IMG/VR virus record: IMGVR_UViG_3300025924_000017
Coordinates: 96,001-160,000 of that record
DNA: 64,000 nucleotides
From: a virus
Lineage: Duplodnaviria; Caudoviricetes
Reading direction: 5' to 3' (one strand)
In this document: positions 1-64,000 of the stretch, piece by piece
Position numbering within the stretch: position 1 is the first letter of the stretch
How the letters are laid out: every line of letters starts with the position of its first letter
Position numbers and translations under genes: made by a program
The notes under the pieces: generated by a model
What the model was told of the DNA's origin: nothing
The model's database searches: none
What the model saw: the letters and a program-made list of their open reading frames with translations, nothing else

Positions 1-34
1 ACGTGCGGAGATTCGCACTGAGACGATCTGAATT

Positions 35-123
35 CAGAGTGTCGGGTAGCTTGGCTGATCTCGCCCGGTTTGGGGCCGGGAGTCGAAAGACACACGTTGG
101 TTCGAATCCAACCACTCTGACCA
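35..123 (+). tRNA. tRNA-Pro(UGG), 15-nt variable arm
   Basis: CAGAGTG/CACTCTG acceptor, CCCGG-TT TGG GG-CCGGG anticodon arm, TTCGAAT T-loop, encoded CCA. Confidence 0.9.
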
Positions 124-131
124 TTTTTAAT

Positions 132-206
132 CAGGCTTTAGCTCAGCAGGAGAGCGCCCGCTCGGGAAGCGGGAGGACGCTGTGGCAGTGACAGCAAGCC
201 TGACCA
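132..206 (+). tRNA. tRNA-Pro(GGG), non-canonical T-loop
   Basis: CAGGCTT/AAGCCTG acceptor, TAGCTCAG D-arm, CCCGC-TC GGG AA-GCGGG, T-arm GCTGT-GGCAGTG-ACAGC, CCA. Confidence 0.85.
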
Positions 207-281
207 GTTTCGTGCGGTGTCTGAGCGCTACAAATATCGGGAGACAGAAAAGCGAGACTTCCCGAGCCGCACTTCGAATTC

Positions 282-363
282 GCCGGTTTGGCTCAGCAGC
301 GACAGCAGCAGTTTTGTAAACTGCCATTCCACATCGGGGGTGCGAGTCCCTCAACCGGCACCA
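282..363 (+). tRNA. tRNA-Thr(UGU)
   Basis: GCCGGTT/AACCGGC acceptor, GCAGT-TT TGT AA-ACTGC, T-loop TGCGAGT, CCA. Confidence 0.85.
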
Positions 364-370
364 TCATCAT

Positions 371-445
371 GCCCTCGAATAAGAGAAAGCGCTTTGCGTC
401 ATTGGTAGTGACGAGAGGAACGGGCAGGTCGTTCCGGGGGCACCA
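371..445 (+). tRNA. tRNA-Thr(GGU), degenerate D-arm
   Basis: GCCCTCG/CGGGGGC acceptor, CGTCA-TT GGT AG-TGACG, T-arm GAACG-GGCAGGT-CGTTC, CCA; D-arm poorly paired. Confidence 0.7.
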
Positions 446-452
446 ACAACAC

Positions 453-527
453 GCCGACTAAATTGAGATAGCGTAAGACCGGACTCGTAATCTGGTAGGG
501 GTGGCGCAAGTCCACCAGTCGGCACCA
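453..527 (+). tRNA. tRNA-Thr(CGU), degenerate D-arm
   Basis: GCCGACT/AGTCGGC acceptor, CCGGA-CT CGT AA-TCTGG, T-arm GGTGG-CGCAAGT-CCACC, CCA. Confidence 0.75.
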
Positions 528-542
528 AATCAAATCGAATAT

Positions 543-632
543 GCGCTGGTGACCCGAGTAGCGAAGGGCTGAGACTCTTAATCTCATGATCTAAAAAATC
601 CATCGCGGGTGCGAGTCCCGCCCAGCACACCA
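543..632 (+). tRNA. tRNA-Lys(CUU), long variable region
   Basis: TGAGA-CT CTT AA-TCTCA anticodon arm, C2.A71 mismatch, 18-nt variable region, T-loop TGCGAGT, CCA. Confidence 0.8.
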
Positions 633-637
633 ATTGA

Positions 638-731
638 GCGCCGGTGACCCGAGAAGCGAAGGGCCGGGACTTTTAATCCTGTTTGGTGTTCAACACCATC
701 GTCGTGGGTGCGAGTCCCACTCGGCACACCA
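638..731 (+). tRNA. tRNA-Lys(UUU), long variable arm
   Basis: CGGGA-CT TTT AA-TCCTG, variable hairpin TGGTG-TTCAA-CACCA, C2.A71 mismatch, T-loop TGCGAGT, CCA. Confidence 0.8.
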
Positions 732-741
732 GTTTCAGTTT

Positions 742-825
742 GGCCCTATGGCGTAATAGTAGGCGCGCTGGCTTCAGATACCAGTGTCTTTGGACGTGGG
801 GGTGCAAGTCCCTCTAGGGCTACCA
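742..825 (+). tRNA. tRNA-Leu(CAG)
   Basis: GGCCCTA/TAGGGCT acceptor, loop TT CAG AT, class II arm, T-loop TGCAAGT, CCA. Confidence 0.85.
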
Positions 826-830
826 AATTT

Positions 831-915
831 GCTCCCGTGGCGGAACGGTAGACGCGCTCCCCTTAAAGCGGAGTGACCTCGTGTCGTGGGAGTTCGATTC
901 TCTCCGGGAGTACCA
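831..915 (+). tRNA. tRNA-Leu(UAA)
   Basis: GCTCCCG/CGGGAGT acceptor, loop CT TAA AG, Leu-type D-arm, TTCGATT, CCA. Confidence 0.88.
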
Positions 916-924
916 GAAGAATTT

Positions 925-1011
925 GTCCGGCTGATCGGAATCAGTAGACGTGCTCGGCTCAAACCCGAGTGCCCTTGTGGCGTAGAGGTGCAAGTCCTCT
1001 GCCGGACACCA
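925..1011 (+). tRNA. tRNA-Leu(CAA)
   Basis: GTCCGGC/GCCGGAC acceptor, CTCGG-CT CAA AC-CCGAG, T-loop TGCAAGT, CCA. Confidence 0.88.
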
Positions 1012-1015
1012 GTTT

Positions 1016-1099
1016 GCTCTTGTGGCGTAAAGGTAGGCGCGTTGGTTCGAGAAGCCAATGGGTAAAACCGTGGGGGTTCAAGTCCCTCCAAGAGCACCA
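1016..1099 (+). tRNA. tRNA-Leu(GAG)
   Basis: GCTCTTG/CAAGAGC acceptor, loop TC GAG AA, TTCAAGT, CCA. Confidence 0.88.
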
Positions 1100-1101
1100 A
1101 G

Positions 1102-1210
1102 TTGAGTGATCGCAAGCGTTAGGACCCTGTGCTGCTCCACGATGCACTGACAAGGTCTCACGGCGATTGAGAGAGGGCATCTCACGGCGGGTCCGCTCCG
1201 CACCACTCAA
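1102..1210 (+). ncRNA. candidate structured RNA in tRNA array
   Basis: TTGAGTG/CACTCAA and GGACCC/GGGTCC stems enclosing 2-3 hairpins; no CCA, no T-loop consensus. Confidence 0.45.
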
Positions 1211-1219
1211 ACAAAACAT

Positions 1220-1295
1220 GCTGACGTAGGACCTGAGGCTGGGTCGCCTGATTGTGAGTCAGGAGTGAGTGGTTCGATTCCGCACGTCAGTACCA
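1220..1295 (+). tRNA. tRNA-His(GUG), no G-1, A73
   Basis: GCTGACG/CGTCAGT acceptor, CCTGA-TT GTG AG-TCAGG, TTCGATT, CCA; base at -1 is T. Confidence 0.85.
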
Positions 1296-1304
1296 ATTCA
1301 ATTC

Positions 1305-1377
1305 GGGGTGTCCGCGAGGTCCGGACTTGATCTTTGCAAGATCGAAGCGGTGGGTGCGAGACCCACACACTCCGCCA
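1305..1377 (+). tRNA. atypical tRNA-Ala(UGC)
   Basis: GGGGTGT/ACACTCC acceptor with G3:U70, TGATC-TT TGC AA-GATCG, T-loop TGCGAGA, G73, short odd D-arm, CCA. Confidence 0.7.
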
Positions 1378-1384
1378 AGTATAT

Positions 1385-1460
1385 GGGCCTGTAGCTCAGT
1401 TGGGAGAGCGCCTGATTTGCACTCAGGATGTCGGGGGTTCAAATCCTCTCAGGTCCACCA
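1385..1460 (+). tRNA. tRNA-Ala(UGC), canonical
   Basis: GGGCCTG/CAGGTCC with G3:U70, canonical D- and T-arms, loop TT TGC AC, CCA. Confidence 0.92.
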
Positions 1461-1466
1461 ACATAC

Positions 1467-1553
1467 GGATGCTGAACCCGGCGCGGGCTGGGACTCGCCT
1501 CGAAAGCGATGGGAGCCTCACGGCTTGGAGATCGAGCCTTCCGGCATCCGCCA
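1467..1553 (+). tRNA. tRNA-Ser(CGA)
   Basis: GGATGCT/GGCATCC acceptor, loop CT CGA AA, variable hairpin, T-loop ATCGAGC, CCA. Confidence 0.8.
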
Positions 1554-1569
1554 ATCAAATGCGAAGAAG

Positions 1570-1863
1570 ATGAAGAAGATCGGAAAGAGATATCTGGAGC
1601 GAGCGCAATACTACCGACGTCTCGCGCACGCTACGTGTCCGACCTTGGACTTCTCCGATGAGGCGCTGCGCCGCTGCTACGAATGGGAGAGCCACGGTGT
1701 GCGCTGTAGCGATCCAGACAACGGATACATGACAGGCAAGTCGCTCGTGAACCTGAATGTCGCAATGTGGAAGGAAGACATCGTTCGCGGAACGCTTTTT
1801 CTGTTCGAGTTGCGTGAGGACCCTGACATTCCAGAATGGGTCTTGAAGAATTTCGGAGAGTGA
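1570..1863 (+). CDS. hypothetical protein (97 aa) inside tRNA array
   Basis: Protein-like part of ORF 1327-1863 from ATG 1570 (MKKIGKRYLER...); the upstream part of that ORF overlaps tRNAs. Confidence 0.7.
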   Translation: MKKIGKRYLERAQYYRRLAHATCPTLDFSDEALRRCYEWESHGVRCSDPDNGYMTGKSLVNLNVAMWKEDIVRGTLFLFELREDPDIPEWVLKNFGE

Positions 1864-1946
1864 ACCGAGCAGGGATGCCGGGCGCGTTTGCTAAACGATG
1901 CGGAGGCCGAAAGGCTTTTTCGGATCAAGACCGACGCTCTCCTCCA
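1855..1946 (+). tRNA. tRNA-Ser(GCU)
   Basis: GGAGAGT/GCTCTCC acceptor, loop TT GCT AA, long variable arm, T-loop ATCAAGA, U73, CCA; overlaps last 9 nt of upstream CDS. Confidence 0.8.
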
Positions 1947-1951
1947 GTCAT

Positions 1952-2043
1952 GGATGCTTGGCCGAGTGGCTTAAGGCGGCGGATTTGAAATCCGCAGGAC
2001 CTCACGCGAGGTTCCGTCCGTTCAAATCGGACAGCATCCTCCA
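1952..2043 (+). tRNA. tRNA-Ser(UGA)
   Basis: GGATGCT/AGCATCC, GCGGA-TT TGA AA-TCCGC, long arm, TTCAAAT, U73, CCA. Confidence 0.9.
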
Positions 2044-2113
2044 ATCTAGGGCCTAGCGCAGCGCAACGTCGCGGGAAGGGTGAGAGGGTAGCGTCGCGGC
2101 TACCCGCGTAATT

Positions 2114-2205
2114 GGAGAGTGAACCGGACACGCGTGCCGGGCCTGCTTGGAAAGCAACGCGGACGGTGCAAGCCGTTTGGGGCGCAAGTCCTCCGCTCTC
2201 CGCCA
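2114..2205 (+). tRNA. tRNA-Ser(GGA)
   Basis: GGAGAGT/GCTCTCC, loop TT GGA AA (weak stem), long arm, T-loop CGCAAGT, CCA. Confidence 0.78.
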
Positions 2206-2211
2206 AATCGC

Positions 2212-2243
2212 TTGACACGATCCACGTCAGTGTGCCATAGAAT
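2212..2243 (+). promoter_or_regulatory. sigma70-type promoter
   Basis: TTGACA at 2212 with CATAGA/TAGAAT at about 2236-2243. Confidence 0.5.
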
Positions 2244-2286
2244 GCGACATCGCGCTTCTGCACCGGCGCGTCGGCCTAACGGCTAG

Positions 2287-2380
2287 GCCGGAGGGTTCGT
2301 CGAAGGGCGGAGAGGAGCAGGCTACGAGCCTGCGACCACATTGGTCTGAAAATCCGCCGCCCTGCGATCAACCCTCCGGC
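2287..2380 (+). ncRNA. candidate structured RNA (multibranch)
   Basis: 11-bp closing stem GCCGGAGGGTT/AACCCTCCGGC, further helices, two internal hairpins; non-coding gap after a promoter. Confidence 0.5.
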
Positions 2381-2398
2381 TATCAATTTTGGAAGTCG

Positions 2399-2611
2399 AT
2401 GTCACCTGAAGCTCTCACTCTGATCGCTAAGCTCCACGAAGCCCGCGACAAGCAAAACGCACCCCACGCGATCTACGCAACCGATAGGCCTGAGATGCTG
2501 GCGCTCGTTGCCGAACTCGTTGAACACGGTTATCTCGTCAAGCGTGTGCGTCGGGAAGTCGATCCTTTCGATTCCTACATGACAACTGACAAGAGCCTCC
2601 CAAACGCATGA
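2399..2611 (+). CDS. hypothetical protein
   Basis: 70-aa ORF, GGAAG SD, start/stop coupling to next gene. Confidence 0.65.
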   Translation: MSPEALTLIAKLHEARDKQNAPHAIYATDRPEMLALVAELVEHGYLVKRVRREVDPFDSYMTTDKSLPNA

Positions 2612-2805
2612 GGCGGCGCAAGTCTTTTCCAGAACTCGAAGCGCGCGAGCGCGCGATCCGTGACAGCGACCACGCGCGGATAGCTCGGGGTTTGGAGCCG
2701 ATCCGCTGCCCACGATGCGGAGAGAACGCTTCGCACTTCTTCCCACCCTGTTTCGGCGACCCCGGCTTTTGGACGTGCGTCGGTGTCATGGTACCAGCCA
2801 CATGA
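2608..2805 (+). CDS. small Cys-containing hypothetical protein (possible Zn ribbon)
   Basis: CPRCGE motif plus two further Cys; ATGA overlaps at both ends. Confidence 0.6.
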   Translation: MRRRKSFPELEARERAIRDSDHARIARGLEPIRCPRCGENASHFFPPCFGDPGFWTCVGVMVPAT

Positions 2806-3023
2806 CGTGCAGCACCGCCAGACGCTACCAATACCTGAACGTCATCACCGACACCGGCGAGCGCAAGGTCTTGCGTGTCTCCGACGCCACCATGCGCCGC
2901 ATCACCGAAGCCGCCCACAAGGCTAAGAACCCGACGATCTGGCAGCGGATCGTGCGGGCGTTTAAGCGCGTCTTCGCATCTGTCGCGGATCGTGTCACAG
3001 CAGGGTTGACAAAACGACGCTGA
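2802..3023 (+). CDS. hypothetical protein
   Basis: ATG 2802 overlaps the previous stop; basic 73-aa product. Confidence 0.55.
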   Translation: MTCSTARRYQYLNVITDTGERKVLRVSDATMRRITEAAHKAKNPTIWQRIVRAFKRVFASVADRVTAGLTKRR

Positions 3024-3034
3024 GCGGATATGCC
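3006..3034 (+). promoter_or_regulatory. sigma70-type promoter
   Basis: TTGACA-17-TATGCC upstream of the SD-led ATG 3063. Confidence 0.45.
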
Positions 3035-3062
3035 GGGTCTTCGCCATGTGAAGGACCCGACA

Positions 3063-4904
3063 ATGCTTGACGCCCAGACCCTCGACCTCTTCAAGGTCAT
3101 TGTTCTCGACGAGTTTGCTGTGCCGCCGGAAGGGCTGAGCGCAAAGCCGTATCTGGAAGACCTCCAGCAGGGCTTCGTCACCAATTTCATCCCGACGCCC
3201 CTTCAGAGGGCCGCACTCTGCAAGGCGTTCAAGCCGCTTCCGCTGGTGACGCTGTTTTCGGTCGCCGAGCGCCGGGCGCCCGACATCACTCCGATGTCGC
3301 TGATCATGACGCAGCTTCTCCACTACATCGAGGTCTACGGCCTCGACCAGCCGGGCTTGTTCAATCTCGAAGTCAAGCAGGGTAGCGTCGTGGTTGTCGC
3401 CAACGTTCGCGGCGTGACGGTCGAGGAACTTGGCGACATGGTCCGCGCCCTGATCTACGCGAACGCGCCGGTCCGCAAGATCGAGGACGTGATCGAACTG
3501 ATCAAGTTCCACAACATTCCTTATGACCTCGCACTCGTGAAGAACAACGAAGCGCGCATCCGCTTGTACCGGGACGGCGATCAGTTTGCGTCCGGAGACG
3601 ACGCTGTCCGCTACATCGTCTTCAAGACGACCGGCGACTCGCTCCTGATCAAGTCCCCGGAAGTCGTCGCAGCCGTGAAGTCCGGCGAGCGACAGGTTTC
3701 GTTGCACTTCCTGATGGCGCACGAGACGGTCTTGGCGCAGGTGTTCAATCGCCACAAGCGCATCATCATGGCGTTGAAGAACCGGCGCACGGCACAGGCG
3801 ATCAACCGCATTTCGCGCTTCTCGAAGACGAAGCACGTCCCGCTCCGTCCGGCGCTCAACAAGACTTTCATCGCCCGCGCGCTCGGCGATCTGCCGTTCG
3901 ACTACGAGGACGCGCTGGAGGTCATCTCCCTGCGCGACAAGTTCAAGTACCTGAACCTGCTCGAATGGCGCCGCTTGCAGAATACCGATGACGTGTTCAT
4001 CATCCGCAACGGCCGCGCGCATTTGGAGCCGGATCGTAAGGTCTACCCCACCAAAGACATCACGGCGCTCATTATGAGTGTTGCGGACTCGATTGAGGCT
4101 GATCTGCGACATCTGCAAGGCAAGTCGATCCTGCTCGATCCCAATGTCGATTATGGTCTGCCGACCTCCCAGAAGCAGATGCTCGGCAGCCTGCCGTTCG
4201 GCACCACGATCTCGGTCGGTAACGGGAACATCTCGTCCGGCATCTATTGGGAGAACCGTTGGGGCGCGACCGATCTCGATCTGGCAGCCATCGACGAGTG
4301 GGGCGAACGCACCGGCTGGGGCGAGTTGTCCGGATTCGACAATAACAATCCGATCCTCTTCTCCGGCGACATCACGTCGGCACCTGAAGGCGCCATGGAG
4401 TTCATGACCTCGGCGACGACGGATTGTGAGCGCGTCTACGGACTGCTGGTGAACATCTTCAACGGGGGTAACGAGGCCGAATGCGAACTGCTCGTCGGCT
4501 CCCAGTTCGAAGGCAAGAACGGTCAGACGCGTTCCGGGCGATCCGCGAAGTGGATCAAGTCGCCGGTGATCCGGGAGAAGGTGAAGCTCACCTCTCGCGA
4601 GACGATCCTCGGCTTCGTACGGAACGGGAAGTTCGTCGTGTTCGCCCCGCGCCTGTCGAACCGCCGTGTGTCCGGCGGCGAGATCACGCGCCGTTTGATC
4701 GCGAAGGGCATGGCGCCGGTCTGGACGATCAGCAAGCTGCTCGCCGTTGCGGGAATCAAGTACGACACGACACCCGTTGACGGTGTTGTCTACGATTACG
4801 ATCTCTCGTACGCGTCGTTTTGTGTTGACAAAATGGAGCGCATGTTGTTCAATCCTCAGCAGGTTACGCCGCAAAAGACGTTCCTTACAGAAACAGCGGC
4901 CTAA
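3063..4904 (+). CDS. large conserved phage protein with helical N-terminus and TerD-like C-terminal domain
   Basis: AAGGA SD before ATG 3063; C-terminal motifs DLDLAA and FSGDITSAPEGAMEF resemble TerD-like domains (recalled, not searched). Confidence 0.6.
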   Translation: MLDAQTLDLFKVIVLDEFAVPPEGLSAKPYLEDLQQGFVTNFIPTPLQRAALCKAFKPLPLVTLFSVAERRAPDITPMSLIMTQLLHYIEVYGLDQPGLFNLEVKQGSVVVVANVRGVTVEELGDMVRALIYANAPVRKIEDVIELIKFHNIPYDLALVKNNEARIRLYRDGDQFASGDDAVRYIVFKTTGDSLLIKSPEVVAAVKSGERQVSLHFLMAHETVLAQVFNRHKRIIMALKNRRTAQAINRISRFSKTKHVPLRPALNKTFIARALGDLPFDYEDALEVISLRDKFKYLNLLEWRRLQNTDDVFIIRNGRAHLEPDRKVYPTKDITALIMSVADSIEADLRHLQGKSILLDPNVDYGLPTSQKQMLGSLPFGTTISVGNGNISSGIYWENRWGATDLDLAAIDEWGERTGWGELSGFDNNNPILFSGDITSAPEGAMEFMTSATTDCERVYGLLVNIFNGGNEAECELLVGSQFEGKNGQTRSGRSAKWIKSPVIREKVKLTSRETILGFVRNGKFVVFAPRLSNRRVSGGEITRRLIAKGMAPVWTISKLLAVAGIKYDTTPVDGVVYDYDLSYASFCVDKMERMLFNPQQVTPQKTFLTETAA

Positions 4905-5007
4905 AAAGCCGCTCCTAAAATACGTCTCGCGGTTTTCGATTTTGTTGCAAAGGGTGTTCCTTAAAAACCCTTCTATGGCAAACACACCCCGCAACGCTCT
5001 CTGCGAG

Positions 5008-5040
5008 AGGCCATCCGAAAGGATGGCCTTTTGCATTTTG
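5008..5040 (+). terminator. intrinsic terminator
   Basis: AGGCCATCC-GAAA-GGATGGCCT followed by TTTGCATTTT. Confidence 0.8.
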
Positions 5041-5044
5041 TTTC

Positions 5045-5073
5045 TTGACACGACTGCCGTGATATGAGACAAC
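5045..5073 (+). promoter_or_regulatory. promoter of leader/tRNA array 2
   Basis: TTGACA 5045-5050, 17 nt, then GACAAC (GAGACAAC is 6/8 to the Caulobacter-type GCTANAWC); predicted +1 at about 5080-5081. Confidence 0.6.
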
Positions 5074-5080
5074 CTTCTCC

Positions 5081-5179
5081 ATGAGCAAGACCTTTACCAA
5101 CGTGCAGCAAGTCGTCCGCCGGAATCGCTATATTCCGGGCGGGGCTTTCGCGCGTGTGGAGAAGGATCACGGGTTCTAA
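5081..5179 (+). CDS. putative leaderless attenuator leader peptide MSKTFTNVQQVVRRNRYIPGGAFARVEKDHGF
   Basis: ATG at predicted TSS, no SD; the ORF spans helices 1:2 and 2:3; codons 7-18 are all read by downstream tRNAs. Confidence 0.75.
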   Translation: MSKTFTNVQQVVRRNRYIPGGAFARVEKDHGF

Positions 5180-5247
5180 ACCCAAAAGCTCTCCAAAGTT
5201 CTGCGAAAGGCCCGCCCGGTAAGCTCCGAGCGGGCCTTTTGCTTTTT
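5115..5247 (+). promoter_or_regulatory. transcription attenuator (1:2, 2:3 antiterminator, 3:4 terminator)
   Basis: 5115-5125 pairs with 5132-5143; 5135-5151 pairs with 5203-5219 (16 bp, one G.G) plus 5157-5162 with 5190-5195; terminator 5206-5239 with U-tract to 5247. Confidence 0.8.
5206..5247 (+). terminator. intrinsic terminator upstream of tRNA array 2
   Basis: AAAGGCCCGC-C-CGG TAAGCT CCG-A-GCGGGCCTTT then TGCTTTTT. Confidence 0.85.
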
Positions 5248-5256
5248 GCCTTTCAC

Positions 5257-5342
5257 GCGGATGCGAACGAGAGGCGAGCGATTGACGGTCTGTAAAACCG
5301 TTGCCTATGGCTGAATGGGTTCAATTCCCATCATCCGCACCA
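5257..5342 (+). tRNA. tRNA-Tyr(GUA)
   Basis: GCGGATG/CATCCGC, ACGGT-CT GTA AA-ACCGT, class II arm, TTCAATT, CCA. Confidence 0.88.
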
Positions 5343-5378
5343 AGGCAAAAACGAGAAGGTACGCAAGGAGAAGAATTT

Positions 5379-5455
5379 GCTTCGGTAGCTCAGTTGGTAA
5401 GAGCGCTGGCTTGAAATCCCAGAGGTCGATGCGTCGAGTGCATCCCGGAGCACCA
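5379..5455 (+). tRNA. tRNA-Phe(GAA)
   Basis: GCTTCGG/CCGGAGC, loop TT GAA AT, T-arm GATGC-GTCGAGT-GCATC, CCA. Confidence 0.85.
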
Positions 5456-5460
5456 TACAC

Positions 5461-5536
5461 AGTCCGTTAGCTCATTCAGGAGAGCGCTGGTGTCACATAC
5501 CAGAGGCGCACGGGGCAGAGCCGTGACGGACTACCA
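5461..5536 (+). tRNA. tRNA-Val(CAC)
   Basis: AGTCCGT/ACGGACT, CTGGT-GT CAC AT-ACCAG, T-loop GGCAGAG, CCA. Confidence 0.82.
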
Positions 5537-5540
5537 GCTT

Positions 5541-5616
5541 CCACCCGAGGCTGACTAGTGAGGCGGGCACCTGATTAGTGCCGTCAAGGTGAGTGCGATC
5601 CTCACCGGGTGGTCCA
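5541..5616 (+). tRNA. atypical tRNA with GAU anticodon (Ile)
   Basis: CCACCCG/CGGGTGG, GGCAC-CT GAT TA-GTGCC, U37, U73, T-loop TGCGATC, CCA. Confidence 0.7.
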
Positions 5617-5624
5617 GTTTTCAG

Positions 5625-5654
5625 ATCAGCGATGGAGATTCGTCGCTGGTTTTT
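5625..5654 (+). terminator. terminator-like hairpin inside array 2
   Basis: 10-bp stem ATCAGCGATG/CGTCGCTGGT (two G:U), then TTTT. Confidence 0.45.
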
Positions 5655-5730
5655 AGTCCGATAGCTCATTCAGGAGAGCGCCGCTGTGACATGGCGGAGG
5701 TGCGCGGGGCAGAACCGCGTCGGACTACCA
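5655..5730 (+). tRNA. tRNA-Val(GAC)
   Basis: AGTCCGA/TCGGACT, CCGCT-GT GAC AT-GGCGG, T-loop GGCAGAA, CCA. Confidence 0.82.
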
Positions 5731-5736
5731 AATCAT

Positions 5737-5813
5737 TCTCCGTTAGCTGGTCGGTCTGGCCGCTGGGCTCTGAACCCGGAAAGAAGAACGTTCGAATCGT
5801 TCGCGGAGAGCCA
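5737..5813 (+). tRNA. tRNA-Gln(CUG)
   Basis: TCTCCGT/GCGGAGA (U1:A72), loop CT CTG AA, TTCGAAT, CCA. Confidence 0.85.
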
Positions 5814-5818
5814 AACAT

Positions 5819-5894
5819 TGCCCGTTAATTGCTAGGTGCGGTCGCCGGGTTTTGACCCCGGTAGGAAAAGGTTCGAATCCTTTGCGGGCATCCA
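5819..5894 (+). tRNA. tRNA-Gln(UUG)
   Basis: TGCCCGT/GCGGGCA, CCGGG-TT TTG AC-CCCGG, TTCGAAT, U73, CCA; weak D-arm. Confidence 0.8.
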
Positions 5895-5900
5895 GAACAT

Positions 5901-5985
5901 TCCCTTCTGGCGGAACGAGTAGACGCGCTGCACTGTTAATGCAGTATCGAAAGATGTGCAGGGGCGGAGCCTGCGGAGGGAGCCA
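5901..5985 (+). tRNA. tRNA-Asn(GUU), long variable arm
   Basis: TCCCTTC/GGAGGGA, CTGCA-CT GTT AA-TGCAG, ATC-GAAA-GAT arm, T-loop GGCGGAG, CCA. Confidence 0.8.
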
Positions 5986-5994
5986 ATCAAATTT

Positions 5995-6070
5995 TGGTGT
6001 GTAGCTCAGTCGGCAGAGCGGCGGATTGTTAATCCGAAGGTCGCAGGATCGTACCCTGCCACGCCAGCCA
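5995..6070 (+). tRNA. tRNA-Asn(GUU)
   Basis: TGGTGTG/CACGCCA, loop TT GTT AA, T-loop ATCGTAC, CCA. Confidence 0.82.
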
Positions 6071-6076
6071 AATTAT

Positions 6077-6158
6077 AGTCGCGAAGTGCTGAATGGAACG
6101 GAGGCAACGCACTACGAATGCGTAAACCCTGTGGGTTCGAGTCCCACCGCGACTACCA
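6077..6158 (+). tRNA. tRNA-Arg(ACG)
   Basis: AGTCGCG/CGCGACT, ACGCA-CT ACG AA-TGCGT, TTCGAGT, CCA; enlarged D region. Confidence 0.82.
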
Positions 6159-6165
6159 GTTTTGA

Positions 6166-6241
6166 CGTGCCGTCGCCTAAAGGTAAGGCCCTTCGCTCAT
6201 AACGACAGTGTATGTGAGTTCGATTCTCACCGGCACCACCA
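6166..6241 (+). tRNA. tRNA with CAU anticodon (Met/fMet/Ile2 unresolved)
   Basis: C1.C72 mismatch, loop CT CAT AA, only 3-bp anticodon stem, TTCGATT, CCA. Confidence 0.7.
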
Positions 6242-6244
6242 AAT

Positions 6245-6327
6245 GGCCCCGTAGCTCAGCGGACAGAGCGCCGGTCTTCTAAGCCGGGAAATCAACGTCG
6301 GGGGTTCGACTCCCTCCGGGGCTTCCA
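6245..6327 (+). tRNA. tRNA-Arg(UCU)
   Basis: GGCCCCG/CGGGGCT, loop CT TCT AA, 12-nt variable region, TTCGACT, CCA. Confidence 0.88.
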
Positions 6328-6333
6328 GATCAC

Positions 6334-6408
6334 AGCCGCGTAGCTCAACGGAAAGAGCGCCAGTTTCCGAAACTGAGGATCGGTGTTCGATTCACCGCGC
6401 GGCTACCA
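6334..6408 (+). tRNA. tRNA-Arg(CCG)
   Basis: AGCCGCG/CGCGGCT, CAGT-TT CCG AA-ACTG, TTCGATT, CCA. Confidence 0.88.
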
Positions 6409-6576
6409 GTTCCGCCCTGTCATCTTTCTTGTCGATAATGTCGTCGTTCTTGACGAATACTCACCTCTATCATAAAATGCGGCCCATCAAACATCGCTAC
6501 GTGCCGGGGGCTCGAATGCGGATCGTCAGGGCGCATTTTGTCGCGCCCCGAAGTCAAAGCACCAGAGGGTTGCGTA

Positions 6577-6906
6577 GTGGATATCAGCGACATCGAAACC
6601 GATACCGCCGACCGGCGGCGCGCTCGCGGCAAGAAGCCGTCGATCTTCAACTGGGAGATCAATTTCGGGCACGTGGCTATCGTGCTCTCACTTTTTCTGT
6701 CCGCAGCAGGCCTTTACGCGCACGATGAGGCGCGTATCTCGGTCATCGAGAGCCGGGTCGATGACCTGACCTCCCAAAATCTCCCGCCGCGCATGGCTGC
6801 CGCCGAGACGCAACTCCACGACATTCACGACAGCATGAAGGAGGTCACGAACCTCCTTGGTCAGATTCACAACGACCTGTCTCAGAAAGCGGATAAGCCA
6901 AAATAA
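6577..6906 (+). CDS. single-TM membrane protein with coiled coil
   Basis: GAGGG SD before GTG 6577; hydrophobic HVAIVLSLFLSAAGLY then heptad-like C-terminus. Confidence 0.7.
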   Translation: MDISDIETDTADRRRARGKKPSIFNWEINFGHVAIVLSLFLSAAGLYAHDEARISVIESRVDDLTSQNLPPRMAAAETQLHDIHDSMKEVTNLLGQIHNDLSQKADKPK

Positions 6907-7131
6907 TTACTTCATAACCGGCGTCATAAACTCCCGGCGTCCTGTTCATTCCGTGTTCATAATGTTGGAGATCAAGGCATTCGCGGACGAAAAGTCCGGA
7001 AAATAACATCCACTGTCGCCAAATTGGATATTGCACTTTACGGCGAATCCATGTCAGCAAGACGTTAAGCGGCAGAGCGGGACCAATGGGGTCGTTAGCC
7101 TGCGCGCCTTGTTCAGACGAGGAAAGCAAGA

Positions 7132-7347
7132 GTGCGTACAAGGAACGTTGAAGGGGAAAAGAAGGTTGCACCGGCCGCGAATTATTTTGCAGTCGATGAA
7201 ATTCATAAACGGCTCATTAGCCGTGCACACGAACTAGCGGAACTTTCGCTTCAACCTCTCACGCCGGAACTCGTCGGCGAAATGGAAGAAGCTTCCAAGC
7301 ACTTCAACACCGACCTCGCGGAACTCCGTTCGCGGCGCATCGTATAG
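7132..7347 (+). CDS. hypothetical protein
   Basis: 71-aa helical ORF, purine-rich SD, precedes phoH. Confidence 0.55.
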   Translation: MRTRNVEGEKKVAPAANYFAVDEIHKRLISRAHELAELSLQPLTPELVGEMEEASKHFNTDLAELRSRRIV

Positions 7348-7373
7348 CGAGGTTTCACATCAGGGGAGAGTAG

Positions 7374-8180
7374 GTGGATCAGCCTAACGAGTTTTTCGAG
7401 CAAGCATCTCCGCCACCCCGTCTCACCAAATCGCAAGCAAGAGCAGCGCGCCGGGCCGAAAAGGCTTCTACGGGTGGTTCCGGCGCGCCTCTTACAGCCA
7501 AGACCGACAATCAGCGCCGGTATATCGACCGCCTCAAGCGCGGCCAGAGTTTGTTCGCTATCGGACCAGCGGGAACCGGCAAAACCTACCTCCCTGCGCG
7601 GATCGCGGCGCGCAAGCTCCTCGACAAGCAACTCGACAAGTTCATCATCGTGCGCGCCACCGTGGAACCCAACAAGCGCCACGCGCTCGGTTTCAAACCC
7701 GGCAAGCAGGACGACAAGCTGGCGCCGTGGATGATCCCGGTGCTGGACGGCCTGCGCGCGGAGATGAGCGGCGTCGTCCTCGACAAGCTCAAGAACGAGA
7801 AGCGGATCGAGTTCGCGCCTTTCGAAAGTATGCGAGGCCGCACGTTCAACAACGCGATCCTTCTGATCGATGAGGCCCAGAATCTCACGACCGCCGACCT
7901 CAAACTGGTTTTGACGCGTATCGGCGAGGACTGTCAGGTGATCGTCACCGGGGATACCGAACAGACCGATATCCCGGATTCCGGCCTTGCGCGCGTCGTC
8001 GCGATGACGCGCCGTCACCAGATCGAGATGCCTGTGGTCGTCTTTGACGAGGATGATGTGGTGCGCAGCGCCATGACCAAGGCATGGGTCAAGGCATTTG
8101 CCGCAGAATTTGGCAGTACTGCCGCATTTCTTGACGACCCTCCGGCGTTCCTGCAAAATGGCCGCTTAGTTCCCCAGTAA
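7374..8180 (+). CDS. phoH: PhoH-family ATPase
   Basis: GPAGTGKT Walker A, MRGRTF, LIDEAQN, TRIG and VTGDTEQTD motifs. Confidence 0.95.
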   Translation: MDQPNEFFEQASPPPRLTKSQARAARRAEKASTGGSGAPLTAKTDNQRRYIDRLKRGQSLFAIGPAGTGKTYLPARIAARKLLDKQLDKFIIVRATVEPNKRHALGFKPGKQDDKLAPWMIPVLDGLRAEMSGVVLDKLKNEKRIEFAPFESMRGRTFNNAILLIDEAQNLTTADLKLVLTRIGEDCQVIVTGDTEQTDIPDSGLARVVAMTRRHQIEMPVVVFDEDDVVRSAMTKAWVKAFAAEFGSTAAFLDDPPAFLQNGRLVPQ

Positions 8181-8198
8181 AAGCGACCTCCCACAGCC

Positions 8199-8726
8199 AT
8201 GACCTTTGCCTTTGTGGTCGAGACCGGCAACGCCGATCCCGATGCAAACTCCTACGCAGCCGTTGACTTCGCGGACGATTATATCTCCACGAACGCCTTT
8301 GTTGCCGACCTCTGGGCGACCCAGACGACGGATGAAAAGGAAAAATACCTCGTCCGCGCGTCCAAATACATCGACCGGACGATCCAGTGGAACGGCACCC
8401 GCGTGGACGACGAGTCGGGCCTGCGCTGGCCGCGCTCCGGCGTGTACGACGCGGATAGCTTCGAGATTCCCGATGACGTGATCCCGGAAGTCTTGCAGGA
8501 AGCCGTCTGCGAAGTGGCGTCACTCCTCGCCACCGGCACCGACTGGACACAGCCGCAAGACGGCCGAGGGATCAAGGACCTCAAGGCCGATGTCGTCGAG
8601 ATTTCGTTCAACTCGACGCAGGCGATGCGCGCGTCGCTCCCTGACTACGTCATCAACATGCTGTCCGATCTGGGTTCTGTCCGGGGAGGCACGCGCCCGT
8701 CGTTCAAGAAGATCACGCGGGCTTAA
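8199..8726 (+). CDS. head-tail adaptor (DnaT-like domain family)
   Basis: ANSYAAVDFADDY and LRWPR motifs; first gene of the neck block. Confidence 0.75.
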   Translation: MTFAFVVETGNADPDANSYAAVDFADDYISTNAFVADLWATQTTDEKEKYLVRASKYIDRTIQWNGTRVDDESGLRWPRSGVYDADSFEIPDDVIPEVLQEAVCEVASLLATGTDWTQPQDGRGIKDLKADVVEISFNSTQAMRASLPDYVINMLSDLGSVRGGTRPSFKKITRA

Positions 8727-8729
8727 GCC

Positions 8730-9113
8730 ATGAGCTTGCGCAATCTTGTCCGGCAGCAGGTCGCCAACGGCTTCAAAGCGTTCGGCGACATCCCGCGCCC
8801 GGCCGATTATTACCAGATGACCGGCGAGGTCACCCGCGATCTTGTCGCCGGTACGTCCGTCCCGGTGACAAACCACTACCCCCTCAAGGGCGTCATCTTC
8901 GCGAAGTTCGAGGAGAAGGAAAACGATAAGGACGTTTCACGCCTCACCGACGAGAAGGCGATCTTCCCGGCGCTCTATCTGCCGATCACGCCCAGCACCT
9001 CCGACACCATCGTCGATGAAAATGGCGTCGTTTGGGAGGTTGTGGACCGCCTGAGCGATCCGGCGTCCGCCGTTGTGGTCCTCCATATGCGGACCTCGCG
9101 CACCACGACCTGA
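8730..9113 (+). CDS. putative head-closure protein
   Basis: Size and position between adaptor and tail-completion genes. Confidence 0.6.
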   Translation: MSLRNLVRQQVANGFKAFGDIPRPADYYQMTGEVTRDLVAGTSVPVTNHYPLKGVIFAKFEEKENDKDVSRLTDEKAIFPALYLPITPSTSDTIVDENGVVWEVVDRLSDPASAVVVLHMRTSRTTT

Positions 9114-9114
9114 T

Positions 9115-9594
9115 ATGGCGAAATTCACAGTCACCCGGCAAGGAAACTTGCAGGCCGCGCTCACGAACTTCTTCCAAAAGGTGGAAGACGCGTATGTCCG
9201 GAACGAAGATAACCTTCTGATCCAGTTGAACGAGCGCATTCTGGCGCTCACGCCGGTCTGGGAAGGCGATGCGATCATCAACTGGCGCTGGTCTACGCGG
9301 GCGCCGCTGACGGGCCACATCGATCCGGTCGAGACCCCGGAAGACCCCGGACACACGAACGAAATGGCGCTCGGCGAGGAACCACGCCGCGCCGCCAATG
9401 AAACACGGCCGAGACAGTCGCTCATGGCGGCACTGCGCGCCAAGGAACCTCAGGATATTTTTCTCACCAACAACTCTGACCACATCGTCGATCTCGAATA
9501 CGGACTTCTGCCGACGCGCGAGCGCTCTCGTGTCGATGGCGCGCAGGGCATCGTTCGGCTGGCGATCAAGGAAGTCATGGGAAGCCTTCACTAA
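9115..9594 (+). CDS. putative neck/tail-completion protein
   Basis: TPVWEG...NW and LEYG motifs typical of HK97 gp10-like proteins; synteny. Confidence 0.65.
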   Translation: MAKFTVTRQGNLQAALTNFFQKVEDAYVRNEDNLLIQLNERILALTPVWEGDAIINWRWSTRAPLTGHIDPVETPEDPGHTNEMALGEEPRRAANETRPRQSLMAALRAKEPQDIFLTNNSDHIVDLEYGLLPTRERSRVDGAQGIVRLAIKEVMGSLH

Positions 9595-10037
9595 TGCTTG
9601 AAACGGATATGCTCCGCCAAGTCCTGTACCAGCAGGCGATCACGGCGGTCCAAAACAATGGGAACTTTCCCTGCAAGATCGGCAACGAGCCATTCAAGAA
9701 GCCCTCGGACGGCTCGATCTACGGCGAGTTCTGGTTCAAGACCGGCAAGACGACCCAGATGGAGCTTGGCTCCCGGCGCGGCTTCGAATGTACGGCGGGG
9801 GTTGCGCAATTCGCGCTCTTCTCGCCGGAGAAGGATGGCGAGGGTGCCGTCCAACGGTTGGCCGACAATCTGCGGAAAGTGTTCAATCGCAAACAATACA
9901 CGGTGCCGCCGGACGGCTACCTGAACATGGACCCTTGGTCCGTTCAGACTGTCCCGGGCACTCGAAACGGCTACATCGTCGTCATCGTGGACGGAAGCTT
10001 CGACTTCTACCACCGCGATCCTTCGGCGACGCCTTAA
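9594..10037 (+). CDS. putative tail terminator
   Basis: Synteny before the tail tube gene; GVAQFALF..K..GEG pattern. Confidence 0.7.
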   Translation: MLETDMLRQVLYQQAITAVQNNGNFPCKIGNEPFKKPSDGSIYGEFWFKTGKTTQMELGSRRGFECTAGVAQFALFSPEKDGEGAVQRLADNLRKVFNRKQYTVPPDGYLNMDPWSVQTVPGTRNGYIVVIVDGSFDFYHRDPSATP

Positions 10038-10513
10038 CGCGCGCCGTAAGCCATCGCAGCGCTGAAATCCCGGTCGGCATATTCGGTGTGCGCGAATTGG
10101 GGCATGGCGTCGGTGCAATTTGCGATCTGCATCTTGATGTTGGTCGCGAAGTCGTAAGGACCGGTACCGTTCAGGATCACAGCGAGTCCGGCCTCAGTCG
10201 GGACGACAACGAAGTGATCCCAGCCGGTATAGCCACCCGCGCCGGTCTTGGCGTTCACCTCGCCGCAGAGATACCAGTAGGCGGGCAGTCCCCGCGCCGG
10301 ATCGGGATGCATGAAATAGGGGTGGACGTTCCGGAAGCGCGCGCTGGGATAGTCTCGAAGTTCCATCTGCCACGCGGCATGACTGCCGGTCGCAAGTCCG
10401 GCGCCCTGCCGTTGGGCAGCTTCGCGCAGATCGTCGGCACCGGCGGCACCCACCACCAGCACCGCAAAAGCGCACGTTACGGCCGTCAATCCACGCATTT
10501 CTCGCTCACACAT
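10034..10513 (-). CDS. secreted/periplasmic protein, antisense within the structural operon
   Basis: Signal-peptide-like N-terminus ending AGA/DD, CGEVNAK..GGYTG motif, own promoter; start may be ATG 10498. Confidence 0.75.
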   Translation of the reverse strand: MCEREMRGLTAVTCAFAVLVVGAAGADDLREAAQRQGAGLATGSHAAWQMELRDYPSARFRNVHPYFMHPDPARGLPAYWYLCGEVNAKTGAGGYTGWDHFVVVPTEAGLAVILNGTGPYDFATNIKMQIANCTDAMPQFAHTEYADRDFSAAMAYGAR

Positions 10514-10525
10514 AGTTGCGCCCGA

Positions 10526-10553
10526 GCCCTAGCACAACCGTCGAAAATGTCAA
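10526..10553 (-). promoter_or_regulatory. promoter of the antisense gene
   Basis: TTGACA-16-TAGGGC on the minus strand. Confidence 0.5.
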
Positions 10554-10609
10554 CTGACGCGTGACGAAACTGGGGGTTTTGGTTACCAGACCGTAAAATC
10601 CCCGGGCTC

Positions 10610-10684
10610 TTGACAGCCTTGCAAAATGTCGTATAGAACGGCAGACTGCCGCAATTCTTGACATTTTCTTCCGGCTGCTATAGC
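10610..10684 (+). promoter_or_regulatory. tandem promoters for the tail tube operon
   Basis: TTGACA-16-TATAGA (10610) and TTGACA-15-TATAGC, GCTATAGC (10658). Confidence 0.6.
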
Positions 10685-10765
10685 TTCTCAAGCATCGCGC
10701 CGGACCGAGGGTCGGCACTCGCGCGCCTCCCCAAATCCAGAGAATTTCAAGGAACGCAAGCCGTC

Positions 10766-12613
10766 ATGGTCGTTTTGTTTGCCGACTCCAATCGCGCGCG
10801 GATTCGTTACATCAAGGAATCCGACAGCAATTGGGGCTCGACGCCCAATTCCGGCGTTACGCGCGAGCTTCGGTACACCGGCTCGACGCTCAACGTCCAA
10901 AAAGATACCACCACCTCGCAGGAAATCCGCTCGGACCGCATGGTCTCGGACATCGTCGAGACCGCAATGCGGTCCTCGGGCGATCTCAGCGTGGAGTTCT
11001 CCGCCGGTTCGCATGACGACTTCATGGAAGGCTTCATGTACGGCGCGTGGACGCGCCCGATGGGCTTTGACTTCGTCAAGGGCCTGACCGTTTCGTGGGG
11101 TGCGACAAACAAGCTGTATCTGTCCGGCGCCGACTGGACCACCTACTTCACCGTGGGTCACCGCGTGAAGACCTCCGGGTTCGTCAACCCGGCGAACAAC
11201 TCTTATTTCGAGATCAGCGCGCTGACCTTCAACTCCGGCGCCAACCGGACCGAAATCACGATGACGGCCTCAACCGCCGTGATTGAATCCGGCACCGCCT
11301 ACACGCAGGTCATCGACGCGAACGACGTGTTCGTCTTGAACAACACGCACGTTCGTTCCGGCACCGCAGGCGCCTCGACGTTCGACTCGAACAGCAACAA
11401 CGCGTTCGCGTCGGCCATCGCCGCCGGTCAGCTTAAGGTCGGCCAGAAAATCTTCGTCGAAGGTCTTGGCTACGAGCGCGGCTCCGTTGCGTTCGCTGAC
11501 TACGGCACCGAGACGATTGCTGCGGGCGCGACCGTCACCGTCACCGATGGCACCAACTCCGCAACCTTCCAGTTCGGCGGTTCGCTGATCCCCGGCAATA
11601 TCGCCGTCAGCATCGGCGCGGCCAACACCGACGCGGCGACCAACCTCGCAGCAGCGATCAACGCGCTTCGCCCGAGCGGCAAGCTCAACGTCGCAGCGAC
11701 CGTCGCCACGGCAACGGTCAACCTGAAGAACGTCAATCAGGTCGGCGGTTCGATCTCCAAGGCTGGCGACACCAACGCGAACATGACGGTCACGAACTAC
11801 AGCGGTGGCCTCACCAGCGTTCGTGGCGTGTTCACCGTGACCTCCGCAACGGACGACGTCATTGGCGTCAGCCCGGCTCCGGCAACGCTCAACAACTCGA
11901 CCGTCGCGGTCTCGATCAAGGGCTCGATGCTGCGCAATCCGTCGCAAGCAAGCGACATCGTTCCGCACTCCTTCTCGTTCGAAGAAGAGTTCGAGGACGT
12001 GGGTCTCTTCCGCATCGCGGACGGCCAGCGCATCTCGACGATGGCGTACAGCATCTCCTCCGGCAACATCCTGACCGGCTCGTTCGGCCTGATGGGTCGC
12101 GAGATCAAGAAGCTGCTCGCAACGAAGCTGGGCGACACCGGTTCCTACACCGTGCTCGACACCACGGCGACCGTCGTCACCAACGCGACCGTCAACGTCG
12201 GTACGATCTCGATGAACGGCACCGCGCTTTCGACGGCCCTCAAGACCATCACGGTCAACGGCAACAACAACCTGCGCGAACAGCAGGCGGTCGGCAACAA
12301 GTTCCCGGTCGGTATCGGCGCAGGCCGCATCGAGTTCACCGGCAGCGTCGAGGCGTACTTCGCCAACGACGATATGTGGGATCAGTTCATCAACCACCTC
12401 ACCGTTTCGCTCGGCTGGTCGGTTGAGGACACGGACGGCAACCACTACGAGTTCACGGTTCCGGCGTGCGTGTTCACCACCGACACCGAGAACCCGGCGG
12501 GTGGCAACCAAGATATCATGGAGACCATGGACTGGTCTGCGAAGCGCGATCCGGTCACGGAATGCTCGTTCCAGATCGACCGTTTCTCCAGCGTTCAGCC
12601 CATCGCGGCTTAA
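10766..12613 (+). CDS. major tail tube protein
   Basis: ES.WG.TP and SQEIRSDR N-terminus, lambda gpV-like C-terminal motifs, central insert; AAGGA SD; precedes chaperone and TMP. Confidence 0.88.
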   Translation: MVVLFADSNRARIRYIKESDSNWGSTPNSGVTRELRYTGSTLNVQKDTTTSQEIRSDRMVSDIVETAMRSSGDLSVEFSAGSHDDFMEGFMYGAWTRPMGFDFVKGLTVSWGATNKLYLSGADWTTYFTVGHRVKTSGFVNPANNSYFEISALTFNSGANRTEITMTASTAVIESGTAYTQVIDANDVFVLNNTHVRSGTAGASTFDSNSNNAFASAIAAGQLKVGQKIFVEGLGYERGSVAFADYGTETIAAGATVTVTDGTNSATFQFGGSLIPGNIAVSIGAANTDAATNLAAAINALRPSGKLNVAATVATATVNLKNVNQVGGSISKAGDTNANMTVTNYSGGLTSVRGVFTVTSATDDVIGVSPAPATLNNSTVAVSIKGSMLRNPSQASDIVPHSFSFEEEFEDVGLFRIADGQRISTMAYSISSGNILTGSFGLMGREIKKLLATKLGDTGSYTVLDTTATVVTNATVNVGTISMNGTALSTALKTITVNGNNNLREQQAVGNKFPVGIGAGRIEFTGSVEAYFANDDMWDQFINHLTVSLGWSVEDTDGNHYEFTVPACVFTTDTENPAGGNQDIMETMDWSAKRDPVTECSFQIDRFSSVQPIAA

Positions 12614-13007
12614 GGTCCTCTGTCACGAAACTGAAGTTTCGTGACATCGATCTCGCCGAGGGTGATGAGGCGAGGTCATTGATTGCGAGCCGCGTTCACC
12701 GCCTCTGCGCGGCTCGCCTCTAATCCCCGCCGCGATTACGGATCGCGGCACCCCTTTGCTTCTGGGCTTAGGGACTTTTCCCCCGCCATCGGTTTACCGA
12801 TGGCCCCCTCCGGCTTCCGTGCCGGAGGACCTGCTTACCCCCGACGTTCGGCGTAACCGAATGCTTCCGGAAGCAGAGAGTCGCGGGTCTTCGGGGTCTC
12901 GCGGCTCTCACCTCTCTCCCAAATTCAAAATTCGCGCGCCTCGTCACCTGCATTCCAGCGGGCGCCGGATCAATCCCGAACGGAATGCATAATCCCGAAA
13001 GAGTACA

Positions 13008-13451
13008 ATGAGCGAAAACAAGGCCCTCGACCTTTTCGATACCTTCAACAGCAACAAGGAAGCCGAAGAAAACGGCGTGTGGCTCGGTCTGCACCCGGTC
13101 ACCGACTTCAAGGTCCGCGCGTACGGCGCCAAAGCCGTCGTCGATCTGCGTAACCGGCTGACGAAGCCGTTTGCGATGATGATCCGCAACGGCATCGAAA
13201 TCCCCGAAGAGAAGAACGAGGAAATCGGCCTGAAGGTCATGGCGGAAGCCGTGATTGCGGACTGGAAGGGCGTCAAGGACTGGCGCGTCGAAGTCAAAGA
13301 GGGTGAGGAAGCTCCCGATCTTCCGTATTCCCCGGCTAACGCCTACGCGCTGTGTCAGCATCTTCCCCGTCTCGCCAATCAGTTGGCAGCGGCGTCGATG
13401 GACGCGTCGAACTACAAGGACGCCAAGCGCGAGGACGACGCAAAAAACTAA
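13008..13451 (+). CDS. tail assembly chaperone
   Basis: GVW and DWKGV motifs; ends in slippery A AAA AAC TAA. Confidence 0.85.
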   Translation: MSENKALDLFDTFNSNKEAEENGVWLGLHPVTDFKVRAYGAKAVVDLRNRLTKPFAMMIRNGIEIPEEKNEEIGLKVMAEAVIADWKGVKDWRVEVKEGEEAPDLPYSPANAYALCQHLPRLANQLAAASMDASNYKDAKREDDAKN

Positions 13452-13846
13452 CAGAGGCGCTGGAATACACGCTCCGAAATCCAAAGGACAAGGACGCGGC
13501 GTGGAAGGCTGAAATCCGAAAGCTCCAAGGGTTGCCAGAGGCACCCAAGGAGCTTCGGAAGGAAGTCCAACCCTATCCCGATCTTCTCTGGGCGTGGTCC
13601 GGCTTCTGGCGTCTCTCCAACTCCCGACCAGTGGGTTTCAACGGTGTCCTCCGTATCCCGCTGAGCGAGATCGAAGCGTATTCCCGACTGCAACGCTTCG
13701 ATCCCGAACAAGCGCAGGACTTCCTCGTGTTCGTCGAACGCATGGACAACAAGTTCATGGAGTACGTCGAGAAGCAGCGCGAGATCGAAGAACTCAAATC
13801 CCAGAATAAGTCGAAAGAAAAAGGACGCTCGCGCAGGCGGCGTTAG
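13442..13846 (+). CDS. tail assembly chaperone -1 frameshift extension
   Basis: The -1 frame is open from the slippery heptamer 13442-13448 (KKLTEALEY...); FWRLSNSRP..IPLSEI motif. Confidence 0.8.
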   Translation, partial: KKLTEALEYTLRNPKDKDAAWKAEIRKLQGLPEAPKELRKEVQPYPDLLWAWSGFWRLSNSRPVGFNGVLRIPLSEIEAYSRLQRFDPEQAQDFLVFVERMDNKFMEYVEKQREIEELKSQNKSKEKGRSRRRR

Positions 13847-13851
13847 GTTGG

Positions 13852-16800
13852 GTGGATCAGAATCTTTCAGTCAAGTTTGACTCTTCGCAGTCGCGCGCCG
13901 ATCTCGACGCGCTCTCGAAGTCGCTTGACAAGACTTCGACCGCCGCCGACCGCTTCGACAAGTCTGTCTCCAAGGCGACCACCAATGTCAACGCCAGCCT
14001 CACAAAGGCTGCGCAATCCATGGAGAAGTATGCGCAGGTCGCCGCGCTGCTCTCCAAGATCAAGACCGTTGGAAATCCGGCGGGACAGATCATCGAACTC
14101 GGCAAGGCGCTCGATGCGCTCGGCCGCGCGCGCGCGATGCCTGCGACGAAGGTCCAGTCGATCCGCGATCTGACACGCGCCCTCAACACCCTCGGTAGTT
14201 TGCGCGCTCCCAGCGTCGCCACCATCGACCGCTTCGAGCGTCTGCTTGGCGTGCTTTCCAGCGCCAAAGAGATGCCGGGTGCCGCGCGCATTGCTGCACA
14301 ACTTGACACGATCACCGCCTCGGCGACACGCGCCGCACACGCGCTCGCGGCAATGCCCGGCGGCGGTCGCAACCTTTTCTCCGCTGGCGGCGGACCCCGG
14401 GGCGGTGGTGGCCCCGGGGCTGGTTCCATTACGCGCATCGCGTCCGAAACTGAGAACGCCGCGCGGCGCTCGAAGGCAAGCTTCTCCATCATGGGCAGCG
14501 GCCTCGACAACCTGACGGGCCGGTTCCGCCTGAACTATCAGGCATACACCCTGTTCTCGACGATGTTCGCGTCGTTCACGATGGGCCAGTTCGTTCGCTC
14601 GCTCTACGACGCGAACATCCAACTCCTTAAGCTCCAGAAGGCACTCCTTTTCGCGACCGGTACGTTCTCCGGCGCCGAAGAAGCCACAAGTGCGTTCATC
14701 GGCATCTCTCAGAAGCTCGGCCTGTCGATCAAAGACAACATCGACACGTACGGCCGCTTCGTGATCTCGGCGACCGCATCCGGTCTGAAGATCAAGCAGA
14801 CCAACGACATCTATGAAGACCTCGCCACCGCGCTGACCGTCGTTGGTTCCAGCGCGCAGCAGCAGCAGCTTGCCTTCTACGGCCTGACCGAGATGATGCA
14901 GAAGGGCGTCGTCTACTCCAAGGAATTCAACCGCCAGATCGGCGCGCAGCTTCCCGGTAACGCCATCATCGGCGCGCAGGCGCTCAGCCGCCTCGAAGGT
15001 CACTTCGTGTCGGTGTCCGAGTTCTTCAAGCAGATGCACTCGGGCACGTTGCTTTCCGCCCAGTTCATCCCGGAATGGGCGAAGGCCGTGCGCGAAATGT
15101 ACGGCCCGTTGCTGGCGCTCGCTCAACAGCGTCCTGACGTGGCGATCCAGCGCCTCAAGAATTCGTTCTTCATCTTCGCGCGCGAAGTCGGCGGCGGCAA
15201 GTTCATGTCGTCCATCGGTAGCGAGATGAAGAAGCTGACCGACATGATCATCACAGGTGACGGCGCCAACGCCCACCTGACCAAGAGCTTCCAGCACTTG
15301 GCCGACACTCTCGGCCAAGGCCTCGGCACAGCGATCCACGGCCTCGGCATGGGTCTCGAATTCATCATCAAGAACTTCGACACGCTCTTCATGGTGATGA
15401 AGGGCTTCTTCGCGTTCAAGCTCGCCGAGTATTTCGTCTCGATCTCGAACAATGTGACGAAGGCAGCGGGGAGCATGTTCAAATTCTCGTCGGCCGCCCA
15501 GACCGCCGCAGCTTCGGAAGCTGCCGTGGCTTCGGAAGCGCGCGCCGTCGCGACTCAGACCGCTGTGGCATCGGTGGCGTCTCCGGCGGCGAATGAAGCC
15601 GCAGCGCTCAATGTTCTGAGCTTCGGCCGTCGTGCTCCGGCTTCGACGTTCCAGCAGGCTCGTCCGAACGCGCCGCGTGCGTTCGGCCTCAATTCCGTGA
15701 ACGACCTTCCGCTCTTCAACTGGGCGAACCAACAGGAAGCCGCCGCTGCGCGCCGCCGGACGTTTACGTCCTCTGGATCGAGCGTTTCGGGCGTGGCACT
15801 CCGTCAGCAACTCTTCCCTGCGGCTGCGGAGGCCGCCGGTCCCAGCCTCATTGGCCGTGTGGGCTCGGGCGCGCTCGCGGGCGTCTCGACCGTTCTGAGC
15901 AACCTTGGGCCTATTGCCATCACCGCCGCTACGGCGCTTGCGCTGGTCAGCGATAAGCTGGCGGGCATCGCGACCAACAAGGGCAATCAGGTGACGTATG
16001 GCGATGTCGCCAGCGGCGCGCTTAAGAGCGTCGGGGATTCCGTGGAAGGCTTGCTTGCGAGCCTCGGAAACACGTTCGGCATGTTCGGCGCGAACTCCCT
16101 CACGCTGGGCAAGACGATCCTTGGCCTCGCGGCTGTCATCAAAGCGACGTTCAGTCTGATCTTCGATCTCGCGCACGCTATCGGCACTGTCCTCGGAGTT
16201 GCCATCGGCGGCTTTATCGCGGAAGTGATTTCGTGGGGCAAGATCATCAACGATGTCATCCACGGCAACATCACCGGCGCAATGAAGGACTACGCCGCCG
16301 GTAAGCAGCAGCAGCACGGCCTTACGGGAGCACTGGTCAACGGCGTCAATAACGACATTGGCCGCATCTTCACCAGCGACAGCATCCCGGCGATCTACCG
16401 TCAGATGTTGGCGAACACGCAAGGCTTTGCCGACGAGCACGGCGGCAAGCATGTCGATGCGGCGTCGCAGAAGCAAATCGAAGCGGCTGTTCAGCAGCAG
16501 GCCGCAGCGCAGGCGAACATGCGCGCCGCTACGCTCATGGAAGATGCCATGGCGCAGTTCAACAAGGACTCCCAGAAGCTCGACTACGGCGATCTGCGCA
16601 AGCAAATCGTCTCACTGATCGACGGTACATACGCGCGCCAGACGTTGCCGCGTGGTTCGGTCGGCGGACCTCTGGGACCGCCCCCGGCTCTCCGTGGTGT
16701 CGTGGATAGTGGCGCGCCCGTCAGCTTCGCTCCGAGCGGCGCAGGCTCCGACAATTCCAACGTGATGGTTGGTACCGGCCGTGCGCTCTACATGACCGCT

Positions 16801-19428
16801 TACGGTCACCTCGGCGAAAACGAGTCCAGCGACAAGAACACACTCGAAGGTTTGTTCAAGGTCGGCGGCATCCACATCGATCCGCAGAAGGTCGCGTGGT
16901 GTGCGGCGTTCGTGAACGCGGTTCTCGCTTCAAACGGTGTCGCCACGACCGGCAAGCTCAACGCGTCGTCGTTCCAGAATTATGGTGAAGCCGTCAAGTC
17001 GCCGCATCAGGGTGACATTGTTGTCCTAAAGCCGCAGGTGGCGGGCGACACCGGTCACGTCGGCTTCTTCTCCGGCTTCAATGGCGACGGCTCCGTCAAC
17101 GTTCTTGGCGGTAATCAGAACGACAGCGTCTCGATCAAGAACTTCGCAGCCAATCAGGTTGTGGGTTATCGCCGACCGAACCAGATCGGCGTCGCAGGCT
17201 CGCAAGCGGCTTTGATGAATGCGCAAGGATCGCTCAGCGACCAAAGTCAGGATGAGACGGCGCCCGGCGGCATCGGTGCGCAGCCTACCGAGTCTGACGC
17301 CGACAAGATCGCGCGCATGCGCCTCATGGAATACAAGCAGATCGAGTCGTTCGCAGCAGGTGCGAGCCCGGCTGCGGGTGCGCTGGCGCAGGATCAAGAA
17401 CGCCTCTCGAACATCGCCAAAATCATTCAGGCCGAGCAGGACAACATCAAGAAGTTCGGTGGCGAGTACAAGACCGTGTTTGCCGGTACGCTGGGCGACC
17501 TTGATGCCGCCGAAGTGAAGTATCAGCGCGACCTTAAGGATGCCGTCGATCCTATCGGCAAGGTGAACCGTCTGGCGTCTCAGGCGAACGACATCACCGC
17601 GCTCCGCGTGAAGGGTCTGACTGACGAAGCGGATTGGCAGGAAAAGCTCAACGCTCTCATTGAGGAGGGCTACGACCGTCGCAAGGTCGATACCGCCGCC
17701 GCAAAGGCACAGTTCTTGGCGGAGAAAGATCGCACCGACACGTTGAAGGCGCAGATCGAACTCCAGAAGACCTTGAATGATGCGGAAGCTGCACGTTCTG
17801 CGCGCACTTCCAACAACGCGGTCGCCAACCTCGTCAATGCACAAATTCTTGCACACGCCCAGCCCGGTGAGACGCTGGCGCAGGCACGGGAGGCTCAGGC
17901 CAACCAGATTCCGTACTACACGCGGGGTGCACAGGCACAGTTCAATGAAAATCGCTCAGCCTCTATCCAAGGTCTGGGTGAGGAACTGGATGTTCTCGGT
18001 CAGGGCCAAGGTCTGAACCCGACGCAACGTGCCTATCAGGACAGCTACATCAAGGCCCTGCAAGGCATGACAGGCCTCAGCACGTCGTCACTGGCGCGCT
18101 TGAGCACCGCCGCGTCAGACGCCGACAAGAAAATCGCTGCGAGCTACGCGCAATTGAAGCAGGAGCTTGAGAACCCGCCGGGCTTCCAGCGCTGGGTTGA
18201 CAGCCTTGAGCCGATCTCCAAGCGCATGGAAGACATCAAGGCGAACTTTGCCGAGGGTCTTTCGAGCACGCTGACCGACATCGCGGTTGGCGATGCGAAG
18301 CCCGGCGCTGCGTTCAAGCAGCTTTTCGACGACATCCGCAAGCAGGTCGTCAAGGCGCAGATGGATAACGTGCTGGGTAGCCTGTTCAAGGGCCTCGGCC
18401 TCGCACAATCGCCGGAGCAGACGCAGGCGCAAGCGGCGACGACCTTCTCGTCCGCATCTGACACGTTCCAGACCTCGGTCTCGGTGTTCGCACAGAGCGT
18501 TGGCGCGCTCGGCGGCGCGGCAGGTGTTCCGACAGGAGCGCTCGCGGGCGCGACGTCGGGTATCGAACCCGTGAACGTGACACCGCAGACGATCCTCGGC
18601 TCTGGCCTTGGCTCCGGTACCAGCGACTCCGGGCTGGAGTCCGTGAACGTCACGCCGAACATCTTCGGTCAGTATTCGAACGGGCTCACAACGCCGCCGG
18701 TCGCGACGAACGACAACAACCAAGGCTTCTTCGGTAGCATCGGCTCGATGTTGGGTCTTTCGGGCAGCGGCAACCAGACCGGCGGTATCGGCAACTGGCT
18801 GCTGGGCGGCCTCGGTATCGCCGGTGGCCTTCTCGACAAGCTGTTTAGTCCGGCGGCGAAGCCGACGTACCACAATCCGAACGGCATCATCGGCACGATG
18901 TCCACGAACACGGTCAACGCCGTGCATCAGGATGGGCAGGCCAATATCCTCGGCTCGATCCTGAATCTGTTCGCACAATCGGCGATTGGCAAGAGCGGGC
19001 AGAGCGGCGGCTTCCTCAACAACCTGTTGAGCGGGACCGGCGGCGGCGCAGGCTCGACTTCATCCTCGATCCTGAGCTTCCTCTCAGGCATCTTCAAAGA
19101 GGGCGGTTATTCGACCCAGCCGGTCATGAGCCAAATGGTGAGCGCCCGCACGTTCCGCGACGCGCCGCACTTCTCCGAAGGCGGCATCACGAGCGGTATC
19201 CCGATCATCGCGCACCCGAACGAAGCCGTGATCCCGCTCAGCCGTGGCCGCAAGATTCCGGTCGAGATGAACGACAACATGGCGCCGTCCTTCAACGTGT
19301 CCTCGAACATCACCGTCATCGCCCCCGACCCCGATGCGTTCCGCAAGTCGCGCAACTCCATCCAGCGTCAGCAGAACCGCGACATGAAGCGGGCTGCGAC
19401 CCGGAACCTGATCACTTCGACCCGGTAA
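13852..19428 (+). CDS. tape measure protein with internal CHAP-like peptidase domain
   Basis: 1858 aa, Ala-rich helical, tape-measure motif region, WCAAFV...GHVGF...LGGNQ domain, C-terminal IIAHPNEAVIPL. Confidence 0.92.
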   Translation: MDQNLSVKFDSSQSRADLDALSKSLDKTSTAADRFDKSVSKATTNVNASLTKAAQSMEKYAQVAALLSKIKTVGNPAGQIIELGKALDALGRARAMPATKVQSIRDLTRALNTLGSLRAPSVATIDRFERLLGVLSSAKEMPGAARIAAQLDTITASATRAAHALAAMPGGGRNLFSAGGGPRGGGGPGAGSITRIASETENAARRSKASFSIMGSGLDNLTGRFRLNYQAYTLFSTMFASFTMGQFVRSLYDANIQLLKLQKALLFATGTFSGAEEATSAFIGISQKLGLSIKDNIDTYGRFVISATASGLKIKQTNDIYEDLATALTVVGSSAQQQQLAFYGLTEMMQKGVVYSKEFNRQIGAQLPGNAIIGAQALSRLEGHFVSVSEFFKQMHSGTLLSAQFIPEWAKAVREMYGPLLALAQQRPDVAIQRLKNSFFIFAREVGGGKFMSSIGSEMKKLTDMIITGDGANAHLTKSFQHLADTLGQGLGTAIHGLGMGLEFIIKNFDTLFMVMKGFFAFKLAEYFVSISNNVTKAAGSMFKFSSAAQTAAASEAAVASEARAVATQTAVASVASPAANEAAALNVLSFGRRAPASTFQQARPNAPRAFGLNSVNDLPLFNWANQQEAAAARRRTFTSSGSSVSGVALRQQLFPAAAEAAGPSLIGRVGSGALAGVSTVLSNLGPIAITAATALALVSDKLAGIATNKGNQVTYGDVASGALKSVGDSVEGLLASLGNTFGMFGANSLTLGKTILGLAAVIKATFSLIFDLAHAIGTVLGVAIGGFIAEVISWGKIINDVIHGNITGAMKDYAAGKQQQHGLTGALVNGVNNDIGRIFTSDSIPAIYRQMLANTQGFADEHGGKHVDAASQKQIEAAVQQQAAAQANMRAATLMEDAMAQFNKDSQKLDYGDLRKQIVSLIDGTYARQTLPRGSVGGPLGPPPALRGVVDSGAPVSFAPSGAGSDNSNVMVGTGRALYMTAYGHLGENESSDKNTLEGLFKVGGIHIDPQKVAWCAAFVNAVLASNGVATTGKLNASSFQNYGEAVKSPHQGDIVVLKPQVAGDTGHVGFFSGFNGDGSVNVLGGNQNDSVSIKNFAANQVVGYRRPNQIGVAGSQAALMNAQGSLSDQSQDETAPGGIGAQPTESDADKIARMRLMEYKQIESFAAGASPAAGALAQDQERLSNIAKIIQAEQDNIKKFGGEYKTVFAGTLGDLDAAEVKYQRDLKDAVDPIGKVNRLASQANDITALRVKGLTDEADWQEKLNALIEEGYDRRKVDTAAAKAQFLAEKDRTDTLKAQIELQKTLNDAEAARSARTSNNAVANLVNAQILAHAQPGETLAQAREAQANQIPYYTRGAQAQFNENRSASIQGLGEELDVLGQGQGLNPTQRAYQDSYIKALQGMTGLSTSSLARLSTAASDADKKIAASYAQLKQELENPPGFQRWVDSLEPISKRMEDIKANFAEGLSSTLTDIAVGDAKPGAAFKQLFDDIRKQVVKAQMDNVLGSLFKGLGLAQSPEQTQAQAATTFSSASDTFQTSVSVFAQSVGALGGAAGVPTGALAGATSGIEPVNVTPQTILGSGLGSGTSDSGLESVNVTPNIFGQYSNGLTTPPVATNDNNQGFFGSIGSMLGLSGSGNQTGGIGNWLLGGLGIAGGLLDKLFSPAAKPTYHNPNGIIGTMSTNTVNAVHQDGQANILGSILNLFAQSAIGKSGQSGGFLNNLLSGTGGGAGSTSSSILSFLSGIFKEGGYSTQPVMSQMVSARTFRDAPHFSEGGITSGIPIIAHPNEAVIPLSRGRKIPVEMNDNMAPSFNVSSNITVIAPDPDAFRKSRNSIQRQQNRDMKRAATRNLITSTR

Positions 19429-19463
19429 GTCAAGAATTACGACCAAATGTCGTAATTCTTGAC
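19429..19463. repeat. perfect 15-bp inverted repeat (terminator/operator-like)
   Basis: GTCAAGAATTACGAC-CAAAT-GTCGTAATTCTTGAC. Confidence 0.8.
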
Positions 19464-19587
19464 GATCTCGGGAATTCGTGAGATCACGGCTGCACCTCGG
19501 CTTCCGTGCGGTTCTGGCGCGCTGAAATCCCCTCATTTCCGACCTCATCCGTGAAAACCGCTAACCCGGGCTGAAAAACGATTCCCT

Positions 19588-20238
19588 ATGGCTGCCTTCC
19601 ACGAAATCTTGTTCCCGGTGGACATCTCGTACAATTCGAGTGGTGGTCCCCGCTTCAAGACCACAATCTTCACCGCTGACTCCGGCTACGAACAGCGCAA
19701 TATCGACTGGGCCAACCAGAAGGCCGAGTACGACGTTAGCCACGGCATCAAGAATCAGGAGCAGATGGATGCGCTGACGGCGTTCTTCTACGCCCGGCGA
19801 GCGCGCGCGTACGGTTTTCGCTATCTGGACTACAACGATTTCAACATCACAAGCCAGCAGATTGCGGTCGGTGACGGCGCGACCCTGTCCTTCCAGATCA
19901 TCAAAACTTACGTCTCGACGCAGGCGGAGTCAGGGGAGACCTACACCTACGGCCGCAAGCTGACGAAGATCGCGTGGAACACCATCGCGGGAGTCACGGT
20001 CAACGGCGTCGTGAAGACGTCGCCTACGGATTACACCGTCAACTACAATACCGGAGTCATCACGTTCGTTGTGGCACCGCCCACCGGTCAGTCCATCGTG
20101 ATCGGCGCCGGTCAGTTTCACGTTCCGGTCCGCTTCGACACCGATCATCTCGACGTCGTTCAGGAGTTCTGGAACACGTCGTCGTGGAACAGCATTCCGC
20201 TTGTTGAGGTGCGCGACTGGGGTGAGGCGCTCACCTAA
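19588..20238 (+). CDS. DUF2460-family distal tail protein (GTA-like)
   Basis: FHEILFP..ISYNSSGGP.F.T...SGYEQRN and FHVPVRFDTD motifs. Confidence 0.9.
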   Translation: MAAFHEILFPVDISYNSSGGPRFKTTIFTADSGYEQRNIDWANQKAEYDVSHGIKNQEQMDALTAFFYARRARAYGFRYLDYNDFNITSQQIAVGDGATLSFQIIKTYVSTQAESGETYTYGRKLTKIAWNTIAGVTVNGVVKTSPTDYTVNYNTGVITFVVAPPTGQSIVIGAGQFHVPVRFDTDHLDVVQEFWNTSSWNSIPLVEVRDWGEALT

Positions 20239-21858
20239 ATGAAGTCCATCAGCGACACCTTCAAAACCCATATTCAGGGTGAAGTCACCACTGTCTGCAC
20301 GTGCGTCAATATCATCCGCAGGGATGGCGCATCGTTCGGTCTGACCGATCACGATGATGTCGTGACGGTGAACGGTGTCCGCTATCTACCGTTCAACTCG
20401 TATGCGCGGTCGTCCGTTCAGACCACTTCCACGATGGAAGTGGACTCGATGGAAATCAACGGCATTTTGAACTCCGACGCTTTTGCGCGCACCGACATCG
20501 GCGGCGGTCTGTTCGATTTCGCTGAAGTGCACGTCTTCATCGTCAATTACAATGACCCCGACTCCGGTCAGTTGAATCTTCGCACCGGCTGGATCGGCGA
20601 GATCGAGCAGAACGAGGACAACTCTTTTCACGCGGAAATTCGAGGCCTTTCTCAGGTCTTCTCTTATCGCCTCGGCGAGCCTTACGCCCCCGAGTGCGCG
20701 GCCGACCTCGGCGACAACCGCTGCAAGATCGCCCTCGACCCGCCGTGGTGGAAGGCGCTTTGCCCGTTTCGCGCCGGTGACGTGGTCATTGGTCACATCA
20801 CGTCGGCCACCGATTATGTGAACGCCGATTCCAGCAACAACGACTTCTCGTCTCAGAGCGATGGCACTTCCGCGCGTCTCCCCGACGACTGGGTCACCTA
20901 CGGAAGCCCGGACGGCCAGTGGTTCTTCTCGTCCAGCTTTCACGGCCTGACATCGCCGCCCGGCGGTTCGTTGTTTGCCGCGATCACCGATCAGTTCGGC
21001 ACGAACGACACCGAATACCTCGGCATGTATCAGGACGTCGATCTTGTGGCATCCGGTCTTGTCACGGCCGACATCGACACCGGACTTTGCCGCATCGTCT
21101 TCAAGGGCTGGGTGGGCCTGAACGACTCTCAGGGGTTGGCCCAACTACGCCTCTTTGCGGTCGATGCGGGCGGCGTCCTGACGAACGTCTGGGACACCGG
21201 CATCCACGCGTATGCGCAGGACCGCTGGATCACGCTTTCCACCGACTCGACTCTGATCCCAGCAGGGACTCGGAAAATCCGCGTCGATTTCATGGGGAAG
21301 AAGCACGACCATCTCGGATATGGCGCCGCGTTTGGCGGCTACCAGATGGCGTTCAACGATCCTGACGGGACGTTCAATTCCGACGATCAGGCATCGGGCG
21401 TGATGTTTCAGGCCCAGAACGGCGGCGTCACCGGAGGTACGGAGCCAGCATTCTCGGCACTCCTTGGGGCCACCTACACGGACGGCACGATCACGTGGAA
21501 GTGCATCAAGTCGTTCAAGGATGTGACCACAGTTACGTCCCCGACATCCGGTCAGGCCTTCACAGCCACGCTCCCGCATCCCGATGGCTACTACGACGGC
21601 GGACTGCTGATCTGGGAAACGGGTTTGAACACCGGCCGCAACATGCAAGTGCGGACGTGGCTCTCGGGAACCGTCACGCTATTTGAGCGGACGTTCTTCG
21701 AGATCACCGCAGGTGACCGGTTCGTGATCCATCCGGGCTGCGACAAACGCCGCGAAACGTGCATCGGCACGTTCAACAATCTTCTCAACATTCGTGCCTT
21801 CCCCGATGTGCCGGGTCAGGACGCGTACATGCAAACACCGAACGCACCATCCAACTAA
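20239..21858 (+). CDS. baseplate hub/tail protein (DUF2163 + BR0599-type C-terminus) with large insert
   Basis: RRDG..FGLTDHD, ECAADLGD.RC, PGCDK...C...FNN..N.RAFPDVPG. Confidence 0.88.
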   Translation: MKSISDTFKTHIQGEVTTVCTCVNIIRRDGASFGLTDHDDVVTVNGVRYLPFNSYARSSVQTTSTMEVDSMEINGILNSDAFARTDIGGGLFDFAEVHVFIVNYNDPDSGQLNLRTGWIGEIEQNEDNSFHAEIRGLSQVFSYRLGEPYAPECAADLGDNRCKIALDPPWWKALCPFRAGDVVIGHITSATDYVNADSSNNDFSSQSDGTSARLPDDWVTYGSPDGQWFFSSSFHGLTSPPGGSLFAAITDQFGTNDTEYLGMYQDVDLVASGLVTADIDTGLCRIVFKGWVGLNDSQGLAQLRLFAVDAGGVLTNVWDTGIHAYAQDRWITLSTDSTLIPAGTRKIRVDFMGKKHDHLGYGAAFGGYQMAFNDPDGTFNSDDQASGVMFQAQNGGVTGGTEPAFSALLGATYTDGTITWKCIKSFKDVTTVTSPTSGQAFTATLPHPDGYYDGGLLIWETGLNTGRNMQVRTWLSGTVTLFERTFFEITAGDRFVIHPGCDKRRETCIGTFNNLLNIRAFPDVPGQDAYMQTPNAPSN

Positions 21859-21859
21859 A

Positions 21860-22285
21860 ATGAAACGTTCCGAAATCGTCGAAGAAGCACGCAAACACGT
21901 CGCTGCGAAAGCACGTTGGCGCAAGATGGGCCGCCGCCCGAACGGCATGGACTGTTATGGTCTGGTCGTTCTCGTGCGCGCCGCGTTTGGACTCAAATCA
22001 GAGGACTGGGAACGCTACACGAATTATCCGGATGCCGATCTCTTCATGGAACCCGGCAAGCGGATGTTCACGCAGGTTCACCCGCCGCTGAAAGACGGTC
22101 AACTGATCATCTTTCAGAACGGCAATCGGCCGTGCCATCTCGGCATCACTGCGACCGATCACTATGGACGCCGCTCGATCATCCATTGCGCTGCCAACAA
22201 CAAGTGGGCGCTCGAAGAAGCCTATGAGCCGACACTGAGCAAGCACTTCCGCGCGGTCTTCGATTTCCCCGGAGTTGAAGACTAA
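21860..22285 (+). CDS. NlpC/P60 tail-associated peptidase
   Basis: GMDCYGLV catalytic Cys, HLGI, IIH motifs; GTA-like synteny. Confidence 0.9.
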   Translation: MKRSEIVEEARKHVAAKARWRKMGRRPNGMDCYGLVVLVRAAFGLKSEDWERYTNYPDADLFMEPGKRMFTQVHPPLKDGQLIIFQNGNRPCHLGITATDHYGRRSIIHCAANNKWALEEAYEPTLSKHFRAVFDFPGVED

Positions 22286-25200
22286 TGATGGGTGATCCCT
22301 TCTCGATGCTGGCGATGTTCGCGATCTCAACGGTCGCGAGCGGCATCATTTCATATCTGTTCCCGGCCGAAGGTCCGCGTCTCAAGGACCTCAGCGTTTC
22401 GGCATCCACTTACGGTAACCCGGTTCCGGAAGTGTGGGGAACCGTGCGCGTTGGCGGCAACATGATCTGGTCCGGTGGCATCATCGAGAACAAGCACAAA
22501 GCCAAGGCCGGTATCGGTCAATACTACAATCAGTACACCTACACGGCGAACTTCGCGATGGCCTTCTGCAAAGGGCCTGTGCAATCGCTTCGCCGCATCT
22601 GGGCAAACGGCAAGTTGATCTACGACGCGACGGGAAATTCCCGAAACGTCAACAATGGCAAATATGCCATCACGTTCTATCAGGGCACAGAAGATCAGAT
22701 GCCCGATCCGATCATCGAGGCGAAGGTCGGAAGCACAAACACGCCCGCCTATCGCGGCACCTGCTATATTCTCTTCCGCGATTTTCTCCTGACCGATTTC
22801 GGTAACCAGATTCCGCAGATCGCGGCAGAAATTTATGCCGGTCCAGCGGCGGGTGTTCCTTCGACTCCGTGGACCGTCGATGGAACGGTGCCGTTCACCG
22901 ACATCGAAGACGCCAGCAGCGGTATGGCCGTCGATTATGTGCGTGGATTTTTCTACGTCGTGCGCGACGACAATGCACTTGTGCGCATGCGTCTCTCTGA
23001 TGGAGAGATCGACGGCTTTGGCTACCCCGTAAGCGCAATCGATAACGATTGGACTTCCGGTAAGGTCTTCACTGCGGTTGGTATCGCCTATGATGGTTCA
23101 GTCACTTGCCAGTTCGGCGGCCTGACCAACTACACGCAATTCGGGCAAGTCGATCCGATCACGTTTTCAACCCTGAACAACATGGGTAAAGCCGTACCGT
23201 TCGACACCCTGTTCCCGAGTTATCTCAAATTCCCGCTGTGCGCAGACGTCGTCATGGACGTTACCGGAACGTCGTATCTCGGTCTCGGCTCATTCGGAGA
23301 AGTTATTTACATCTGGGACTGGACAAAGCCGCTTGTTACCGACCCCGGCGGCACTACCTATCCGCCAATCGGCAATTACTACACGTCCAAATGCGCTTGC
23401 GCGGGAGCGGAAGCCAATCAGTTTTACGTGGCGGCATGTAACCACGAAGGAACGATCACTTCTACGTCGTTCACCGTCTATTTTATGAACAATGGCGCAC
23501 CTGTTCCGTTTGTGACGTTTGCCGATCCGGACATCGGCAGCGGCTCAACAGACTTCAGTATCAAAGCAGTCGCGTACGATGCGGCCACCAACAGCCTCAT
23601 CATGATGTACGCCTCCTCCCTGCACAATTACGTTTCGAAGTTTTCGCTCGATACGAATTCGGCTGTGTGGGTGACGAAAGTTCCGTGGCTCCCGACCCAT
23701 GGATGGCGCGGTCAGAACTTCAACGGCAATCAGATCGCATGGACTGCGAACGGCTCGCTCTGGCTCATCGATATGAACACCGGCTTGTTCATCAATCGCT
23801 CTCCGGATCAGGCCGCCTATACTGATAACAACTGGCTGAATCACTCCGACGTAGACTACAGTAACCCGGGCGAAAATGGCTACGTCATCCTCACGCTGCC
23901 CGCAATCGCAGGTGAGGGCCATCAGGTTTATGACGGAACGAGTGGCGCGCTTGTCGTACTGCGTGCAGGAACGAGCGGTGTCTCGCTTGTCATCAGCGCA
24001 AATGCCTACGGGAGTACGGCGGTCACGCTGGCCGACATCCTGACGTCACTTATGCTTTCCGCCGGACTCAGTTACGACCAATTCGACGTGTCGGCTGGCA
24101 TCTCTATTGCTGTGTCCGGTTACGGTTTTGCCGAACAGACTGATATCAAGGGCATCATCTCCCAGCTTCAGTCGATCTATCTCTTCGACTTCTTTGAGCG
24201 TGACGGAAAGCTTGTGCTCGTGATGCGCGGCGGTGACACGTCGGTCGAGACCATCAGCTACAAGGCTCTCGGCTCGCCCGGCGGCAGCAGCGCGGATACC
24301 TCCGATTTCTGGAAAGAGTCCAGACTTTCGGAAGCAGACATCCCGGCGTCGATGAGTTTGAAGTATCTGAATATCGATCAGGACTTCGAGGAGAACACCG
24401 CAACATCAAAGCGTATCCTTGCGCCGGTTCCGACTGTGTTTTCGCGCCAGCAGGACACTGTTGAGGCGAACCTCGTTCTCGACGCCACGGAAGCCAAGAA
24501 TCGCGTCAACGCGATGCTCTACACGACATGGGCAGAGCGCACCAAGCACGCCACGCGGCTGCCGTTGGCATACGCTTATCTCGAACCTTCCGATCTGATC
24601 ACGGTCAATCTCGCTGATGGCCGTTCGTATTTCGAGCGTATCGAGCGCACGGAAATGGGCGCGGATTACACGACCGAGGCGGATACGCTGGGGCAGGACT
24701 CCGGCACATACACTTTCAACCTCACGGGCGACGGCGGTAACGGGCAGGGTCAAACGCTTCAGCCCCCTTTGCCTGCACGCGCCTTCATCTTCAATACTCC
24801 GTACCTCCGCGACATCGACAACGTCGGCGATGGCAATTTCTCCATCTACTACACGGGTGTCGGCAATCTGGCCCCGAGTGGCTACAACGGTACGACCTTG
24901 TTCGTATCGCTGGACGCGAACAGCTATTCCATTTTGCAGGTATTCCCCCGCGATATGGAATGGGGAAGAGTCACGACCGCAACGCCCGATGCCGCCAACG
25001 GGTGCTACGCGCTCGATTGGAAGACGCAGATCATCATCTACCCGGCGATTACGTCTTTCGATCTTCAGTCCGTCACCGATGACGAACTCATGCTCGGCGC
25101 GAATATGTTCATTCTCGGTGACGAGGTGATGCAGTTCCGCGATGCGGTGCAAAACAGCGACGGCACGTGGACGATCTCGAATCTGCTGCGCGGCCGTCGT

Positions 25201-26058
25201 GGCACCGAGTGGGCGTGCGCAACGCACCAAGCAAATGAATCCTTTGTGTTCCTCTCGACCGACACGATGGCGGTCTCGCAGAATGGCCTCGACGCCGGAA
25301 ACAAGAACTATTGGTACAAAGCAGTCGGAACCGGCATGGATGTCGGGACGGCAATCGTTACCCAGATCACTTACGAGCCCCGCGATCTGATGCCCTATGC
25401 ACCGTGCCAGTTGGACGCGGCGTGGAGTGGCGCGGACATTCGCCTGACCTTCCAGCGGCGCACGCGTTACGGCGGCGAAATGATGGATGGTACAGGCACA
25501 GTACCGCTCAATGAGACCAAGGAAGCGTATGAGATCGACATCTACGATCCTGACACCGGTGATGTGGTTCGCACGCTTTCCGTCGATAATGGTACGACGC
25601 CCGTCGATTTCCCGTATGTGATCTATTCAGCGGCCGATGTCGCTGCCGACTTCACCTCGGAACTTACTGAGATCACCTTCGAGGTTTATCAGTTGGGTAT
25701 CACGGGGCGTGGTTTTGGAACGAAGAAGACGATCACGATTTCCGGCACGCCTTCGCCGACTGCCCGTTACTGGGGCGCCTCGGCTCTCGCGTCGTTGGCC
25801 GAATCCGACATTCTCGCGCTGAGCGATACCGATCTCGCAACAACCTTCGACAATACCGTCACGTACAATTGTTCGGGTAGCAAGTATTTCTATTTCTGCT
25901 ACCCGGCGACGTTCGGGACGCCCGACCACGTCGTCGTGAATGGCTTGCCGTTCTCTGCCTTCAGCGTGACGACGGTCAGTGTCGGTGGGACCTCCTACAA
26001 CGTTCTGCGCTCGGACACGCTTCAGTCCGGCGCCTCAATTCCGGTGACTTGGGCCTAA
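22285..26058 (+). CDS. central tail fibre/host-specificity protein (GTA gp15-like)
   Basis: STYG.PVPEVWGTVR, RRIWANGKLIYD, PAYRG, LLRGRRGTEW motifs. Confidence 0.9.
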   Translation: MMGDPFSMLAMFAISTVASGIISYLFPAEGPRLKDLSVSASTYGNPVPEVWGTVRVGGNMIWSGGIIENKHKAKAGIGQYYNQYTYTANFAMAFCKGPVQSLRRIWANGKLIYDATGNSRNVNNGKYAITFYQGTEDQMPDPIIEAKVGSTNTPAYRGTCYILFRDFLLTDFGNQIPQIAAEIYAGPAAGVPSTPWTVDGTVPFTDIEDASSGMAVDYVRGFFYVVRDDNALVRMRLSDGEIDGFGYPVSAIDNDWTSGKVFTAVGIAYDGSVTCQFGGLTNYTQFGQVDPITFSTLNNMGKAVPFDTLFPSYLKFPLCADVVMDVTGTSYLGLGSFGEVIYIWDWTKPLVTDPGGTTYPPIGNYYTSKCACAGAEANQFYVAACNHEGTITSTSFTVYFMNNGAPVPFVTFADPDIGSGSTDFSIKAVAYDAATNSLIMMYASSLHNYVSKFSLDTNSAVWVTKVPWLPTHGWRGQNFNGNQIAWTANGSLWLIDMNTGLFINRSPDQAAYTDNNWLNHSDVDYSNPGENGYVILTLPAIAGEGHQVYDGTSGALVVLRAGTSGVSLVISANAYGSTAVTLADILTSLMLSAGLSYDQFDVSAGISIAVSGYGFAEQTDIKGIISQLQSIYLFDFFERDGKLVLVMRGGDTSVETISYKALGSPGGSSADTSDFWKESRLSEADIPASMSLKYLNIDQDFEENTATSKRILAPVPTVFSRQQDTVEANLVLDATEAKNRVNAMLYTTWAERTKHATRLPLAYAYLEPSDLITVNLADGRSYFERIERTEMGADYTTEADTLGQDSGTYTFNLTGDGGNGQGQTLQPPLPARAFIFNTPYLRDIDNVGDGNFSIYYTGVGNLAPSGYNGTTLFVSLDANSYSILQVFPRDMEWGRVTTATPDAANGCYALDWKTQIIIYPAITSFDLQSVTDDELMLGANMFILGDEVMQFRDAVQNSDGTWTISNLLRGRRGTEWACATHQANESFVFLSTDTMAVSQNGLDAGNKNYWYKAVGTGMDVGTAIVTQITYEPRDLMPYAPCQLDAAWSGADIRLTFQRRTRYGGEMMDGTGTVPLNETKEAYEIDIYDPDTGDVVRTLSVDNGTTPVDFPYVIYSAADVAADFTSELTEITFEVYQLGITGRGFGTKKTITISGTPSPTARYWGASALASLAESDILALSDTDLATTFDNTVTYNCSGSKYFYFCYPATFGTPDHVVVNGLPFSAFSVTTVSVGGTSYNVLRSDTLQSGASIPVTWA

Positions 26059-26640
26059 ATGTCAGCAGTTAAAGGTACAAACGTCGCGGCGCCGGTGGTG
26101 CCGTTCGATACGGACGATATCTATCCCACCCATGACGAGCAGTACGGCAAGGGAGGCTTTCGCGCGGTCGCGGATACAACCGCACGCGACGCGATCCCTG
26201 ATGAACGCCGCACTGAGGGCATGCTTGTTTACGTCGTCGCGGACGCAACCACGTATCAACTCGAAGCCGATCTCACGACGTGGGATACCTACTCACCCGG
26301 CAGCACGACCCATTACGACATCGGCTTCTTCTGGCCCGGACAGCCCGACGACGGCGAATTCATTCTCGAATTTGAAATGGTGCGGGCCGTCACGTTTGCA
26401 TCCGGCCTGACAAACAGCAAATTCAAGATCAAGACCAACCCCACCGCGACGATGACGTTCGCCCTCAGCAAGAATGGCTCCTCTATTGGCAGCGTCGCAT
26501 TCAGCACTTCCGGTACCCCAACCGTCACGTTCGCCTCATCTGTGACGTTCGCAGCGGGCGATACCTTCGGCATCCAAGCGCCGTCCCCGCAAGACACCAC
26601 CGGCGCTGACATCTCCTTCACCTTCGTTGGAACGCTTTAA
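26059..26640 (+). CDS. tail fibre adaptor-like protein
   Basis: N-terminal GGFRAVAD..ARDAIP.ERR..GMLVYV domain; C-terminal domain shared with 29719-30579. Confidence 0.65.
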   Translation: MSAVKGTNVAAPVVPFDTDDIYPTHDEQYGKGGFRAVADTTARDAIPDERRTEGMLVYVVADATTYQLEADLTTWDTYSPGSTTHYDIGFFWPGQPDDGEFILEFEMVRAVTFASGLTNSKFKIKTNPTATMTFALSKNGSSIGSVAFSTSGTPTVTFASSVTFAAGDTFGIQAPSPQDTTGADISFTFVGTL

Positions 26641-28160
26641 TGTCTCTTATCCATCGCGACTCATTCGATTTCGCGGCCACGCCCGCCGATCTGGCCCTCA
26701 ATCATTGGGACATCGCCGACACGACGCAAATGTCGCTCAGCACGGCCACGCCGTTCGGCGTCGGCCAATGCGTCGCGTTCGGAACCGGCTCCGGCTCGGG
26801 TCAGGTTCAACTTTCCAAGAGTTTCGGTTCGAACGAGACGACTGTCTATATCGGCGGTCGCCATATCTATCCGGCCTCATTCGGCGGCACGTCGGAATTC
26901 GTCGCTTATCGCCTCTACGATGGTGCGACGGTTCAATGCTCGATCAGTTTCAAATCCAACGGCGATATTCTGTTCTATCGCGGCGACCGCTCGACACTGC
27001 TCGGCACATATACGGTGGGGTGGTCCCAAAATACATGGACTCACTTCCAATTCAAGGTGGTGATCGACGGCACCAACGGCGAATTTCATGTGCGCAAGAA
27101 CGGCGCGACTTCCGACGACTACTCGTTGACGACTGTCAACAACAAGTCGTCCTCAAACGCTTATGCGAACAAATGGGATGCCTACAAGACGGTCGCATCG
27201 CCTACTGCAAATCTGCGCATCGACGATTTTGCCCTCTGGTCCGGTTCCGGCTCGGGTAATTGGAGTAGCTGGATGGGTGACTTCCGCGCCGTGCAGATCA
27301 TGCCGAACGCGGATACGGCGCAGAAGCAGTTCACACCCGCCACATCCACTGTGACGGTCGGTCAAGCCTTGACAGGCAACACGCGTAGCTTGTCGGCGAA
27401 CAACCAGTACGCACTCCAAAAGATCGCAAATACGATCCCCGGAACGATCAGCAAAGTCACGCTGAACTTCAACGCGTCGATGACGGGCCATATCGTCATG
27501 GGTATTTACGACGACACAGGCACGTCCGGGTCTCCGGGGGCTCTGATTACAAACGGCACGTCGAATGTGGTGACAAATCCCGCGACGGGCTTGGTGGACT
27601 TTACGTTCAGCACGCCGCCTTCGGTCTTAGCCAACAAGAATTATTGGGTTGTCGTCCTCGCCGACGCTGCGTTCACGATCAAATCGGACAACGGTTTGTG
27701 GAACGTGTGGCTTGAGAGCCGCAGCTATTCGTCGGGCCTCGATAGTCCGATGGCGCCGACAGCGAACAACAACGTGCCGCTCGCTTACGTCGCCATGGCA
27801 ATCACGCCGAGCGGTAACTTCGCCTATGTGCAGGAGCTTATCGAAGACGGTGTGGTGAGCTATCTGCAAGACTCGACAGCCGGTGATTACGATCTCTATT
27901 CCAATCCGGGTCTCGCAACGACGCCATCTGCTATCCTCGGCGTGTCGATCCGCGCGTTCTTGGGTAAGTCGGACGCCGGTGCGCGTACCGGAACCGTCCG
28001 CATCAAGTCGGGCGCGACTTCGGTCGATGGAACGACGCTGACACTGTCCACGGCGATGCAGAACCTCGTGATGTATCAAGATACCGACCCTGCAACGAGT
28101 GCCGCTTGGACAGCAACCGGCGTCGCCAATCTTGAGTTTGGTCCCAAAGTCGTCAGCTAA
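26640..28160 (+). CDS. putative tail fibre/lectin-like protein
   Basis: Beta-rich S/T/G composition, concanavalin-like N-terminal pattern, tail operon context. Confidence 0.65.
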   Translation: MSLIHRDSFDFAATPADLALNHWDIADTTQMSLSTATPFGVGQCVAFGTGSGSGQVQLSKSFGSNETTVYIGGRHIYPASFGGTSEFVAYRLYDGATVQCSISFKSNGDILFYRGDRSTLLGTYTVGWSQNTWTHFQFKVVIDGTNGEFHVRKNGATSDDYSLTTVNNKSSSNAYANKWDAYKTVASPTANLRIDDFALWSGSGSGNWSSWMGDFRAVQIMPNADTAQKQFTPATSTVTVGQALTGNTRSLSANNQYALQKIANTIPGTISKVTLNFNASMTGHIVMGIYDDTGTSGSPGALITNGTSNVVTNPATGLVDFTFSTPPSVLANKNYWVVVLADAAFTIKSDNGLWNVWLESRSYSSGLDSPMAPTANNNVPLAYVAMAITPSGNFAYVQELIEDGVVSYLQDSTAGDYDLYSNPGLATTPSAILGVSIRAFLGKSDAGARTGTVRIKSGATSVDGTTLTLSTAMQNLVMYQDTDPATSAAWTATGVANLEFGPKVVS

Positions 28161-28163
28161 TCC

Positions 28164-29633
28164 ATGACACTCGCAGTCGTCCAACACGCAACTGGGCATG
28201 GCGCGAACAACGGCGCGCCTATGGGTTCGATCACGCTCGGCTCGACGCCGACTGTGGGGAACCTGCTGATTGCATTTGTCGGATGTAACATCGCACGCAA
28301 CAGCGTGACACTTGCCAATGGCTGGAAGTCGTTTGCGATCAGCGAATCTGAGACCGAGGGTGCAGTCGAGTGGGGTCTCTATCGCTATGTGCAGTCCGGC
28401 GATACCACCGCACTCCCATCTTTCGCATCCGCCGGTAACACGTATTGGGGCGGCTCCGTTCAAGAGATCAGCGGCGTCACGGGAACATGGGCCACCGACT
28501 GCCACAGCGTGAGCATGCGCTACTCAAGCGGCGCTTCGAGTCTGGCAACACCGACAATGCGGACCGACGTGGCGAACGCGCTCGTTCTGGTCGGCTTCGC
28601 ACAATACAATGGCAACGGCACCTCGACGTTTTCGAGCGGCTGGACGAGTGACGAAAGTACGTCCAACAACGCGACCTATGGTGCCTATGGCTGCGCCCAT
28701 CAAGCGGTCGCAACAGCAGGGACGACACTCAACTGCACGGTCACGTTTCCGGGATCGAGTGGACCGGCTGGCGTCATTCAACTCGTGCTCGCCGGGTCTC
28801 AACCGACGCACTACACGATCCGTCAGTCGAAGATCAAAGCAGCGAGCGGCACGCCGGGCTCCATCAATCTCGACATGGACCCGCTGCCGGGCAATTTGAT
28901 CGTTGCATTCCTGAGTTGGGGGAATGGTAGTTCGACGAACCCGACGATTGGTACAAGTTGGACCGATCAGGATGATGTGAGCGGCACGACCAAGCAAATG
29001 CTGCTCCTCTATCGGTACGCAGTGTCCGGCGACACACTCGCGCTGCCCGCACTCGCGACAGCGGGAAGTGCGTTCTGGTGCGTCACGATTCACGAGATCA
29101 GCGGCACGACAGGCGCGTGGTCCACGGACTCATTCAGCATCACCCACGTTCGTCAAGCGAGCGGCACGACTCTTACATCGTCTTCGGATGCTGTGCCTGC
29201 CAATGCCCTCGTGCTGTCCAGCTTCTCGAATTACGACGGCAGTAGTCTGCTGTCGTTCTCGAACGGCGATGTCGTTTTGCCCGGCGTTGATTTCGGCGAT
29301 TACGGGTCGTGGGCCACGGTCCAGAAGTTCTTTTCTACGTCAGGAACGTTCTCCTCAATCTGCACGATGTCCTCCTCGGGAAATCCGCAGGCCAACATCC
29401 AGTTGATCCTCGGCTCCGGTGCGACCGGTCCGACGAACATGAATGTGACGCAGATCGGCTTGGAGGTTTGGGATACCACCACTCCTTCGGCGCAGTTCAC
29501 GCAGATCGGCCTTGAAGTCTGGCGTTCCACCGACGACGGAACGACCGTCATGGTTGCCACGCAGATCGGTGCCGAACTCTGGATCGCACATAGTTCCAAG
29601 AAACGACGCGGCGTCTTGATCATCATGTGTTAG
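28164..29633 (+). CDS. virion accessory protein with two internal domain repeats
   Basis: Two copies of GNL.VAF...W...YRY..SGDT.ALP...EISG.TG.W.TD; three TQIG.E.W repeats at the C-terminus. Confidence 0.7.
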   Translation: MTLAVVQHATGHGANNGAPMGSITLGSTPTVGNLLIAFVGCNIARNSVTLANGWKSFAISESETEGAVEWGLYRYVQSGDTTALPSFASAGNTYWGGSVQEISGVTGTWATDCHSVSMRYSSGASSLATPTMRTDVANALVLVGFAQYNGNGTSTFSSGWTSDESTSNNATYGAYGCAHQAVATAGTTLNCTVTFPGSSGPAGVIQLVLAGSQPTHYTIRQSKIKAASGTPGSINLDMDPLPGNLIVAFLSWGNGSSTNPTIGTSWTDQDDVSGTTKQMLLLYRYAVSGDTLALPALATAGSAFWCVTIHEISGTTGAWSTDSFSITHVRQASGTTLTSSSDAVPANALVLSSFSNYDGSSLLSFSNGDVVLPGVDFGDYGSWATVQKFFSTSGTFSSICTMSSSGNPQANIQLILGSGATGPTNMNVTQIGLEVWDTTTPSAQFTQIGLEVWRSTDDGTTVMVATQIGAELWIAHSSKKRRGVLIIMC

Positions 29634-29662
29634 CCCGGAATGGCGACGGACTGCCGCAATTC

Positions 29663-29690
29663 TTGACAATCCATGATTTCCCTTTAGTTT
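29663..29690 (+). promoter_or_regulatory. internal promoter
   Basis: TTGACA-16-TAGTTT; upstream 20 bp identical to the 10644-10663 promoter. Confidence 0.6.
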
Positions 29691-29718
29691 CAACCCCCTC
29701 TCACAGAGTACGAGTTTT

Positions 29719-30579
29719 ATGACTGACTACACACCCATCCTCAACATCGCCGAAGTGGCTTCCAACCAGAATCAGAAGGAAGTGACGATCAATACGGCGG
29801 TCGCGATCTTGGAGGCGGCTTCGAACGACGGCCTCCCCATCAGTCTGGCGAGCGCAGATCACTCGTTGACAATCGACGAGTTCACGAAGAACTTCATTTT
29901 CATTCTCTCCGGCAACACTGCCGCCCGCAACCTGAACACACCGGCGGCGTCAGGCTCCTTCACCGGCAAACGCGCCTTCCTCGTGTCGAATACCGGAAGC
30001 CACGCCGTCACGGTCAAACCCGGCGGCTCCGGCACCGGCGATGCAACTGTTACGGCGGGGCAGGCGGCGTTTCTTTATTGCGACGGCACCACGATCACGG
30101 TTCTCTCCAGCGGTGCGGCGCCGGTCGCGGGCGCGTCATTCACGTCGCTGAGCGATGTTCCAAGCAGCTACTCAACGGACGGCCTTAAAGGCGTTCGCGT
30201 CAAGACGACAGAAGACGGGTTGGAGTTCTTTGTGATCCCCGCAAGTCTCGGGTTCTCGATCTCCGGAAAACCTGACGCTTCGCAGGTGATCAACCTTGGC
30301 GTCACACAGTCTTGGAAACTGTCCATCGGTCTTCCCGGAAGTGTGTTCTTTACCGGGACCGATCCGGCAGCCACGACCGTCTACAATTTCAACAAGATCA
30401 GTGGCGGCACCATCACTTCCATCGGCTCGGTGTCCATCGCGAACACCGGCATCGCAACTGTGACGTTCGCATCCGCTGTGACGTTCGCAGCGGGCGATAT
30501 CCTCCAGATCGTATGCCCGTCATCGCAAGACTCGGCGTGCGCGAATGTCAGCATGACGTTCAAGGGTACCTTGCAGTAA
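29719..30579 (+). CDS. DUF2793-like N-terminus tail fibre adaptor
   Basis: TPILNIAEVASNQNQKEVTINTA resembles the DUF2793 start; C-terminal domain paralogous to 26059-26640. Confidence 0.65.
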   Translation: MTDYTPILNIAEVASNQNQKEVTINTAVAILEAASNDGLPISLASADHSLTIDEFTKNFIFILSGNTAARNLNTPAASGSFTGKRAFLVSNTGSHAVTVKPGGSGTGDATVTAGQAAFLYCDGTTITVLSSGAAPVAGASFTSLSDVPSSYSTDGLKGVRVKTTEDGLEFFVIPASLGFSISGKPDASQVINLGVTQSWKLSIGLPGSVFFTGTDPAATTVYNFNKISGGTITSIGSVSIANTGIATVTFASAVTFAAGDILQIVCPSSQDSACANVSMTFKGTLQ

Positions 30580-31217
30580 TGTCTCTCGCTGTCGTTCAGA
30601 CCTGCTATAAGAAGACGATCTTCGTCAACCACGACGTGACGTTCTCGTCGCCGGTCACGGCTGGCAATCTGCTGATCCTGTTCATCAACAACCTCGCGAC
30701 CGCCCAACTGTCGGCTGATTGGCAGCCTCTCGACGACACAGGCAACTTTCTGATTGCAGGCCGCATCGCTCTGTCAGGCGACGGGACAACGCCTCCGCCT
30801 TACTGGGTCGAGACGAGTAACATCGCAAGCGCGATCTGCGTTGAGGTGAGCGGATTCACGGGTACGATCACCAGCGCTTTCGAAGGGCTCACCACATCGA
30901 CCGCGCCCAACTTCAATGGTCCGGCGACCGCCAACAACAACGATCTCGCCTTCTGCGCGTGGGTTCAAGGCTCAGGTTTCGGAACTTACACGCCCGGTTC
31001 CGGCTGGACGAACCTACACTACAGCGGTAACGAGAGCATGGGAGTGGATTACCAGATCGTGCCCACCGCCGGGACTGTCCCGATTGACAACTCCAACAAC
31101 AGCGTTGGCGGAAACGCCGGTAAGTGGTCTTTGCCTATTTTTGGCCTCGGAAGTGGTGGTGGCGGAGGCGGCGGCTCCGGCAAGAACCGTCTGGTGACGG
31201 CCTCTATGGGTTTCTAG
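30579..31217 (+). CDS. virion accessory protein, paralogue of 28164-29633
   Basis: MSLAVVQ start, AGNLLILFIN...EVSGFTG domain, Gly linker near the C-terminus. Confidence 0.7.
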   Translation: MSLAVVQTCYKKTIFVNHDVTFSSPVTAGNLLILFINNLATAQLSADWQPLDDTGNFLIAGRIALSGDGTTPPPYWVETSNIASAICVEVSGFTGTITSAFEGLTTSTAPNFNGPATANNNDLAFCAWVQGSGFGTYTPGSGWTNLHYSGNESMGVDYQIVPTAGTVPIDNSNNSVGGNAGKWSLPIFGLGSGGGGGGGSGKNRLVTASMGF

Positions 31218-31236
31218 TCCTGTGTGGACAGATTTC

Positions 31237-31266
31237 TTGACATTGTCGCCGAACGCGGCATAGTCG
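31237..31266 (+). promoter_or_regulatory. promoter of the lysis cassette
   Basis: TTGACA-16-CATAGT (GCATAGTC). Confidence 0.55.
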
Positions 31267-31294
31267 TCAATATCCAAGACAATCAGGTTATCCT

Positions 31295-31906
31295 TTGCAG
31301 CCATCTGCCAACGGCGTAGCTCTCATCAAGCTGTTCGAGAGCTTCCGCGCCTATCCGTATCTCGACGGCAATAAAATCTGGACTATCGCGTGGGGTCACG
31401 TACTGACAACACCGGACGGCCGCCAGATAAGCGAAAAAGTTTTCGGCGTGTCCGAAGCGGCGCGACTTTGTCAGGAAGCCATGCAGCGTCTCTTCGGCGC
31501 CCCGTCCTGCACACGGGAGCAAGGCGACGCTCTCTTCGTCGCCGATTGCAATCCCCGCGCGGCTGCATTGTCCACCCGCGTCGCGCCGGACACGACGCAG
31601 ACGCAGTTCGACGCACTTCTGTGTTTCGACTACAACGTCGGCCTAGGCGGTTTCGACAATTCGTCCGTGAAGCGCCTCCACAATTCCGGGCGCCGTGACG
31701 TTGGCGAGATTTCGATCCACGACCTGTGGACCAAGCTCCAGCAGATGCCGACACCCACCACGATCCCGGTCGCGTTCGTCGAATGGGCACACGTCGGCGG
31801 CAAACCCTCACTCGGTCTGTTCCGGCGCTGTGTCGCCGAGGTTCTTGTCTATTCCGGATGGGACGCGCAGCGGGCCTACGACACCGTCTATCAGTTCCAA
31901 GGCTAA
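31295..31906 (+). CDS. endolysin, GH24/T4-like lysozyme
   Basis: E-x8-D-x5-T triad (FESFRAYPYLDGNKIWT), QTQFDALLCF.YNVG; TTG start. Confidence 0.9.
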   Translation: MQPSANGVALIKLFESFRAYPYLDGNKIWTIAWGHVLTTPDGRQISEKVFGVSEAARLCQEAMQRLFGAPSCTREQGDALFVADCNPRAAALSTRVAPDTTQTQFDALLCFDYNVGLGGFDNSSVKRLHNSGRRDVGEISIHDLWTKLQQMPTPTTIPVAFVEWAHVGGKPSLGLFRRCVAEVLVYSGWDAQRAYDTVYQFQG

Positions 31907-31915
31907 AGGATCGCC

Positions 31916-32359
31916 ATGACTTTTCTCACCTTCCTCGGCATGTTCCTCAACCTGCCCATGTTGATTTTCGTCATCGTCCTCGCGGCCATCGCCACCGCGA
32001 TCTGGTTCACGCCGACACTCGGCCCCGCGTATTTGTTGAGTCTCGCGACCGACGCTCGTGTGTGGATCGGAATCGCCTTGGTTGTCGGCGGGATTGTGCT
32101 CTGGCACAGCAGCCAGACTATCCAGAAGCAGCAGCAGGTGATCGCCGTACAGCAGCAGAACACGCAGGCCAGCACCGACACGCAGGCGGTCATCACCGAC
32201 GACGTGAAGAAGAAGCAGACGCGTGTAGTGCAGCAGCAGAACGAGCAGCATGCCATCGACACTGCGCCGGTCGGCGATCAGGAAGACGCGCTTTTGGACG
32301 TGATCGCGAGGGAAAACGGTCAGCCGACCGTTGCCCCGACCCCGGCCCCGCAGAAATAA
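31916..32359 (+). CDS. inner-membrane spanin (Rz-like)
   Basis: N-terminal TM helices, Gln-rich coiled coil, follows the endolysin. Confidence 0.7.
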   Translation: MTFLTFLGMFLNLPMLIFVIVLAAIATAIWFTPTLGPAYLLSLATDARVWIGIALVVGGIVLWHSSQTIQKQQQVIAVQQQNTQASTDTQAVITDDVKKKQTRVVQQQNEQHAIDTAPVGDQEDALLDVIARENGQPTVAPTPAPQK

Positions 32360-32369
32360 GGATTATCCG

Positions 32370-32714
32370 ATGAAGAAGTTTGTTCTCGCAGCCGTTGTTG
32401 CGGTGTCCCTTGCAGGATGCGCGACCGCGCCATCCGGCCTTATCGACCCCAACAACCTCTACCCGCAGGCGCTCACGAAGTGCACCGACGAGCCGGTTGT
32501 CCCCACGCGTCCGGCGGACGGCAAACCGCGCTCAGAGAGCGCCAAGACGGCGTACGAAAAGAATCTCCACGCCGCCTATGAGGATTGCCACGACACGGTT
32601 GCAAGCTGGGCGGAACGCCGCGCGCTCTACGTGAAGCAGTACGAGCAAGCCACGGAAGGCTACTTCACGCGGCTGTGGCACGCCGTCACCGACGAGACCG
32701 ACGCCGCGAAGTAA
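32370..32714 (+). CDS. outer-membrane spanin lipoprotein (Rz1-like)
   Basis: MKK + hydrophobic + LAGC lipobox, Pro-rich, extra Cys. Confidence 0.78.
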   Translation: MKKFVLAAVVAVSLAGCATAPSGLIDPNNLYPQALTKCTDEPVVPTRPADGKPRSESAKTAYEKNLHAAYEDCHDTVASWAERRALYVKQYEQATEGYFTRLWHAVTDETDAAK

Positions 32715-32717
32715 GCC

Positions 32718-33002
32718 TCAGCGAGGCTTCCTATCGACCGGTGGGCTGTTCCTCAGAGGGCGTCCGACTTTCGGCTCCTGATCATATTTTTTCAGGAAGG
32801 TGCGCATGATCTTGGTCGCCTTTTCAGACCACCGAAGTTGGCCGCGAACGCGGGCGAAGAATTCCGGATGCGACCAAGGCGGCGCACCGTCGCTGAAGTG
32901 CGCATAGCCTTGGGCCATTTGAATTTCGCTGAAAAGCTCATCGACAAGTTCGGCGACGCTCGGTAGCTGGGGCGCGTTTTCTTTCTGCGCCTTCACCGTC
33001 AC
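32718..33002 (-). CDS. hypothetical protein
   Basis: 94-aa ORF coupled to the upstream gene. Confidence 0.65.
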   Translation of the reverse strand: MTVKAQKENAPQLPSVAELVDELFSEIQMAQGYAHFSDGAPPWSHPEFFARVRGQLRWSEKATKIMRTFLKKYDQEPKVGRPLRNSPPVDRKPR

Positions 33003-33409
33003 GCCGCCTTCTTGCGCTTTTTACGCTTCGGCTCGATCTCCGCATCGAACTCACGCGTCGCCGAGTCGATCATGTTCATGACCGGCGCCGGTTGCTGAGA
33101 GCGCAGCAGTTCACATCCTTGCGCGATCAGCTTCATCCCACGCTCTGTCTTGGCGTCGTCGGCATGCGGCAACCCGGCCGCCGTGAAATTCGCGTTCACC
33201 GCTTCGATACGGGCGATCATCGCACCGCGAAAGCGGATGAAGAATTCCTCGTCCGGTGAGCGTGATGCGTTGAGCGCTCGCGTCAAGAGCGATTTCGAAT
33301 ATCGGATCGCACGGGCAAGGTCTGCCTGCCAGTGTGTGCCTCCGATGGCCCGGCCGATCCGTTTGGTCACCTGCGGATCGACAAGCTGCTCGTTCTTCAG
33401 TCTCGGCAT
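32999..33409 (-). CDS. putative HTH DNA-binding protein
   Basis: WQADLARAIRYSKSLLTRAL XRE-like HTH. Confidence 0.65.
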   Translation of the reverse strand: MPRLKNEQLVDPQVTKRIGRAIGGTHWQADLARAIRYSKSLLTRALNASRSPDEEFFIRFRGAMIARIEAVNANFTAAGLPHADDAKTERGMKLIAQGCELLRSQQPAPVMNMIDSATREFDAEIEPKRKKRKKAA

Positions 33410-33415
33410 TTCAGT

Positions 33416-34000
33416 TCATTCTCCCTTCTTGATTACCATTCCACGCAGAAATGCCGCGTGTTGAAAAATACTGGCTGGCGCCGTACTACTGCGTGATCTC
33501 CATGCAGAAGCCGTTCCACCGACCTGAACACTGGTTCCGACACCGAACATCTCCGCGATCCCGAGGACTTGCGAGCCGAGTTCGGTCGGATAGTAGGACG
33601 TTCGATTGCTTGCCCATCCAACACTGGTTTTCTTGGCTCGCACGATGCTGTTCCGAATCAGCGTTGCCAGAATAGTACGGACGCTGCCGACCGCTTTTCC
33701 AGCGGTCTCGGCGATCTCCGCCACCCCGACGCCCGGGTCTGCTTCCCCGGTGACCCGTTTTGCGGCCCAAAGCCGCCAAAGAACCCCGAAAAGGTCCAGA
33801 TGCGGTAGGGATATCTTGGTCACCCCGAGAGGTCCCCGAACCATGGTGAATTCTTGCCGTGTCTGGGCCGCTGCGGCGCGCGCACGCGCCAGTCTCCCGC
33901 CGACAGGCTGGGCAGCCGCCTCGGCAGCCGAGGCCGTCCTGAACGTCTTACGGGGCGGCTGAGCGCCATCCCCCGTGTCTCGCGTGGGTTCATCCATCAT
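33416..34000 (-). CDS. putative winged-helix regulator
   Basis: VAEIAETAGKAVGSVRTILATLIRNSIVR...YYPTELG wHTH pattern. Confidence 0.7.
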   Translation of the reverse strand: MMDEPTRDTGDGAQPPRKTFRTASAAEAAAQPVGGRLARARAAAAQTRQEFTMVRGPLGVTKISLPHLDLFGVLWRLWAAKRVTGEADPGVGVAEIAETAGKAVGSVRTILATLIRNSIVRAKKTSVGWASNRTSYYPTELGSQVLGIAEMFGVGTSVQVGGTASAWRSRSSTAPASIFQHAAFLRGMVIKKGE

Positions 34001-34009
34001 TCTGTCAAC

Positions 34010-34076
34010 GAATTAGATCAAATCGAGTCCGTTGTCAAGTGCAAGTGTTGACAAATCAGTCAGAATGTCGTAGATC
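34010..34076. promoter_or_regulatory. back-to-back divergent promoters
   Basis: TGTCAA (34033) and TTGACA (34048); plus strand TTGACA-17-TAGATC. Confidence 0.65.
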
Positions 34077-34103
34077 GCGACTTCCCAAACGGAGCCCGAG
34101 ACC

Positions 34104-34280
34104 CTGACCCGCCCCAGATCGCCCATTACCCTGCAAGGAATTCTCCTTCTGGTCGCGTGTTCATGCGTTCTGGTCCGGCTTGTCGCCTTCCATTCCACCC
34201 CGTGGGTCTACTTTGCGTTCCCCGGGATCGTCTGGATCGTCTCGTTCGTCGTCAACGTCATCAAAGAGAGTAGAAAATAG
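34104..34280 (+). CDS. small two-TM membrane protein, CTG start (absent from ORF track)
   Basis: GGAG SD 9 nt before CTG; MTRPRSPITLQGILLLVACSCVLVRLVAFHSTPWVYFAFPGIVWIVSFVVNVIKESRK. Confidence 0.55.
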   Translation: MTRPRSPITLQGILLLVACSCVLVRLVAFHSTPWVYFAFPGIVWIVSFVVNVIKESRK

Positions 34281-34282
34281 CC

Positions 34283-34531
34283 TTGGACCCTCTGCCATTC
34301 CCTCCGAAAATCATCGAGCACCGCGAGCGCACCCACCATCGCGAGTATGCCGTCCAGAACAACCTCTACGCCGAACTGGTCAGACCGCAGCGCTCAGCCC
34401 CGCGACGCGGCTCCAAACGGACACCGAAGCCCGAGGAACTCTTCGCGGACGCCATCAAGGCCGGTCACGTGAAGGTCATCCGCCGCCGGGGCAAGCCACC
34501 TCAGATCGTCTGGCTGAAGAATGTTCGTTGA
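34283..34531 (+). CDS. hypothetical basic protein
   Basis: 82-aa ORF, TTG start right after the previous stop. Confidence 0.55.
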   Translation: MDPLPFPPKIIEHRERTHHREYAVQNNLYAELVRPQRSAPRRGSKRTPKPEELFADAIKAGHVKVIRRRGKPPQIVWLKNVR

Positions 34532-34757
34532 ACTCGAATTCGGTAAAGGTCAGGTTGTCGTCGCCCGGACGATGGACCGCCCCGGCGTGGTGATCGCCCC
34601 CGCGCGCTCCGCCGGAACCGTTGGTGCGGATGCGTCTTGCGAATTACCGCTCATGGGCGGGGTCATTCTTCGTTTCGACACCCACGAGCAGGCCATTGTC
34701 GTTCGCGAGGCCCTGCGTTCTCCCCAAGAGTCACAGACCACGACAGCAAATCCGTAA
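34521..34757 (+). CDS. hypothetical protein
   Basis: 78-aa ORF overlapping the previous stop. Confidence 0.55.
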   Translation: MFVELEFGKGQVVVARTMDRPGVVIAPARSAGTVGADASCELPLMGGVILRFDTHEQAIVVREALRSPQESQTTTANP

Positions 34758-34760
34758 TTC

Positions 34761-34789
34761 TTGACACTCCGGGCCGATTGGGGAATGGT
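34761..34789 (+). promoter_or_regulatory. promoter of the primase gene
   Basis: CGTAATTC-TTGACA-17-AATGGT. Confidence 0.45.
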
Positions 34790-34840
34790 GCTGGCCGCTG
34801 CCGGTCCCCACACGGCTCACCCCGATTCCCCGCATGGTGC

Positions 34841-37800
34841 ATGTCTCAAGCCGCTGAATTCCTCAACGCCGTTTTTTCTTCTACCGACGCGGCAATCTCA
34901 TTCGACCTGAACGGTCAGATCATCACGGACGCCGAAGAAATTGATCGGGATACGATCAAGGAGCGGCTGAGCGAAGCGTATGTCGGCCCGTTCACCGATC
35001 AGGGCGTTTGCTTCGTCCACGGCTTTCTCGATGGTGCGACGGTGGACGATGTGGCGTCCTGCCGCTTGCAGCCCACCGCTGTTCTGAAGAAGCACGGCGA
35101 AGACAAATTGATCTTCGTCTGGGCATTCGACGCCCCGGTCGATGATATCCGCATTTCGCTGCTCACCGACGCTCTCGGCATGGCCTCGCCGGAGGAGTTC
35201 ATTCCGCTCCCGGGCGTGGACGGCTGGGAGCTTTTGGAGACGACTCCCGAGTGCGTCTATTCGTTCGACGTTCTTGCCGAAGTCTATGTGCTCGATGACA
35301 CAGTCGTCGAAGCCGATCCCAACGCGGATAGCGCGTTCGCCACCGAACCGGAAACACCTGCGACGTATGGTGATGCCGTTTGCGTCACGCCCTACAACGA
35401 AACCGATCACTTCAACGAGATCACTGTCGCCCTCGGCCCGAACCGCGAGTCGAAGCAGTGGAAGCCGATGTCGATGCCAGCAGGCGCCTTCATCGCGCGC
35501 CTCTGCCAGCATCAGGTCGGCAGGAAAGACGGCCCGGCGTTTGTGCTCGGTGACATGGTTCCGGGCCAGCGCTTCAAGAACCGGGTCAAGTCTCTCTACG
35601 GCGTGGGACTCGATATCGATACCGGCACGCCGTCGAGCACGGTCGATACCGCATTGGCCGCGCTTCAGGTTCAAGCAGTCCGGTACACTACACACTCGCA
35701 TCTTAAGACGCACACCGACTTCAACAAGGATCGCGTCATCAAGTGGTCCGAAGGTCGCGAGATCAATGACGATCTCATCCGCGAATTCCTGACGACGGTC
35801 GAGCAGTGGGACGCAGACATTGTCGCATCCGCCGAATATCTCGGCACGGATCACACCGAGAAAGGCATCGTCTGTCAGGTCAGCCACAACCCGATGCCGA
35901 AGCATCGTGTGGTTCTCCTGTTCAAGGAGCCTTTCGTCATCGAGAACGAAGGTAAGACGCAGAAAGAAGCGATGGACAAGTGGGCGAAGGTGCCGGAAGC
36001 ACTTGCGCGTCTGCTCAACGTCCCCTTCGACACGTCCTGTACCGATCCTTCACGCCTGTTCTATTTCCCGCGCCACGCGGACGGCAAGCCGTTCGAGATC
36101 AGCGTCTTTGGCGGCCCGTACTTCGACTGGCGCACGCTGGAACTTGACGATCCGATGGAGCGCCTTGCCGCGACTCTCGACAAGGGCAAGTCCAAGTCCA
36201 AAACCAAGGAAGGTAAGGAACTCGGCCGCTGGTCGTTGAAACGCGCCCACGGCTTCCAGATCGCCGATGTGATCGAAGCCAATGCGCCGGATCGCATTCG
36301 CCACAACACAGGTCACGGACTGGAGATCGAGTGCCCGTTCGACGAGAGCCATTCCAACGCCGGTGATCCCGAAGACCGCGCCTGCTTGGTTGTGAACGCG
36401 GGCGAGGGGCCGAGCGAGTGGTTCACGATCTCCTGCCGTCACGAGACCTGCCGCGACAAGACCAATCTCGACATGCTGGGCAAGATGATTGCGGACGGCT
36501 GGTTCGAGAAGGACGTGCTCGAAGATGAGCAATTCAATGCCATCCTCGAAGAGGATCAGAAGCCCGAAGTCGCCGTCCAGATCGAAAAGCAGGACGAAGC
36601 GAAGAAGGACTACATCACCGCAATCGAAGCCTTGGAAGGCGACTCCAGCGAGGAGACGGTCCAACACGCGATCACGCTGTTGTTGGATGCGAAGCTCGGA
36701 ACATTGGAGCAGGTCAAGGCCGAGAAGCTCCTCAAGAAGGTCCTCGGCGTCAATTCGACCGATGTCCAGAAGCTCCTCAAGCGCGCGCGAACCGACCGAA
36801 TGCGCGACACGAAGCATGAGGAGATGGACGGCGAGCGGATGATCTTCCGCTATCAGGGCGAGTTCAACTTCGACGACGCCTTCAACATCTGCGTCAAGTC
36901 GCTCAAGGCGACGAATGACCGCGCCAAGAAACCTGTGTTCTCGTGCATCGACTCCGAGCCGGTTCGGTTCATGACGAAAAGGAACGAAGGCAAGGAAAGC
37001 GTTTCATTCGAACCCATCTCGAACCGCACTTTGTGGTCGGAGCTTTGTCGTTATGTGGCGTTTGTCCGCACCAGCGATCAAGGCGACGGCGCACGCGGCA
37101 AGGTCCCGGAGGACGTGGCGAACCTTGTGTTCGAGCAGGCGTACCATAAGCTCCCGCAGGCGCCCGAAGTCATTTATACCCCGCTGTTTTTGCGTGATGG
37201 TACGCTGCTTGCGGCGGATGGCTATCACTTTGATCCGAAGCGCCCCGATTACAAGAACCTGCTTTTGATCTCGAATGGCCTGCTTGACGCGATGCCTCAG
37301 GTGCCGCGTGCGCCGAGCGCCGAAGACGTCGAGGAAGCACGCGACTGGATCATCACCGAACTGCTGAGCGACTTTCCGTTCCTCGACACCGATAGTCAGG
37401 GTAGCGAGCGTCGGGAACCGTCGCTGGCGAACGCACTTGCCATGCTCATTACACCGTTCATGCGGCGCATGATCAATGGGCGTACGCCGGTGTTCTTCGT
37501 CTACAAGCCCCAGCCGGGCACCGGCGGCACGCTCTTGGGGCAGCTTCCCATGTGGCTGTTCGACGGCGCGGCGGGCTCCGCAACGCGCTATTCGCAGAAC
37601 GAAGAAGAAATGCAGAAGGGCTTGATCGCGGCCGTGCAGGAACCGCGCTCGCATCTGTTCTTCGACGACGTCAAGGACTTCAACAACCGCGAGCTTCTGC
37701 GCGCCATCACGCAGGACAATATCTCCGGGCGCCTCCTCGGCGCGTCCCGCAACATCAGCGTGCCCAACCGCTTCAACTGGGTCGGCACCGGCAACAACAC

Positions 37801-38416
37801 CGTCATCCTCGACGAAATGCGCCGCCGGACGGTCTACATCCGCCTGAACGCGCAGATGCCCGACGCCACCACGCGTATCTTCCGCCATCCCGACATCTCA
37901 GGCATGGGCTATACGGAATTCGTCAAGAAGAATAGGCACATCGCGGTTCGCCACATCCTGACGCTGATCCAGTACTGGATCAGCATGGGCATGCCGCTCT
38001 TCAGCGAGCGTCGGCGCGCGTCGTTTGAGGACTGGTCGGCGAAGGTCGGCGGCGTTCTCCAAGCCTGCGCCGTGGAAGGCTTCATCGACAACTTCGACGT
38101 GGTCTCGTCGGACTTCGAAGATGCGGCGTCGCGTCAATTCGTGCGCGATCTCTTCCACTATAAGGGCTCGAACTTCGTCCATACACCGAACGCGTTGTTC
38201 GACTGGGCGAGCGAGAACCGCTTCGACATCATCAGCGGCAACAACGAAGATCAGAAGCGTTCGCGCTTCATGAAGAACTCGCTGCCGTCGATGCAGGACC
38301 GCACCTATCGCATTGATGGTGAAGACTTCATGTTCCAGCAGGCGATGGACAACCAGCAGAACCTCGGTTTCCAGCTTGTGAAATTGGAGCGCGAGGATGA
38401 AGCCCGCGCGGCGTAG
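34841..38416 (+). CDS. primase-helicase (RepB-like + AEP primase + Zn finger + P-loop domain)
   Basis: GLDID, YTTHSH, DPSRLFYFP AEP motifs; CPF..SH...CRH..C; QPGTGGTLL / LFFDDV P-loop. Confidence 0.8.
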   Translation: MSQAAEFLNAVFSSTDAAISFDLNGQIITDAEEIDRDTIKERLSEAYVGPFTDQGVCFVHGFLDGATVDDVASCRLQPTAVLKKHGEDKLIFVWAFDAPVDDIRISLLTDALGMASPEEFIPLPGVDGWELLETTPECVYSFDVLAEVYVLDDTVVEADPNADSAFATEPETPATYGDAVCVTPYNETDHFNEITVALGPNRESKQWKPMSMPAGAFIARLCQHQVGRKDGPAFVLGDMVPGQRFKNRVKSLYGVGLDIDTGTPSSTVDTALAALQVQAVRYTTHSHLKTHTDFNKDRVIKWSEGREINDDLIREFLTTVEQWDADIVASAEYLGTDHTEKGIVCQVSHNPMPKHRVVLLFKEPFVIENEGKTQKEAMDKWAKVPEALARLLNVPFDTSCTDPSRLFYFPRHADGKPFEISVFGGPYFDWRTLELDDPMERLAATLDKGKSKSKTKEGKELGRWSLKRAHGFQIADVIEANAPDRIRHNTGHGLEIECPFDESHSNAGDPEDRACLVVNAGEGPSEWFTISCRHETCRDKTNLDMLGKMIADGWFEKDVLEDEQFNAILEEDQKPEVAVQIEKQDEAKKDYITAIEALEGDSSEETVQHAITLLLDAKLGTLEQVKAEKLLKKVLGVNSTDVQKLLKRARTDRMRDTKHEEMDGERMIFRYQGEFNFDDAFNICVKSLKATNDRAKKPVFSCIDSEPVRFMTKRNEGKESVSFEPISNRTLWSELCRYVAFVRTSDQGDGARGKVPEDVANLVFEQAYHKLPQAPEVIYTPLFLRDGTLLAADGYHFDPKRPDYKNLLLISNGLLDAMPQVPRAPSAEDVEEARDWIITELLSDFPFLDTDSQGSERREPSLANALAMLITPFMRRMINGRTPVFFVYKPQPGTGGTLLGQLPMWLFDGAAGSATRYSQNEEEMQKGLIAAVQEPRSHLFFDDVKDFNNRELLRAITQDNISGRLLGASRNISVPNRFNWVGTGNNTVILDEMRRRTVYIRLNAQMPDATTRIFRHPDISGMGYTEFVKKNRHIAVRHILTLIQYWISMGMPLFSERRRASFEDWSAKVGGVLQACAVEGFIDNFDVVSSDFEDAASRQFVRDLFHYKGSNFVHTPNALFDWASENRFDIISGNNEDQKRSRFMKNSLPSMQDRTYRIDGEDFMFQQAMDNQQNLGFQLVKLEREDEARAA

Positions 38417-38445
38417 AACTACAGTAGCATGAAAAGGAAGAGTGC

Positions 38446-38751
38446 ATGAAGAAGTCTTGGCGTACGTCCAAGCGCGCTTTGTTTGTCAAAGGCATCGCAT
38501 ATTTACTCGGAGTTTCGAGTCACGTCATCACCAAGGTCGCGCGGATGCCCGGCGATCCGCATTTCCCGGGTGAGTGTTGCCGACCGGCGGCGCACGGCGG
38601 CCCATGCAACGGCTATCCAGCGGAGACCTGCCCCGGCTACCACGCGTGGCGCGTCGGCCGCGCAGAACTCGACGCCGAGCGATCCTATTTGAAGAGGCGC
38701 TCGGACGTACCGCCACCGCCTCCACCTCTGGAGGGCAGGGGACGCCCATGA
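38446..38751 (+). CDS. hypothetical protein
   Basis: AAGGAAG SD; Cys/His-rich 101 aa. Confidence 0.55.
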   Translation: MKKSWRTSKRALFVKGIAYLLGVSSHVITKVARMPGDPHFPGECCRPAAHGGPCNGYPAETCPGYHAWRVGRAELDAERSYLKRRSDVPPPPPPLEGRGRP

Positions 38752-39137
38752 AGGTTTTCAAGCTCATGAAGGACGGCGGCCCGCTGTCCCGCGTCTGGGG
38801 CTTCTTCTTGATCGAAGCCAAGACACTCTTCTCCATCGCGTTCCTCTATTTCAAGAACGGCTCTCGTGAGGCGTATCACACCCACGCGTTCAACGCGATC
38901 TCGTGGGTGCTGTGGGGCAAGCTGATCGAGCGTACGATTGACGGCCGCGAGTTCGTCTACACGCCGAGCCTGATCCCGATCTACACACCGCGTGACCGGT
39001 TCCACAAGGTGACGAGCGAGGGCAACACGCTTGCGATCACGTTCCGGGGACCTTGGATCGCGAAGTGGAAGGAATTCCTTCCCCACCTCCGCGCATTCAT
39101 CACACTGACTCACGGTCGGAAAGAGGTCGCGGCGTGA
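38748..39137 (+). CDS. cupin-like protein
   Basis: HTHAFNAISWVLWGKLIE and FHKV cupin motifs. Confidence 0.7.
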   Translation: MKVFKLMKDGGPLSRVWGFFLIEAKTLFSIAFLYFKNGSREAYHTHAFNAISWVLWGKLIERTIDGREFVYTPSLIPIYTPRDRFHKVTSEGNTLAITFRGPWIAKWKEFLPHLRAFITLTHGRKEVAA

Positions 39138-39313
39138 TACCGGTCGTAGAGCCCAAGCACCTCAACGGTGTCGCCGCGCTCATCGCCGCTGAAGGGACAG
39201 CTTTGAAGAAGCTCCCAAACGAGATGGACACGGCGTTCGTCAAGCGGATCGTGTGCGCTTACCTGAATGCGACGATTGGCATGGGTGTTGAACCGGTGCA
39301 CCTGCCGCGTTAG
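39134..39313 (+). CDS. hypothetical protein
   Basis: GTG 39134 overlaps the previous stop, GAGG SD. Confidence 0.55.
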   Translation: MIPVVEPKHLNGVAALIAAEGTALKKLPNEMDTAFVKRIVCAYLNATIGMGVEPVHLPR

Positions 39314-39585
39314 TCGGCGATAGGATATTCCCGGTCAACAGCCGCCATAGCCGCTTGAGGCGTCTTCCAGCGGCGCGGCCAGCCCAGTCGTCCGTTCCCC
39401 ATTCGCAGGTATTTCTCGCTGGGATCAGGCTCCCATGCGGTCCACATACGCGCGTTCGAGTTTTCCGGGTTCGGATACGGCGACCGTCGATCCCAAAGAA
39501 CCACGGCGCCGTCAGAGCGTCGCCATTTGTGATCCTTTTGGACCTCTTTCCAGTGATGAGACGTTTGTGGACTCATCCTCACCAC
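39310..39585 (-). CDS. hypothetical protein
   Basis: Trp-rich 91-aa ORF in the minus-strand block. Confidence 0.6.
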   Translation of the reverse strand: MVRMSPQTSHHWKEVQKDHKWRRSDGAVVLWDRRSPYPNPENSNARMWTAWEPDPSEKYLRMGNGRLGWPRRWKTPQAAMAAVDREYPIAD

Positions 39586-39717
39586 AATGCGTGGACAACG
39601 ACGGCGTCCGCCGGGTCTTTGGGTTTACGGCCACAGCTACGATCTTCGCGCCGGTTCACGTAGCCTTGCACGACGCACGAGCAGCGGGGCCAGACCTTAC
39701 ACATCTTCGGCTTGCGC

Positions 39718-40176
39718 TCAGACGAGGACCCACTCGACCGTGATGCCGAGTGACTTCGCGAACTTGGTCTCTTCGATGACACCTTCGGATTCCTCCCAGT
39801 TGTGGGCCATGAGGACGCGGACTTTCTTGCATCTGCGGATCAGGGCCTCAGAGTATTCCTTCCAGAACTTCCAGTCCTTGCCGAGCCCGGGGACCTGTTG
39901 GAGTGCGTAGTGGAACCAGAGCACGCCGATGACGCGTTCACCTTTCAAGGCGAACTTCCCCATCTCGCGGCAATAGATTGCCATCCGCGCCTCGATCACT
40001 TCCGGCGACGGATCGGAGTAGGGCATCGAGACGAAGATCAAATCATCCGCCTTCGATGTTGTCTCCTCGCCGAGGATTTTCCGTATTTCGATGAGTGTGG
40101 CCTGAAGGTTGTGGCCCTTCTCACAAGCCTTGTAGCCTAACTCGGCAGCGAAGAGCGCGACTGCATTGACGCTCAT
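39718..40176 (-). CDS. DUF1937/nucleoside-deoxyribosyltransferase-like fold protein
   Basis: IFVSMPYS...W...LIRRC...NWEESEGV.EE..FA motifs. Confidence 0.72.
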   Translation of the reverse strand: MSVNAVALFAAELGYKACEKGHNLQATLIEIRKILGEETTSKADDLIFVSMPYSDPSPEVIEARMAIYCREMGKFALKGERVIGVLWFHYALQQVPGLGKDWKFWKEYSEALIRRCKKVRVLMAHNWEESEGVIEETKFAKSLGITVEWVLV

Positions 40177-40348
40177 TGAGATGCCTCACCTAGGATGTCG
40201 TTGACGACCTCCACCATGCGCGGGTCTTGCTCGGAGAATTTCCGCAGCACGCTGGTGACAACAATCGCCGCCGTTTCATCATCCAGCTTGCCGGAAGACG
40301 AGGCTTTGGCGGCGCGGATGAGGGCCTTCATGTCGTTGGTCTGCTTCA

Positions 40349-40618
40349 TCAGCGCACCCGATGCGTCCCGTTCGCCATGAGCAGCCCTGTGAACCCATCG
40401 TCATGAATGACGTGGAACGTACGACCGATGGCGCGTTCCGAGATGCTCTTCACGTCCGAGATGTCATGCCATCCGCGCATGTTGTAGCCGCCAGCATCGT
40501 GGCTGAAGCAGTACCAGACGGTTCCGTTGATCCCGAAGACAAAGTTGTGACCGACGACCCAGTGGTCTGGATGACTCTCCGGCGTGATGTCGGGAGGAAG
40601 CGCTTCACACATCGTCAA
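40349..40618 (-). CDS. hypothetical protein
   Basis: 89-aa ORF with start/stop coupling. Confidence 0.6.
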   Translation of the reverse strand: MTMCEALPPDITPESHPDHWVVGHNFVFGINGTVWYCFSHDAGGYNMRGWHDISDVKSISERAIGRTFHVIHDDGFTGLLMANGTHRVR

Positions 40619-42090
40619 TGGGCTCCCTCCAGTAAGCTCTCCGCATACAGCGGCCCGAAAAGGGCAGGATGTGTCAGCGCCAGAATGGTCATCTTGGCGC
40701 CGATCTCCGTGAGCGCGTCGTAGTAGTCGGCGCTCAGGTGATTGCCGGACTTCTCGTGACCGAGTTCGTGGATCACGAGGTCGATGATCTTGTGTAACGG
40801 CCCGCTGAAGAAGCCGTACCCGAGGCGCCCGACATTGAAGTCCAGATTGCGGTGCCCGTAAGTCGCGACTTCGCCCACCGTGGTATTGTTACTGAACGAC
40901 ACGTTGATCTTGACGCCGATGACATGCGGTGCAGCGGCTTCGCAGAACGCGGCAATCGCGACCATCGATTCCGTCCACTTGCTGCGCGGGATCGTGATGC
41001 GGGGAACGGTATTGTCCGGGCGCGACGGTGTGACCTTGCCAGCAGGCAGGATCGCATTTGCCCGGCGCATCAGCCCCCACTCGACGCCGGACAGGTTGCC
41101 GCCATGGACGACCTGATAGCCCTGCGAGACGGCGATGTTGTTCGCTTCCGGATCGGACGGATCATACGCGACACGATGCGTGCCGAAGCGCAGGTCCGCA
41201 ATCTTGCGGATCGTGTCGTCCGAGAGATCGTCGCCGCCTTCCTGCACGGCGATCTTGATCCACGATTCGTTGACATCCTCGACCTTGAGGCTGTCACGCA
41301 TATGCTCGACCGTGAGTGCGTGCACCTTGGCGAGGTAAGCCGGTGTGACGTTGTCGCGGTCTAGGTTCAGCGGAACCTTCTGATGGACGTTGACATGATA
41401 GCGTCCGTCGATCTCGACCACCGGGATGCCCATCTCGTAGAGATACGCCTGATCGGCCGCGTGGTGGATCGTGACCTTGGTCTTGCGGGTCGTACGCCGC
41501 ATGACGCCTTCACTGTCAGCGACTTCCGTGGGCAGCGACTCGGCGAAAGACACCTCGGGAGGCAACGGCTGGAGGTATTGAACCCCGGCGCCGAAGTCGA
41601 AGCTGGTCGTCACGCCTTCCGGCGGGATCAGAAGATGAAGCGCTTCCTCGCAAGCCGCGATGTCGTCGTTCGTCATGCGAAGTTCGCCGACGAATTCGGT
41701 ACCACTGTTGCGGCAGTTGCTTGTGGAGGACCGGCGCCCGGACTCCTCGAAGTACACAGCGCCCTTCGTAGAGCGGATAGACGCTTTGCGGCACATCGCC
41801 AGTACGAGCTTTTCGCCGAGATTGAAACGGCCACGCTTTTCTGCATCGACTTTCTTGGCGGATTCGGCGAACAACGTGAACGCGTGCGTGAGATCGACGA
41901 AGCCTTCCGGGTTGTCGTCGATGACGATCAGGCGGACGTATGGACTGGAGCCGATGCGCTCGATCTTGACCGAAACGTTATTCGTCTTCTCGTCGTAGGC
42001 GTTTTGCAGCAGTTCGTATAGGATGAACCATTTGGGCTTGCCCTCGCGGAGCTTCGCCAAGCCGTCTTTGGAGACTTCGAACCAATCCAT
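40615..42090 (-). CDS. GHKL (HSP90/MORC-like) ATPase with C-terminal HExxH motif
   Basis: ELLQNAYD, DDNPEGF, RGRFNLGEK Bergerat motifs; HELGHEKSGNH near the C-terminus. Confidence 0.8.
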   Translation of the reverse strand: MDWFEVSKDGLAKLREGKPKWFILYELLQNAYDEKTNNVSVKIERIGSSPYVRLIVIDDNPEGFVDLTHAFTLFAESAKKVDAEKRGRFNLGEKLVLAMCRKASIRSTKGAVYFEESGRRSSTSNCRNSGTEFVGELRMTNDDIAACEEALHLLIPPEGVTTSFDFGAGVQYLQPLPPEVSFAESLPTEVADSEGVMRRTTRKTKVTIHHAADQAYLYEMGIPVVEIDGRYHVNVHQKVPLNLDRDNVTPAYLAKVHALTVEHMRDSLKVEDVNESWIKIAVQEGGDDLSDDTIRKIADLRFGTHRVAYDPSDPEANNIAVSQGYQVVHGGNLSGVEWGLMRRANAILPAGKVTPSRPDNTVPRITIPRSKWTESMVAIAAFCEAAAPHVIGVKINVSFSNNTTVGEVATYGHRNLDFNVGRLGYGFFSGPLHKIIDLVIHELGHEKSGNHLSADYYDALTEIGAKMTILALTHPALFGPLYAESLLEGAH

Positions 42091-42268
42091 GATCAGGCCC
42101 TCACTGCGATGGGGTTGGTGAACGCATCGACGCCGGAGCGGCGCAGACGTGCAACCAGCTTACGCGCCACCGCGTACGGGCGCAGGCGCGGGTTGTTGCC
42201 GACATGCCTGCTGTAGGCCGTGGCAGAAGGCCAGTAGCGCACCTCATGCATTTTGCGCATTTTCATGA

Positions 42269-42634
42269 TCAAAACTTCCCTTCGAGTGAGAAACCGTGGC
42301 GCTGGATGATCGGCTCGATGGTCTCGACAGTGAGCATCGCAGAGCCGAGCGACGACACGAGCTTCGCCAAATTCTTCTCGCGCTGTTTGTCTTGATCGAG
42401 CACGCGCTCAAAGGCCTCGATCAGGCGCGACTTGAACTCGTAGCTGTTGAGTCCTTCGATGAGAGCAGGCTCTTCCTGATCGCATTCGTGCAGGTTCGTT
42501 TGACGGTCGGCGAGGATGTCCAGAACGCGATCCACCAGCGGGCCGGTGATTGTGACCGTGAGGCCGGGCTGTTTCGCCTTGTGGACACCGAGGTAGTCCA
42601 CGGCGAGGCTGCGAATTAGCGGAGCGTGAGCCAT
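42269..42634 (-). CDS. hypothetical protein
   Basis: 121-aa ORF, GGAGG SD. Confidence 0.65.
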   Translation of the reverse strand: MAHAPLIRSLAVDYLGVHKAKQPGLTVTITGPLVDRVLDILADRQTNLHECDQEEPALIEGLNSYEFKSRLIEAFERVLDQDKQREKNLAKLVSSLGSAMLTVETIEPIIQRHGFSLEGKF

Positions 42635-42635
42635 G

Positions 42636-42884
42636 TTACTCCTCCACCGCGTCGTCGTTCATGTGGGCGCGATAGATATCGCGGCCGAATTCGGTACCGA
42701 CGTTGTGCCAGCGCCAGTCCTTCGGCAGCTTGCCGGTCTGCGCCTTCGTCGGGGAGGCGTAGTAGTAATCCCCGATGGCATAGAGGGCGACCTGATAGCT
42801 GCCCGGCTGGTAGGTATAGTCTTTCATCTCGGCGAGATCGAAGCCGAGGTGCGTTGCGATGATCTCCGGTGCTCGTTTTGCCAT
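42636..42884 (-). CDS. hypothetical protein
   Basis: 82-aa ORF, GGAG SD, directly under a strong promoter. Confidence 0.65.
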   Translation of the reverse strand: MAKRAPEIIATHLGFDLAEMKDYTYQPGSYQVALYAIGDYYYASPTKAQTGKLPKDWRWHNVGTEFGRDIYRAHMNDDAVEE

Positions 42885-42914
42885 TTGCGACTCCGTTTGC
42901 GATTGAACGGATAC

Positions 42915-42943
42915 CTTATAGCGAGCCCGAATTCAATTGTCAA
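42915..42943 (-). promoter_or_regulatory. near-consensus sigma70 promoter
   Basis: TTGACA-17-TATAAG on the minus strand. Confidence 0.75.
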
Positions 42944-42966
42944 CAGTCGAGTGACGAATTAACCTA

Positions 42967-43167
42967 TTATATATTCGGGGCTGCCGGGGTTGTGGGCAGC
43001 GGAATTGCTGAAAAACGCCGCTGGGCGTGCCAAAGTGTGATGTGGTTGGCGGTGCCTTCAATGGTTACGTTCTTGATGGTGTGGGCGCCTTGGAGGTGAG
43101 CCTTGAACGCACCGCCGTCAGTAAACCACTTGGGGCAAAATGGGCATTTGAACGACATCCCACCCAT
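42967..43167 (-). CDS. small C2H2-type zinc-finger protein
   Basis: FKCPFCPKWFTDGGAFKAHLQGAH. Confidence 0.65.
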   Translation of the reverse strand: MGGMSFKCPFCPKWFTDGGAFKAHLQGAHTIKNVTIEGTANHITLWHAQRRFSAIPLPTTPAAPNI

Positions 43168-43641
43168 TTACTTCTGCCCTTCCGCGATATCGATCAGTTT
43201 TTGGCGGAGCGCGACTGCGTCCCACCACGCGTTATGCTGGACGGCGTCTGCCAGTCGCGTCGGATAGGCATCGACGCGACGCATCTCGAATTTAAGGCTT
43301 GGAATCCCTGAGACCATTTCGCCCGGCTTCGTGATCACAGCCCGGCAGAAGTATGCAATATCGTCGGGCCAGTCGGTGACGATCACCGGGTCATTGTCTC
43401 GGGAAAGGAACGTCTCGATCATCCGGGCGAGTTCTGCCGGTTCGTTGTAGCGCAGGATCGTGATGGACGGCAGCACTTTGTCCATGAACGGATGCACGTT
43501 CTTCTTCACCCACGGATGGAGCTTGCGTGCGTCGTATTTTGCGACGGCGTAGAAGTGATCCATGAGATCGTCGCGCACGAGCGCGAGGCTCAGGAGTTCG
43601 CCACCATGGCCGTTGAATTCGCAATCGAGATAGTAGCGCAT
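43168..43641 (-). CDS. DEDD-type 3'-5' exonuclease (RNase H fold)
   Basis: YYLDCEFNG, DWPDDI, HNAWWDA motifs. Confidence 0.8.
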   Translation of the reverse strand: MRYYLDCEFNGHGGELLSLALVRDDLMDHFYAVAKYDARKLHPWVKKNVHPFMDKVLPSITILRYNEPAELARMIETFLSRDNDPVIVTDWPDDIAYFCRAVITKPGEMVSGIPSLKFEMRRVDAYPTRLADAVQHNAWWDAVALRQKLIDIAEGQK

Positions 43642-43647
43642 GTAATC

Positions 43648-43676
43648 CTCGTAGCACGGATGATGCTAATTGTCAA
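43648..43676 (-). promoter_or_regulatory. promoter giving a leaderless exonuclease mRNA
   Basis: TTGACA-17-TACGAG; ATG 7 nt after the -10. Confidence 0.55.
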
Positions 43677-43722
43677 CTTGTAGCGGACAAATCAAAATTC
43701 ATACCGCCGATTTCTCTTTCGC

Positions 43723-44133
43723 CTATTCAGGCTTGAGGAAGGGAACACGGCTCCCACCGAAAATATCTTCCTCCACGAGCTTTCTTTCGAGAACGCTCGG
43801 CGCGTACTTTTTCCGCTGCTCGGCGTTTAGCTGCTTGACACGTCTGACTGTGAAGCTATCCGGCGATGAGAACCAGTCACCTGCGGCGTTGATGCGCATA
43901 CGCAAAAGGTTGGTGTCGGGGGCAAAATTCAGCACGCCGATATCATCCGCACTCGCCAATTCACCCCGAATGTCGTATCTGTGTTCGTCGGGCGACCATA
44001 TGACTTGAAGGTAACGAATGACGCCTGCGTTCGCTAACTGGGGATAGGACCTCTTCTCCTCGATGGCTGCGACAGGAACACGGCGCAACTCACGACCGGC
44101 CCCAATGTAGAATCTGATTTTCGTACTCGACAT
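43723..44133 (-). CDS. hypothetical protein, AT-richer codon usage
   Basis: 136-aa ORF with AAGGA SD. Confidence 0.6.
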   Translation of the reverse strand: MSSTKIRFYIGAGRELRRVPVAAIEEKRSYPQLANAGVIRYLQVIWSPDEHRYDIRGELASADDIGVLNFAPDTNLLRMRINAAGDWFSSPDSFTVRRVKQLNAEQRKKYAPSVLERKLVEEDIFGGSRVPFLKPE

Positions 44134-44163
44134 CAGTGATTCCTTTTAAGTCCGCGCAGCCGC

Positions 44164-44445
44164 TCAAAGCCAGTCTTCAAGTCTCTTTATTGTCGCCGCG
44201 TCGAGCTTGCGCCGCGTTCCCTTGATAGGCTTGTGCCCGTTGGTGTAATCGGTCATGTCGGTGATCCACCACTGGACCTTCGGATAGAACGCGACCTCGA
44301 CGCTGACCCATTGGATTGTCTTCTTCGCGCCCTTGCCGGTAGTGATCTTGTAGAGACCCTCGCGAGGGAGTCCGATCTTCTTGGCTTCCTCGGTGGCCCT
44401 CTTCTCGCGAGCGCGTTCGATCTGGCGACGATCAACCACGAGCAT
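44164..44445 (-). CDS. hypothetical protein
   Basis: ATG 44445 with GGAG SD inside ORF 44164-44565. Confidence 0.55.
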   Translation of the reverse strand: MLVVDRRQIERAREKRATEEAKKIGLPREGLYKITTGKGAKKTIQWVSVEVAFYPKVQWWITDMTDYTNGHKPIKGTRRKLDAATIKRLEDWL

Positions 44446-44812
44446 TTCTCCGATTGATTTCACGCTGTTTGGCGTCCATCTCGGCGACGATGGTATTTGG
44501 CCCTTCGCATTCCTCGACGAGATCGCGGTGCCTGCCCCAAATTTTCCACCACCGTGAGCGCCCATTGAGGTCCCAGCAGCCGAAGCAGGTGTGATCGTCC
44601 CAATAGTAAGGCCAGCCCGCCCAACGCTCGCCTTTCACACGCGGACGGTCTTGACGTAGCCCCATCGGACCGCAGACGTTCTCTCCGTCACGCGTCCGAT
44701 AGAATTTCCCAGCCTCGATCTTCGACAGGATCGTGACGGACGTGTCGGAGTGCTCAAATGGAGCCAACGTTTGCTCTTTGGCGCCCAGTAACTTGGAGAT
44801 AAAAGCGAGCAT
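44432..44812 (-). CDS. hypothetical protein
   Basis: MLAFISKLL start coupled to the upstream stop. Confidence 0.6.
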   Translation of the reverse strand: MLAFISKLLGAKEQTLAPFEHSDTSVTILSKIEAGKFYRTRDGENVCGPMGLRQDRPRVKGERWAGWPYYWDDHTCFGCWDLNGRSRWWKIWGRHRDLVEECEGPNTIVAEMDAKQREINRRNARG

Positions 44813-45045
44813 CAGGCCGATTCCTCGACGTCGAGGTGAACCAAGGCGAGCGGATTGGCGAGCTTCGCGAGGTGGATCGCGAACGTCGCCTCGATTTCCG
44901 AGAAACCCGTCGCGCGCTTCTTGCAATCATCCCAAGTGGGATAGTTGCTGGTCGGGAGCCAGATCAACGTGAAGTCATCAACGGCGAGATACGAGCGTTC
45001 GCCACCACGAACCGGCTCCTCACGGTAAACAACGAACTTCGCCAT
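44812..45045 (-). CDS. hypothetical protein
   Basis: MAKFVVYREE start coupled to the upstream stop. Confidence 0.6.
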   Translation of the reverse strand: MAKFVVYREEPVRGGERSYLAVDDFTLIWLPTSNYPTWDDCKKRATGFSEIEATFAIHLAKLANPLALVHLDVEESA

Positions 45046-47081
45046 CAGTAACGCACTCCATAGACTGTACCGCCGCCGGAATCGCGCACCTTTCCAGCAT
45101 GATAATCCTCGGCCGCCAGCAGCAACGGCGCCCACTTCAAATACTCCCGTCGCGTACGCGGATCGGAAAAGAACTGTTTGAAGTCCCCCGGTTTGTACGC
45201 CGAGACGTTCAGTAGTTCATTCGCCGGAACCTCGACGGATTGTTTGACCGCGTCGGGGCGCTCGTAGCGCGGACGACGCCAGTCACGACTTTCGCGAGTC
45301 CACCGAAATACAGCCTTGCGAGAGCGTGCTTTCCACTCAGTCGCTTTGCCAACGTATCCCGGTCCCGGACTGTCATCCGGGCGATAGCGCTTATAATTCG
45401 GATGGGTTCCGCGATGCCGGTAATCGTTCCGGATGCGTTTGTTTTCGCGTTCGGCTTCCCGGCGTAGCCAGTAGTCTTCCTGACCGACGAGTATGCTGTC
45501 GGGCGTGATCTGCGCGTTCAACTTCTCGCGAAACGCCTCGAAGTCCGGTTTGTCGCCGTGGGTCAGAGTCACCGCATCGTAGACAAGTTCAACCGAACGG
45601 GCGAAACTGTCAGGCTCCCACATGCGAACCGGCACGTGCGGATGGAGGACCTCCGAGCGGTCGAATAGGCCCTGCACGATCACCGCGATCCGGTTGTATT
45701 TCTTGATCTCGGCCTCGATCTCCCGGAGCACATCGTCGAAGTAGACATTCGTTTGATCGAACGGCTTCCATTCGTGTTTGTACTCGTGGCGGAAGCCAAT
45801 GCTCTTGTGAAACGGGTTCTCGATCCAATTGTTGTCACCCGGATTGGCTTTTTCCCATTCCTTATACTTGCGGTACTGCTCCGCCTCCTCGGCGACGAGC
45901 GACTCCCAACGCTTCTTGGGCATCATTTCATCGATGCGCCCAAACGATACCTTGACCATCATCGGCTCGCCGGGATCGAATTGATCCTTGTTCGGGATGA
46001 TCATCTCGTCAAACACGAAGTCGCAATCGACGCGCCAGAGTTGCTCCCCGTTGCGCACATAGAGGAACGTGGTCTTGTCAGCGTCTTCCAGTGAAAAATT
46101 GACGAACATCGTTCGAATGTTGCCGTCACTCTCGCGATCCTTGGTGTGACGGCGGACGCGAAATGCCACCAACGTCCGTGGGAACGGAAGAAGACGGTCA
46201 CGATTTTCAGGACGGGAGAGCCACGCATCGAACTTTTCGATGTCTTTGAACTCCATCCCACCGGCCTCGTAGTTGGCGAGGCACTCTTCATCCATATACA
46301 ATCGACGCTGCATCACGTGCAGTTTCTCGGCGATGGCTGCGGGTTCGCCGTCGCAGCATTTCACGGCTTCCTCGGTCAACCCGGCGTAAAGCTCGATGGT
46401 ATAGATGCGCTCTTTGACGGCGCCGATGCTCTGCTCCATCGGCCCGATGGAGGCTTCAAGGGGCATTGTGGGTGCGAGCATCCACTTCGCCAATTGCTGA
46501 TTGGCTTCCTTGATCTGTGCGAACAGTGCGGGCAAAGTTTTCTCGGCGGCCTTTACGAGGGCGTTCTTGTAGGCCTTGGTGTCTGGCTGGCTGGAGACAA
46601 CCACGAGCGCGTTTTGACCTTCACCGCTCGCAGTATCGTCATCATCATCGGAATCGTCCGCAATCTGCCGGGTAGGAACGACGCCCAGCTTTGCCGTAAG
46701 CGCCCTGACTTCCTCCAAGAGCGACCGCACTTGCAACCGCGCGCGACCTTGGCGGTCGGCGATGTATTGATCCGCTTCGGGAGCAGGCGTCAGTTCCTTG
46801 TCGAATTCGTCGAAGTGCACACGGACCGAACTGGACCCGCGTTCCCCGGGAGGAGACTTGAGCTTGACGTAATTCGACCCGATTTCCATGACGCAGCCGA
46901 GCCAGCGATACTTCTGACCCTCCTTCAGCTTCTTCCCATCGTCATCGGTCTCGCCGCCCCACGACGCTTCATCGTTGACCCAATACCATTGCCCGAGCTT
47001 GAGATCGTCCACTCGACCGGCGTCGAACGGCTCGGTCGTCTTGATTGGTGCGGGTGTGTTTTTGTTCTTGTCTTTTTTCAT
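45045..47081 (-). CDS. large hypothetical protein (678 aa) with coiled-coil segment
   Basis: Long ORF with phage-like codon bias; no motif recognised. Confidence 0.8.
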   Translation of the reverse strand: MKKDKNKNTPAPIKTTEPFDAGRVDDLKLGQWYWVNDEASWGGETDDDGKKLKEGQKYRWLGCVMEIGSNYVKLKSPPGERGSSSVRVHFDEFDKELTPAPEADQYIADRQGRARLQVRSLLEEVRALTAKLGVVPTRQIADDSDDDDDTASGEGQNALVVVSSQPDTKAYKNALVKAAEKTLPALFAQIKEANQQLAKWMLAPTMPLEASIGPMEQSIGAVKERIYTIELYAGLTEEAVKCCDGEPAAIAEKLHVMQRRLYMDEECLANYEAGGMEFKDIEKFDAWLSRPENRDRLLPFPRTLVAFRVRRHTKDRESDGNIRTMFVNFSLEDADKTTFLYVRNGEQLWRVDCDFVFDEMIIPNKDQFDPGEPMMVKVSFGRIDEMMPKKRWESLVAEEAEQYRKYKEWEKANPGDNNWIENPFHKSIGFRHEYKHEWKPFDQTNVYFDDVLREIEAEIKKYNRIAVIVQGLFDRSEVLHPHVPVRMWEPDSFARSVELVYDAVTLTHGDKPDFEAFREKLNAQITPDSILVGQEDYWLRREAERENKRIRNDYRHRGTHPNYKRYRPDDSPGPGYVGKATEWKARSRKAVFRWTRESRDWRRPRYERPDAVKQSVEVPANELLNVSAYKPGDFKQFFSDPRTRREYLKWAPLLLAAEDYHAGKVRDSGGGTVYGVRY

Positions 47082-47185
47082 CTGTGTGTGATGTACCAAA
47101 GCATGACGCCCCAGCCGGTGAAGAGCACGATCCCGAAGATGCAATAGCCGTAGATCAGAATGTCTTCAGTCGGGGGCAGTTTCAT
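47078..47185 (-). CDS. 35-aa single-TM peptide
   Basis: MKLPPTEDILIYGYCIFGIVLFTGWGVMLWYITHR; ATGA overlaps at both ends. Confidence 0.55.
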   Translation of the reverse strand: MKLPPTEDILIYGYCIFGIVLFTGWGVMLWYITHR

Positions 47186-47718
47186 TCGGGTTTCAACTCC
47201 GCAGCGTCCATGAACTCCCACGAGTCGAACTGATCGCTCTCGGAGTCTTCCACATCGAGGTCTTCAGCCATCTCTTTGGCCTCGGCCTCGCTATCGGCTT
47301 CGACGTGGAAATGATAGACGCGGCATTCGCGTTTTCGGACGAGGAAGGTCTTCTTCCCCTTCGATGCTGTCGCTCTTGCTTTGGCCTCTTTGCGTTCTTT
47401 CGTCGCGTCTTCCCTCAAGAGTTCTTCGGGGTCATCCAAAGCTGCGGTGATGCGTCGGGCGAGATCGGCCATGAGGTCCGCAATCTTTGCCACCGGCTTG
47501 TGCTCCATGAAGACCCACGCTTCATTGGGATGCGCGAGCGCCCATTCGACTTCAGCCTCATTATGCGTGACTGACGCGAAGTGTTGCATCTCATGGGACG
47601 AGACGCCGATCAACTTTCCTGCACGGGTGCGAGAAGTTGCTGCAACAACCGCCCGGGCGCGGGGATAGCGATGATCGATGTAGCGAACGCCGAAGACTTT
47701 GAGCTTCGACTTTGCCAT
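47182..47718 (-). CDS. hypothetical protein
   Basis: 178-aa ORF, GAGGAGG SD. Confidence 0.7.
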   Translation of the reverse strand: MAKSKLKVFGVRYIDHRYPRARAVVAATSRTRAGKLIGVSSHEMQHFASVTHNEAEVEWALAHPNEAWVFMEHKPVAKIADLMADLARRITAALDDPEELLREDATKERKEAKARATASKGKKTFLVRKRECRVYHFHVEADSEAEAKEMAEDLDVEDSESDQFDSWEFMDAAELKPE

Positions 47719-47984
47719 CAGCGATCCTCCTCACGGAGCTTTGCAGCAGCCGCAGCGAAGTCGATGACCTTGCCCTCAGGCAGACCCGTCAGATGTTTCT
47801 TCTGGAGGCCGATCACCACCATGGCACCCGAAAGCGCGGTCACGCTCAGTTCATTATCGAAGTACCCGTGATACGCGACGCCGGTCGGAGTCGTCACGAC
47901 ATAGACCTGAAACAGGCCCTTGTCGTGCCGGGTCTCGAACAGAAGCCGTCCGCGCTTGTCTGGGTCAACCTTCAAAATCATCAT
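47718..47984 (-). CDS. hypothetical protein
   Basis: 88-aa ORF, coupled. Confidence 0.65.
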   Translation of the reverse strand: MMILKVDPDKRGRLLFETRHDKGLFQVYVVTTPTGVAYHGYFDNELSVTALSGAMVVIGLQKKHLTGLPEGKVIDFAAAAAKLREEDR

Positions 47985-48163
47985 TCCTTTCGTTTTACTT
48001 CGCTACTCTGTTTCTGCTCGACCGCCTCGCGTACGCACGACGGATGCGCTTTATCTCCGGGTATCCCCAGACTTGCCAGCGTGGTGTGAAATCCTAAGGT
48101 CGTTTCGTTGGAGCCGTCCGGGGCTCGCCGAAGACGCTTCTTGCAGATTTCACACACTCTCAT
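47981..48163 (-). CDS. small Cys/His protein
   Basis: CEIC...HPSC; AAGGA SD. Confidence 0.55.
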   Translation of the reverse strand: MRVCEICKKRLRRAPDGSNETTLGFHTTLASLGIPGDKAHPSCVREAVEQKQSSEVKRKE

Positions 48164-48177
48164 CCGGCATCCTTATA

Positions 48178-48924
48178 TCAGAACACCAGCCCGACCATCT
48201 TGTGTTCGCGGTCGGACGGCTCGATGTATGCCTCGGTCGTCACCAGCGAGCGATGCCCGAGCAAATGCTGCACGTCACGGACCGAGCCGCCGACTTCATT
48301 ACACCGGCGCGCCATATTGGTGCCGAACGTCCGGCGACCGCTGTGACTGGTGCAGCCAATGAACCCCGCCGCCGCGTACATGCGCCGGAGGAACTGCACG
48401 ATGGTGTTCGGCGGGCACTTGTGCTTGCTCGGATCGCGGTGCTGAGGCTTCAGCGTCGGGATCACGTAGACATCGTTCGGCCGCAACGTGCGCAACGCCT
48501 TGAGAGCTTTCCGCACATTGGGGTGCAAGGGGATTTCACGCGCCACGGTGCGCTTGCCGATATCCTTGGTCACGTGAAGGAACTTCCCGATCTCGGCGTC
48601 CGAGGTCAGGATGTTGCGCTTCCATTTGAGACCGGCGATTTCCTGCGCGCGCAGGCCACAGTAGAAGGAGAGGAGCACCATCGCGGTGTCGCGCAGGAGC
48701 TTGAACTCGTCGATGCCCACGGCAATGCCGTTCTTGTAATCGGTCGCGGTCTCGCGGATATGGGCGAGCAGGCGGTCGAACTGGTCGGCGTTCAGCGTCT
48801 TGGCGCGGGTCGCCGAGACGAGCTTATGGCGGGCTTGGGCGTCCCGAGCCTCGCCGGTCAGGGGCGGTGGTGCGCGGTAGAACTGCACCCGCTTGCCACT
48901 GCCGATTTTTGCCACAACGTTCAT
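48178..48924 (-). CDS. tyrosine recombinase, catalytic domain only
   Basis: GLRAQE (R), HSGR (HxxR), LLGH, terminal Y; no core-binding N-terminal domain. Confidence 0.9.
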   Translation of the reverse strand: MNVVAKIGSGKRVQFYRAPPPLTGEARDAQARHKLVSATRAKTLNADQFDRLLAHIRETATDYKNGIAVGIDEFKLLRDTAMVLLSFYCGLRAQEIAGLKWKRNILTSDAEIGKFLHVTKDIGKRTVAREIPLHPNVRKALKALRTLRPNDVYVIPTLKPQHRDPSKHKCPPNTIVQFLRRMYAAAGFIGCTSHSGRRTFGTNMARRCNEVGGSVRDVQHLLGHRSLVTTEAYIEPSDREHKMVGLVF

Positions 48925-48955
48925 TCGTCAACGCTCCAATGTCAGAACTGGAGGC

Positions 48956-48984
48956 GATATAGCCGGGTCGGGGCATTTTGTCAA
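48956..48984 (-). promoter_or_regulatory. promoter of the recombinase
   Basis: TTGACA-17-TATATC (GCTATATC, full match to GCTANAWC). Confidence 0.75.
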
Positions 48985-49016
48985 CACTCGGCGTCAGAAA
49001 AAGTGACATGCCCAAA

Positions 49017-49397
49017 TCAGGCCCGATATTGTTTACCATCCGGGCGCCCGTCATGCGATAGGGCCGGGGCAGGGCTTTCCTCGGTTTTGCCGTCTTTGAA
49101 CTTGGCGAGGCGGTCGGCGCGGCAGGCTGCGAGCGCCTTGTCGAGAACGGAGGGATCGCTCTCGATGTACTTCGACCAGAGATCGTCGAACTTGCGCATG
49201 GCGTCGGGAAGCTGCGTGCGGAGTTTGACTTCGTAGACAGGGACGCCGTCGATCACGAACTGGGTCCATGACTGGCGACTGCGGCCCTGAGAATCGAAGC
49301 CGGGCTTGATCACATCGATCTGAAGATCGCCGCGTGTAAAGCAGCCGACGCGGTTTCCTTGGATGGAGCCGTCGTAGAGCGGAATGCGGTCGGACAC
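49017..49397 (-). CDS. hypothetical protein
   Basis: 126-aa ORF, GTG start immediately after the upstream stop. Confidence 0.6.
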   Translation of the reverse strand: MSDRIPLYDGSIQGNRVGCFTRGDLQIDVIKPGFDSQGRSRQSWTQFVIDGVPVYEVKLRTQLPDAMRKFDDLWSKYIESDPSVLDKALAACRADRLAKFKDGKTEESPAPALSHDGRPDGKQYRA

Positions 49398-49661
49398 TTA
49401 GAACGTAATCCAGCCGACATGAACGTTCTTGAAATCTTCCTGAGCCTTGTCGGTGACCGTCCATGCGCCCGGACGCTCCGCCGGTTCGAGCCAACCGAAG
49501 CGTTCGCAGATCAGAAGATTGGGGCAAATTCGCCACCCCCCATCACCCTCTTCGTGGGCGTATCGTGTTTCACCCTTCGCGAGCAGGCCGCCAATGAGAG
49601 CGACGGCGTTGACGTGTTGGAAACCGTCGATGGCACTTTCAGGGATATTGTACGCGTTCAT
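49398..49661 (-). CDS. hypothetical protein
   Basis: MNAYNIPES start with AAGGA SD. Confidence 0.6.
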   Translation of the reverse strand: MNAYNIPESAIDGFQHVNAVALIGGLLAKGETRYAHEEGDGGWRICPNLLICERFGWLEPAERPGAWTVTDKAQEDFKNVHVGWITF

Positions 49662-49825
49662 TTGTTCGGTCCTTGATCCTCGAAGATTTCTCTGACCCCG
49701 TGATCGGGGCAATCCTTGCGTGCCCACCACGCAATCTTGCCGTCCGGCCCAATAGCAACGATGAAATCCTTGCTCTTGTCCCCGGGCTTCGCGCAGTGTT
49801 CGCATTCCATTTTCGGCATGGCGGG

Positions 49826-49911
49826 ACCATCGCGGAATAGGGCTTCAATGTCAAGATCGGCGGCAGTGGCGTTAATTTCCGGTTGACACCGTCGCGAACG
49901 GCGGCTAAAGC
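49826..49911. promoter_or_regulatory. divergent promoters
   Basis: Minus TTGACA-17-GATGGT (49854); plus TTGACA-17-TAAAGC (49883). Confidence 0.6.
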
Positions 49912-49944
49912 GTCATGAACCACGACATTGGATAGCACACCTGC

Positions 49945-52092
49945 ATGCGCCACGCTACTAACGCGACCCGGCTAGAGACCGGCGGAGCGGTAGAACAAAC
50001 CGGTTTCAAGATCAACGCGAACGGCAAAGCCTTTCGTATCCTGATCGACGGGCTGTATTCGAACAAGAAAGAGTCCATCGTTCGCGAACTCTCGTCGAAT
50101 GCGTGGGACAGTCACAAGAAGCTCGGAACGACCAAGCCGTTCTTCGTCCACTGCCCAACACCGTTCCGGCCCGAATTCTTCGTCCGCGACTACGGCGTTG
50201 GCATGACCCACGCTACGGTCATGGACCTCTATTCGACGCTGTTCGCCTCGGACAAAGATGAGACTGATGATCTTGTCGGGATGTTCGGGCTCGGCTCGAA
50301 GTCGCCTTTCGCCTACACCGACCAATTCTGCGTTTCCTGCTACGACGGGGTCAACGTCCGCCATTACGGCGCCGGTATCGGCGAAGGCGGTGTGCCCCAG
50401 ATCATCCTCATGTCCACCGAGCCGTGTAACGAGCCGTTGGGCGTGCGTGTCTCCTTCGCGGTCGAGAGCAAGGACTTCGACGACTTCGAGAAGGCGATCA
50501 ACCGCGTATCCTTGGCCTTCGATCCCCTGTTCGAGACGAACAAGAAGCTCACCAGCGAGCTAGGCTTTGCCGAAATCTCCGGCGACGGCTGGCAGGCTTA
50601 TCGTGGCGGCAATCTGCCCAGCGAATTCAATGTCCGACAGGGTTGCGTCATCTACCCGCTCGAAGGCGTCGGCGGCATCAAGCTGCCGTCCACGTATAGC
50701 TACGGCGACAAAGCAGGACGGAAATACCTGTTCGAGTGTCCAATCGGGACCGTCGAAGTCACCTCGTCGCGGGAGAAGATCGCCTATTCGACCAAGGTGG
50801 TCGATTATCTGAAGGGACGGCTCGCCAAGTTCCTCAAGGAATACCCGACGCTGATCGCGGAAAAAGCGAAGCACATCGAGAACGTCCACGACTATTTCAA
50901 GATGATCGAAGGGCTGAAGCCGTCTTTCGTCAAGGACGGCTACGCCCACCCGGAGACAGGCCTGACAAGCGAAACGATCAAGATCGAATCGCCAGCCTGC
51001 ATCATGAACGTCGGCTACTCGTCGAGCGGGAACCGCTGGGAATACTCGACCGAAAAGCAGGTCGAGGCACGCCCGGCGGATGCTGCGAAAGACTTCGTCA
51101 TCGAAATCAAGGACATCACACTGCTGCTCGACGTGGCGCGTGATCCGAAGTCCGCGCTGAATGAACGCGAGCATCGGCGCGTCAGTCGTCTGCTGCGTGC
51201 CTACGTCGAAGCCCACATGCCCACGGCGATGGTGACGTTCTGGCTCGGCCTCAAATGGACGGATCGCTTCATCGAAATCTGCCTGCCGAACATTGAGCGC
51301 AAAACGCTCACGGTGAAGGACCTCTTCAATATAGTCCCCGGCCGCCGGGGAGAACGGCCTGCGGAGCAAATTCGCGGCGTCGCGATGATCAAAGGCGACT
51401 CCAACGAACAACGCCCGGTCACAAGCCTCGAAGGTACGCCCAAAGAATGCGCATGGGTGATGGCCGATCACTTCCGCGCACACCAGCGCGGATTACGAGC
51501 GCTTGCGACCTATTTCGGCGTCACGGAGTTCTATGTCGCTTCGAGCAACGCCGTGAAGCAGTTGAAGGAATCGCATATCCCGTCGTTACAGGAACACATC
51601 GATGCGTACCTGCGTGAGAACTACAAGATCGGCTGGAGCGATTGGGTTGCGCTTCACAACGCGTGCAATCGGCTGACCTACAACTCCAGAAACATTTTCA
51701 ACTTCGTGAAAGTGCTGGAGGAAAACTCCCCTGACCAGTTCAAGAGACTGACCGCGTCGAAGACCTTCATCGCCGTTTTGGTAAAGGCGTTGGCGCCGTT
51801 TGTCCGCAACGGCCTCGTACCTTTCAACAGGCTTTCCAACTTGGAGTCCGTTATCGAACTGTTGAACAAGCGAGCCGTCAAACAGCCGCTTGAGCCTCAT
51901 ACGCAGAACCTCGTGAAATGCACTGAGGTCTATGCCGCCCACGACGGCAGCCCGCAGTTCTGCTTTCTTCACGCGCTGACCGACCGCACGGAGTATTCGG
52001 TCAAGCAGATGAAACTCGCCGTCACCGCGCTGATCGCCGCGTTCACAACCATCCCCGTCACCGAAAAATCCAAAAAGTGGAAGGACCTTTAG
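49945..52092 (+). CDS. rIIA: rIIA-like protein
   Basis: LYSNK..SIVRELSSNAWDSH, VRDYGVGM, GMFGLGSKSPFAYTD; followed by rIIB. Confidence 0.92.
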   Translation: MRHATNATRLETGGAVEQTGFKINANGKAFRILIDGLYSNKKESIVRELSSNAWDSHKKLGTTKPFFVHCPTPFRPEFFVRDYGVGMTHATVMDLYSTLFASDKDETDDLVGMFGLGSKSPFAYTDQFCVSCYDGVNVRHYGAGIGEGGVPQIILMSTEPCNEPLGVRVSFAVESKDFDDFEKAINRVSLAFDPLFETNKKLTSELGFAEISGDGWQAYRGGNLPSEFNVRQGCVIYPLEGVGGIKLPSTYSYGDKAGRKYLFECPIGTVEVTSSREKIAYSTKVVDYLKGRLAKFLKEYPTLIAEKAKHIENVHDYFKMIEGLKPSFVKDGYAHPETGLTSETIKIESPACIMNVGYSSSGNRWEYSTEKQVEARPADAAKDFVIEIKDITLLLDVARDPKSALNEREHRRVSRLLRAYVEAHMPTAMVTFWLGLKWTDRFIEICLPNIERKTLTVKDLFNIVPGRRGERPAEQIRGVAMIKGDSNEQRPVTSLEGTPKECAWVMADHFRAHQRGLRALATYFGVTEFYVASSNAVKQLKESHIPSLQEHIDAYLRENYKIGWSDWVALHNACNRLTYNSRNIFNFVKVLEENSPDQFKRLTASKTFIAVLVKALAPFVRNGLVPFNRLSNLESVIELLNKRAVKQPLEPHTQNLVKCTEVYAAHDGSPQFCFLHALTDRTEYSVKQMKLAVTALIAAFTTIPVTEKSKKWKDL

Positions 52093-52097
52093 TTCCC

Positions 52098-53507
52098 GTG
52101 CCCAACCCCATCCAAGTTGCATACATCGCCACCGATCATTCCATCAGCGTCACGTTGAACGGCCGCTTCCGCTGCCTGAAACTCAATACCGAACAGGGCA
52201 CGAAGCTGCACGAAGCCTGCAAGAAGCGCCCGCAGGACATCGACGAGATCGCAATGCTGGCGGACGTGACGCTCTTCATCGCCAAGCACACCTTCGGCCG
52301 CGTTCAGGTCGATGAGAACGATCAGCTTCGCCTCGACGGCAAGGTGATCGACTACGGGCTTTCCTCGATCATCCTGCGGATGGTCAACGAGGGCGACGAT
52401 GTCTCGCATCTTGTGCGGTTCGTCGAGAACGTGGCGGAAAACCCGGACCCCGAGATCGCCGAGCACGTCTATTCGTTCCTCCACAAGGGCCTGATGCCGA
52501 TCACGCCGGACGGCTGTTTCCACGCGTTCAAGAAGGTGGACAACGACTACAAATCTTTTGCGTGTGGGAGCGAAAACGTGGAAGTCACAGTCTGGGAGGA
52601 CGACATCCTCCAAGGCGGCTTCCAGCATACCTTTGTGACCCTCGGCCACATCCCATATCCGGTCGGCGGCACTCTCACGATGGACCGTACTCTTTGTGAT
52701 CCGAAGCGCAATAAGACCTGTTCGGTCGGCCTTCACGCCTGCTCGCCCGGCTACCTGAATCACTGGTACGGCATGCAGGGGCGTCTCCTGATCGTGAAGA
52801 TCAATCCCCGCGACGTGACGGCGGTCCCGAACGACTACAACGATGCCAAGCTCCGCTGCTGTCGTCTCGAAGTGCTCGCCGAAATCCCTGAAGAAGATGC
52901 CGTGACGCACTTCGACCGTGCCGTGGAGCATCGCTACACGCCCGGCTGGGAGGATCGGAAGATCGAAGAGCCGAAGCCCACGCTGACGATCCACGGCGAG
53001 ACCTACCCGGTGGAGGAAATTACGCTAACCACCGGCAACACGTTGTGCCCCACGCCACCACTGCCGCCCACGATGATCACGGGCGAGATTATCCCGAACC
53101 TCAGCATCGCGCCGCCCGAGACGCTGGATCAGGTGATGCAGATCGCTGTGGAAGACGGGCACACCGATGCCTCGCTGGATGGCGAATTCTGGTGCGATCC
53201 GCTGACCGGCGACTCCTACAGGTGGATTCCGAAAGGCTTCCGCGAAGCGTACTGCATGATGTACTCCGCCGCCTATTGCGACGGCTTCGTGCTCGAAGAT
53301 CACACGCCTCGCGCATACCGGCGCGGCGTCAAAGACGGCAAGACACAGGCCCGCGCGGATGTGGGTAACGATACGTTCTTCCGGATAGACCCGGGCCTCG
53401 GCCTTCATTGGCTCCAGTGGGGCAAAGCAGAAGCGTGCGACGCGGATGCCTACTGCAAGGGCTTCTACGAAGGCTACTTCGAAATTCTGGACGCGCTCTT
53501 GGACTGA
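52098..53507 (+). CDS. rIIB: rIIB-like protein with C-terminal extension
   Basis: ITPDGCF.AFKKV, CSVGLHAC, VKINPRDV.AVP.DYN..KLRCC. Confidence 0.9.
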   Translation: MPNPIQVAYIATDHSISVTLNGRFRCLKLNTEQGTKLHEACKKRPQDIDEIAMLADVTLFIAKHTFGRVQVDENDQLRLDGKVIDYGLSSIILRMVNEGDDVSHLVRFVENVAENPDPEIAEHVYSFLHKGLMPITPDGCFHAFKKVDNDYKSFACGSENVEVTVWEDDILQGGFQHTFVTLGHIPYPVGGTLTMDRTLCDPKRNKTCSVGLHACSPGYLNHWYGMQGRLLIVKINPRDVTAVPNDYNDAKLRCCRLEVLAEIPEEDAVTHFDRAVEHRYTPGWEDRKIEEPKPTLTIHGETYPVEEITLTTGNTLCPTPPLPPTMITGEIIPNLSIAPPETLDQVMQIAVEDGHTDASLDGEFWCDPLTGDSYRWIPKGFREAYCMMYSAAYCDGFVLEDHTPRAYRRGVKDGKTQARADVGNDTFFRIDPGLGLHWLQWGKAEACDADAYCKGFYEGYFEILDALLD

Positions 53508-53947
53508 TGCCTGTCCTGTTTCAGAAGGTCTATTACCGAGAAGATGCCCGGCGTAACCCCGACGTTCTTTACGTCTTCGGGGACAACGTCCGGCGCATCG
53601 GTCTCGGCGGGCAGGCGAAGGAGATGCGTCATGAGCCGAACGCAATCGGCGTAGCGACGCTCTATGCGCCCGGCGATTACTTCGGCAGCGACAGGGCTGA
53701 AGTGGTGGCTCAGAACCGCATCGTGGATCAGGACATGAAGCCTCTGTTCGCCCAGCTTGTCAGGGGCGGCATCGTGGTCTGGCCTACGGACGGGATCGGA
53801 ACCGGGCTCGCCAATCTGGAGACTTATGCCCCCGACACTTTCCAGCATGTCCGTGAGAAGCTCGCCGCGTTGATCCGTGTCGGCAAGTTGTTCGACAGAG
53901 GCCGCGTCGAGGAAGCGAAGAGCGAAGCGGCGCCGCACCTCTCATGA
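53507..53947 (+). CDS. conserved phage protein (YVFGDN...GGQA family)
   Basis: LYVFGDN.RR.G.GGQA..MR...NAIG.AT and DGIGTGLA motifs; possibly macrodomain-like. Confidence 0.7.
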   Translation: MPVLFQKVYYREDARRNPDVLYVFGDNVRRIGLGGQAKEMRHEPNAIGVATLYAPGDYFGSDRAEVVAQNRIVDQDMKPLFAQLVRGGIVVWPTDGIGTGLANLETYAPDTFQHVREKLAALIRVGKLFDRGRVEEAKSEAAPHLS

Positions 53948-54138
53948 TCCCCGGTCTGAAAGTCGGCCATCAGATCATCACGCCGCAGTGCCGTATCAAT
54001 CGTGGTGCGACGCCCGCTTTTCTCGAAGCGGCGCGGCGCCTGCAAGAAGCCTATGACGAATACGCGCGCGATCCGTGCAACGCGAATGTCAAATGGCATC
54101 TCGTAATGATCAGGGACGATCCGGCCGACGCAGCCTAG
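53944..54138 (+). CDS. hypothetical protein
   Basis: 64-aa coupled ORF. Confidence 0.55.
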   Translation: MIPGLKVGHQIITPQCRINRGATPAFLEAARRLQEAYDEYARDPCNANVKWHLVMIRDDPADAA

Positions 54139-54836
54139 GCGACAATCTGGCCGAAGAAGTTGACACCGAGCTTTTCTTCGAGCCCATGCGGTAGGAACGG
54201 GTTGTAGACGCGGGGATTGGTCCCCCGTTTCCAGCATCCGGCGAGCCATTCCTTGAGAGGGACTTCCTCGCGATAGCGTAAAACTTCGACGCCGAGTTCG
54301 TTGGTCGCTACCACGGTTTCGAAGTCCTGATATGTGCAGCCGCAGGAGTGCTCAGGCTCACCAACCGGGCGCACTTCGGCTTTGACGCCGTAATGCTCGG
54401 CCTTCGCTGCGAAGTCGAGAGCATCGCCGCGAGCATATTTCATCGCGCCGTAGCCCTGTGTATGATGCTTGGACCCATGCACGAAATACCCCCGGATCAT
54501 TTCCGGGCTCGCCGGAATGTCCGTCACGGCGGCGAGCGCCCGTAATTCGGTCTTGAACCGCCCGATCTCAGCGTTGCGGGCGTCGATCATCGCCTCAGCC
54601 TCCACCTTGTAGGGCTCGTGGAAGGCGGCGAAATCCGGGTGACCTGCGACCTTTGAGAGGTCGAATTTCTTGCGCGGGAACCGGGGTTTCCAGAAAACCT
54701 TCAGGTCTTCATTGTAGCGATCCCGGTAGGCCACGATTTCGGCCCAACTGGACTGCTCGAATGCTGCGAGCGCAGCCAATACCTCGGCGAATTTTTCGGA
54801 CACTTGCGGTTCCATCTTGTTTCGAGTAAACGCCAC
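54135..54836 (-). CDS. hypothetical protein on the opposite strand
   Basis: 233-aa ORF with its own promoter; start may be ATG 54815. Confidence 0.7.
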   Translation of the reverse strand: MAFTRNKMEPQVSEKFAEVLAALAAFEQSSWAEIVAYRDRYNEDLKVFWKPRFPRKKFDLSKVAGHPDFAAFHEPYKVEAEAMIDARNAEIGRFKTELRALAAVTDIPASPEMIRGYFVHGSKHHTQGYGAMKYARGDALDFAAKAEHYGVKAEVRPVGEPEHSCGCTYQDFETVVATNELGVEVLRYREEVPLKEWLAGCWKRGTNPRVYNPFLPHGLEEKLGVNFFGQIVA

Positions 54837-54921
54837 ATATCACGGCACATATCGTCTGTCAAGTGTTGACGACTAGCCCTTCAAGTTCTGCTATTGACAC
54901 AGTGACGTCGTTCGTGACAGT
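54834..54921. promoter_or_regulatory. back-to-back divergent promoters
   Basis: TGTCAA-GTG-TTGACG (54857-54871) plus a second TTGACA at 54894. Confidence 0.6.
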
Positions 54922-54934
54922 GTCGCCGCCAACA

Positions 54935-55123
54935 ATGACAAAGCGCAAACCCAAGCTCTCAACCGACGACGAGACGTTCGTGAAGATCGTCCGTGCCGCG
55001 ACCATCATTGGCGACGGCCGCGCCCGGCACATCCGGAATTACAAGCGCTTGGTTACCATCATCGACAAACTGACGCCGAAGCCGATTTCTTTTGGCGCAC
55101 CGAAAGGCCGTGTCAAATGCTGA
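54935..55123 (+). CDS. hypothetical basic protein
   Basis: ATG 54935 downstream of the promoter. Confidence 0.5.
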   Translation: MTKRKPKLSTDDETFVKIVRAATIIGDGRARHIRNYKRLVTIIDKLTPKPISFGAPKGRVKC

Positions 55124-55662
55124 TCACTGTCGATGTCGAAAGCGATGGCCCGGCGCCGGGCATCTATTCGATGGTGAGCTTCGGCGCTGTCATCGTCGAG
55201 CCGACATTATCGCATAAGTTCCGCGCGGAGACTGCGCCGATCTCGGGCCTCTGGATACCAAAATCATTGGCAATCTCGGGTGTTACCCGGGAAGAGCATG
55301 AAAAATTTCCACACCCTTCAACAGTGATGCCAACATTCAAGCGGTGGCTTGAGAGTAAGCTACGCATCTTCGACGTTGAACGCTTCGTCATGATCTCGGA
55401 CAATCCGGCGTTCGATCATGCCTTCATCAACTGGTACGGCTGGAAATTCTGCGGCAAGGACCTCCTCGGGCACTCAGGCCGCCGCATCAACGATCTCTTC
55501 GCAGGCTCGCAGAACAACGCAAGCGCGACGCAGGGCTGGAAGAAATTCCGCAAGACGCCGCACAATCACGATCCGCTCGACGACGCCATGGGCATGGCTG
55601 AGGCACTCCTCGGCATGAAAGAAAGCGGCATGCGGTTTTCCATGATCCCGGAGACTGCGTGA
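55117..55662 (+). CDS. DEDDh 3'-5' exonuclease
   Basis: ITVDVESDGP, NPAFDH, HDPLDDA motifs. Confidence 0.85.
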   Translation: MLITVDVESDGPAPGIYSMVSFGAVIVEPTLSHKFRAETAPISGLWIPKSLAISGVTREEHEKFPHPSTVMPTFKRWLESKLRIFDVERFVMISDNPAFDHAFINWYGWKFCGKDLLGHSGRRINDLFAGSQNNASATQGWKKFRKTPHNHDPLDDAMGMAEALLGMKESGMRFSMIPETA

Positions 55663-56486
55663 TGCGGAAAATCATTCAGGGTGTCGGGGCCGCGCTACTT
55701 GGTATCTTCGTCGTTCAGCTTATCGTCACATGCTGCTTGGCGTTGGACCAGAAGAGCGTTCATTGCCCGCCGGGCTCGAAGCGGGAGTTCGGGCAATATA
55801 TCGGCGTGGTCTGCGTCGTCCCGCCGCTCAAAGAACCCACCTACAACAAGGTAACAGCGCCGCAATGACATTCGAGCGCGGGCGCTTCGAGTTCATCCTG
55901 AAATCACAACGCCAAGACGACCCCGATCCAGATGCGAAGCCGATCAAAGAGCTTTCAGACGACGAGCTTATTGCGGAAGTCGATCATCGGTTCGGGAAGA
56001 ACTGGGCACGACATGCGGAGTGGAAGTAATGCGTAAACGTTCCTACTTTCTGATCGGCAACTCGCTTCTCGCAGCATTCGTCTGCGGGTTCACGATCTCG
56101 ACGGGCTCGAAGGCCCAGTCGGTCCCTCCACCCACGCGCTGTGACGCACCATCAGCAGCGCAGGAACCGGCACCAGCCCAACCACCACATCCGAAGTTCG
56201 TCTTCGGATCGATGATCTGGGCGCCGGTCGCGCCGGGCTCGTCTCAGTATCACTGGTGCGACCCGAGCAAGTCGAAGGATTGCGTCGAATGAAAAAGTTT
56301 TTCGCAGGATTTTTCACCTGCTACCTGTTCGCCGGTTACGCGATTGGCGGCGCGCTCGCCCACTTCGTCCCCGCGACCAACTTCATCGGCGTCACCTACA
56401 TCGCGGCGATTTGGCCTTATTGGGTCATCGCGCCGGTGTTTGGCTTCGATCCGCCGGTGCCACCCGCATCGTTCACGTTCAACTAG
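55659..56486 (+). other. four small coupled ORFs (55659-55868, 55865-56029, 56029-56292, 56289-56486), three with TM/signal segments
   Basis: ATGA/TAATG start-stop overlaps, hydrophobic N-termini. Confidence 0.55.
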
Positions 56487-56498
56487 TACGAGGAATTC

Positions 56499-57002
56499 AT
56501 GAAAAAAGAAATCAAACTCGGGATGACGGTCCGTGACAAAGTCACGGGACTGAAGGGCACAGCTTCACTGTTCGCTGAGTTGCTAAGCGGCACGCGGCAG
56601 ATCGCAATCCAGCCGAGTGGTAAGGGCACCGATTATCCGGAAGGTCGTTATATCGACGACCATCTGATCGAATACATTGACGATGGCGTGAGTCGAATCG
56701 TGCCGCCCATCGACAACTCCGTCACAATCAGGCTGGGGCAGAAAGTCCGCGACATCGTTTCCGGATTCGAAGGTATCGCCGTCGAGAAGCTCATTTACCA
56801 GAACGGCTGCGTGCATTTCACTGTCCAGCCGAAGGGGAAGATGAAGGAAGAGATTCCGGAATCCATCAGCCTCGATCACAAGCGACTCGAAGTCGCGGGC
56901 GTCGGCATTCTCCCCAAGATCGCGAAGGCAAAACCAAGGCGGAACACCAAAAAGCCACCGGGTGGCCCGTCACGTTCCATGAACAGCATTAGGACGGCAT
57001 AA
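56499..57002 (+). CDS. hypothetical protein with tandem duplicated domain
   Basis: LGMTVRDKVTGLKG.A and LGQKVRDIVSGFEG.A repeats; GAGG SD. Confidence 0.75.
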   Translation: MKKEIKLGMTVRDKVTGLKGTASLFAELLSGTRQIAIQPSGKGTDYPEGRYIDDHLIEYIDDGVSRIVPPIDNSVTIRLGQKVRDIVSGFEGIAVEKLIYQNGCVHFTVQPKGKMKEEIPESISLDHKRLEVAGVGILPKIAKAKPRRNTKKPPGGPSRSMNSIRTA

Positions 57003-57005
57003 GCC

Positions 57006-57437
57006 ATGGGCCTCTCCACCGATCTCGGACATCACGTCTTCCGCCACGACACGCCGTGGATAATCAGCGGAAATTCGCAAATCCCGCAGTTGACGCCCAT
57101 CCAAAAAGCGGCCGTCGTGCCGTGGGATATCAAACGGCTCAAGAGCTTTCTCTTGATCCTCCAAAAAGCACAGGCGACGGAGCAGCAAGTTGCTGGCGTG
57201 TCGTACCCTGCCGATCCAATCGACTACGTCAAACTGTTCGAGGAGCGCATCGCCTACCTCGAACGCGAGGAGGATCGCACCAACCGCATCGCGAGGCTGG
57301 GTGGCGCGCTGTACCACGAGTTCGGTGAAAATGCGCCTGCCGGAAAAGGTGGTCGTGATTATTGGGAGGCTGTAGCCACCAAAGCCTTCAAGGAGACGGA
57401 AGAGATGACCGCCCTTTTGGGTCCGCTGAAGACATGA
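57006..57437 (+). CDS. hypothetical protein
   Basis: 143-aa ORF. Confidence 0.6.
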   Translation: MGLSTDLGHHVFRHDTPWIISGNSQIPQLTPIQKAAVVPWDIKRLKSFLLILQKAQATEQQVAGVSYPADPIDYVKLFEERIAYLEREEDRTNRIARLGGALYHEFGENAPAGKGGRDYWEAVATKAFKETEEMTALLGPLKT

Positions 57438-57688
57438 AGCGGGAACCGCACACGCCTGCGCCTCCACCGACTTTGCGAACCCCGGGGAATGATATGCCTC
57501 GTGTTCTTCTGGCGTTCGACGGCGAGAAGTGGCGCTGGTATTCCATCAGCCTTATTGAGCACGCAAGTTACGCCGATGTCTTCAACTGCTGCGAAGTTCT
57601 GGCCGATGCCACCCCAAGCGACTGCGTCAAGCTGTTCGAAGAGCGCATTGCCCTAGAAGCCGCCGAGTTGGAGCCACTGAAGAAATGA
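57434..57688 (+). CDS. hypothetical protein
   Basis: ATGA-coupled; shares a motif with the upstream gene. Confidence 0.55.
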   Translation: MKREPHTPAPPPTLRTPGNDMPRVLLAFDGEKWRWYSISLIEHASYADVFNCCEVLADATPSDCVKLFEERIALEAAELEPLKK

Positions 57689-57915
57689 AGCAGGACCCGC
57701 ACATCGTCCTCGGCGGCGAGATCGTCGATGTCAACGGCGATGATGTCGAATTCGCCGATCTGACGAAAGTCGATCTCGTCGGCATCTACCCGAGCTATGA
57801 GGCCGCGCTGCCTGTCTGGCGCGGCAAGGCGCAGTTCACCGTAGACAACGCGCATATGCGGTACTTCGTACTGCCGGTGCGGAAGCTGTTGGAGCCGAAG
57901 CATGGAGTGGGATGA
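57685..57915 (+). CDS. DUF4170-like protein
   Basis: HIVLGGE...F.DL.KVDLVGIYPSYE.A...WRGKAQ.TVDNAHMRYF pattern, known from alphaproteobacterial proteins. Confidence 0.75.
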   Translation: MKQDPHIVLGGEIVDVNGDDVEFADLTKVDLVGIYPSYEAALPVWRGKAQFTVDNAHMRYFVLPVRKLLEPKHGVG

Positions 57916-58010
57916 TCGCTGCCCATGCTGTAACCCCAAAGTTGCCGCATGGTTGGAAGAACTGCGGCAGAAAGAGATCGAGCGTCTTACCGGCAAAAAG
58001 GCGCCCAAGG

Positions 58011-58241
58011 ATGTCGATGAGCGATGAACGCCTGACAGCAGCCGAACCCGTCCAGCGCGACGACGGCCGCTATTACATCCCGATCTGCACGACTCATCCT
58101 CGGCAAGGCAAGTCGGAAGTCGTCATGCGCGTTGCCAGCGACGCTTTTCACACAATGCGGGAAGCCGAGCAATTCGCCGATGAGATCGTCGGCATCGTCA
58201 ACGCGCATCTGGCGAACTATGGAGGATGGTTGTTGCCATGA
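58011..58241 (+). CDS. hypothetical protein
   Basis: AAGG SD, coupled to the next gene. Confidence 0.5.
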   Translation: MSMSDERLTAAEPVQRDDGRYYIPICTTHPRQGKSEVVMRVASDAFHTMREAEQFADEIVGIVNAHLANYGGWLLP

Positions 58242-58789
58242 ACATCGTGCTTCTCATGGAAGTCACCGGCGTGCTCTTCAGCATCGTCGGCACCACGCTG
58301 CTCGCGCTGAACATCCCGATCTCGCGCTGGGCATACCTCGTCATGCTGGGCGGCTCGGTCACGATGACCATTGTATCCGTCAAGATACACAATATCCCGG
58401 AGGTCGGGCTCTGGGGCTACTACACCGCCGTAAATCTGCTCGGCATTTGGCGCTGGATCGTGAAGAACGAAACTGCGGAGAATGAGTCAGCTTTTATCGC
58501 GGTGATCGAGGACCTGCTCGATGAACTGGCGGGTACCAAGGCTGCCCTCTCTTGCAAGACGGCTGTGGCGGGATCGCTGCATGAGCAGTTGATGAAGACG
58601 GACGTCGATCTCGCGCATTACCGCGATCTCGAACTCCCGCTTCGCACCAACAGCTACGAAGTCGAGCAGAAGAAACGCCTGCGTGCCTATGCAGCGCTTC
58701 GGACCATCGCCGCAAAGGGCGATGACGCGATGACCGACATCACCGCAATCAAGAAACTCGCCGAAGACACATTGAGGATTATTCCGTGA
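58238..58789 (+). CDS. three-TM protein (PnuC-like half) fused to a coiled coil
   Basis: Three hydrophobic helices ending GIWRW, then a charged helical C-terminus. Confidence 0.6.
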   Translation: MNIVLLMEVTGVLFSIVGTTLLALNIPISRWAYLVMLGGSVTMTIVSVKIHNIPEVGLWGYYTAVNLLGIWRWIVKNETAENESAFIAVIEDLLDELAGTKAALSCKTAVAGSLHEQLMKTDVDLAHYRDLELPLRTNSYEVEQKKRLRAYAALRTIAAKGDDAMTDITAIKKLAEDTLRIIP

Positions 58790-58983
58790 CCACACCGCAA
58801 GAGCACGCAAACAAGATCGGCGCTCTCTGCACCGAACTGAATCGAGCAATGACGCGCGCATCGAATGACGGGTTGCGTGTTGAGGTCCGGACAAACGTTC
58901 GCGAGTGCATCGGCTATGAACCCGTACCGACCCTCGTGATCAAAGCATTGCTACCGCTAGACCCTACGGAGAACATCGCCTGA
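58786..58983 (+). CDS. hypothetical protein
   Basis: GAGG SD, GTG start, coupled. Confidence 0.55.
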   Translation: MTTPQEHANKIGALCTELNRAMTRASNDGLRVEVRTNVRECIGYEPVPTLVIKALLPLDPTENIA

Positions 58984-59471
58984 TGTGTGACGAAGACGAC
59001 GATATCCCTGAGCCCATCGACGGCTCCCGGTTCTATATCATCCACGGCATGATTCACGACCGAAAGACCGGCCGTCATGTCACGACTGCCCCCGACGAAG
59101 ATATCTTCATGGGGATGACGGTTACCGAGACCTGTCAACTTCTGAACAATCTCGCGGACCAACCGGGCATCGAAGATTACAAGAAGTGGGCTGAACAGAA
59201 TGCCCATCATGTGAAGCGCTTGGACATCGCCCTCAATGGCGAGGCGGGCGCCGCGCAGGCGCCACTTATCATCGACATCCTGAGTCAGGTGGAAGACCTG
59301 CGACGCAAGAACGGAGGCCAACCACTTCTGTTGGCGCCGCCCTTCAAACAAGCGCATGTTACCATCGTCGGCGGCGAAGTGACCGGCGTGTTCTTCGACA
59401 AGGTGGCAGCAAAACGCGATACAGGGGAACGTGCAGGCACAGGGATCATCACAGTCGGGGTGAAAGGCTGA
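58983..59471 (+). CDS. hypothetical protein
   Basis: 162-aa coupled ORF. Confidence 0.6.
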   Translation: MCDEDDDIPEPIDGSRFYIIHGMIHDRKTGRHVTTAPDEDIFMGMTVTETCQLLNNLADQPGIEDYKKWAEQNAHHVKRLDIALNGEAGAAQAPLIIDILSQVEDLRRKNGGQPLLLAPPFKQAHVTIVGGEVTGVFFDKVAAKRDTGERAGTGIITVGVKG

Positions 59472-59601
59472 TGTGCGCACGCTGCCCCAACACCCAATAC
59501 CCTGAAGATCAGCGTGGTCCGTTCGTATTCATGACAGTCGCCTTCTTCGCCCTCGCCCTGATTGTCTTCGGCGCTCCATTCGCATTGGTGCTGCTGTCGT
59601 A

Positions 59602-60057
59602 ATGAGCTACGACATCTGCTCCTCTGGCGGCTATCCGGGGAGAGTGGTCTCCAATTTCGCGAACAACGAGTTCACCTTCGACGGCGTGTACTGCGCTTCG
59701 ATGGAAGGCCTGCTTCAGGCCTTCAAGTTCGCCCGCGTCGAACATCAGACAGAACTCTGCGCTCTGATAGGGCTCGACGCCAAGTTCCGGGGGCTCGCCG
59801 GAAACGGTTGGCGCAAGCACCAGACGCTCCATTGGGCTGGAGTGAAATACGACCGGCACAGTCCAGAATATCAAAAGCTGCTCGACCGCGCTTACCGCGC
59901 TTTGAGTAAAAATAATGAATTCAGGATTGCCTTGCTGGACACCGGGAACAAAATTCTGACCCACCGCGTTGGCTCTACGGACCCATATTACACCGTGATC
60001 ACTCGGGACGAATTTACTGGGCGATTGATGGGAATTCGCGACAGACTTCGTGGGTAG
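59602..60057 (+). CDS. T4 gp30.3-like NADAR-family protein
   Basis: SNF....F.FDG...ASMEG.LQAFKF, QTLHW.G...DR.S..YQ.LL.RAY, ALL.TG...LTH motifs. Confidence 0.8.
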   Translation: MSYDICSSGGYPGRVVSNFANNEFTFDGVYCASMEGLLQAFKFARVEHQTELCALIGLDAKFRGLAGNGWRKHQTLHWAGVKYDRHSPEYQKLLDRAYRALSKNNEFRIALLDTGNKILTHRVGSTDPYYTVITRDEFTGRLMGIRDRLRG

Positions 60058-60067
60058 GGGAGACAAC

Positions 60068-60445
60068 ATGAGGAAAATTGCCGTCATCGGTGACGATATT
60101 GCCCTCGGGGTGGCAGCTTTCATGCCGGGCTGTGACGTGAATGCCAAACCCCGGTTCCAGTCCGGCGACGTCGCGGGTTGCGTCATGGATGCCCGGATTC
60201 TTGTGGTTTCGGCGGGGACGAACGATCCCTACAACCCCCGTCTGGCGGACAATTTGAAGTCGATCCGCCAAAAGGCGACTGGACGCGTGCTGTGGATCAT
60301 CCCCGCCAACGGCGCGCGTCCGGTTGTCGAAAGAGTTGCCGCCCAGTACGGAGACCGGACTGTGCGGTTTAGCGCGAGCGAGAGCGGGCATCCGCAGTCT
60401 TTCCCCCGCCTCGCCGCGAGCGTCCTTGCGGAAGTCCGCACGTGA
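60068..60445 (+). CDS. SGNH/GDSL-like hydrolase fragment
   Basis: VIGDDIA, VSAGTND, terminal GHP motifs (block I Ser replaced by Asp). Confidence 0.6.
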   Translation: MRKIAVIGDDIALGVAAFMPGCDVNAKPRFQSGDVAGCVMDARILVVSAGTNDPYNPRLADNLKSIRQKATGRVLWIIPANGARPVVERVAAQYGDRTVRFSASESGHPQSFPRLAASVLAEVRT

Positions 60446-60884
60446 GCGCTGTGGGCGAGGACGATCCCATCGACGAAGGCGACTGGCACGAAGACTTCCC
60501 CGAAGGCGCCGAAGCTCTCTGGGACGTGGTCGCCAAAGCGTTGATGCTCCGCATCAACGAAGGCATCCTCACCTTCACAGAGGCCGAACTGAAGCTCGCG
60601 GCGCATACCCAGATGCAGATGCGGGTCGATCCCATTACCGGCGATCTGGAATTCTTCGTCAAACGCTCGGCGAGTTCGGAAAACTGATGGAGCCCGAAGA
60701 AGAAGAGTTTTCCTCGGTCATCCACGTCTATCCTGTGGGCGATTTCCGGACGCACAGTTGCAGTCTCTCGGAACCGTGCTGGTGCGGGCCTGAGATAGAT
60801 GAAGACCATAATGGCACCTTGGTCGTCCATAAGAGCCTCGACGGCCGAGAAAAATACGAAACCGGCGAACGGGTTGTGTCGTAG
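60442..60884 (+). other. two small coupled ORFs (60442-60687, 60687-60884)
   Basis: Start/stop overlaps; the second has H/C motifs (HSC....CWC.P...HKS). Confidence 0.55.
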
Positions 60885-60887
60885 CTG

Positions 60888-60916
60888 TTGACACGACTGT
60901 CGTGGTTTGCGACAGT
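60888..60916 (+). promoter_or_regulatory. promoter giving a leaderless ASCH mRNA
   Basis: TTGACA-17-GACAGT; ATG 60922 6 nt after the -10; TTGACACGACTG identical to 5045. Confidence 0.55.
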
Positions 60917-60921
60917 GCCTT

Positions 60922-61377
60922 ATGGTTTCGACTTCAATCATCCCCGCGATCACACTCTGGCAGCCGTGGGCAACGCTCATCGCGATCAAGGCCAAGCCTT
61001 GGGAGACCCGAGGAAAACCTCCGCCGAAGAAATTGATCGGCCAACGCATCGCGATCCACGCCGCCGCCCGCAAGATGCGCGCGAGCGATTACGACGACGA
61101 CACATTTGCAGCTATGACGGAGGTCTTGGAAGAAGACTGGCCGCATTGGTTCCATGAACTGCCGCTCGGCGTGGTGGTCTGCACCGCGATCCTGAGCGAA
61201 GCGCGCCCGGTCGAAGCCGTCTATCCGAAAGACCTGTTCGGCGATTACCGGCCCGGACGTTGGGCGTGGAAGCTCGACGACGTGGTTCCCATCGATCCCG
61301 TACCCGCGAAGGGTCAACAGTTGTGGGGATGGCCTTGGAAAGTGCCGCCCGGAATCCAGACCGAAGGAAAAATTTGA
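60922..61377 (+). CDS. ASCH-domain protein
   Basis: AITLWQPWATLIAIKAK.WETR, IAIHAA, AKGQQ.LW motifs. Confidence 0.88.
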   Translation: MVSTSIIPAITLWQPWATLIAIKAKPWETRGKPPPKKLIGQRIAIHAAARKMRASDYDDDTFAAMTEVLEEDWPHWFHELPLGVVVCTAILSEARPVEAVYPKDLFGDYRPGRWAWKLDDVVPIDPVPAKGQQLWGWPWKVPPGIQTEGKI

Positions 61378-63972
61378 TGCCAATTCTTTTTCTCGTGATA
61401 GCGCTCATCGGCGCGGCAGCAGGCTGTATACTGGACGGTCTGTGGTGGAGCGGTGCGCTGCTCATCAACGCTGCGCTCCCGACACCTGATCAGGCGATGG
61501 CTCTGATTATCTTCTGCCCCTGTTTGGCGGTTGTCGCTGTGGCGCTGTGGATCGGCTTCTGCTTCATCGTGGACGCGGTGTTTTGAATCGCGTCTTCACT
61601 TTCGAGTATACCGATCCGGATGAGGTTCTTCGGGTAGTTTGTCCGCAACCCAAGCAGGTCACCGGCGAGATCGTCGGCTCCTACTACGATCACGTGACGC
61701 ATCAACCGTGGCTGCTCGTGTACGTCTCCGGCAACGCCCGGCTTCAGCATATCCCCTCGCACGCCGATATCGTCCCGACGATGGAAACACAGGCCGACCG
61801 GTATGACCGCACGCAACTGCGTCATCTCGTCGATGTCGTTTGGAACGAAGCGCACGAGGATGAATCGGTGCCGGACACCGAGTGGGCCGACCGTATGATC
61901 GACTATGCGATGGGTCGGCGCACGCAGGTTGCAAAGACATCAAGCGAGCAGGAAGCAGCGAAGCAGCACGCGGACGAAGTTAACGGACGTACGCACCCGT
62001 GTGCGCACCCGAATCGCGGGCTTGAACCTTGCCTGCTCATGAACGTGGCGCCCTATGGTTCGTCACGCCCGGTGCTGGTGTGTGCGACAATGGACTGCCC
62101 TAAGATGCCAAGAGCGCTCTGATGGTTATGTTCAAATCGCTCACCTCATTCGTCGTCTTGGTGGCAATCTGCTGGTACGTGTTCGGCAGTCATGGCTATC
62201 GCAAAGGATGGATCGACGCGGCTTCACGCGACCCACAGGTCATCACCAAGATCGTGGCATGGGGCGTGGATAAGGGCGTCGTTCACCGACTCTGGCATAC
62301 CGAAAACGTGGAGAGCTTGTCGGCGTGCTTGACCATGAACCGCTATTTCACGGTCGGAGGCGTTAGAGGCGTCGTCACCGTACAATGCATTCCGACTGAT
62401 CCGAAAGCATCCTGATGGAAGATTATTCAATTCCTCCGAATGAGAGGTATCGCGTAAAAGCTCCCGGGCGCCCCACCATCGAAGAAGCCGACGCGCTCAG
62501 CGATGCCATCATCCAAGCCGTCATCACATTGAACCGTGTGGTGGATGAAGCTATCGGCCGTGGTTTGAAGGTCAAGCTGGACACGCTTAGCCGACAGAGC
62601 CCGAAGGGTGAGTACCCGGTTTTGCAGGTCGAGTTGTCGCTGCCGACCGGAACGGGACAACGCCGGTGATTAACCCGAAGCTGCTCAATGTGGACTACGT
62701 GGAAGTCGAGCGCCGTATGCTCGCGCATACTCTCGAATATCTCACGGGAATTCAAAAAGCTGCCCACGATCTCATCCAAGACGTGAAGAGCCGCCATCCC
62801 GGCGAAGAATTGCATTGTCCGTTGATGCGCGCCCTCGACGAGGCGTTATACATCGAACGCGATTTCACCCGCTTGATCCACACCCCCACAGGACGCGCGC
62901 AGCCCGAACCTCCTCCCATGAAAGAGTTCCCGCGTCCAACACGACTCACCTGAAAGGATTTCTTTGCTCAAGATCATCTATTACCTCACCGGCGGTCGCC
63001 CCATGAAGTTCGTCGATGACCTTTTCATGGATGTGGTCACCGGATATTTTGTCGATCTCTACAAAGATCGGCGCGGTCGCTACTGGATGGCCCACGGCCC
63101 GTGGGCGCTGTGGCGGCTTCCACACGTTGGGTTGTCTTAGCTATGGCTGAGAAACACGAGCCCAACACCAACGAACTCACCATCAGCGGTCTCACACTCA
63201 CCGCGTGGAAGGGCGTTCTGGAAATCGCCGGTAACACCTGCGTCGTCAACGGCGGCTCGAAGAAGAAGCCGTGCGATGCGTGCCTCGAAAATGCCGAGAA
63301 GCTGATGCGGTCGATGAAGACGATCCGCCCAGAGATGACCTGATGCCGGAGCCCGAATTCGTCCTAGTCGATCATCCCTGCATGGTCCCCGATAGCGATT
63401 TGCGTCACGTCGTTGCGGGGTTGCTCGAACATCTGAACCTGAGCGCCTATCGCCGCGAAGACACCAGCGGATACCCCGTCTACACATTCGAGAAAACAGA
63501 CACATGACATCAACCCAGCGCGTTGGCTTCGCGCTCATGATCCTCACTGCGCTCACCTTCATCATCTATATCGTGGCGACGGCGCCGTGAACAACGACCT
63601 CTACGTCCTGCGCAAATACGGCGCGTTTTATCGCCCTAACCGGTGCGGGTACACCATGCACATCGAGGCAGCCGGTCACTACACGAAGACGGAGGCCGAA
63701 GCCGAAGTTGCACTTGCGCGCTTCGATACCCAGCGCGTTACGATGCATCCTCTGTCCGATTATGCGCAGGAGTTGGCGCAGACCATCCAGCGGGCTGCCC
63801 GACTGATGCGCGTCATGGGCGCCGAAACCGAATTGATGAAGGCTGTGGAACCCTGATGGAAAAACACGTCTTCGCTGTGCATCCGAATTATCGGCGCACC
63901 GTAGCGATCAGCAACGGGGTGGTGTTGCTTGTTGTGCTGCTAGGTACCGTCGTCGCGGTGCTGTGGGGTTGA
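61377..63972 (+). other. run of small coupled hypothetical ORFs (61377-61586, 61583-62122, 62122-62415, 62415-62669, 62666-62953, 63143-63343, 63343-63507, 63587-63856, 63856-63972)
   Basis: Consistent TGATG/ATGA/GTGA overlaps on the + strand; several with TM segments; no motif recognised. Confidence 0.55.
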
Positions 63973-64000
63973 GATGGTGAAGGGCCTTCCCAAACACGCG

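Follow-up and report, generated by a model that had tools for sequence, protein, structure and literature searches.

Probable alternative elbows in about half of the tRNAs of a phage tRNA island

About half of the tRNAs in an island of ~43 encoded by a phage are probably working tRNAs built on alternative, structurally equivalent elbows, a reading to which we assign a probability of roughly 0.6 from sequence. The bases U54 and U55 are near-universal in the T-loop and form the site used by tRNA-modifying enzymes. In the variant tRNAs, changes in the T-loop are matched by changes within that loop or in the D-loop. We found no published description of tRNAs with an A18/G55 elbow in the literature.

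Composition of the tRNA island

Our scanner looked for an acceptor stem of 7 bp, a discriminator base, CCA, and a T arm made up of a 5-bp stem and a 7-nt loop. Between positions 35 and 6408 of the window (the whole 64,000-nucleotide stretch that was analyzed), it identified 31 cloverleaves, all on the plus strand and all ending in an encoded CCA (Table 1). The T-loop begins with TTC in 13 units and with TGC (7), GGC (5), CGC (2), ATC (3), or GTC (1) in the other 18; the five GGC loops are GGCAGTG, GGCAGGT, GGCAGAG, GGCAGAA, and GGCGGAG. A sequence-only reading of the same DNA had arrived at the same units and the same tally. It had also described intact loops on paired T stems with encoded CCA, which is correct for CCA (31/31) but not for the T stem in four units (His 1220 and Ser 1467, 1855, and 2114), where 4/5 positions pair. 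The acceptor stem is one pair short, with 6/7, in Lys 543, Lys 638, and Met 6166. At a score of at least 30, there were 31 units versus 0.13 per shuffle of the region, and at a score of at least 45, there were 25 versus 0 in 100 shuffles. Elsewhere in the window (57 kb), no unit on either strand reached 45. Three odd Ser units score just 30 to 37 with our parser, and their calls rest on homologs in three published phages.

Standard tRNA finders under-call this variant-rich set. ARAGORN recovered 21 of the 31 units, with non-TTC tRNAs making up 9 of its 10 misses, while Rfam's tRNA model, run at the gathering threshold, recovered 13; seven units were recovered by neither. The island is truncated by the window edge and starts at position 93,149 of the genome (window position -2851). 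Across the whole phage genome (225,611 bp) there are ~43 tRNAs, 22 of them non-TTC, with three GGC loops beyond the window's five, while 21 keep UUC. Three further tRNAs and a tmRNA lie at 163 to 166 kb of the genome.

Table 1. The 31 tRNAs of the window, with T-loop sequence and D-loop positions 18 and 19. R1 is a covariance model trained only on G55 tRNAs from other sources; G002 is a related phage.
tRNA	Position	Strand	T-loop	18/19	Other features
Pro(UGG)	35..123	+	TTCGAAT	G18 G19	15-nt variable region; syntenic copy in G002
Pro(GGG)	132..206	+	GGCAGTG (G54 G55 G58)	A18 G19	anticodon loop UCGGGAA (C33); 43.5 bits, 69.7 bits with R1; missed by ARAGORN
Thr(UGU)	282..363	+	TGCGAGT (G55)	A18 G19	11-nt variable region; G002 ortholog TTC/GG
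Thr(GGU)	371..445	+	GGCAGGT	A18 G19	missed by ARAGORN and Rfam
Thr(CGU)	453..527	+	CGCAAGT (C54 G55)	A18 G19	35.9 bits
Lys(CUU)	543..632	+	TGCGAGT	A18 G19	18-nt variable arm
Lys(UUU)	638..731	+	TGCGAGT	A18 G19	22-nt variable arm
Leu(CAG)	742..825	+	TGCAAGT	A18 G19	87% identity to same-elbow G002 Leu(UAG)
Leu(UAA)	831..915	+	TTCGATT (canonical)	G18 G19	
Leu(CAA)	925..1011	+	TGCAAGT	A18 G19	G002 ortholog TTC/GG
Leu(GAG)	1016..1099	+	TTCAAGT (canonical)	G18 G19	G002 ortholog TGC/AG
His(GUG)	1220..1295	+	TTCGATT	G18 G19	without G-1; A73
Ala(UGC)	1305..1377	+	TGCGAGA (G55)		D arm short and aberrant; G3-U70 present; 34.8 bits with R1
Ala(UGC)	1385..1460	+	TTCAAAT (canonical)	G18 G19	67.5 bits with Rfam
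Ser(CGA)	1467..1553	+	ATCGAGC (A54 U55 A58)	GG kept	
Ser(GCU)	1855..1946	+	ATCAAGA (A54 U55 A58)	GG kept	
Ser(UGA)	1952..2043	+	TTCAAAT (canonical)		
Ser(GGA)	2114..2205	+	CGCAAGT (G55)	C18 G19	84% to Mesorhizobium phage Cp1R7A-A1
Tyr(GUA)	5257..5342	+	TTCAATT (canonical)		G002 ortholog TGC/AG
Phe(GAA)	5379..5455	+	GTCGAGT (G54 U55 A58)	GG kept	
Val(CAC)	5461..5536	+	GGCAGAG	A18 G19	not recovered by ARAGORN or Rfam; 83.4 bits with R1
Ile(GAU)	5541..5616	+	TGCGATC	A18 G19	found only by our parser (score 56)
Val(GAC)	5655..5730	+	GGCAGAA	A18 G19	83.7 bits with R1; 88% identity to Val(GAC) of Bradyrhizobium tRNA arrays
Gln(CUG)	5737..5813	+	TTCGAAT (canonical)		
Gln(UUG)	5819..5894	+	TTCGAAT (canonical)		
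Asn(GUU)	5901..5985	+	GGCGGAG	A18 G19	class-II-like 13-nt variable arm
Asn(GUU)	5995..6070	+	ATCGTAC (A54 U55 U58)	GG kept	60.4 bits with Rfam
Arg(ACG)	6077..6158	+	TTCGAGT (canonical)		
Met(CAU)	6166..6241	+	TTCGATT (canonical)		C1-A72 mismatch
Arg(UCU)	6245..6327	+	TTCGACT (canonical)		12-nt variable region
Arg(CCG)	6334..6408	+	TTCGATT (canonical)		

Two elbow classes and coordinated switching

What had been described as a systematic loss of TTC lumps together two classes. In the first, comprising 14 of the 18 variants, the change of U55 to G is paired with a change of G18 to A in the D-loop. The exceptions to A18 are Ser(GGA), whose D loop reads GACACGCGTG where U55 homologs read GACAGGCGTG, giving C18 G19, and the Ala tRNA at 1305, whose aberrant D arm leaves position 18 unclear. 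In the GGC subclass, G54 is additionally matched by G58, which replaces the U54-A58 intraloop pair. The second class (4 of 18) keeps U55 and G18G19, and position 54 becomes A or G, so that positions 54 and 58 are A-A, A-U, or G-A. Homologs of Ser(CGA) and Ser(GCU) with ATCRAGA loops are present in three phages. Between Leu(GAG) and Leu(CAG), the D and T arms differ solely at positions 18 and 55.

The same covariation was found among 414 distinct CCA-ending tRNAs from the window's phage, three published phages, and 24 IMG/VR loci. There, U55 occurs with G18G19 at 287:1 and G55 with A18G19 at 71:1, ratios that overstate independence because most loci were picked via an A18-type D arm and are mutually related. 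Position 18 was set by rule (an alpha region of 1 to 4 nt, with 19 and 21 separated by one base or more), with 18 of 414 tRNAs ambiguous. In the array tRNA set, T54 is accompanied by A58 in 342/342 cases and G54G55 by G58 in 29/29. Two other comparisons test the covariation better than this pooled table. First, an unfiltered search yielded 32 loci matched solely by a 20-mer from the A18-type D arm, and all 32 have G55; 25 carry G54, every one with G58, stems are intact, and CCA is encoded in 30. Second, we compared the window with the syntenic tRNA island of the related phage G002 (tail tube 62% identical). Among 22 shared syntenic positions, which provide independent pairs, nine differ at position 55, and position 18 is switched in 9/9; the 13 that agree at position 55 also agree at position 18. 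The differences run both ways (5 against 4), which bears out part of the convergent remodeling proposed earlier. Other variants, Val and Thr(GGU) among them, were inherited in variant form; the T arm and the D loop of Thr(GGU) do not differ between the two phages, and its stems are compensated.

The host of the phage is probably an alphaproteobacterium. In a Bradyrhizobium genome, a proxy that may not be the phage's host, 49/49 dispersed housekeeping tRNAs carry TTC with GG. In this one proxy, then, the variant T-loops are not common among host tRNAs; their being common there was one of the outcomes that the sequence-only reading had named as fatal to it. The single mobile tRNA array of that genome carries GGC, ATC, GTC, and CTC loops. 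The claim that GGC loops are rare holds for housekeeping tRNAs only, as GGCRG is a recurrent fixed motif in mobile tRNA arrays.

Switching in both directions fits neutral exchange as well as it fits an arms race. Elbows could drift between isosteric forms (G18/U55 and A18/G55; U54-A58, G54-G58, and A54-A58) without adaptive benefit if modification enzymes and other elbow readers constrain accessory phage and array tRNAs less tightly. Such drift would also explain why G55 is present in nearly every amino-acid family and why canonical and variant tRNAs coexist, even with one anticodon (Asp GUC, Ala UGC, Asn GUU, and Met CAU). However, each switch takes two coordinated changes, more for the GGC subclass, and the loop sequences are not widely scattered but return to a small number of motifs. 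Moreover, variants account for 0/49 housekeeping tRNAs versus 15 to 50% of the phage and array sets, so something must differ between the settings. We regard purely neutral drift as possible but rather unlikely.

Structural constraint and a probable decoding role

A near-universal motif is absent from 18/31 units, many were missed by ARAGORN with low or no Rfam scores, and one Ala tRNA has an aberrant D arm, all of which might indicate decaying or inactive pseudogenes with mutational damage in redundant copies. Several observations make this very improbable. Among 36 G55 tRNAs, 99% of cells are paired, a figure partly built in because the scanner selects paired stems; double changes occur in 20/22 pairs, and the 233 compensated cells (versus 67.5 in shuffles) were reached by 0/500 shuffles. 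G19-C56 is retained in 35/36. Model R1 gives the window's Val tRNAs 83 bits, and the variants are conserved in other phages, including the diverged relative, and in bacterial tRNA arrays. CCA is encoded, the anticodon loops keep their 7 nt, and identity elements are preserved. Finally, for Val, Thr, Lys, Ile, and Phe the phage tRNAs are exclusively variant, and in 91 long open reading frames, 41% of all codon occurrences have no phage decoder other than non-TTC tRNAs. The earlier preference for remodeling over decay is thus supported: coordinated 18/55 switching, stem compensation, and the all-TTC Bradyrhizobium housekeeping set argue for constrained alternative elbows.

Because the variant elbows are unlike those of the host, these RNAs might instead have a non-decoding job, as decoys for nucleases or toxins or as processing signals in the island transcript. 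We consider this improbable. Anticodon loops are normal save for C33 in Pro(GGG), and the anticodons form a non-redundant set covering ~94% of phage codon occurrences. Where checked against the E. coli identity sets in the literature, such elements are retained (G3-U70 in Ala; C1-G72 and A73 in Pro; G1-C72 and C2-G71 in Thr; A73 in Leu and Val; G73 in Asn and Asp). Furthermore, a decoy meant for a nuclease that reads UUC would be expected to retain that motif, not lose it.

The ~43 tRNAs constitute a near-complete decoding set for all 20 amino acids, as would be expected if host tRNAs become unavailable. With CCA encoded in every tRNA, this could suggest that the phage destroys or disables host tRNAs via the UUC T-loop while sparing its own variants. 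Yet the 21 phage tRNAs that keep UUC would be hit too, no Schlafen (AlbA_2) domain was found in the phage genome, and open reading frames of the island had no Pfam or PHROG match. Such self/host discrimination seems highly unlikely.

A possible basis for alternative elbows

If the variants are working tRNAs on alternative elbows, A18 would stand in for G18 as the D-loop base that stacks into the T-loop of the first class, in which U55 is replaced by G; in the second, G18-U55 is kept and the change is confined to the 54-58 pair. G19-C56 forms the elbow's flat outer face and is retained throughout, so the L-shape and the surface by which it docks would be expected to persist. Known motifs suggest that the alternative elbows may be equivalent in three dimensions. 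Riboswitch T-loops conform to YGNRA and take up an intercalating adenosine that bonds to G2, and a GGAAG T-loop exists in rRNA (preprint 10.1101/2022.12.26.521914). The window's YGCRA loops with a putative intercalating A match the T-loop/receptor arrangement found in FMN and cobalamin riboswitches, and the G54-G58 of the GGCRG subclass resembles the rRNA loop.

The first class lacks U55, and its GGC and CGC loops lack U54 as well, so these tRNAs cannot receive Ψ55 or, for GGC and CGC, m5U54. Nor do they contain UUC, the motif needed by T-loop tRNases such as CbCash. CbCash cleaves 5' of U55, and a single mutation of U54 or U55 abolishes cleavage (PMC13462974); CdiA-CT(E479) cleaves between T and Ψ of the T-loop (PMC9086364). 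Escape from T-loop nucleases is therefore plausible, but any such escape would be partial, since 13/31 tRNAs keep UUC. The setting would be mobile tRNA sets in which elbow type often flips between related phages, and the selective reason would most likely lie in resisting attack on the T-loop or in not depending on host TruB/TrmA.

The tRNA island and its neighbors

Using our own scanner, we reproduced the 31 CCA-ending cloverleaves that a sequence-only reading had placed near the start of the window, with T-loops exactly as it had given them. Only 0.13 such units are expected per shuffle, and the remaining 57 kb held none of comparable score. As parsed by the scanner, all 31 have a 7-bp acceptor stem, a 5-bp anticodon stem with a 7-nt loop, and a 5-bp T stem with a 7-nt loop; 28 units have a fully paired acceptor stem (7/7), and 27 have a fully paired T stem (5/5). 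In these features, and in G19-C56, G53-C61, and encoded CCA, they resemble canonical tRNA (Rfam RF00005), and they are grouped by amino acid as in canonical phage tRNA sets. The island begins 2.85 kb upstream of the window edge and is followed by genes for PhoH, a DnaT-like protein, the tail tube protein, and the tape measure protein. Including three distal genes, the phage (record of 225,611 bp, of which the window spans bases 96,001-160,000; 59% G+C, judged complete) carries about 43 tRNAs, 22 being non-TTC, and together they cover all 20 amino acids.

ARAGORN called 21 of the 31 window units and missed 10. The RF00005 model, which has a curated gathering threshold of 29 bits, passed 13 units in gathering mode and 17 at ≥29 bits with laxer filters. 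At E ≤ 10 it left 10 unreported, among them a well-folded Val pair, and seven units were detected by neither tool. Megablast against phage records returned no match. More distant blastn searches against phages recovered single tRNAs only, and the nearest of these belong to Mesorhizobium, Rhodobacter, Phaeobacter, and Sinorhizobium phages.

Under simple wobble rules, the encoded set reads approximately 94% of codon occurrences in 91 long ORFs, and 41% of occurrences have non-TTC phage decoders only. Val, Thr, Lys, Ile, and Phe are served exclusively by variant tRNAs. The variant tRNAs that we checked by sequence carry the identity elements established for Escherichia coli.

Several other features lie in or near the island. 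The tRNA-His lacks G-1 and has A73, a form that occurs in some Alphaproteobacteria, and one tRNA-Met has the C1-A72 mismatch that marks bacterial initiators. Outside the window, the phage encodes a two-piece alphaproteobacterial tmRNA (RF01849, 102.8 bits; ARAGORN tag VANDNEPEALRFAA). A strongly structured noncoding stretch, lying after tRNA-Ser(GGA) and ahead of the first ORF, is predicted to fold (-73 kcal/mol; z = -5.0 versus shuffles) as a long three-way hairpin and has no match in Rfam. A 624-amino-acid ORF in the middle of the island belongs to a widespread family of hypothetical phage proteins, and its C-terminal part gives a weak TerD-like lead; none of the island ORFs, this one included, matched Pfam or PHROG. 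We also considered this ORF as a route to a related island, but no tRNAs lie near its relative in IMG/VR.

Coordinates of features in the window, in the rest of the phage genome, and in comparison genomes
Feature	Location	Remark
31 CCA-ending tRNA units	window 35-6408	
tRNA-Pro(UGG)	window 35-123	long variable arm
tRNA-Pro(GGG)	window 132-206	anticodon loop UCGGGAA
tRNA-Pro(GGG), RcXuper	L030:11124-11198	anticodon loop UCGGGAA
tRNA-Pro(GGG), MD18	L031:10062-10136	anticodon loop UCGGGAA
tRNA-Thr(UGU)	window 282-363	long variable arm
tRNA-Lys (two)	window 543-632, 638-731	long variable arms
tRNA-His	window 1220-1295	
tRNA-Ala	window 1305-1377	73 nt
Structured noncoding stretch	window 2255-2398 (+)	
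624-amino-acid ORF	window 3030-4904 (+)	
tRNA-Asn	window 5901-5985	long variable arm
tRNA-Met	window 6166-6241	
tRNA-Arg(UCU)	window 6245-6327	long variable arm
tmRNA	G000:C1:163804-164201 (L013:2084-2481)	next to tRNA-Cys and a pair of CAU tRNAs, one with a GGCGGAA T-loop
tRNA-Arg, RcXuper	L030:7662-7734, 9255-9327	73 nt, rewired D arm
tRNA-Arg, MD18	L031:5822-5894, 8191-8263	73 nt, rewired D arm
Unannotated non-TTC tRNAs, Cp1R7A-A1	L029:1575-1649, 8003-8094, 8520-8611	
Unannotated non-TTC tRNAs, RcXuper	L030:9029-9114, 10842-10931	
Unannotated non-TTC tRNAs, MD18	L031:8002-8093, 8101-8187, 8713-8799, 9811-9897	
Bradyrhizobium sp. McL0615 tRNA array	G001:C1:5,941,000-5,947,000 (L114)	

Two classes of altered elbow and their covariation

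The G18-Psi55 and T54-A58 pairs of the tRNA elbow are taught as near-invariant, and TruB and TrmA/TrmFO act on their T-loop bases. Relative to the RF00005 consensus (G18 G19/U54 U55 C56...A58), 18 of the 31 window tRNAs lack U54 or U55, while G19 and C56 are retained. For many units the Rfam score is also under or close to the threshold, another departure from canonical tRNA. The 18 unusual loops are two distinct things, not one. In the first class, 14 tRNAs have G55 (seven TGC, five GGC, and two CGC loops), and in 12 of these A18-G19 replaces G18-G19 in the D-loop. Of the other two, Ser(GGA) has C18-G19, as judged against its U55 homologs, and the tRNA-Ala at 1305 has an aberrant D arm. All five GGC loops read G-G-C-R-G, with G54 and G58 in place of U54 and A58. 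In the second class, four tRNAs (three ATC and one GTC) keep U55 and G18-G19, and position 54 alone is altered, to A or G.

Other parts of these tRNAs are also unusual. The 73-nt tRNA-Ala has a short, rewired D arm with CC at positions 8 and 9, a form shared with Arg tRNAs of Rhodobacter phage RcXuper and phage MD18. The tRNA-Pro(GGG) of the window and of both these phages has C33 in its anticodon loop, a position where U33 is near-universal. Variable arms that are long or class II-like, a feature not normal for these tRNA species, occur on two Lys tRNAs and on Asn, Thr(UGU), Pro(UGG), and Arg(UCU); Lys and/or Asn tRNAs with long arms are also found in Mesorhizobium phage Cp1R7A-A1, in RcXuper, in a related phage with a syntenic tRNA island, and in Bradyrhizobium arrays. 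The PARIS nuclease AriB targets Lys(UUU), Thr(UGU), and Asn(GUU) (PMC12409363), and its overlap with the long-armed Lys, Thr, and Asn tRNAs may be coincidence.

We examined covariation in 414 distinct CCA-ending tRNAs from the window's phage, three published phages, and 24 IMG/VR loci. In this pooled set, whose sequences are akin to one another and many of whose loci were selected through an A18-type D arm, U55 occurred with G18G19 in 287 tRNAs and with A18G19 in 1, and G55 occurred with A18G19 in 71 and with G18G19 in 1. In the same set, U54 was accompanied by A58 in 342 of 342 cases and G54 G55 by G58 in 29 of 29, and A54 U55 loops had U58 (12) or A58 (7). Because of this relatedness and selection, we made two cleaner tests. 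First, we read 32 loci (24 from IMG/VR and 8 from bacterial contigs) that share a D-arm 20-mer, at fixed offsets and without filtering. G55 was present in all 32, G58 was present in all 25 loci with G54, stems were intact, and CCA was encoded in 30. Second, we compared the island with that of the related phage (tail tube protein 62% identical), which has the same amino acid order and 22 shared positions. The state of position 55 differs at 9 of the 22, and position 18 switches with it in 9 of 9; in the remaining 13, neither position changes. Thr-UGU, Leu-CAA, two Val, and Ile have G55 in the window's phage and not in the relative, and Leu-GAG, His, Tyr, and Phe have it in the relative and not in the window's phage. 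Nearest-neighbor identities of single tRNAs (0.6 to 0.88) are too weak to distinguish inheritance from in-place switching in most genes. We rejected misregistered T-loops as the source of the odd motifs, because each of the 32 independent loci has a 7-nt loop on a 5-bp stem at a fixed distance from CCA.

The G55 tRNAs also bear marks of constraint. In an ungapped alignment of 36 of them, 99% of stem cells are paired, a figure partly built in by the scanner's stem requirement, as the conserved loops are not. Of 22 pairs, 20 have changed on both sides, and the 233 compensated cells compare with 67.5 in shuffles, a count reached by none of 500 shuffles. G19-C56 is intact in 35 of the 36. The T arm, D loop, and anticodon loop of Thr(GGU) are the same in the window's phage and the relative, and its acceptor, D, and anticodon stems are compensated. 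A covariance model built from G55 tRNAs of sources other than the window's phage gave about 83 bits for the two window Val tRNAs and 69.7 bits for Pro(GGG); all three were missed by ARAGORN, and both Val tRNAs were also missed by the Rfam model. The sequence-only reading had favored remodeling rather than decay, and its rejection of decay is supported by the compensated stems, the co-switching of positions 18 and 55, the conservation in the relative, and the decoding share. These are likely working tRNAs with a compensated elbow.

Distribution in phages and mobile arrays

The eight bacterial carriers of the D-arm 20-mer were four Bradyrhizobium genomes, two Chloroflexales metagenome-assembled genomes (MAGs), and MAGs of Terracidiphilus and Clostridia. 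Wherever our scan found surrounding tRNA genes, the 20-mer sat in a CCA-encoding tRNA array. The sequence-only reading would have failed had the same loops been common in host tRNAs. With Bradyrhizobium as a proxy host only, they were not, because all 49 dispersed tRNAs on the complete chromosome of Bradyrhizobium sp. McL0615 have TTC loops with G18G19. The sole tRNA array of that chromosome (28 genes) includes GGC, ATC, GTC, and CTC loops, with GGCAG in Val(GAC) and Cys(GCA), and arrays near-identical to it occur in B. lablabi and B. jicamae. G55 tRNAs form the majority in the Chloroflexales and Terracidiphilus arrays; in one of these contigs (L059), TGC or GGC T-loops occur in most of the 30 tRNA genes. 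The published genomes of Cp1R7A-A1, RcXuper, and MD18 contain unannotated non-TTC tRNAs, including Pro(UGG) with GGCGGAA and A18, a T-loop carried by a Pro tRNA of Cp1R7A-A1, and several Ser tRNAs with ATCRAGA.

These sets resemble L-arrays, which are long tRNA arrays acquired by horizontal transfer, such as the trn operon of Anabaena 7120 (PMC8421152), in being dense CCA-encoding tRNA genes on mobile DNA, and Val/Ala tRNAs of the Bradyrhizobium, Chloroflexales, and Terracidiphilus arrays have an identical A18 D arm with a GGCAGAG loop. In Anabaena, 23 of 26 array tRNAs are charged in vivo (PMC8421152). That array, on pCC7120delta, is almost entirely canonical, with A18/G55 in 1 of 24 genes. 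We considered it as experimental support and found it neutral: the text of PMC8421152 is silent on elbow variants and on charging of the sole A18/G55 gene.

Elbow geometry, modification, and nucleases

The T-loops of FMN and cobalamin riboswitches follow YGNRA (UGNRA, 88.7%; CGNRA, 10.9%), and the sugar edge of G2 is bonded by an adenosine (99.96% A) intercalated between loop positions 4 and 5 (Batey-laboratory preprint, 10.1101/2022.12.26.521914). Nine window tRNAs (TGCGA, TGCAA, or CGCAA) fit this consensus, and the partner expected between tRNA positions 57 and 58 is A, not G. TGCRA or CGCRA together with A18 would amount to the riboswitch T-loop module installed in a tRNA elbow. Unlike the riboswitch module, the phage loops lie in an elbow where C56 would pair with G19, a geometry read from sequence. 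Since G19-C56 is retained, the outer elbow face that the ribosome, RNase P, and other elbow-reading factors use should be preserved. The five GGCRG loops fall outside YGNRA; they share the G1...G5 pattern of GGAAG, an rRNA T-loop mentioned in the same preprint. For the second class there is a eukaryotic parallel, since initiator tRNA and cytosolic tRNA-Ala have an A54-A58 pair (PMC7566577). The ATCRA loops (Ser) have the same purine-purine combination and keep U55 and G18G19, but the phage tRNAs are of bacterial type and differ in identity (Ser, Asn, and Gly), some with A54/U58.

It follows directly from the loops that G55 tRNAs present no substrate to TruB, and those with GGC or CGC loops none to TrmA/TrmFO either; nor do they contain the UUC motif. 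The CRISPR-associated Schlafen CbCash cuts 5' of U55, and a single mutation of U54 or U55 abolishes cleavage; its authors leave open whether phage tRNAs are cut (PMC13462974). CdiA-CT(E479) cleaves the T-loop between T and Psi (PMC9086364). Escape from T-loop tRNases is plausible, as is independence from host modification, because such tRNases exist and the variants lack UUC and the modification substrates. Counted against escape, UUC is retained in 13 of the 31 window tRNAs and in 21 genome-wide. Neutral exchange between equivalent elbow designs fits as well, and the differences from the relative run both ways. We put nuclease escape as the motive for the variant elbows at roughly one in three. 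A domain search of the phage genome found no Schlafen, CCA-adding, or Pth domains.

Systematic departures from the host at a nuclease-recognized site are also seen in mycobacteriophage tRNAs (PMC10264068) and in T5 tRNA-Lys/Thr/Asn facing PARIS AriB (PMC12409363). Escape there involves changes in the anticodon loop or stem, whereas in the window's phage the departures lie in the T-loop/D-loop elbow. The PARIS AriB and OLD papers do not mention the T-loop and so have no bearing on the elbow. Two reviews of T-loops and noncanonical tRNAs (PMC7912444 and PMC7609411) make no mention of G54, G55, A18, or phage tRNAs. Overall, the literature that we searched covers anticodon-loop escape and T-loop biology, and no account of A18/G55 or G54/G58 tRNAs turned up in it. 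Tentatively, at about three chances in ten, phage and mobile-array sets may maintain an alternative elbow (A18-G55 with or without G54-G58) that is nuclease-proof, needs no modification, and would not be seen by UUC-reading tRNases of the Cash/Schlafen and CdiA-CT(E479) types; flips between related phages would then be the trace of an arms race at the tRNA corner, not the anticodon.

The window supplies a large, near-complete set in which both classes are represented, along with the G54/G58 subclass, an instance of C18/G55, and a syntenic test of co-switching, and these are natural test cases for true elbow requirements. Many phage tRNAs are overlooked by standard finders, as with the 10 of 31 in the window and several unannotated in published phage genomes. 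Half of one decoding set can rest on other elbow solutions, with partner bases switching jointly, and shielding of phage tRNAs from T-loop-cutting immune nucleases, described only in 2026, becomes directly testable.

Follow-up and report, generated by a model that had tools for sequence, protein, structure and literature searches.

A candidate ribosome-mediated attenuator that reads the tRNAs of its own array in an uncultured jumbo phage

Among the reasons proposed for the presence of tRNA arrays in phage genomes are codon-usage matching, the replacement of degraded host tRNAs and the escape from anticodon nucleases. The locus described here raises the question of how the expression of such an array might be controlled, and in particular whether a short translated leader placed before 13 phage tRNA genes works as an attenuator that senses the supply of those same tRNAs. 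The initial annotation of this DNA had already proposed that the leader follows the trp/his-type layout and that it opens the array when translation stalls. The locus belongs to a 225.6-kb IMG/VR contig from an uncultured jumbo phage, with 59% G+C, more than 31 tRNA genes and one permuted tmRNA. The window, that is, the whole stretch of 64,000 nucleotides that was analysed, corresponds to bases 96001-160000 of the contig. Permuted tmRNAs are typical of alphaproteobacteria, which suggests that the phage host belongs to this group. A gene of 624 amino acids with no assigned function (3030-4904) is followed by an intergenic region (4905-5256), by the tRNA array (5257-6408) and by PhoH-like and DnaT-like genes. 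A DNA search of GenBank phages with positions 4000-7000 matched only generic tRNAs, and a tblastn search of the same phages with the 624-aa gene gave only distant cyanophage matches, so that a cultured relative appears to be absent. The 227-kb alphaproteobacterial Ochrobactrum phage vB_OspM_OC was considered as a comparator and dropped, its tRNAs being scattered and unsorted.

The array (5257-6408, plus strand) contains the 13 tRNA genes originally counted, in the order Tyr (GTA), Phe (GAA), Val (CAC), Ile (GAT), Val (GAC), Gln (CTG), Gln (TTG), two Asn (GTT), Arg (ACG), Met (CAT), Arg (TCT) and Arg (CCG). ARAGORN with default settings detects nine of the 13 and four escape it: Rfam adds the Tyr gene, relaxed ARAGORN adds Ile (GAT), and the two Val genes, CAC (5461-5536) and GAC (5655-5730), were read by eye from their cloverleaf elements and carry an odd T-loop. 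According to Rfam, tRNA-Tyr begins at 5257, which leaves the 10 nt initially claimed between the leader terminator and the first tRNA.

The leader itself is preceded by an intrinsic terminator, identified by a terminator scan at 5002-5045 on the plus strand and formed by a hairpin of 15 pairs (5002-5035) with a T-rich tail, in agreement with the earlier claim of a terminator upstream of the promoter. The same hairpin is retained through compensatory changes in the related leader L030, where GGCCATCC/GGATGGCC becomes GGCCGTCC/GGACGGCC, and the element insulates the leader promoter from the 624-aa gene upstream. The predicted promoter (5045-5073, plus strand) combines a -35 element TTGACA at 5045-5050, found where it had been proposed, a 17-nt spacer and a -10 element GACAAC at 5068-5073; this -10 is weak, and no promoter was called here by a consensus scan. 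The phage genome harbors at least 10 copies of caagtgTTGACA-N17-TATAAC, on which basis the leader promoter can be counted, as a variant, among the sigma-70-type promoters that the phage itself uses, the class TTGACA-N17-TATAAC. TTGAC is unchanged in all seven aligned leaders (that of the window and six homologues), the -10 position reads GACAAC, TACACA, TAGACA, TATAAC or TAGAAC, and the ATG lies 6-9 nt downstream. We infer that transcription would start at or beside A5081 and would therefore yield a leaderless mRNA. In alphaproteobacteria, leaderless mRNAs are frequent and efficiently translated (PMC4117421). The open reading frame (5081-5179, plus strand) would encode the 32-residue peptide MSKTFTNVQQVVRRNRYIPGGAFARVEKDHGF, and the ORF list agrees with the original reading of an ATG at 5081 devoid of a Shine-Dalgarno sequence and a TAA at 5177-5179. 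Across the seven leaders both the ATG and the stop occupy one alignment column, and indels measure 3, 6 or 12 nt within the ORF and 1-4 nt beyond the stop. Judged from these seven sequences, the short ORF with a usable start that is expected of a leader-peptide attenuator is present in every case.

What the leader encodes is a panel of codons. Codons 5-18 (5093-5134, plus strand; TTT ACC AAC GTG CAG CAA GTC GTC CGC CGG AAT CGC TAT ATT) are all read by array tRNAs with the exception of ACC, and the panel amino acids are Phe, Asn, Val, Gln, Arg, Tyr and Ile, each codon appearing once or twice. The genome background for array-read codons is 32.5%, and codons 7-18 of the leader are the sole stretch with 12 of 12 array-read codons among 339,662 stop-free stretches taken in six frames from the whole genome. 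One 14-codon stretch of the leader samples 10 distinct array anticodons, a value that shares the top position among about 325,000 such stretches, and codons 2-18 cover 10 of the 12 distinct anticodons of the array. Both isoacceptors are sampled for Gln (CAG and CAA) and for Val (GTG and GTC), together with two for Arg (CGC and CGG). Helix 1:2, described below, places a constraint of its own on part of this panel (CGC CGG AAT TAT ATT). The correspondence between regulatory codons and regulated product that characterizes leader-peptide attenuators is thus found in the window and in its relatives. Classical leaders contain runs of codons; here each codon is used once or twice, which may confer low sensitivity to the loss of a single tRNA.

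Six homologous leaders were identified in other uncultured phage contigs. L030, L034 and L035 were reached in public assemblies via homologues of the upstream gene, which is 58-66% identical to that of the window, and L039, L073 and L087/L090 were found by DNA patterns. The pattern CGGAAT-N0-3-TATATTCCGGGCG gave 46 metagenome and 3 IMG/VR matches, among which three loci were real and represented two distinct leaders, L073 and L039, the contig of the latter being also that of L045; the remaining matches were due to chance and lay mostly within unrelated protein genes encoding '...YIPG...'. Other searches were less productive. The segment-2 17-mer had 23 matches in IMG/VR, all of them by chance, a looser leader pattern had 59 matches in IMG/VR and provided no new leaders, and a PhoH-based locus search retrieved only loci of 36% identity. 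A peptide profile built from six leaders recovered only the peptides of the window and of L034 from 1.84 billion proteins, and neither a leader nor an array immediately follows the homologues of the 624-aa gene in L002, L028, L029, L031, L032, L152 and L153.

All seven leaders sit before a Tyr-first array whose types are Tyr, Phe, Val, Ile, Gln, Asn and Arg. On the short contig of L073 the Tyr gene alone is visible, and array-match counts employ the six other leaders. When each of these is compared with its own array, the array tRNAs read 83 of the 90 codons that occupy positions 4-18, and from codon 19 to the end the count drops to the background (24 of 82). The array anticodons are sampled completely in L039 and L090 (11/11 each) and almost completely in L035 (12/13) and L030 (11/12). 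The residues of the panel drift across relatives (TN/NR, V/F/I, RR/VR) with their membership in the array-read set retained, and each leader includes one CAG and one CAA in variable order. Among leaders with known arrays, ATA is restricted to L034 and L035, both of which have a tRNA-Ile(TAT), and it also occurs in L073, whose array is visible only in its Tyr gene; GTA is present in the L034 leader, and the L034 array has a Val(TAC). That the codons stay within the tRNA-read set although the residues change is the pattern to be expected if selection acts on decoding and not on the peptide. The earlier idea of a tRNA sensor gains decisive support from these observations, which go beyond the initial annotation: the leader is a codon panel of the array's tRNAs that covaries with array content.

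The RNA of this region is strongly structured, as the minimum free energy (MFE) of positions 5081-5250 is -78.8 kcal/mol (z = -5.0 relative to shuffles). The MFE fold consists of a long 1:2 hairpin, a small stop-codon hairpin and a terminator, all on the plus strand. Segment 1 (5089-5125), the 5' arm of the long hairpin in both the MFE and the consensus fold, overlaps the codon panel. Segment 2 (5132-5168, core 5135-5151) is a partner of either segment 1 or segment 3, and segment 3 (5203-5219) is the arm common to the antiterminator, formed with segment 2, and to the terminator, formed with segment 4. Segment 4 and the U tract (5226-5247, CCGAGCGGGCCTTTTGCTTTTT) complete the attenuator terminator. 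The helices of the initial annotation were all recovered in this analysis. Pairing of 5115-5125 with 5132-5143 forms part of the longer hairpin 5089-5168; the antiterminator 2:3 corresponds to a 17-nt inverted repeat (5135-5151/5203-5219) with one mismatch (94% complementary), accompanied by the proposed TGGAGA and TCTCCA at 5157-5162 and 5190-5195; and the terminator 3:4 is a repeat (5203-5219/5226-5242) followed by the U tract. A 17-mer with no more than two mismatches from the segment-3 complement is expected 0.07 times per 64-kb window and was found only at segments 2 and 4. The terminator hairpin (5203-5242) is followed by TTTTGCTTTTT, and a hairpin with a T tract appears in all seven leaders. 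An intrinsic terminator, as a leader-peptide attenuator must have, is therefore in place, with tRNA-Tyr at 5257 directly downstream. In the MFE fold, the leader stop codon falls within or beside the loop of the small hairpin GGGTT-CTA-AACCC (5171-5183), and the same site in L030 reads GGAGC-CTA-GCTCC, a compensatory change.

The comparison of the seven leaders also bears on the alternative helices. In their consensus fold both 1:2 and 3:4 are formed, and six of the pairs are compensatory. For the 2:3 helix, a standard pair is found in 86.6% of the cells of the seven sequences and four pairs are changed on both sides, examples being CTTTCGC/GCGAAAG, CTTTTGC/GCAAAAG, CTTTGG/CCAAGG and CCTTT/AAAGG; sliding the 3' partner by 1-3 columns cuts pairing to 30-58%. 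Compensatory changes, whose search in related phages had been proposed for 2:3 and 3:4, are thus found among seven divergent phage contigs. Since the covariation comes from only seven related sequences, it should be taken as supportive rather than conclusive. An Rfam 15 scan of positions 1-9000 with E values up to 1 detected almost only tRNAs and nothing in 5040-5256, where neither a T-box riboswitch nor any other cis-regulatory family is recognized.

The behavior of the switch was followed by masking the ribosome footprint, from -15 to +12 relative to the A site, codon by codon and computing the expected pairs, in a model that assumes equilibrium and ignores sterics and kinetics. When the A site lies on codons 2-14 of the window's leader, 21-24 pairs of 2:3 and 0-2 pairs of 3:4 are expected, with the exception of codon 9 (12 versus 10). 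On codons 16-32 some 15 terminator pairs are predicted, and this is reversed only transiently, at codon 30. The flip occurs near codon 15-16 in six of the seven leaders, and L039 displays a partial switch, with at most 14 expected 2:3 pairs versus 7 expected 3:4 pairs. In this equilibrium model, stalls at codons 16-18, the last of the panel, leave the terminator favored. Folding with segment masks, suggested at the outset as a check, hence gives the predicted result, as a ribosome on the panel codons turns the terminator into the antiterminator; in these masked folds the helices are mutually exclusive and the stalled ribosome selects the antiterminator. The two states are separated by 0.2 to 7.5 kcal/mol over the seven leaders and by less than 4 kcal/mol in four of them, and the MFE structure is the antiterminator in L030 and L034. 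When the RNA is folded only to the end of segment 3, 2:3 is favored over 1:2 in all seven leaders. In terms of the model, the default of an untranslated leader may be read-through, contrary to trp. Under either kinetic regime the modeled logic is the same, with fast decoding leading to termination and slow decoding of the panel leading to read-through.

Taken on the comparative evidence, the reading of the leader as an attenuator is strongly supported, and the element probably is a real attenuator that reads the tRNAs of the array. The trp/his-type layout recognized initially, with a leader ORF, exclusive 1:2, 2:3 and 3:4 helices and a terminator before the genes, holds in the window and is conserved in the seven contigs. 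The proposed unit would comprise an insulating terminator, a promoter, a leaderless leader, the attenuator and 13 tRNAs. The ribosome would start at the ATG at 5081 and translate the 32-codon leader, whose panel lies in the 5' arm of 1:2. Slow decoding of any panel codon would make the ribosome linger on segment 1, which would allow formation of the 2:3 antiterminator and the entry of RNA polymerase into the 13 tRNA genes. During fast decoding, the ribosome would cross segment 2 to reach the stop codon, 3:4 would form and the transcript would end at the U tract, 10 nt short of tRNA-Tyr. Such a circuit would behave as a homeostat, the accumulating array tRNAs speeding leader translation and thereby shutting off their own synthesis. 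About 14 panel codons in series may sum small delays over many isoacceptors, and the circuit would respond also to host tRNA loss. The cleavage of host tRNAs or starvation, the triggers first proposed, are compatible with this mechanism; from the present analysis, autoregulation of tRNA supply seems at least as likely a trigger as host anticodon nucleases or starvation.

Because it is charged tRNA that a stalled ribosome senses, amino-acid shortage would give an equal signal. The leader could for this reason be conceived as a translation-coupled switch that senses general translation capacity or amino-acid starvation, maybe as an infection-stage timer or with read-through in the absence of translation, a possibility to which the fold up to the segment-3 end lends some weight by suggesting that untranslated RNA prefers the antiterminator. 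For a general sensor, however, a panel limited to the array's own anticodons and its covariation with array content would be needless, and extra tRNA would be no remedy for amino-acid starvation, which makes this explanation unlikely. The conservation of the ORF in length and frame, its prediction as a 32-aa gene by gene callers and the invariance of YIPGG and a few other residues could alternatively indicate an ordinary gene for a small protein, closed by a terminator of its own and lacking any regulatory link to the array, which would be transcribed by constitutive leak-through or from another promoter. However, the invariant residues are encoded by nucleotides of helices 1:2 and 2:3, the C-terminal half is weakly conserved, and the panel residues drift in a manner that keeps their array-read membership and tracks array content. 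Moreover, the 10-nt gap between terminator and tRNA-Tyr provides no space for a second promoter and the conserved 2:3 helix would be left without a role, so that a mere protein gene is very unlikely. Finally, despite the strong structure (z = -5) and the missing Shine-Dalgarno sequence, a structured non-coding RNA or a processing or insulator element with its own terminator and an incidental open frame is scarcely credible, given the lack of an Rfam family match, the ATG at the predicted +1 and the stop in one column in all seven leaders, the in-frame indels in multiples of three only with other lengths outside the frame, and a panel-array match score that is unique genome-wide.

Parallels to the attenuator reading are also found at other tRNA blocks of the genome. 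A second leader (genome positions 95670-95765, starting 330 nt before the window) encodes the peptide MFAVLKSKPSTHLASASVLSLALSPATTPAI and precedes a Pro/Thr/Lys/Leu/His/Ala/Ser array. Of its 28 residues, 26 belong to the set A, L, K, S, P, T and H, the top value among 242,270 stretches scored, and its homologues in L034 and L090 have 31/31 and 30/31 residues within the array amino-acid set. An SD-like AAGG and overlapping helices are present in this leader, but a U tract is missing and the sequence that comes next is rich in C and poor in G, so that its mechanism may differ from that of the Tyr-array leader. A search of IMG/VR with the motif of the second leader returned one chance match plus G001. 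A third, leaderless ORF lies before the Glu/Asp block and contains GAG, GAA and GAT once each, which is insignificant alone. Neither the second nor the third leader has a canonical U-tract terminator, and the Trp/Gly block lacks a leader altogether, its immediate upstream neighbor being a protein gene. It is fairly probable that the roughly 40 tRNA genes of this phage lineage are sorted in blocks, at least two and possibly three of which are gated by leaders that mirror their codons, and that they constitute a self-calibrating tRNA-supply homeostat, which would gauge decoding speed at isoacceptor resolution. If true, each block homeostat would be switched on when the host or phage tRNAs of the block become limiting, including after cleavage or degradation of host tRNAs.

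The trpL, hisL, leuL, thrL, pheL and ilvL leaders are ribosome-mediated attenuators of enterobacterial amino-acid operons whose signal is the decoding speed set by charged tRNA. The phage leader shares with the trp/his-type attenuators the translated leader, the regulatory codons, the exclusive 1:2, 2:3 and 3:4 helices and the terminator before the genes. Those attenuators regulate enzymes and carry a run of codons for one to three amino acids, whereas the phage leader regulates tRNAs and covers seven amino acids with about 10-12 different codons; it further differs in being a leaderless mRNA, in being phage-encoded and in its untranslated default, which is possibly read-through. Multivalent attenuation is known from the ilvGMEDA leader, with Leu, Val and Ile codons, and from thr, with Thr and Ile codons, in which, as in the phage, several aminoacyl-tRNA supplies are integrated by one leader. 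Nevertheless, these integrate at most three amino acids and govern biosynthetic enzymes, and the phage leader would integrate seven at isoacceptor resolution and govern the tRNAs themselves. The control of a decoding-machinery gene through the matching tRNA, by way of its charging or its supply, has a counterpart in the pheM leader, which controls the synthetase pheST and reads Phe only, and in T-boxes, which bind uncharged tRNA without a ribosome. The phage leader departs from pheM in regulating tRNAs instead of a synthetase, and from T-boxes in being ribosome-mediated and in lacking an Rfam T-box match. In E. coli K-12, a sigma-70-type promoter drives the tRNA gene pheV, as in the phage, without a leader ORF or attenuator; the E. 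coli tRNA-Phe genes were considered as an attenuated precedent and discarded, pheV directly following its promoter. In a full-text literature search no attenuator of tRNA genes came to light, whether from phages or from cells, which is in line with the initial annotation, where none was known for a phage tRNA array. The mechanism is thus a known one, and what is new is the target, tRNA genes, the design of the panel and the setting.

If this reading is true, the locus would be the first in which attenuation controls tRNA genes, and it would act as a natural multi-codon sensor of translation speed, with a panel that integrates about a dozen isoacceptors within 14 codons. Leader-peptide attenuation would extend from enzymes to tRNA genes, and the compact element, a fragment of roughly 210 nt, could become a portable reporter of tRNA supply. 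For the phage, it would mean that decoding speed is gauged directly and that tRNAs are produced on demand, and the purpose of the array would become readable from its own sensor.

A second leader ORF lies 330 nt before the window start, at positions 95670-95765 of the whole 225.6-kb contig (genome coordinates; L033:7670-7765, L033 being a part of the same contig), upstream of a Pro/Thr/Lys/Leu/His/Ala/Ser tRNA array. Its sequence, MFAVLKSKPSTHLASASVLSLALSPATTPAI, is drawn nearly entirely from the seven amino acids of this array, for which it ranks top among genome windows, and homologues are found at L034:1182-1298 and L090:9791-9904, in two other uncultured phage contigs that carry leaders homologous to the attenuator leader of the window. 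An SD-like AAGG is present at this second leader, together with helices that overlap one another; a U-tract terminator is absent, and on the 3' side there is a C-rich, G-poor tract that might be a Rho site. Within the Pro-to-Ser array, an ORF of ~98 codons is inserted (window 1570-1863; L033:9570-9863), flanked by Ser(CGA)-like and Ser(GCT)-like genes. Ahead of a Glu/Glu/Asp/Asp tRNA block (genome 94497-94660; L033:6497-6660; homologue at L090:7464-7610) lies a third site resembling a promoter, TTGACA-N17-GACAAC, along with a 28-codon ORF that is leaderless and has a conserved C-terminus, RELERSTGRDM. This ORF contains one GAG, one GAA and one GAT, a codon match to the block that is not significant taken alone; its stop codon is held in a hairpin loop, and no U tract is present at this locus.

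At the promoter level, the class caagtgTTGACA-N17-TATAAC is repeated in at least 10 copies in the genome (50712, 52245, 53556, 55016, 60845, 61748, 130048 and 144984, among others), those at 130048 and 144984 falling inside the window (34048 and 48984), and it probably represents the host-sigma-70 early promoters of the phage. The stretch separating the 624-aa gene from the upstream terminator carries two tandem units (window 4869-4995), each containing a GTTCCTTAMA motif that adjoins a small hairpin. This motif, found again 3' of the homologue of this gene in distant relatives (uncultured phage contig L030:2640-2760; L002:5750-5920, in a contig with no leader or array directly downstream), might be a phage-specific promoter or protein-binding site. 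Beyond the window, at genome 163814-164245, the ARAGORN output includes a tmRNA of the permuted (two-piece) form, its tag being VANDNEPEALRFAA; this points to a host of alphaproteobacterial type.

T-loops like GGCAGAG, not TTCRANY, occur in several of the tRNA genes: Val CAC, Val GAC, Glu TTC and a second Asp GTC (window 5461-5536 and 5655-5730, L033:6661-6746 and 6942-7016). These genes are missed by ARAGORN at default settings and also by the tRNA model of Rfam, and tRNA counts are therefore too low for such phages.

Follow-up and report, generated by a model that had tools for sequence, protein, structure and literature searches.

Genomic context and related phages

The window, which is the whole stretch of 64,000 nucleotides that was analysed, comprises bases 96,001-160,000 of a single 225,611-bp contig with 59% G+C. 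The tail-tube protein encoded by this genome shares 54-60% identity with its homologues in Caulobacter and Brevundimonas phages and, placed by this protein, the genome is that of a phiCbK-like giant siphophage of the Dolichocephalovirinae. The features of the locus, which comprise two arrays of tRNA genes and the short open reading frames (ORFs) in front of them, are listed in Table 1.

Eight lineages were compared, namely phiCbK, BL10/Rogue, CcrSC, Colossus, PW, Bajun, Gurke, and the phage of the window. The Marchewka record is cut at its own origin, within array 2. The order of the arrays is syntenic in all seven relatives ({Trp, Gly}; {Glu, Asp}; {Pro ... Ser}; {Tyr/Phe ... Arg}), and in each of them the last three arrays are preceded by a small ORF and then a hairpin. 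Units consisting of a promoter, a leader ORF, and a terminator are kept before the syntenic arrays in the eight lineages, and several of the post-leader hairpins of phiCbK and Colossus already carry a rho-independent terminator annotation. Searches of IMG/VR for further relatives with the 624-aa neighbour protein, PhoH, and a Val-tRNA word returned unrelated contigs or copies of known isolates, and a pattern search of IMG/VR with segments 2 and 3 returned nothing else. The comparison of the region with phage records by blastn gave only generic tRNA similarity. Erythrobacter phage XM05 has a homologue of the tail-tube protein, and tRNA arrays were absent nearby.

Table 1. Positions of the features at the tRNA locus (window coordinates unless a genome position is given)
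Feature	Position	Strand	Description
tRNA array 1, part inside the window	35-2043	+	Pro, Thr, Lys, Leu, His, Ala, Ser
Leader 1 ORF	genome 95,670-95,765 (L026:7670-7765)		31 codons; preceded by the promoter motif of leader 2
Terminator of the preceding gene	5002-5035		upstream of TTGACA
Promoter-like element	5046-5074	+	-35 TTGACA 5046-5051, 17-nt spacer, -10-like GACAAC 5069-5074
Leader 2 ORF	5081-5179	+	32 codons, ATG 5081 to TAA 5177-5179
Putative regulatory codons	5093-5134	+	codon 5 (Phe) and codons 7-18
Segment 1, 5' arm of the 1:2 hairpin	5097-5125	+	inside the codon run; minimum-free-energy fold
Segment 2	5132-5155	+	pairs with segment 1 or 3; core nearly identical to segment 4
Segment 3, 5' arm of the terminator	5202-5219	+	also partner of segment 2
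Segment 4 and U-tract	5226-5254	+	3' arm of the terminator 5226-5242, U-tract 5243-5254
tRNA array 2	5257-6408	+	13 genes; ARAGORN, Rfam, cloverleaf scan, synteny

The tRNA arrays

Array 2 encodes Tyr GUA, Phe GAA, Val CAC, Ile GAU, Val GAC, Gln CUG, Gln UUG, Asn GUU (two copies), Arg ACG, Met CAU, Arg UCU, and Arg CCG, and these 13 tRNA genes, with no protein gene, are what lies downstream of the leader. Nine of the 13 (Phe, both Gln, both Asn, Arg ACG, Arg UCU, Arg CCG, and Met CAU) were detected by ARAGORN with default settings, and the tRNA-Ile GAU at 5541-5616 was found in a relaxed run at the 95% threshold. The tRNA-Tyr at 5257-5339 matched the tRNA model of Rfam with 35.7 bits, and its anticodon GTA was read directly from the sequence. 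The tRNA-Val CAC (5461-5536) and tRNA-Val GAC (5655-5730) were missed by ARAGORN and Rfam because of their T-loops, GGCAGAG and GGCAGAA, respectively. In our own scan both have perfect cloverleaf stems, and the canonical Val tRNAs that occupy the syntenic position in the relatives align with them along the whole gene.

When non-canonical tRNA genes are taken in, array 1 contains Pro x3, Thr x3, Lys x2, Leu x4, His x1, Ala x2, and Ser x3-4. Both the leader of this array and its first gene (Pro CGG) are located immediately before the window begins.

Promoter and codon run of leader 2

The ATG of leader 2 lies 7 nt past the -10-like element, and there is no Shine-Dalgarno sequence at this ORF. 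The distance from the -35 element to the ATG is 30 nt in seven of the eight lineages and 31 nt in CcrSC, in a gap-free alignment (A1). Given this spacing, which equals a 17-nt spacer, a 6-nt -10 element, and 7 nt, the mRNA of leader 2 is probably leaderless, and the lack of a Shine-Dalgarno sequence would then be accounted for. In Caulobacter, mRNAs of this type are common. The same -35/-10 motif also precedes the leaders of array 1 and of the Glu/Asp array. Homologues of leader 2 with 30-32 codons occupy the same place in each of the seven relatives, and we infer the translation of the leader from the frame-specific selection on its composition that is described below.

The initial annotation had proposed that the codons of leader 2 mirror the anticodons of the downstream array. 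The codons were found as it had given them: codon 5 is TTT (5093-5095), and codons 7-18 (5099-5134) are AAC GTG CAG CAA GTC GTC CGC CGG AAT CGC TAT ATT, which encode Asn Val Gln Gln Val Val Arg Arg Asn Arg Tyr Ile. All of the tRNAs that it had named as their readers are present in array 2, and all 12 codons of the run as well as codon 5 are read by this array. The run samples nine of the 12 anticodons of array 2. The annotation had held that only Arg UCU was left unsampled; Arg UCU is indeed unsampled, but so is Met CAU, apart from the start codon. The run ends 123 nt upstream of array 2 on the same strand.

For the null model, codon usage was self-trained on 285 genes. Under this usage, the probability that a codon is read by array 2 is 0.338, near the naive 20/61, and a run of at least 12 such codons has a probability of 2.2e-6 per position and 3.2e-5 per 32-codon ORF. 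In approximately 451,000 six-frame codon positions of the 225.6-kb genome, the run of leader 2 is the only one of at least 12 codons and the longest overall, and the longest array-2-readable run within the predicted genes does not exceed 8. The decay of run lengths gives an expectation of approximately 0.5 runs of at least 12 codons genome-wide. The run by itself is therefore unremarkable, and it is its placement that is informative: a run of this kind would fall on the same strand and no more than 300 nt upstream of array 2 with a probability of approximately 3e-4 to 7e-4. The match between leader and array thus survived the codon-usage null, also after this correction for post-hoc placement. 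The finer claim, that distinct synonymous codons sample the two Gln, the two Val, and two of the Arg isoacceptors, did not hold up, as this sampling was not significant by synonymous resampling (P = 0.18-0.27).

Composition of leader 2 in the relatives

In the relatives, the run of leader 2 consists of 14-15 codons of Tyr, Arg, Gln, Asn, Phe, Val, and Ile, for example YRQFVRQIQVVRNIR in phiCbK and YRNNVRQIRVRQFN in Colossus. Altogether, 115 of the 116 run residues belong to the set {Y,F,V,I,Q,N,R,M}. Within each 11-42 kb locus, no frame contains a longer run of this kind, and the leader run is the only in-set run of at least 11 codons, except for an off-frame, Arg-rich run of 12 codons in Bajun. 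At least 13 substitutions separate the leader-2 runs of the seven relatives, and 13 of 13 stay in the set, including the radical exchanges F/N, V/R, and I/N; BLOSUM62 would lead us to expect 36% in-set substitutions (P = 1.5e-6). Past the run, in the C-terminal third of the peptide, 35% of the residues are in the set, which is the background level. The leaders of the relatives hold their composition while sequence and residue order drift. Because the composition upstream of segment 2 is frame-specific, indifferent to the chemistry of the residues, and matched to the array, it suggests selection at the level of decoding, and we can explain the pattern only in this way.

The comparison of leader codons with array content, which had been suggested as a further check, gave a mixed result. 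The codons of each run that are read by the detectable array of the same phage range from 12/15 to 14/14, and the unread codons are Arg CGY and the late Asn of the phiCbK-type leaders; where CGY is unread, Arg ACG tRNAs may have gone undetected. Phages with tRNA-Asn mostly have early Asn codons in the run of leader 2. The phiCbK type has tRNA-Ile(AAU) at the syntenic place and an array without tRNA-Asn, and its leader 2 retains one late Asn codon, in a structural loop, despite the absence of this tRNA. CcrSC is an exception, as tRNA-Asn is present and the early Asn codon is absent. Stray codons also occur, namely Trp in leader 2 of PW and Tyr in leader 1 of Gurke. The only relocation between arrays that was seen supports the idea: in CcrSC, tRNA-Trp stands at the end of array 1 and not with Gly, and leader 1 of CcrSC is the only leader 1 with a Trp codon, a coincidence for which we estimate roughly P = 0.1. 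Covariation of leader and array was weak overall, and the test has low power because the arrays are nearly identical across the subfamily.

Leaders of array 1 and of the Glu/Asp array

The initial annotation had predicted that array 1 would have its own leader upstream of the window, rich in Pro, Thr, Lys, Leu, His, Ala, and Ser codons. Such an ORF was found there, and 26 of its 30 codons encode these seven amino acids, which are the amino acids of array 1. Its Pro codons CCG, CCT, and CCA correspond to the anticodons CGG, GGG, and UGG, respectively, and its Thr codons ACA, ACC, and ACG correspond to UGU, GGU, and CGU, respectively. In total, leader 1 samples 16 of the 18 anticodons of array 1 (P = 0.013, synonymous resampling). 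Since 12 six-frame loci in the genome reach 26/30 array-1 residues, mostly off-frame low-complexity stretches of Ala/Ser/Thr/Pro, the probability of its placement is approximately 0.008. In nine phages, 26/30 to 42/44 codons of leader 1 are in the set, and all seven amino-acid types, the rare His included, are present in each of the nine. Judged by its codons and its place, leader 1 is an independent replicate of the leader-array match. In phiCbK, BL10, Bajun, and Gurke, leader 1 is followed by an ordinary terminator. In the window phage, two GC hairpins that exclude each other come after it, and then a C-rich tract without a U-run, and terminators with a U-tract were absent after both the array-1 leader and the Glu/Asp leader of this phage.

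The Glu/Asp leader contains two Glu codons and one Asp codon and matches its own array weakly, and its isoacceptor sampling was not significant by synonymous resampling. Its Glu and Asp codons overlap structural RNA segments, and its stop codon lies in the terminator loop. As the codons coincide with RNA structure, this leader was not counted as evidence of mirroring, and it may follow a different logic. A possible fourth unit precedes tRNA-Cys.

Alternative RNA structures behind leader 2

The terminator hairpin at 5203-5242 has a free energy of approximately -31 kcal/mol and is followed by TTTTTG. It was missed by a simple terminator scanner because its stem is interrupted. RNAalifold showed that the terminator is conserved with covariation in all eight lineages, and the homologous site of phiCbK is annotated as a rho-independent terminator. 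Array 2 begins 3 nt past the U-tract and 14 nt past the terminator stem. A gap of 3 nt leaves no space for a promoter of its own, and transcription of array 2 would therefore need read-through of the terminator.

Segment 2 has two alternative partners. In the RNA alignment of the eight phages (A2), the inner helix of the 1:2 hairpin (columns 27-31 and 48-53) has compensatory changes by RNAalifold. In the antiterminator, 5135-5152 pairs with 5202-5219 and thereby uses the 5' arm of the terminator. This 2:3 helix is 86% paired over the eight phages, with three pairs changed on both sides. Its covariation score was reached by only 1 of 500 shuffles, and the helix collapsed when the pairing register was slid. 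In 8/8 phages the 2:3 duplex has an energy of -30 to -40 kcal/mol, compared with -15 to -20 kcal/mol for shuffled segment 2, and the observed value was reached by none of 300 shuffles per phage. In every phage this energy is equal to or better than that of 3:4. In CcrSC, columns 68, 148, and 163 have changed together (A/T/A) with both alternative pairings preserved; column 148 is a position of the terminator, and columns 68 and 163 are its two alternative partners. This directly supports the existence of two competing pairings.

The unconstrained fold of the window phage contains a long 1:2 hairpin (5097-5159) and the terminator. A ribosome was then represented by a mask. With the A site anywhere in codons 1-7 or 9-14, the 2:3 helix replaced the terminator, and masks from codon 15 onwards, as well as one at the stop codon, brought the terminator back. 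The initial annotation had argued that stalls up to about codon 14 should be effective and that later ones would partly cover segment 2, and folding with the mask reproduced this boundary. As a proxy of co-transcriptional folding, nascent transcripts cut before segment 4 were folded. The antiterminator formed with the ribosome absent or stalled up to about codon 14 and was lost beyond about codon 16. This switching was obtained in six of the eight phages (the window phage, phiCbK, BL10, CcrSC, Colossus, and PW), and the nascent folds of Bajun and Gurke showed none. Full-length equilibrium folds, a poor proxy of the switch, changed state in only three of the eight. Such a failure is expected for a kinetic device, and we therefore regard the modelling as supportive and not decisive. 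The 1:2 hairpin is weaker than 2:3 in most relatives; in these, read-through would result when translation is absent, unlike in the trp paradigm.

A predicted attenuator of phage tRNA genes and its alternatives

In this study, we believe it fairly likely that leader 2 is a ribosome-mediated transcription attenuator, acting through a leader peptide, which controls a block of phage tRNA genes. The promoter would yield an mRNA, probably leaderless, whose first 32 codons are translated. Codons 5-18 are drawn almost exclusively from those decoded by the 13 downstream tRNAs. When any aminoacyl-tRNA of array 2 is scarce, the ribosome would pause within approximately the first 14 codons and occupy segment 1, leaving segment 2 free for segment 3. 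The 2:3 pairing would serve as the antiterminator, and RNA polymerase would continue into the tRNA array. When decoding is fast, the ribosome would cover segment 2 on its way to the stop codon, the intrinsic 3:4 terminator would form, and the tRNA genes would be turned off. In the window phage and in cultured relatives such as phiCbK, array 2 is probably transcribed only when its codons are read slowly. Such negative feedback would hold the decoding capacity for seven to eight amino acids through a single leader, and sister units would control the Pro/Thr/Lys/Leu/His/Ala/Ser array and also, though the case is less clear, the Glu/Asp array. The earlier reading of the leader as a multiplexed sensor for a panel of tRNAs is supported in silico by composition, conservation, and folding, from which we infer the function itself.

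The same units could be read with the opposite logic, as a coupling sensor (as in pyrBI) or a Rho-dependent one, in which fast decoding gives more tRNA and stalling gives termination because a closely following ribosome disrupts the terminator or masks a Rho loading site. The Glu/Asp leader of phiCbK, BL10, and Gurke would suit this logic: the terminator loop contains its stop codon and the 5' arm its Asp codon, so that a ribosome near the end of the ORF would occlude the terminator. The exclusive GC hairpins and the C-rich tract without a U-run behind leader 1 of the window phage also fit. At leader 2, however, 24 nt separate the stop codon from the downstream 5' arm of the terminator, and a terminating ribosome cannot reach that far. 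Segment 2 is moreover a conserved mimic of segment 4, and compensatory changes back a 2:3 antiterminator that requires a ribosome-free segment 2. We consider the opposite logic quite unlikely.

It is also conceivable that the ORFs sense nothing, and that they are untranslated structured 5' leaders or micropeptides in front of leaky terminators that act as insulators and set a constant low transcription. The lack of a Shine-Dalgarno sequence would agree with this, as would the overlap of some leader codons with conserved RNA segments, such as GTC GTC CGG AAT in segment 1. The phiCbK genome paper annotates one of these ORFs, gp335, as an ordinary hypothetical protein and leaves attenuation unmentioned. 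Neither a folded micropeptide nor an RNA constraint predicts, however, that composition is conserved in one frame and only upstream of segment 2 with the order of residues scrambled, or that chemically unrelated residues interchange and yet stay in the set. A base-composition effect is opposed by the exclusion of the AT-rich Lys, Glu, and Asp codons and the inclusion of the GC-rich Arg codons, and the two leaders, of unlike composition, each match their own array. On this evidence a non-sensing leader is unlikely. A chance match in a high-GC genome might be suspected from the half a run expected genome-wide and from the dozen loci that equal leader 1 in array-1 residues. The placement probabilities of both leaders (~3e-4 to 7e-4 and ~8e-3, respectively) speak against it, and the recurrence of the match in eight diverged lineages with set-preserving substitutions effectively refutes it; chance is hardly credible here. 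We thus keep the attenuator that responds to slow decoding as the preferred reading of leader 2.

Phage tRNAs are usually viewed as constitutive supplements to codon usage or as spares against the cleavage of host tRNAs. We speculate, as a possibility that is still tentative, that giant phages carry multiplexed 'decoding-speed meters', in which one leader samples up to eight amino acids and switches on the matching tRNA block on demand. If this is true, the tRNA pool of the infected cell would be under homeostatic control, and the meter might counter a depletion of tRNAs by the host or by a defence such as an anticodon nuclease. An attenuator at leader 2 would, as far as we found, be the first control of tRNA genes through the decoding of the codons that they serve. 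The fixed amino-acid blocks of the tRNAs of these phages would be explained as well, each block being one regulatory unit. 'Hypothetical proteins' such as gp335 of phiCbK, and 'terminators' that are oddly placed before tRNA genes, would be re-annotated. Since the units are present in phiCbK, a laboratory model phage, and in its relatives, the prediction can be tested at the bench in the model bacterium Caulobacter crescentus. It would offer a bench-ready system for transcription-translation coupling and for leaderless translation in Caulobacter, and leader 2 would be a compact natural sensor of tRNA availability.

Comparison with known regulatory systems

Full-text searches of the literature gave no account of tRNA genes, of phages or of cells, that are controlled by attenuation, and neither 'leader' nor 'attenuat' occurs in the phiCbK genome paper. 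E. coli pheV was considered as a precedent for a tRNA gene with a Phe-rich leader and was rejected, as its promoter directly adjoins the tRNA, and a leader ORF is absent. A cmscan search of window positions 1-8000 with E values up to 1 found no leader or T-box family at 5040-5260, and the sole overlap with this interval was the 5' edge of the first tRNA (5257-5339).

In the amino-acid operons of enterobacteria, the leader of ilvGMEDA contains Leu, Ile, and Val codons, and thrL contains Thr and Ile codons. Leader 2 resembles them in its short, promoter-adjacent ORF with a codon cluster for several amino acids, in the competing 1:2, 2:3, and 3:4 pairings, and in the intrinsic terminator before the genes to be regulated. 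There is no sequence similarity to these leaders, and the mRNA of leader 2 is, unlike theirs, probably leaderless. The panel of leader 2 comprises seven to eight amino acids, mostly with one to three codons each, whereas the ilvGMEDA and thrL leaders have long repeats of one to three amino acids; our reading, if true, would widen the range of attenuation, which has covered one to three amino acids, to seven to eight. The genes under control are tRNAs here and enzymes there, so that the feedback would act on decoding capacity and not on amino-acid supply. All classical leader-peptide attenuators that we know of regulate enzymes of amino-acid biosynthesis or aminoacyl-tRNA synthetases, and in this respect the 13 tRNAs behind leader 2 differ from every one of them.

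The pheM attenuator controls pheST, which encodes phenylalanyl-tRNA synthetase, and thus senses one amino acid in front of a cellular protein gene. Leader 2 would be similar to pheM in that a component of the translation apparatus is controlled by a leader peptide through the decoding of cognate codons, and different from pheM-pheST in that it would sense many amino acids, control tRNA genes, and belong to a phage genome. The likeness to the T-box is that the state of specific tRNAs would be sensed by a terminator/antiterminator switch in front of translation-related genes. The T-box binds uncharged tRNA directly, by means of the T-box sequence and a specifier loop, and needs no translation, whereas at leader 2 the ribosome would be the sensor.

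tRNA Gene Content and Unusual tRNA Genes

The tRNAs encoded by the phage cover all 20 amino acids (genome 93,149-102,408, 163,220 and 166,167, numbered on the whole phage record), and a tmRNA gene is also present in the genome. The tRNA genes lie in fixed blocks, namely {Trp, Gly}, {Glu, Asp}, {Pro, Thr, Lys, Leu, His, Ala, Ser} (array 1), {Tyr, Phe, Val, Ile, Gln, Asn, Arg, Met} (array 2), Cys and Met, and this partition is kept across the subfamily.

At least seven tRNA genes of the phage depart from the canonical T-loop TTCRANY and have a loop of the form GGCAGNN or GGCGGAG there (see the table). Apart from the T-loop their cloverleaves are perfect, and the stems of the Val CAC and Val GAC copies differ from each other by compensatory changes. 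Most of these genes were detected neither by ARAGORN at default settings nor by the Rfam tRNA model. The T-loops of the syntenic tRNA genes in relatives are normal.

The 3' half and trailer of tRNA-Pro(CGG) are repeated in tandem right behind the gene (L026:7915-8000, in the DNA upstream of the window, and window 1-10). In the phage, the tRNA-Lys genes (window 543-632 and 638-731) have an unusual length of 90-94 nt, and those at the syntenic positions of relatives (L027 from phiCbK, L028 and L030) measure 87-91 nt. Such lengths imply that the variable region is extended, an atypical feature in tRNA-Lys. In phiCbK, BL10 and Rogue, a tRNA with the anticodon AAU (L027:16233-16307, L031:9483-9557 and L038:7005) occupies the position of tRNA-Asn(GUU) in the other lineages; it would be a tRNA-Ile if A34 is deaminated.

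Leaders and Other ORFs near the tRNA Arrays

Arrays 1 and 2 are separated by a 624-aa ORF (window 3030-4904), whose placement there is unique to this phage. The ORF had no Pfam match, and its homologues were limited to the cyanophages S-CBWM1 and S-CRM01 and the gut phage Phass-1 (25-28% identity) and to a protein of one IMG/VR contig (46% identity), near which there are no tRNAs.

Past the end of the window, genome 162,950-163,295 possibly holds a fourth leader unit, located before tRNA-Cys.

Coordinates of the tRNA genes with non-canonical T-loops, the candidate Cys unit and the array-1 leaders in public records
Feature	Location	Remark
Val CAC	window 5461-5536	non-canonical T-loop
Val GAC	window 5655-5730	non-canonical T-loop
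Pro GGG	window 132-206	non-canonical T-loop
Thr GGU	window 371-445	non-canonical T-loop
One Asn tRNA	window 5901-5985	non-canonical T-loop
Second Asp tRNA	genome 94,942-95,016	non-canonical T-loop
Glu UUC	genome 94,670-94,745	non-canonical T-loop
Promoter TTGACA	within genome 162,950-163,295	candidate Cys unit
23-codon ORF, two Cys codons	genome 163,053-163,124	candidate Cys unit
Canonical terminator	genome ~163,150-163,195	candidate Cys unit
tRNA-Cys	genome 163,220	3' of the candidate-unit terminator
Array-1 leader	L027:13541-13678	phiCbK gp335, hypothetical
Array-1 leaders	L031:6678-6815, L029:4880-5008	hypothetical
Array-1 leader	L047:5358-5477	CcrSC, hypothetical

In public records, the array-1 leaders of relatives are entered as plain hypothetical proteins; the leaders of array 2 and of the {Glu, Asp} array are without any annotation in the same records. 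In CcrSC, array 1 ends with a relocated tRNA-Trp (L047:6946-7018), and only in CcrSC does the array-1 leader contain a Trp codon.
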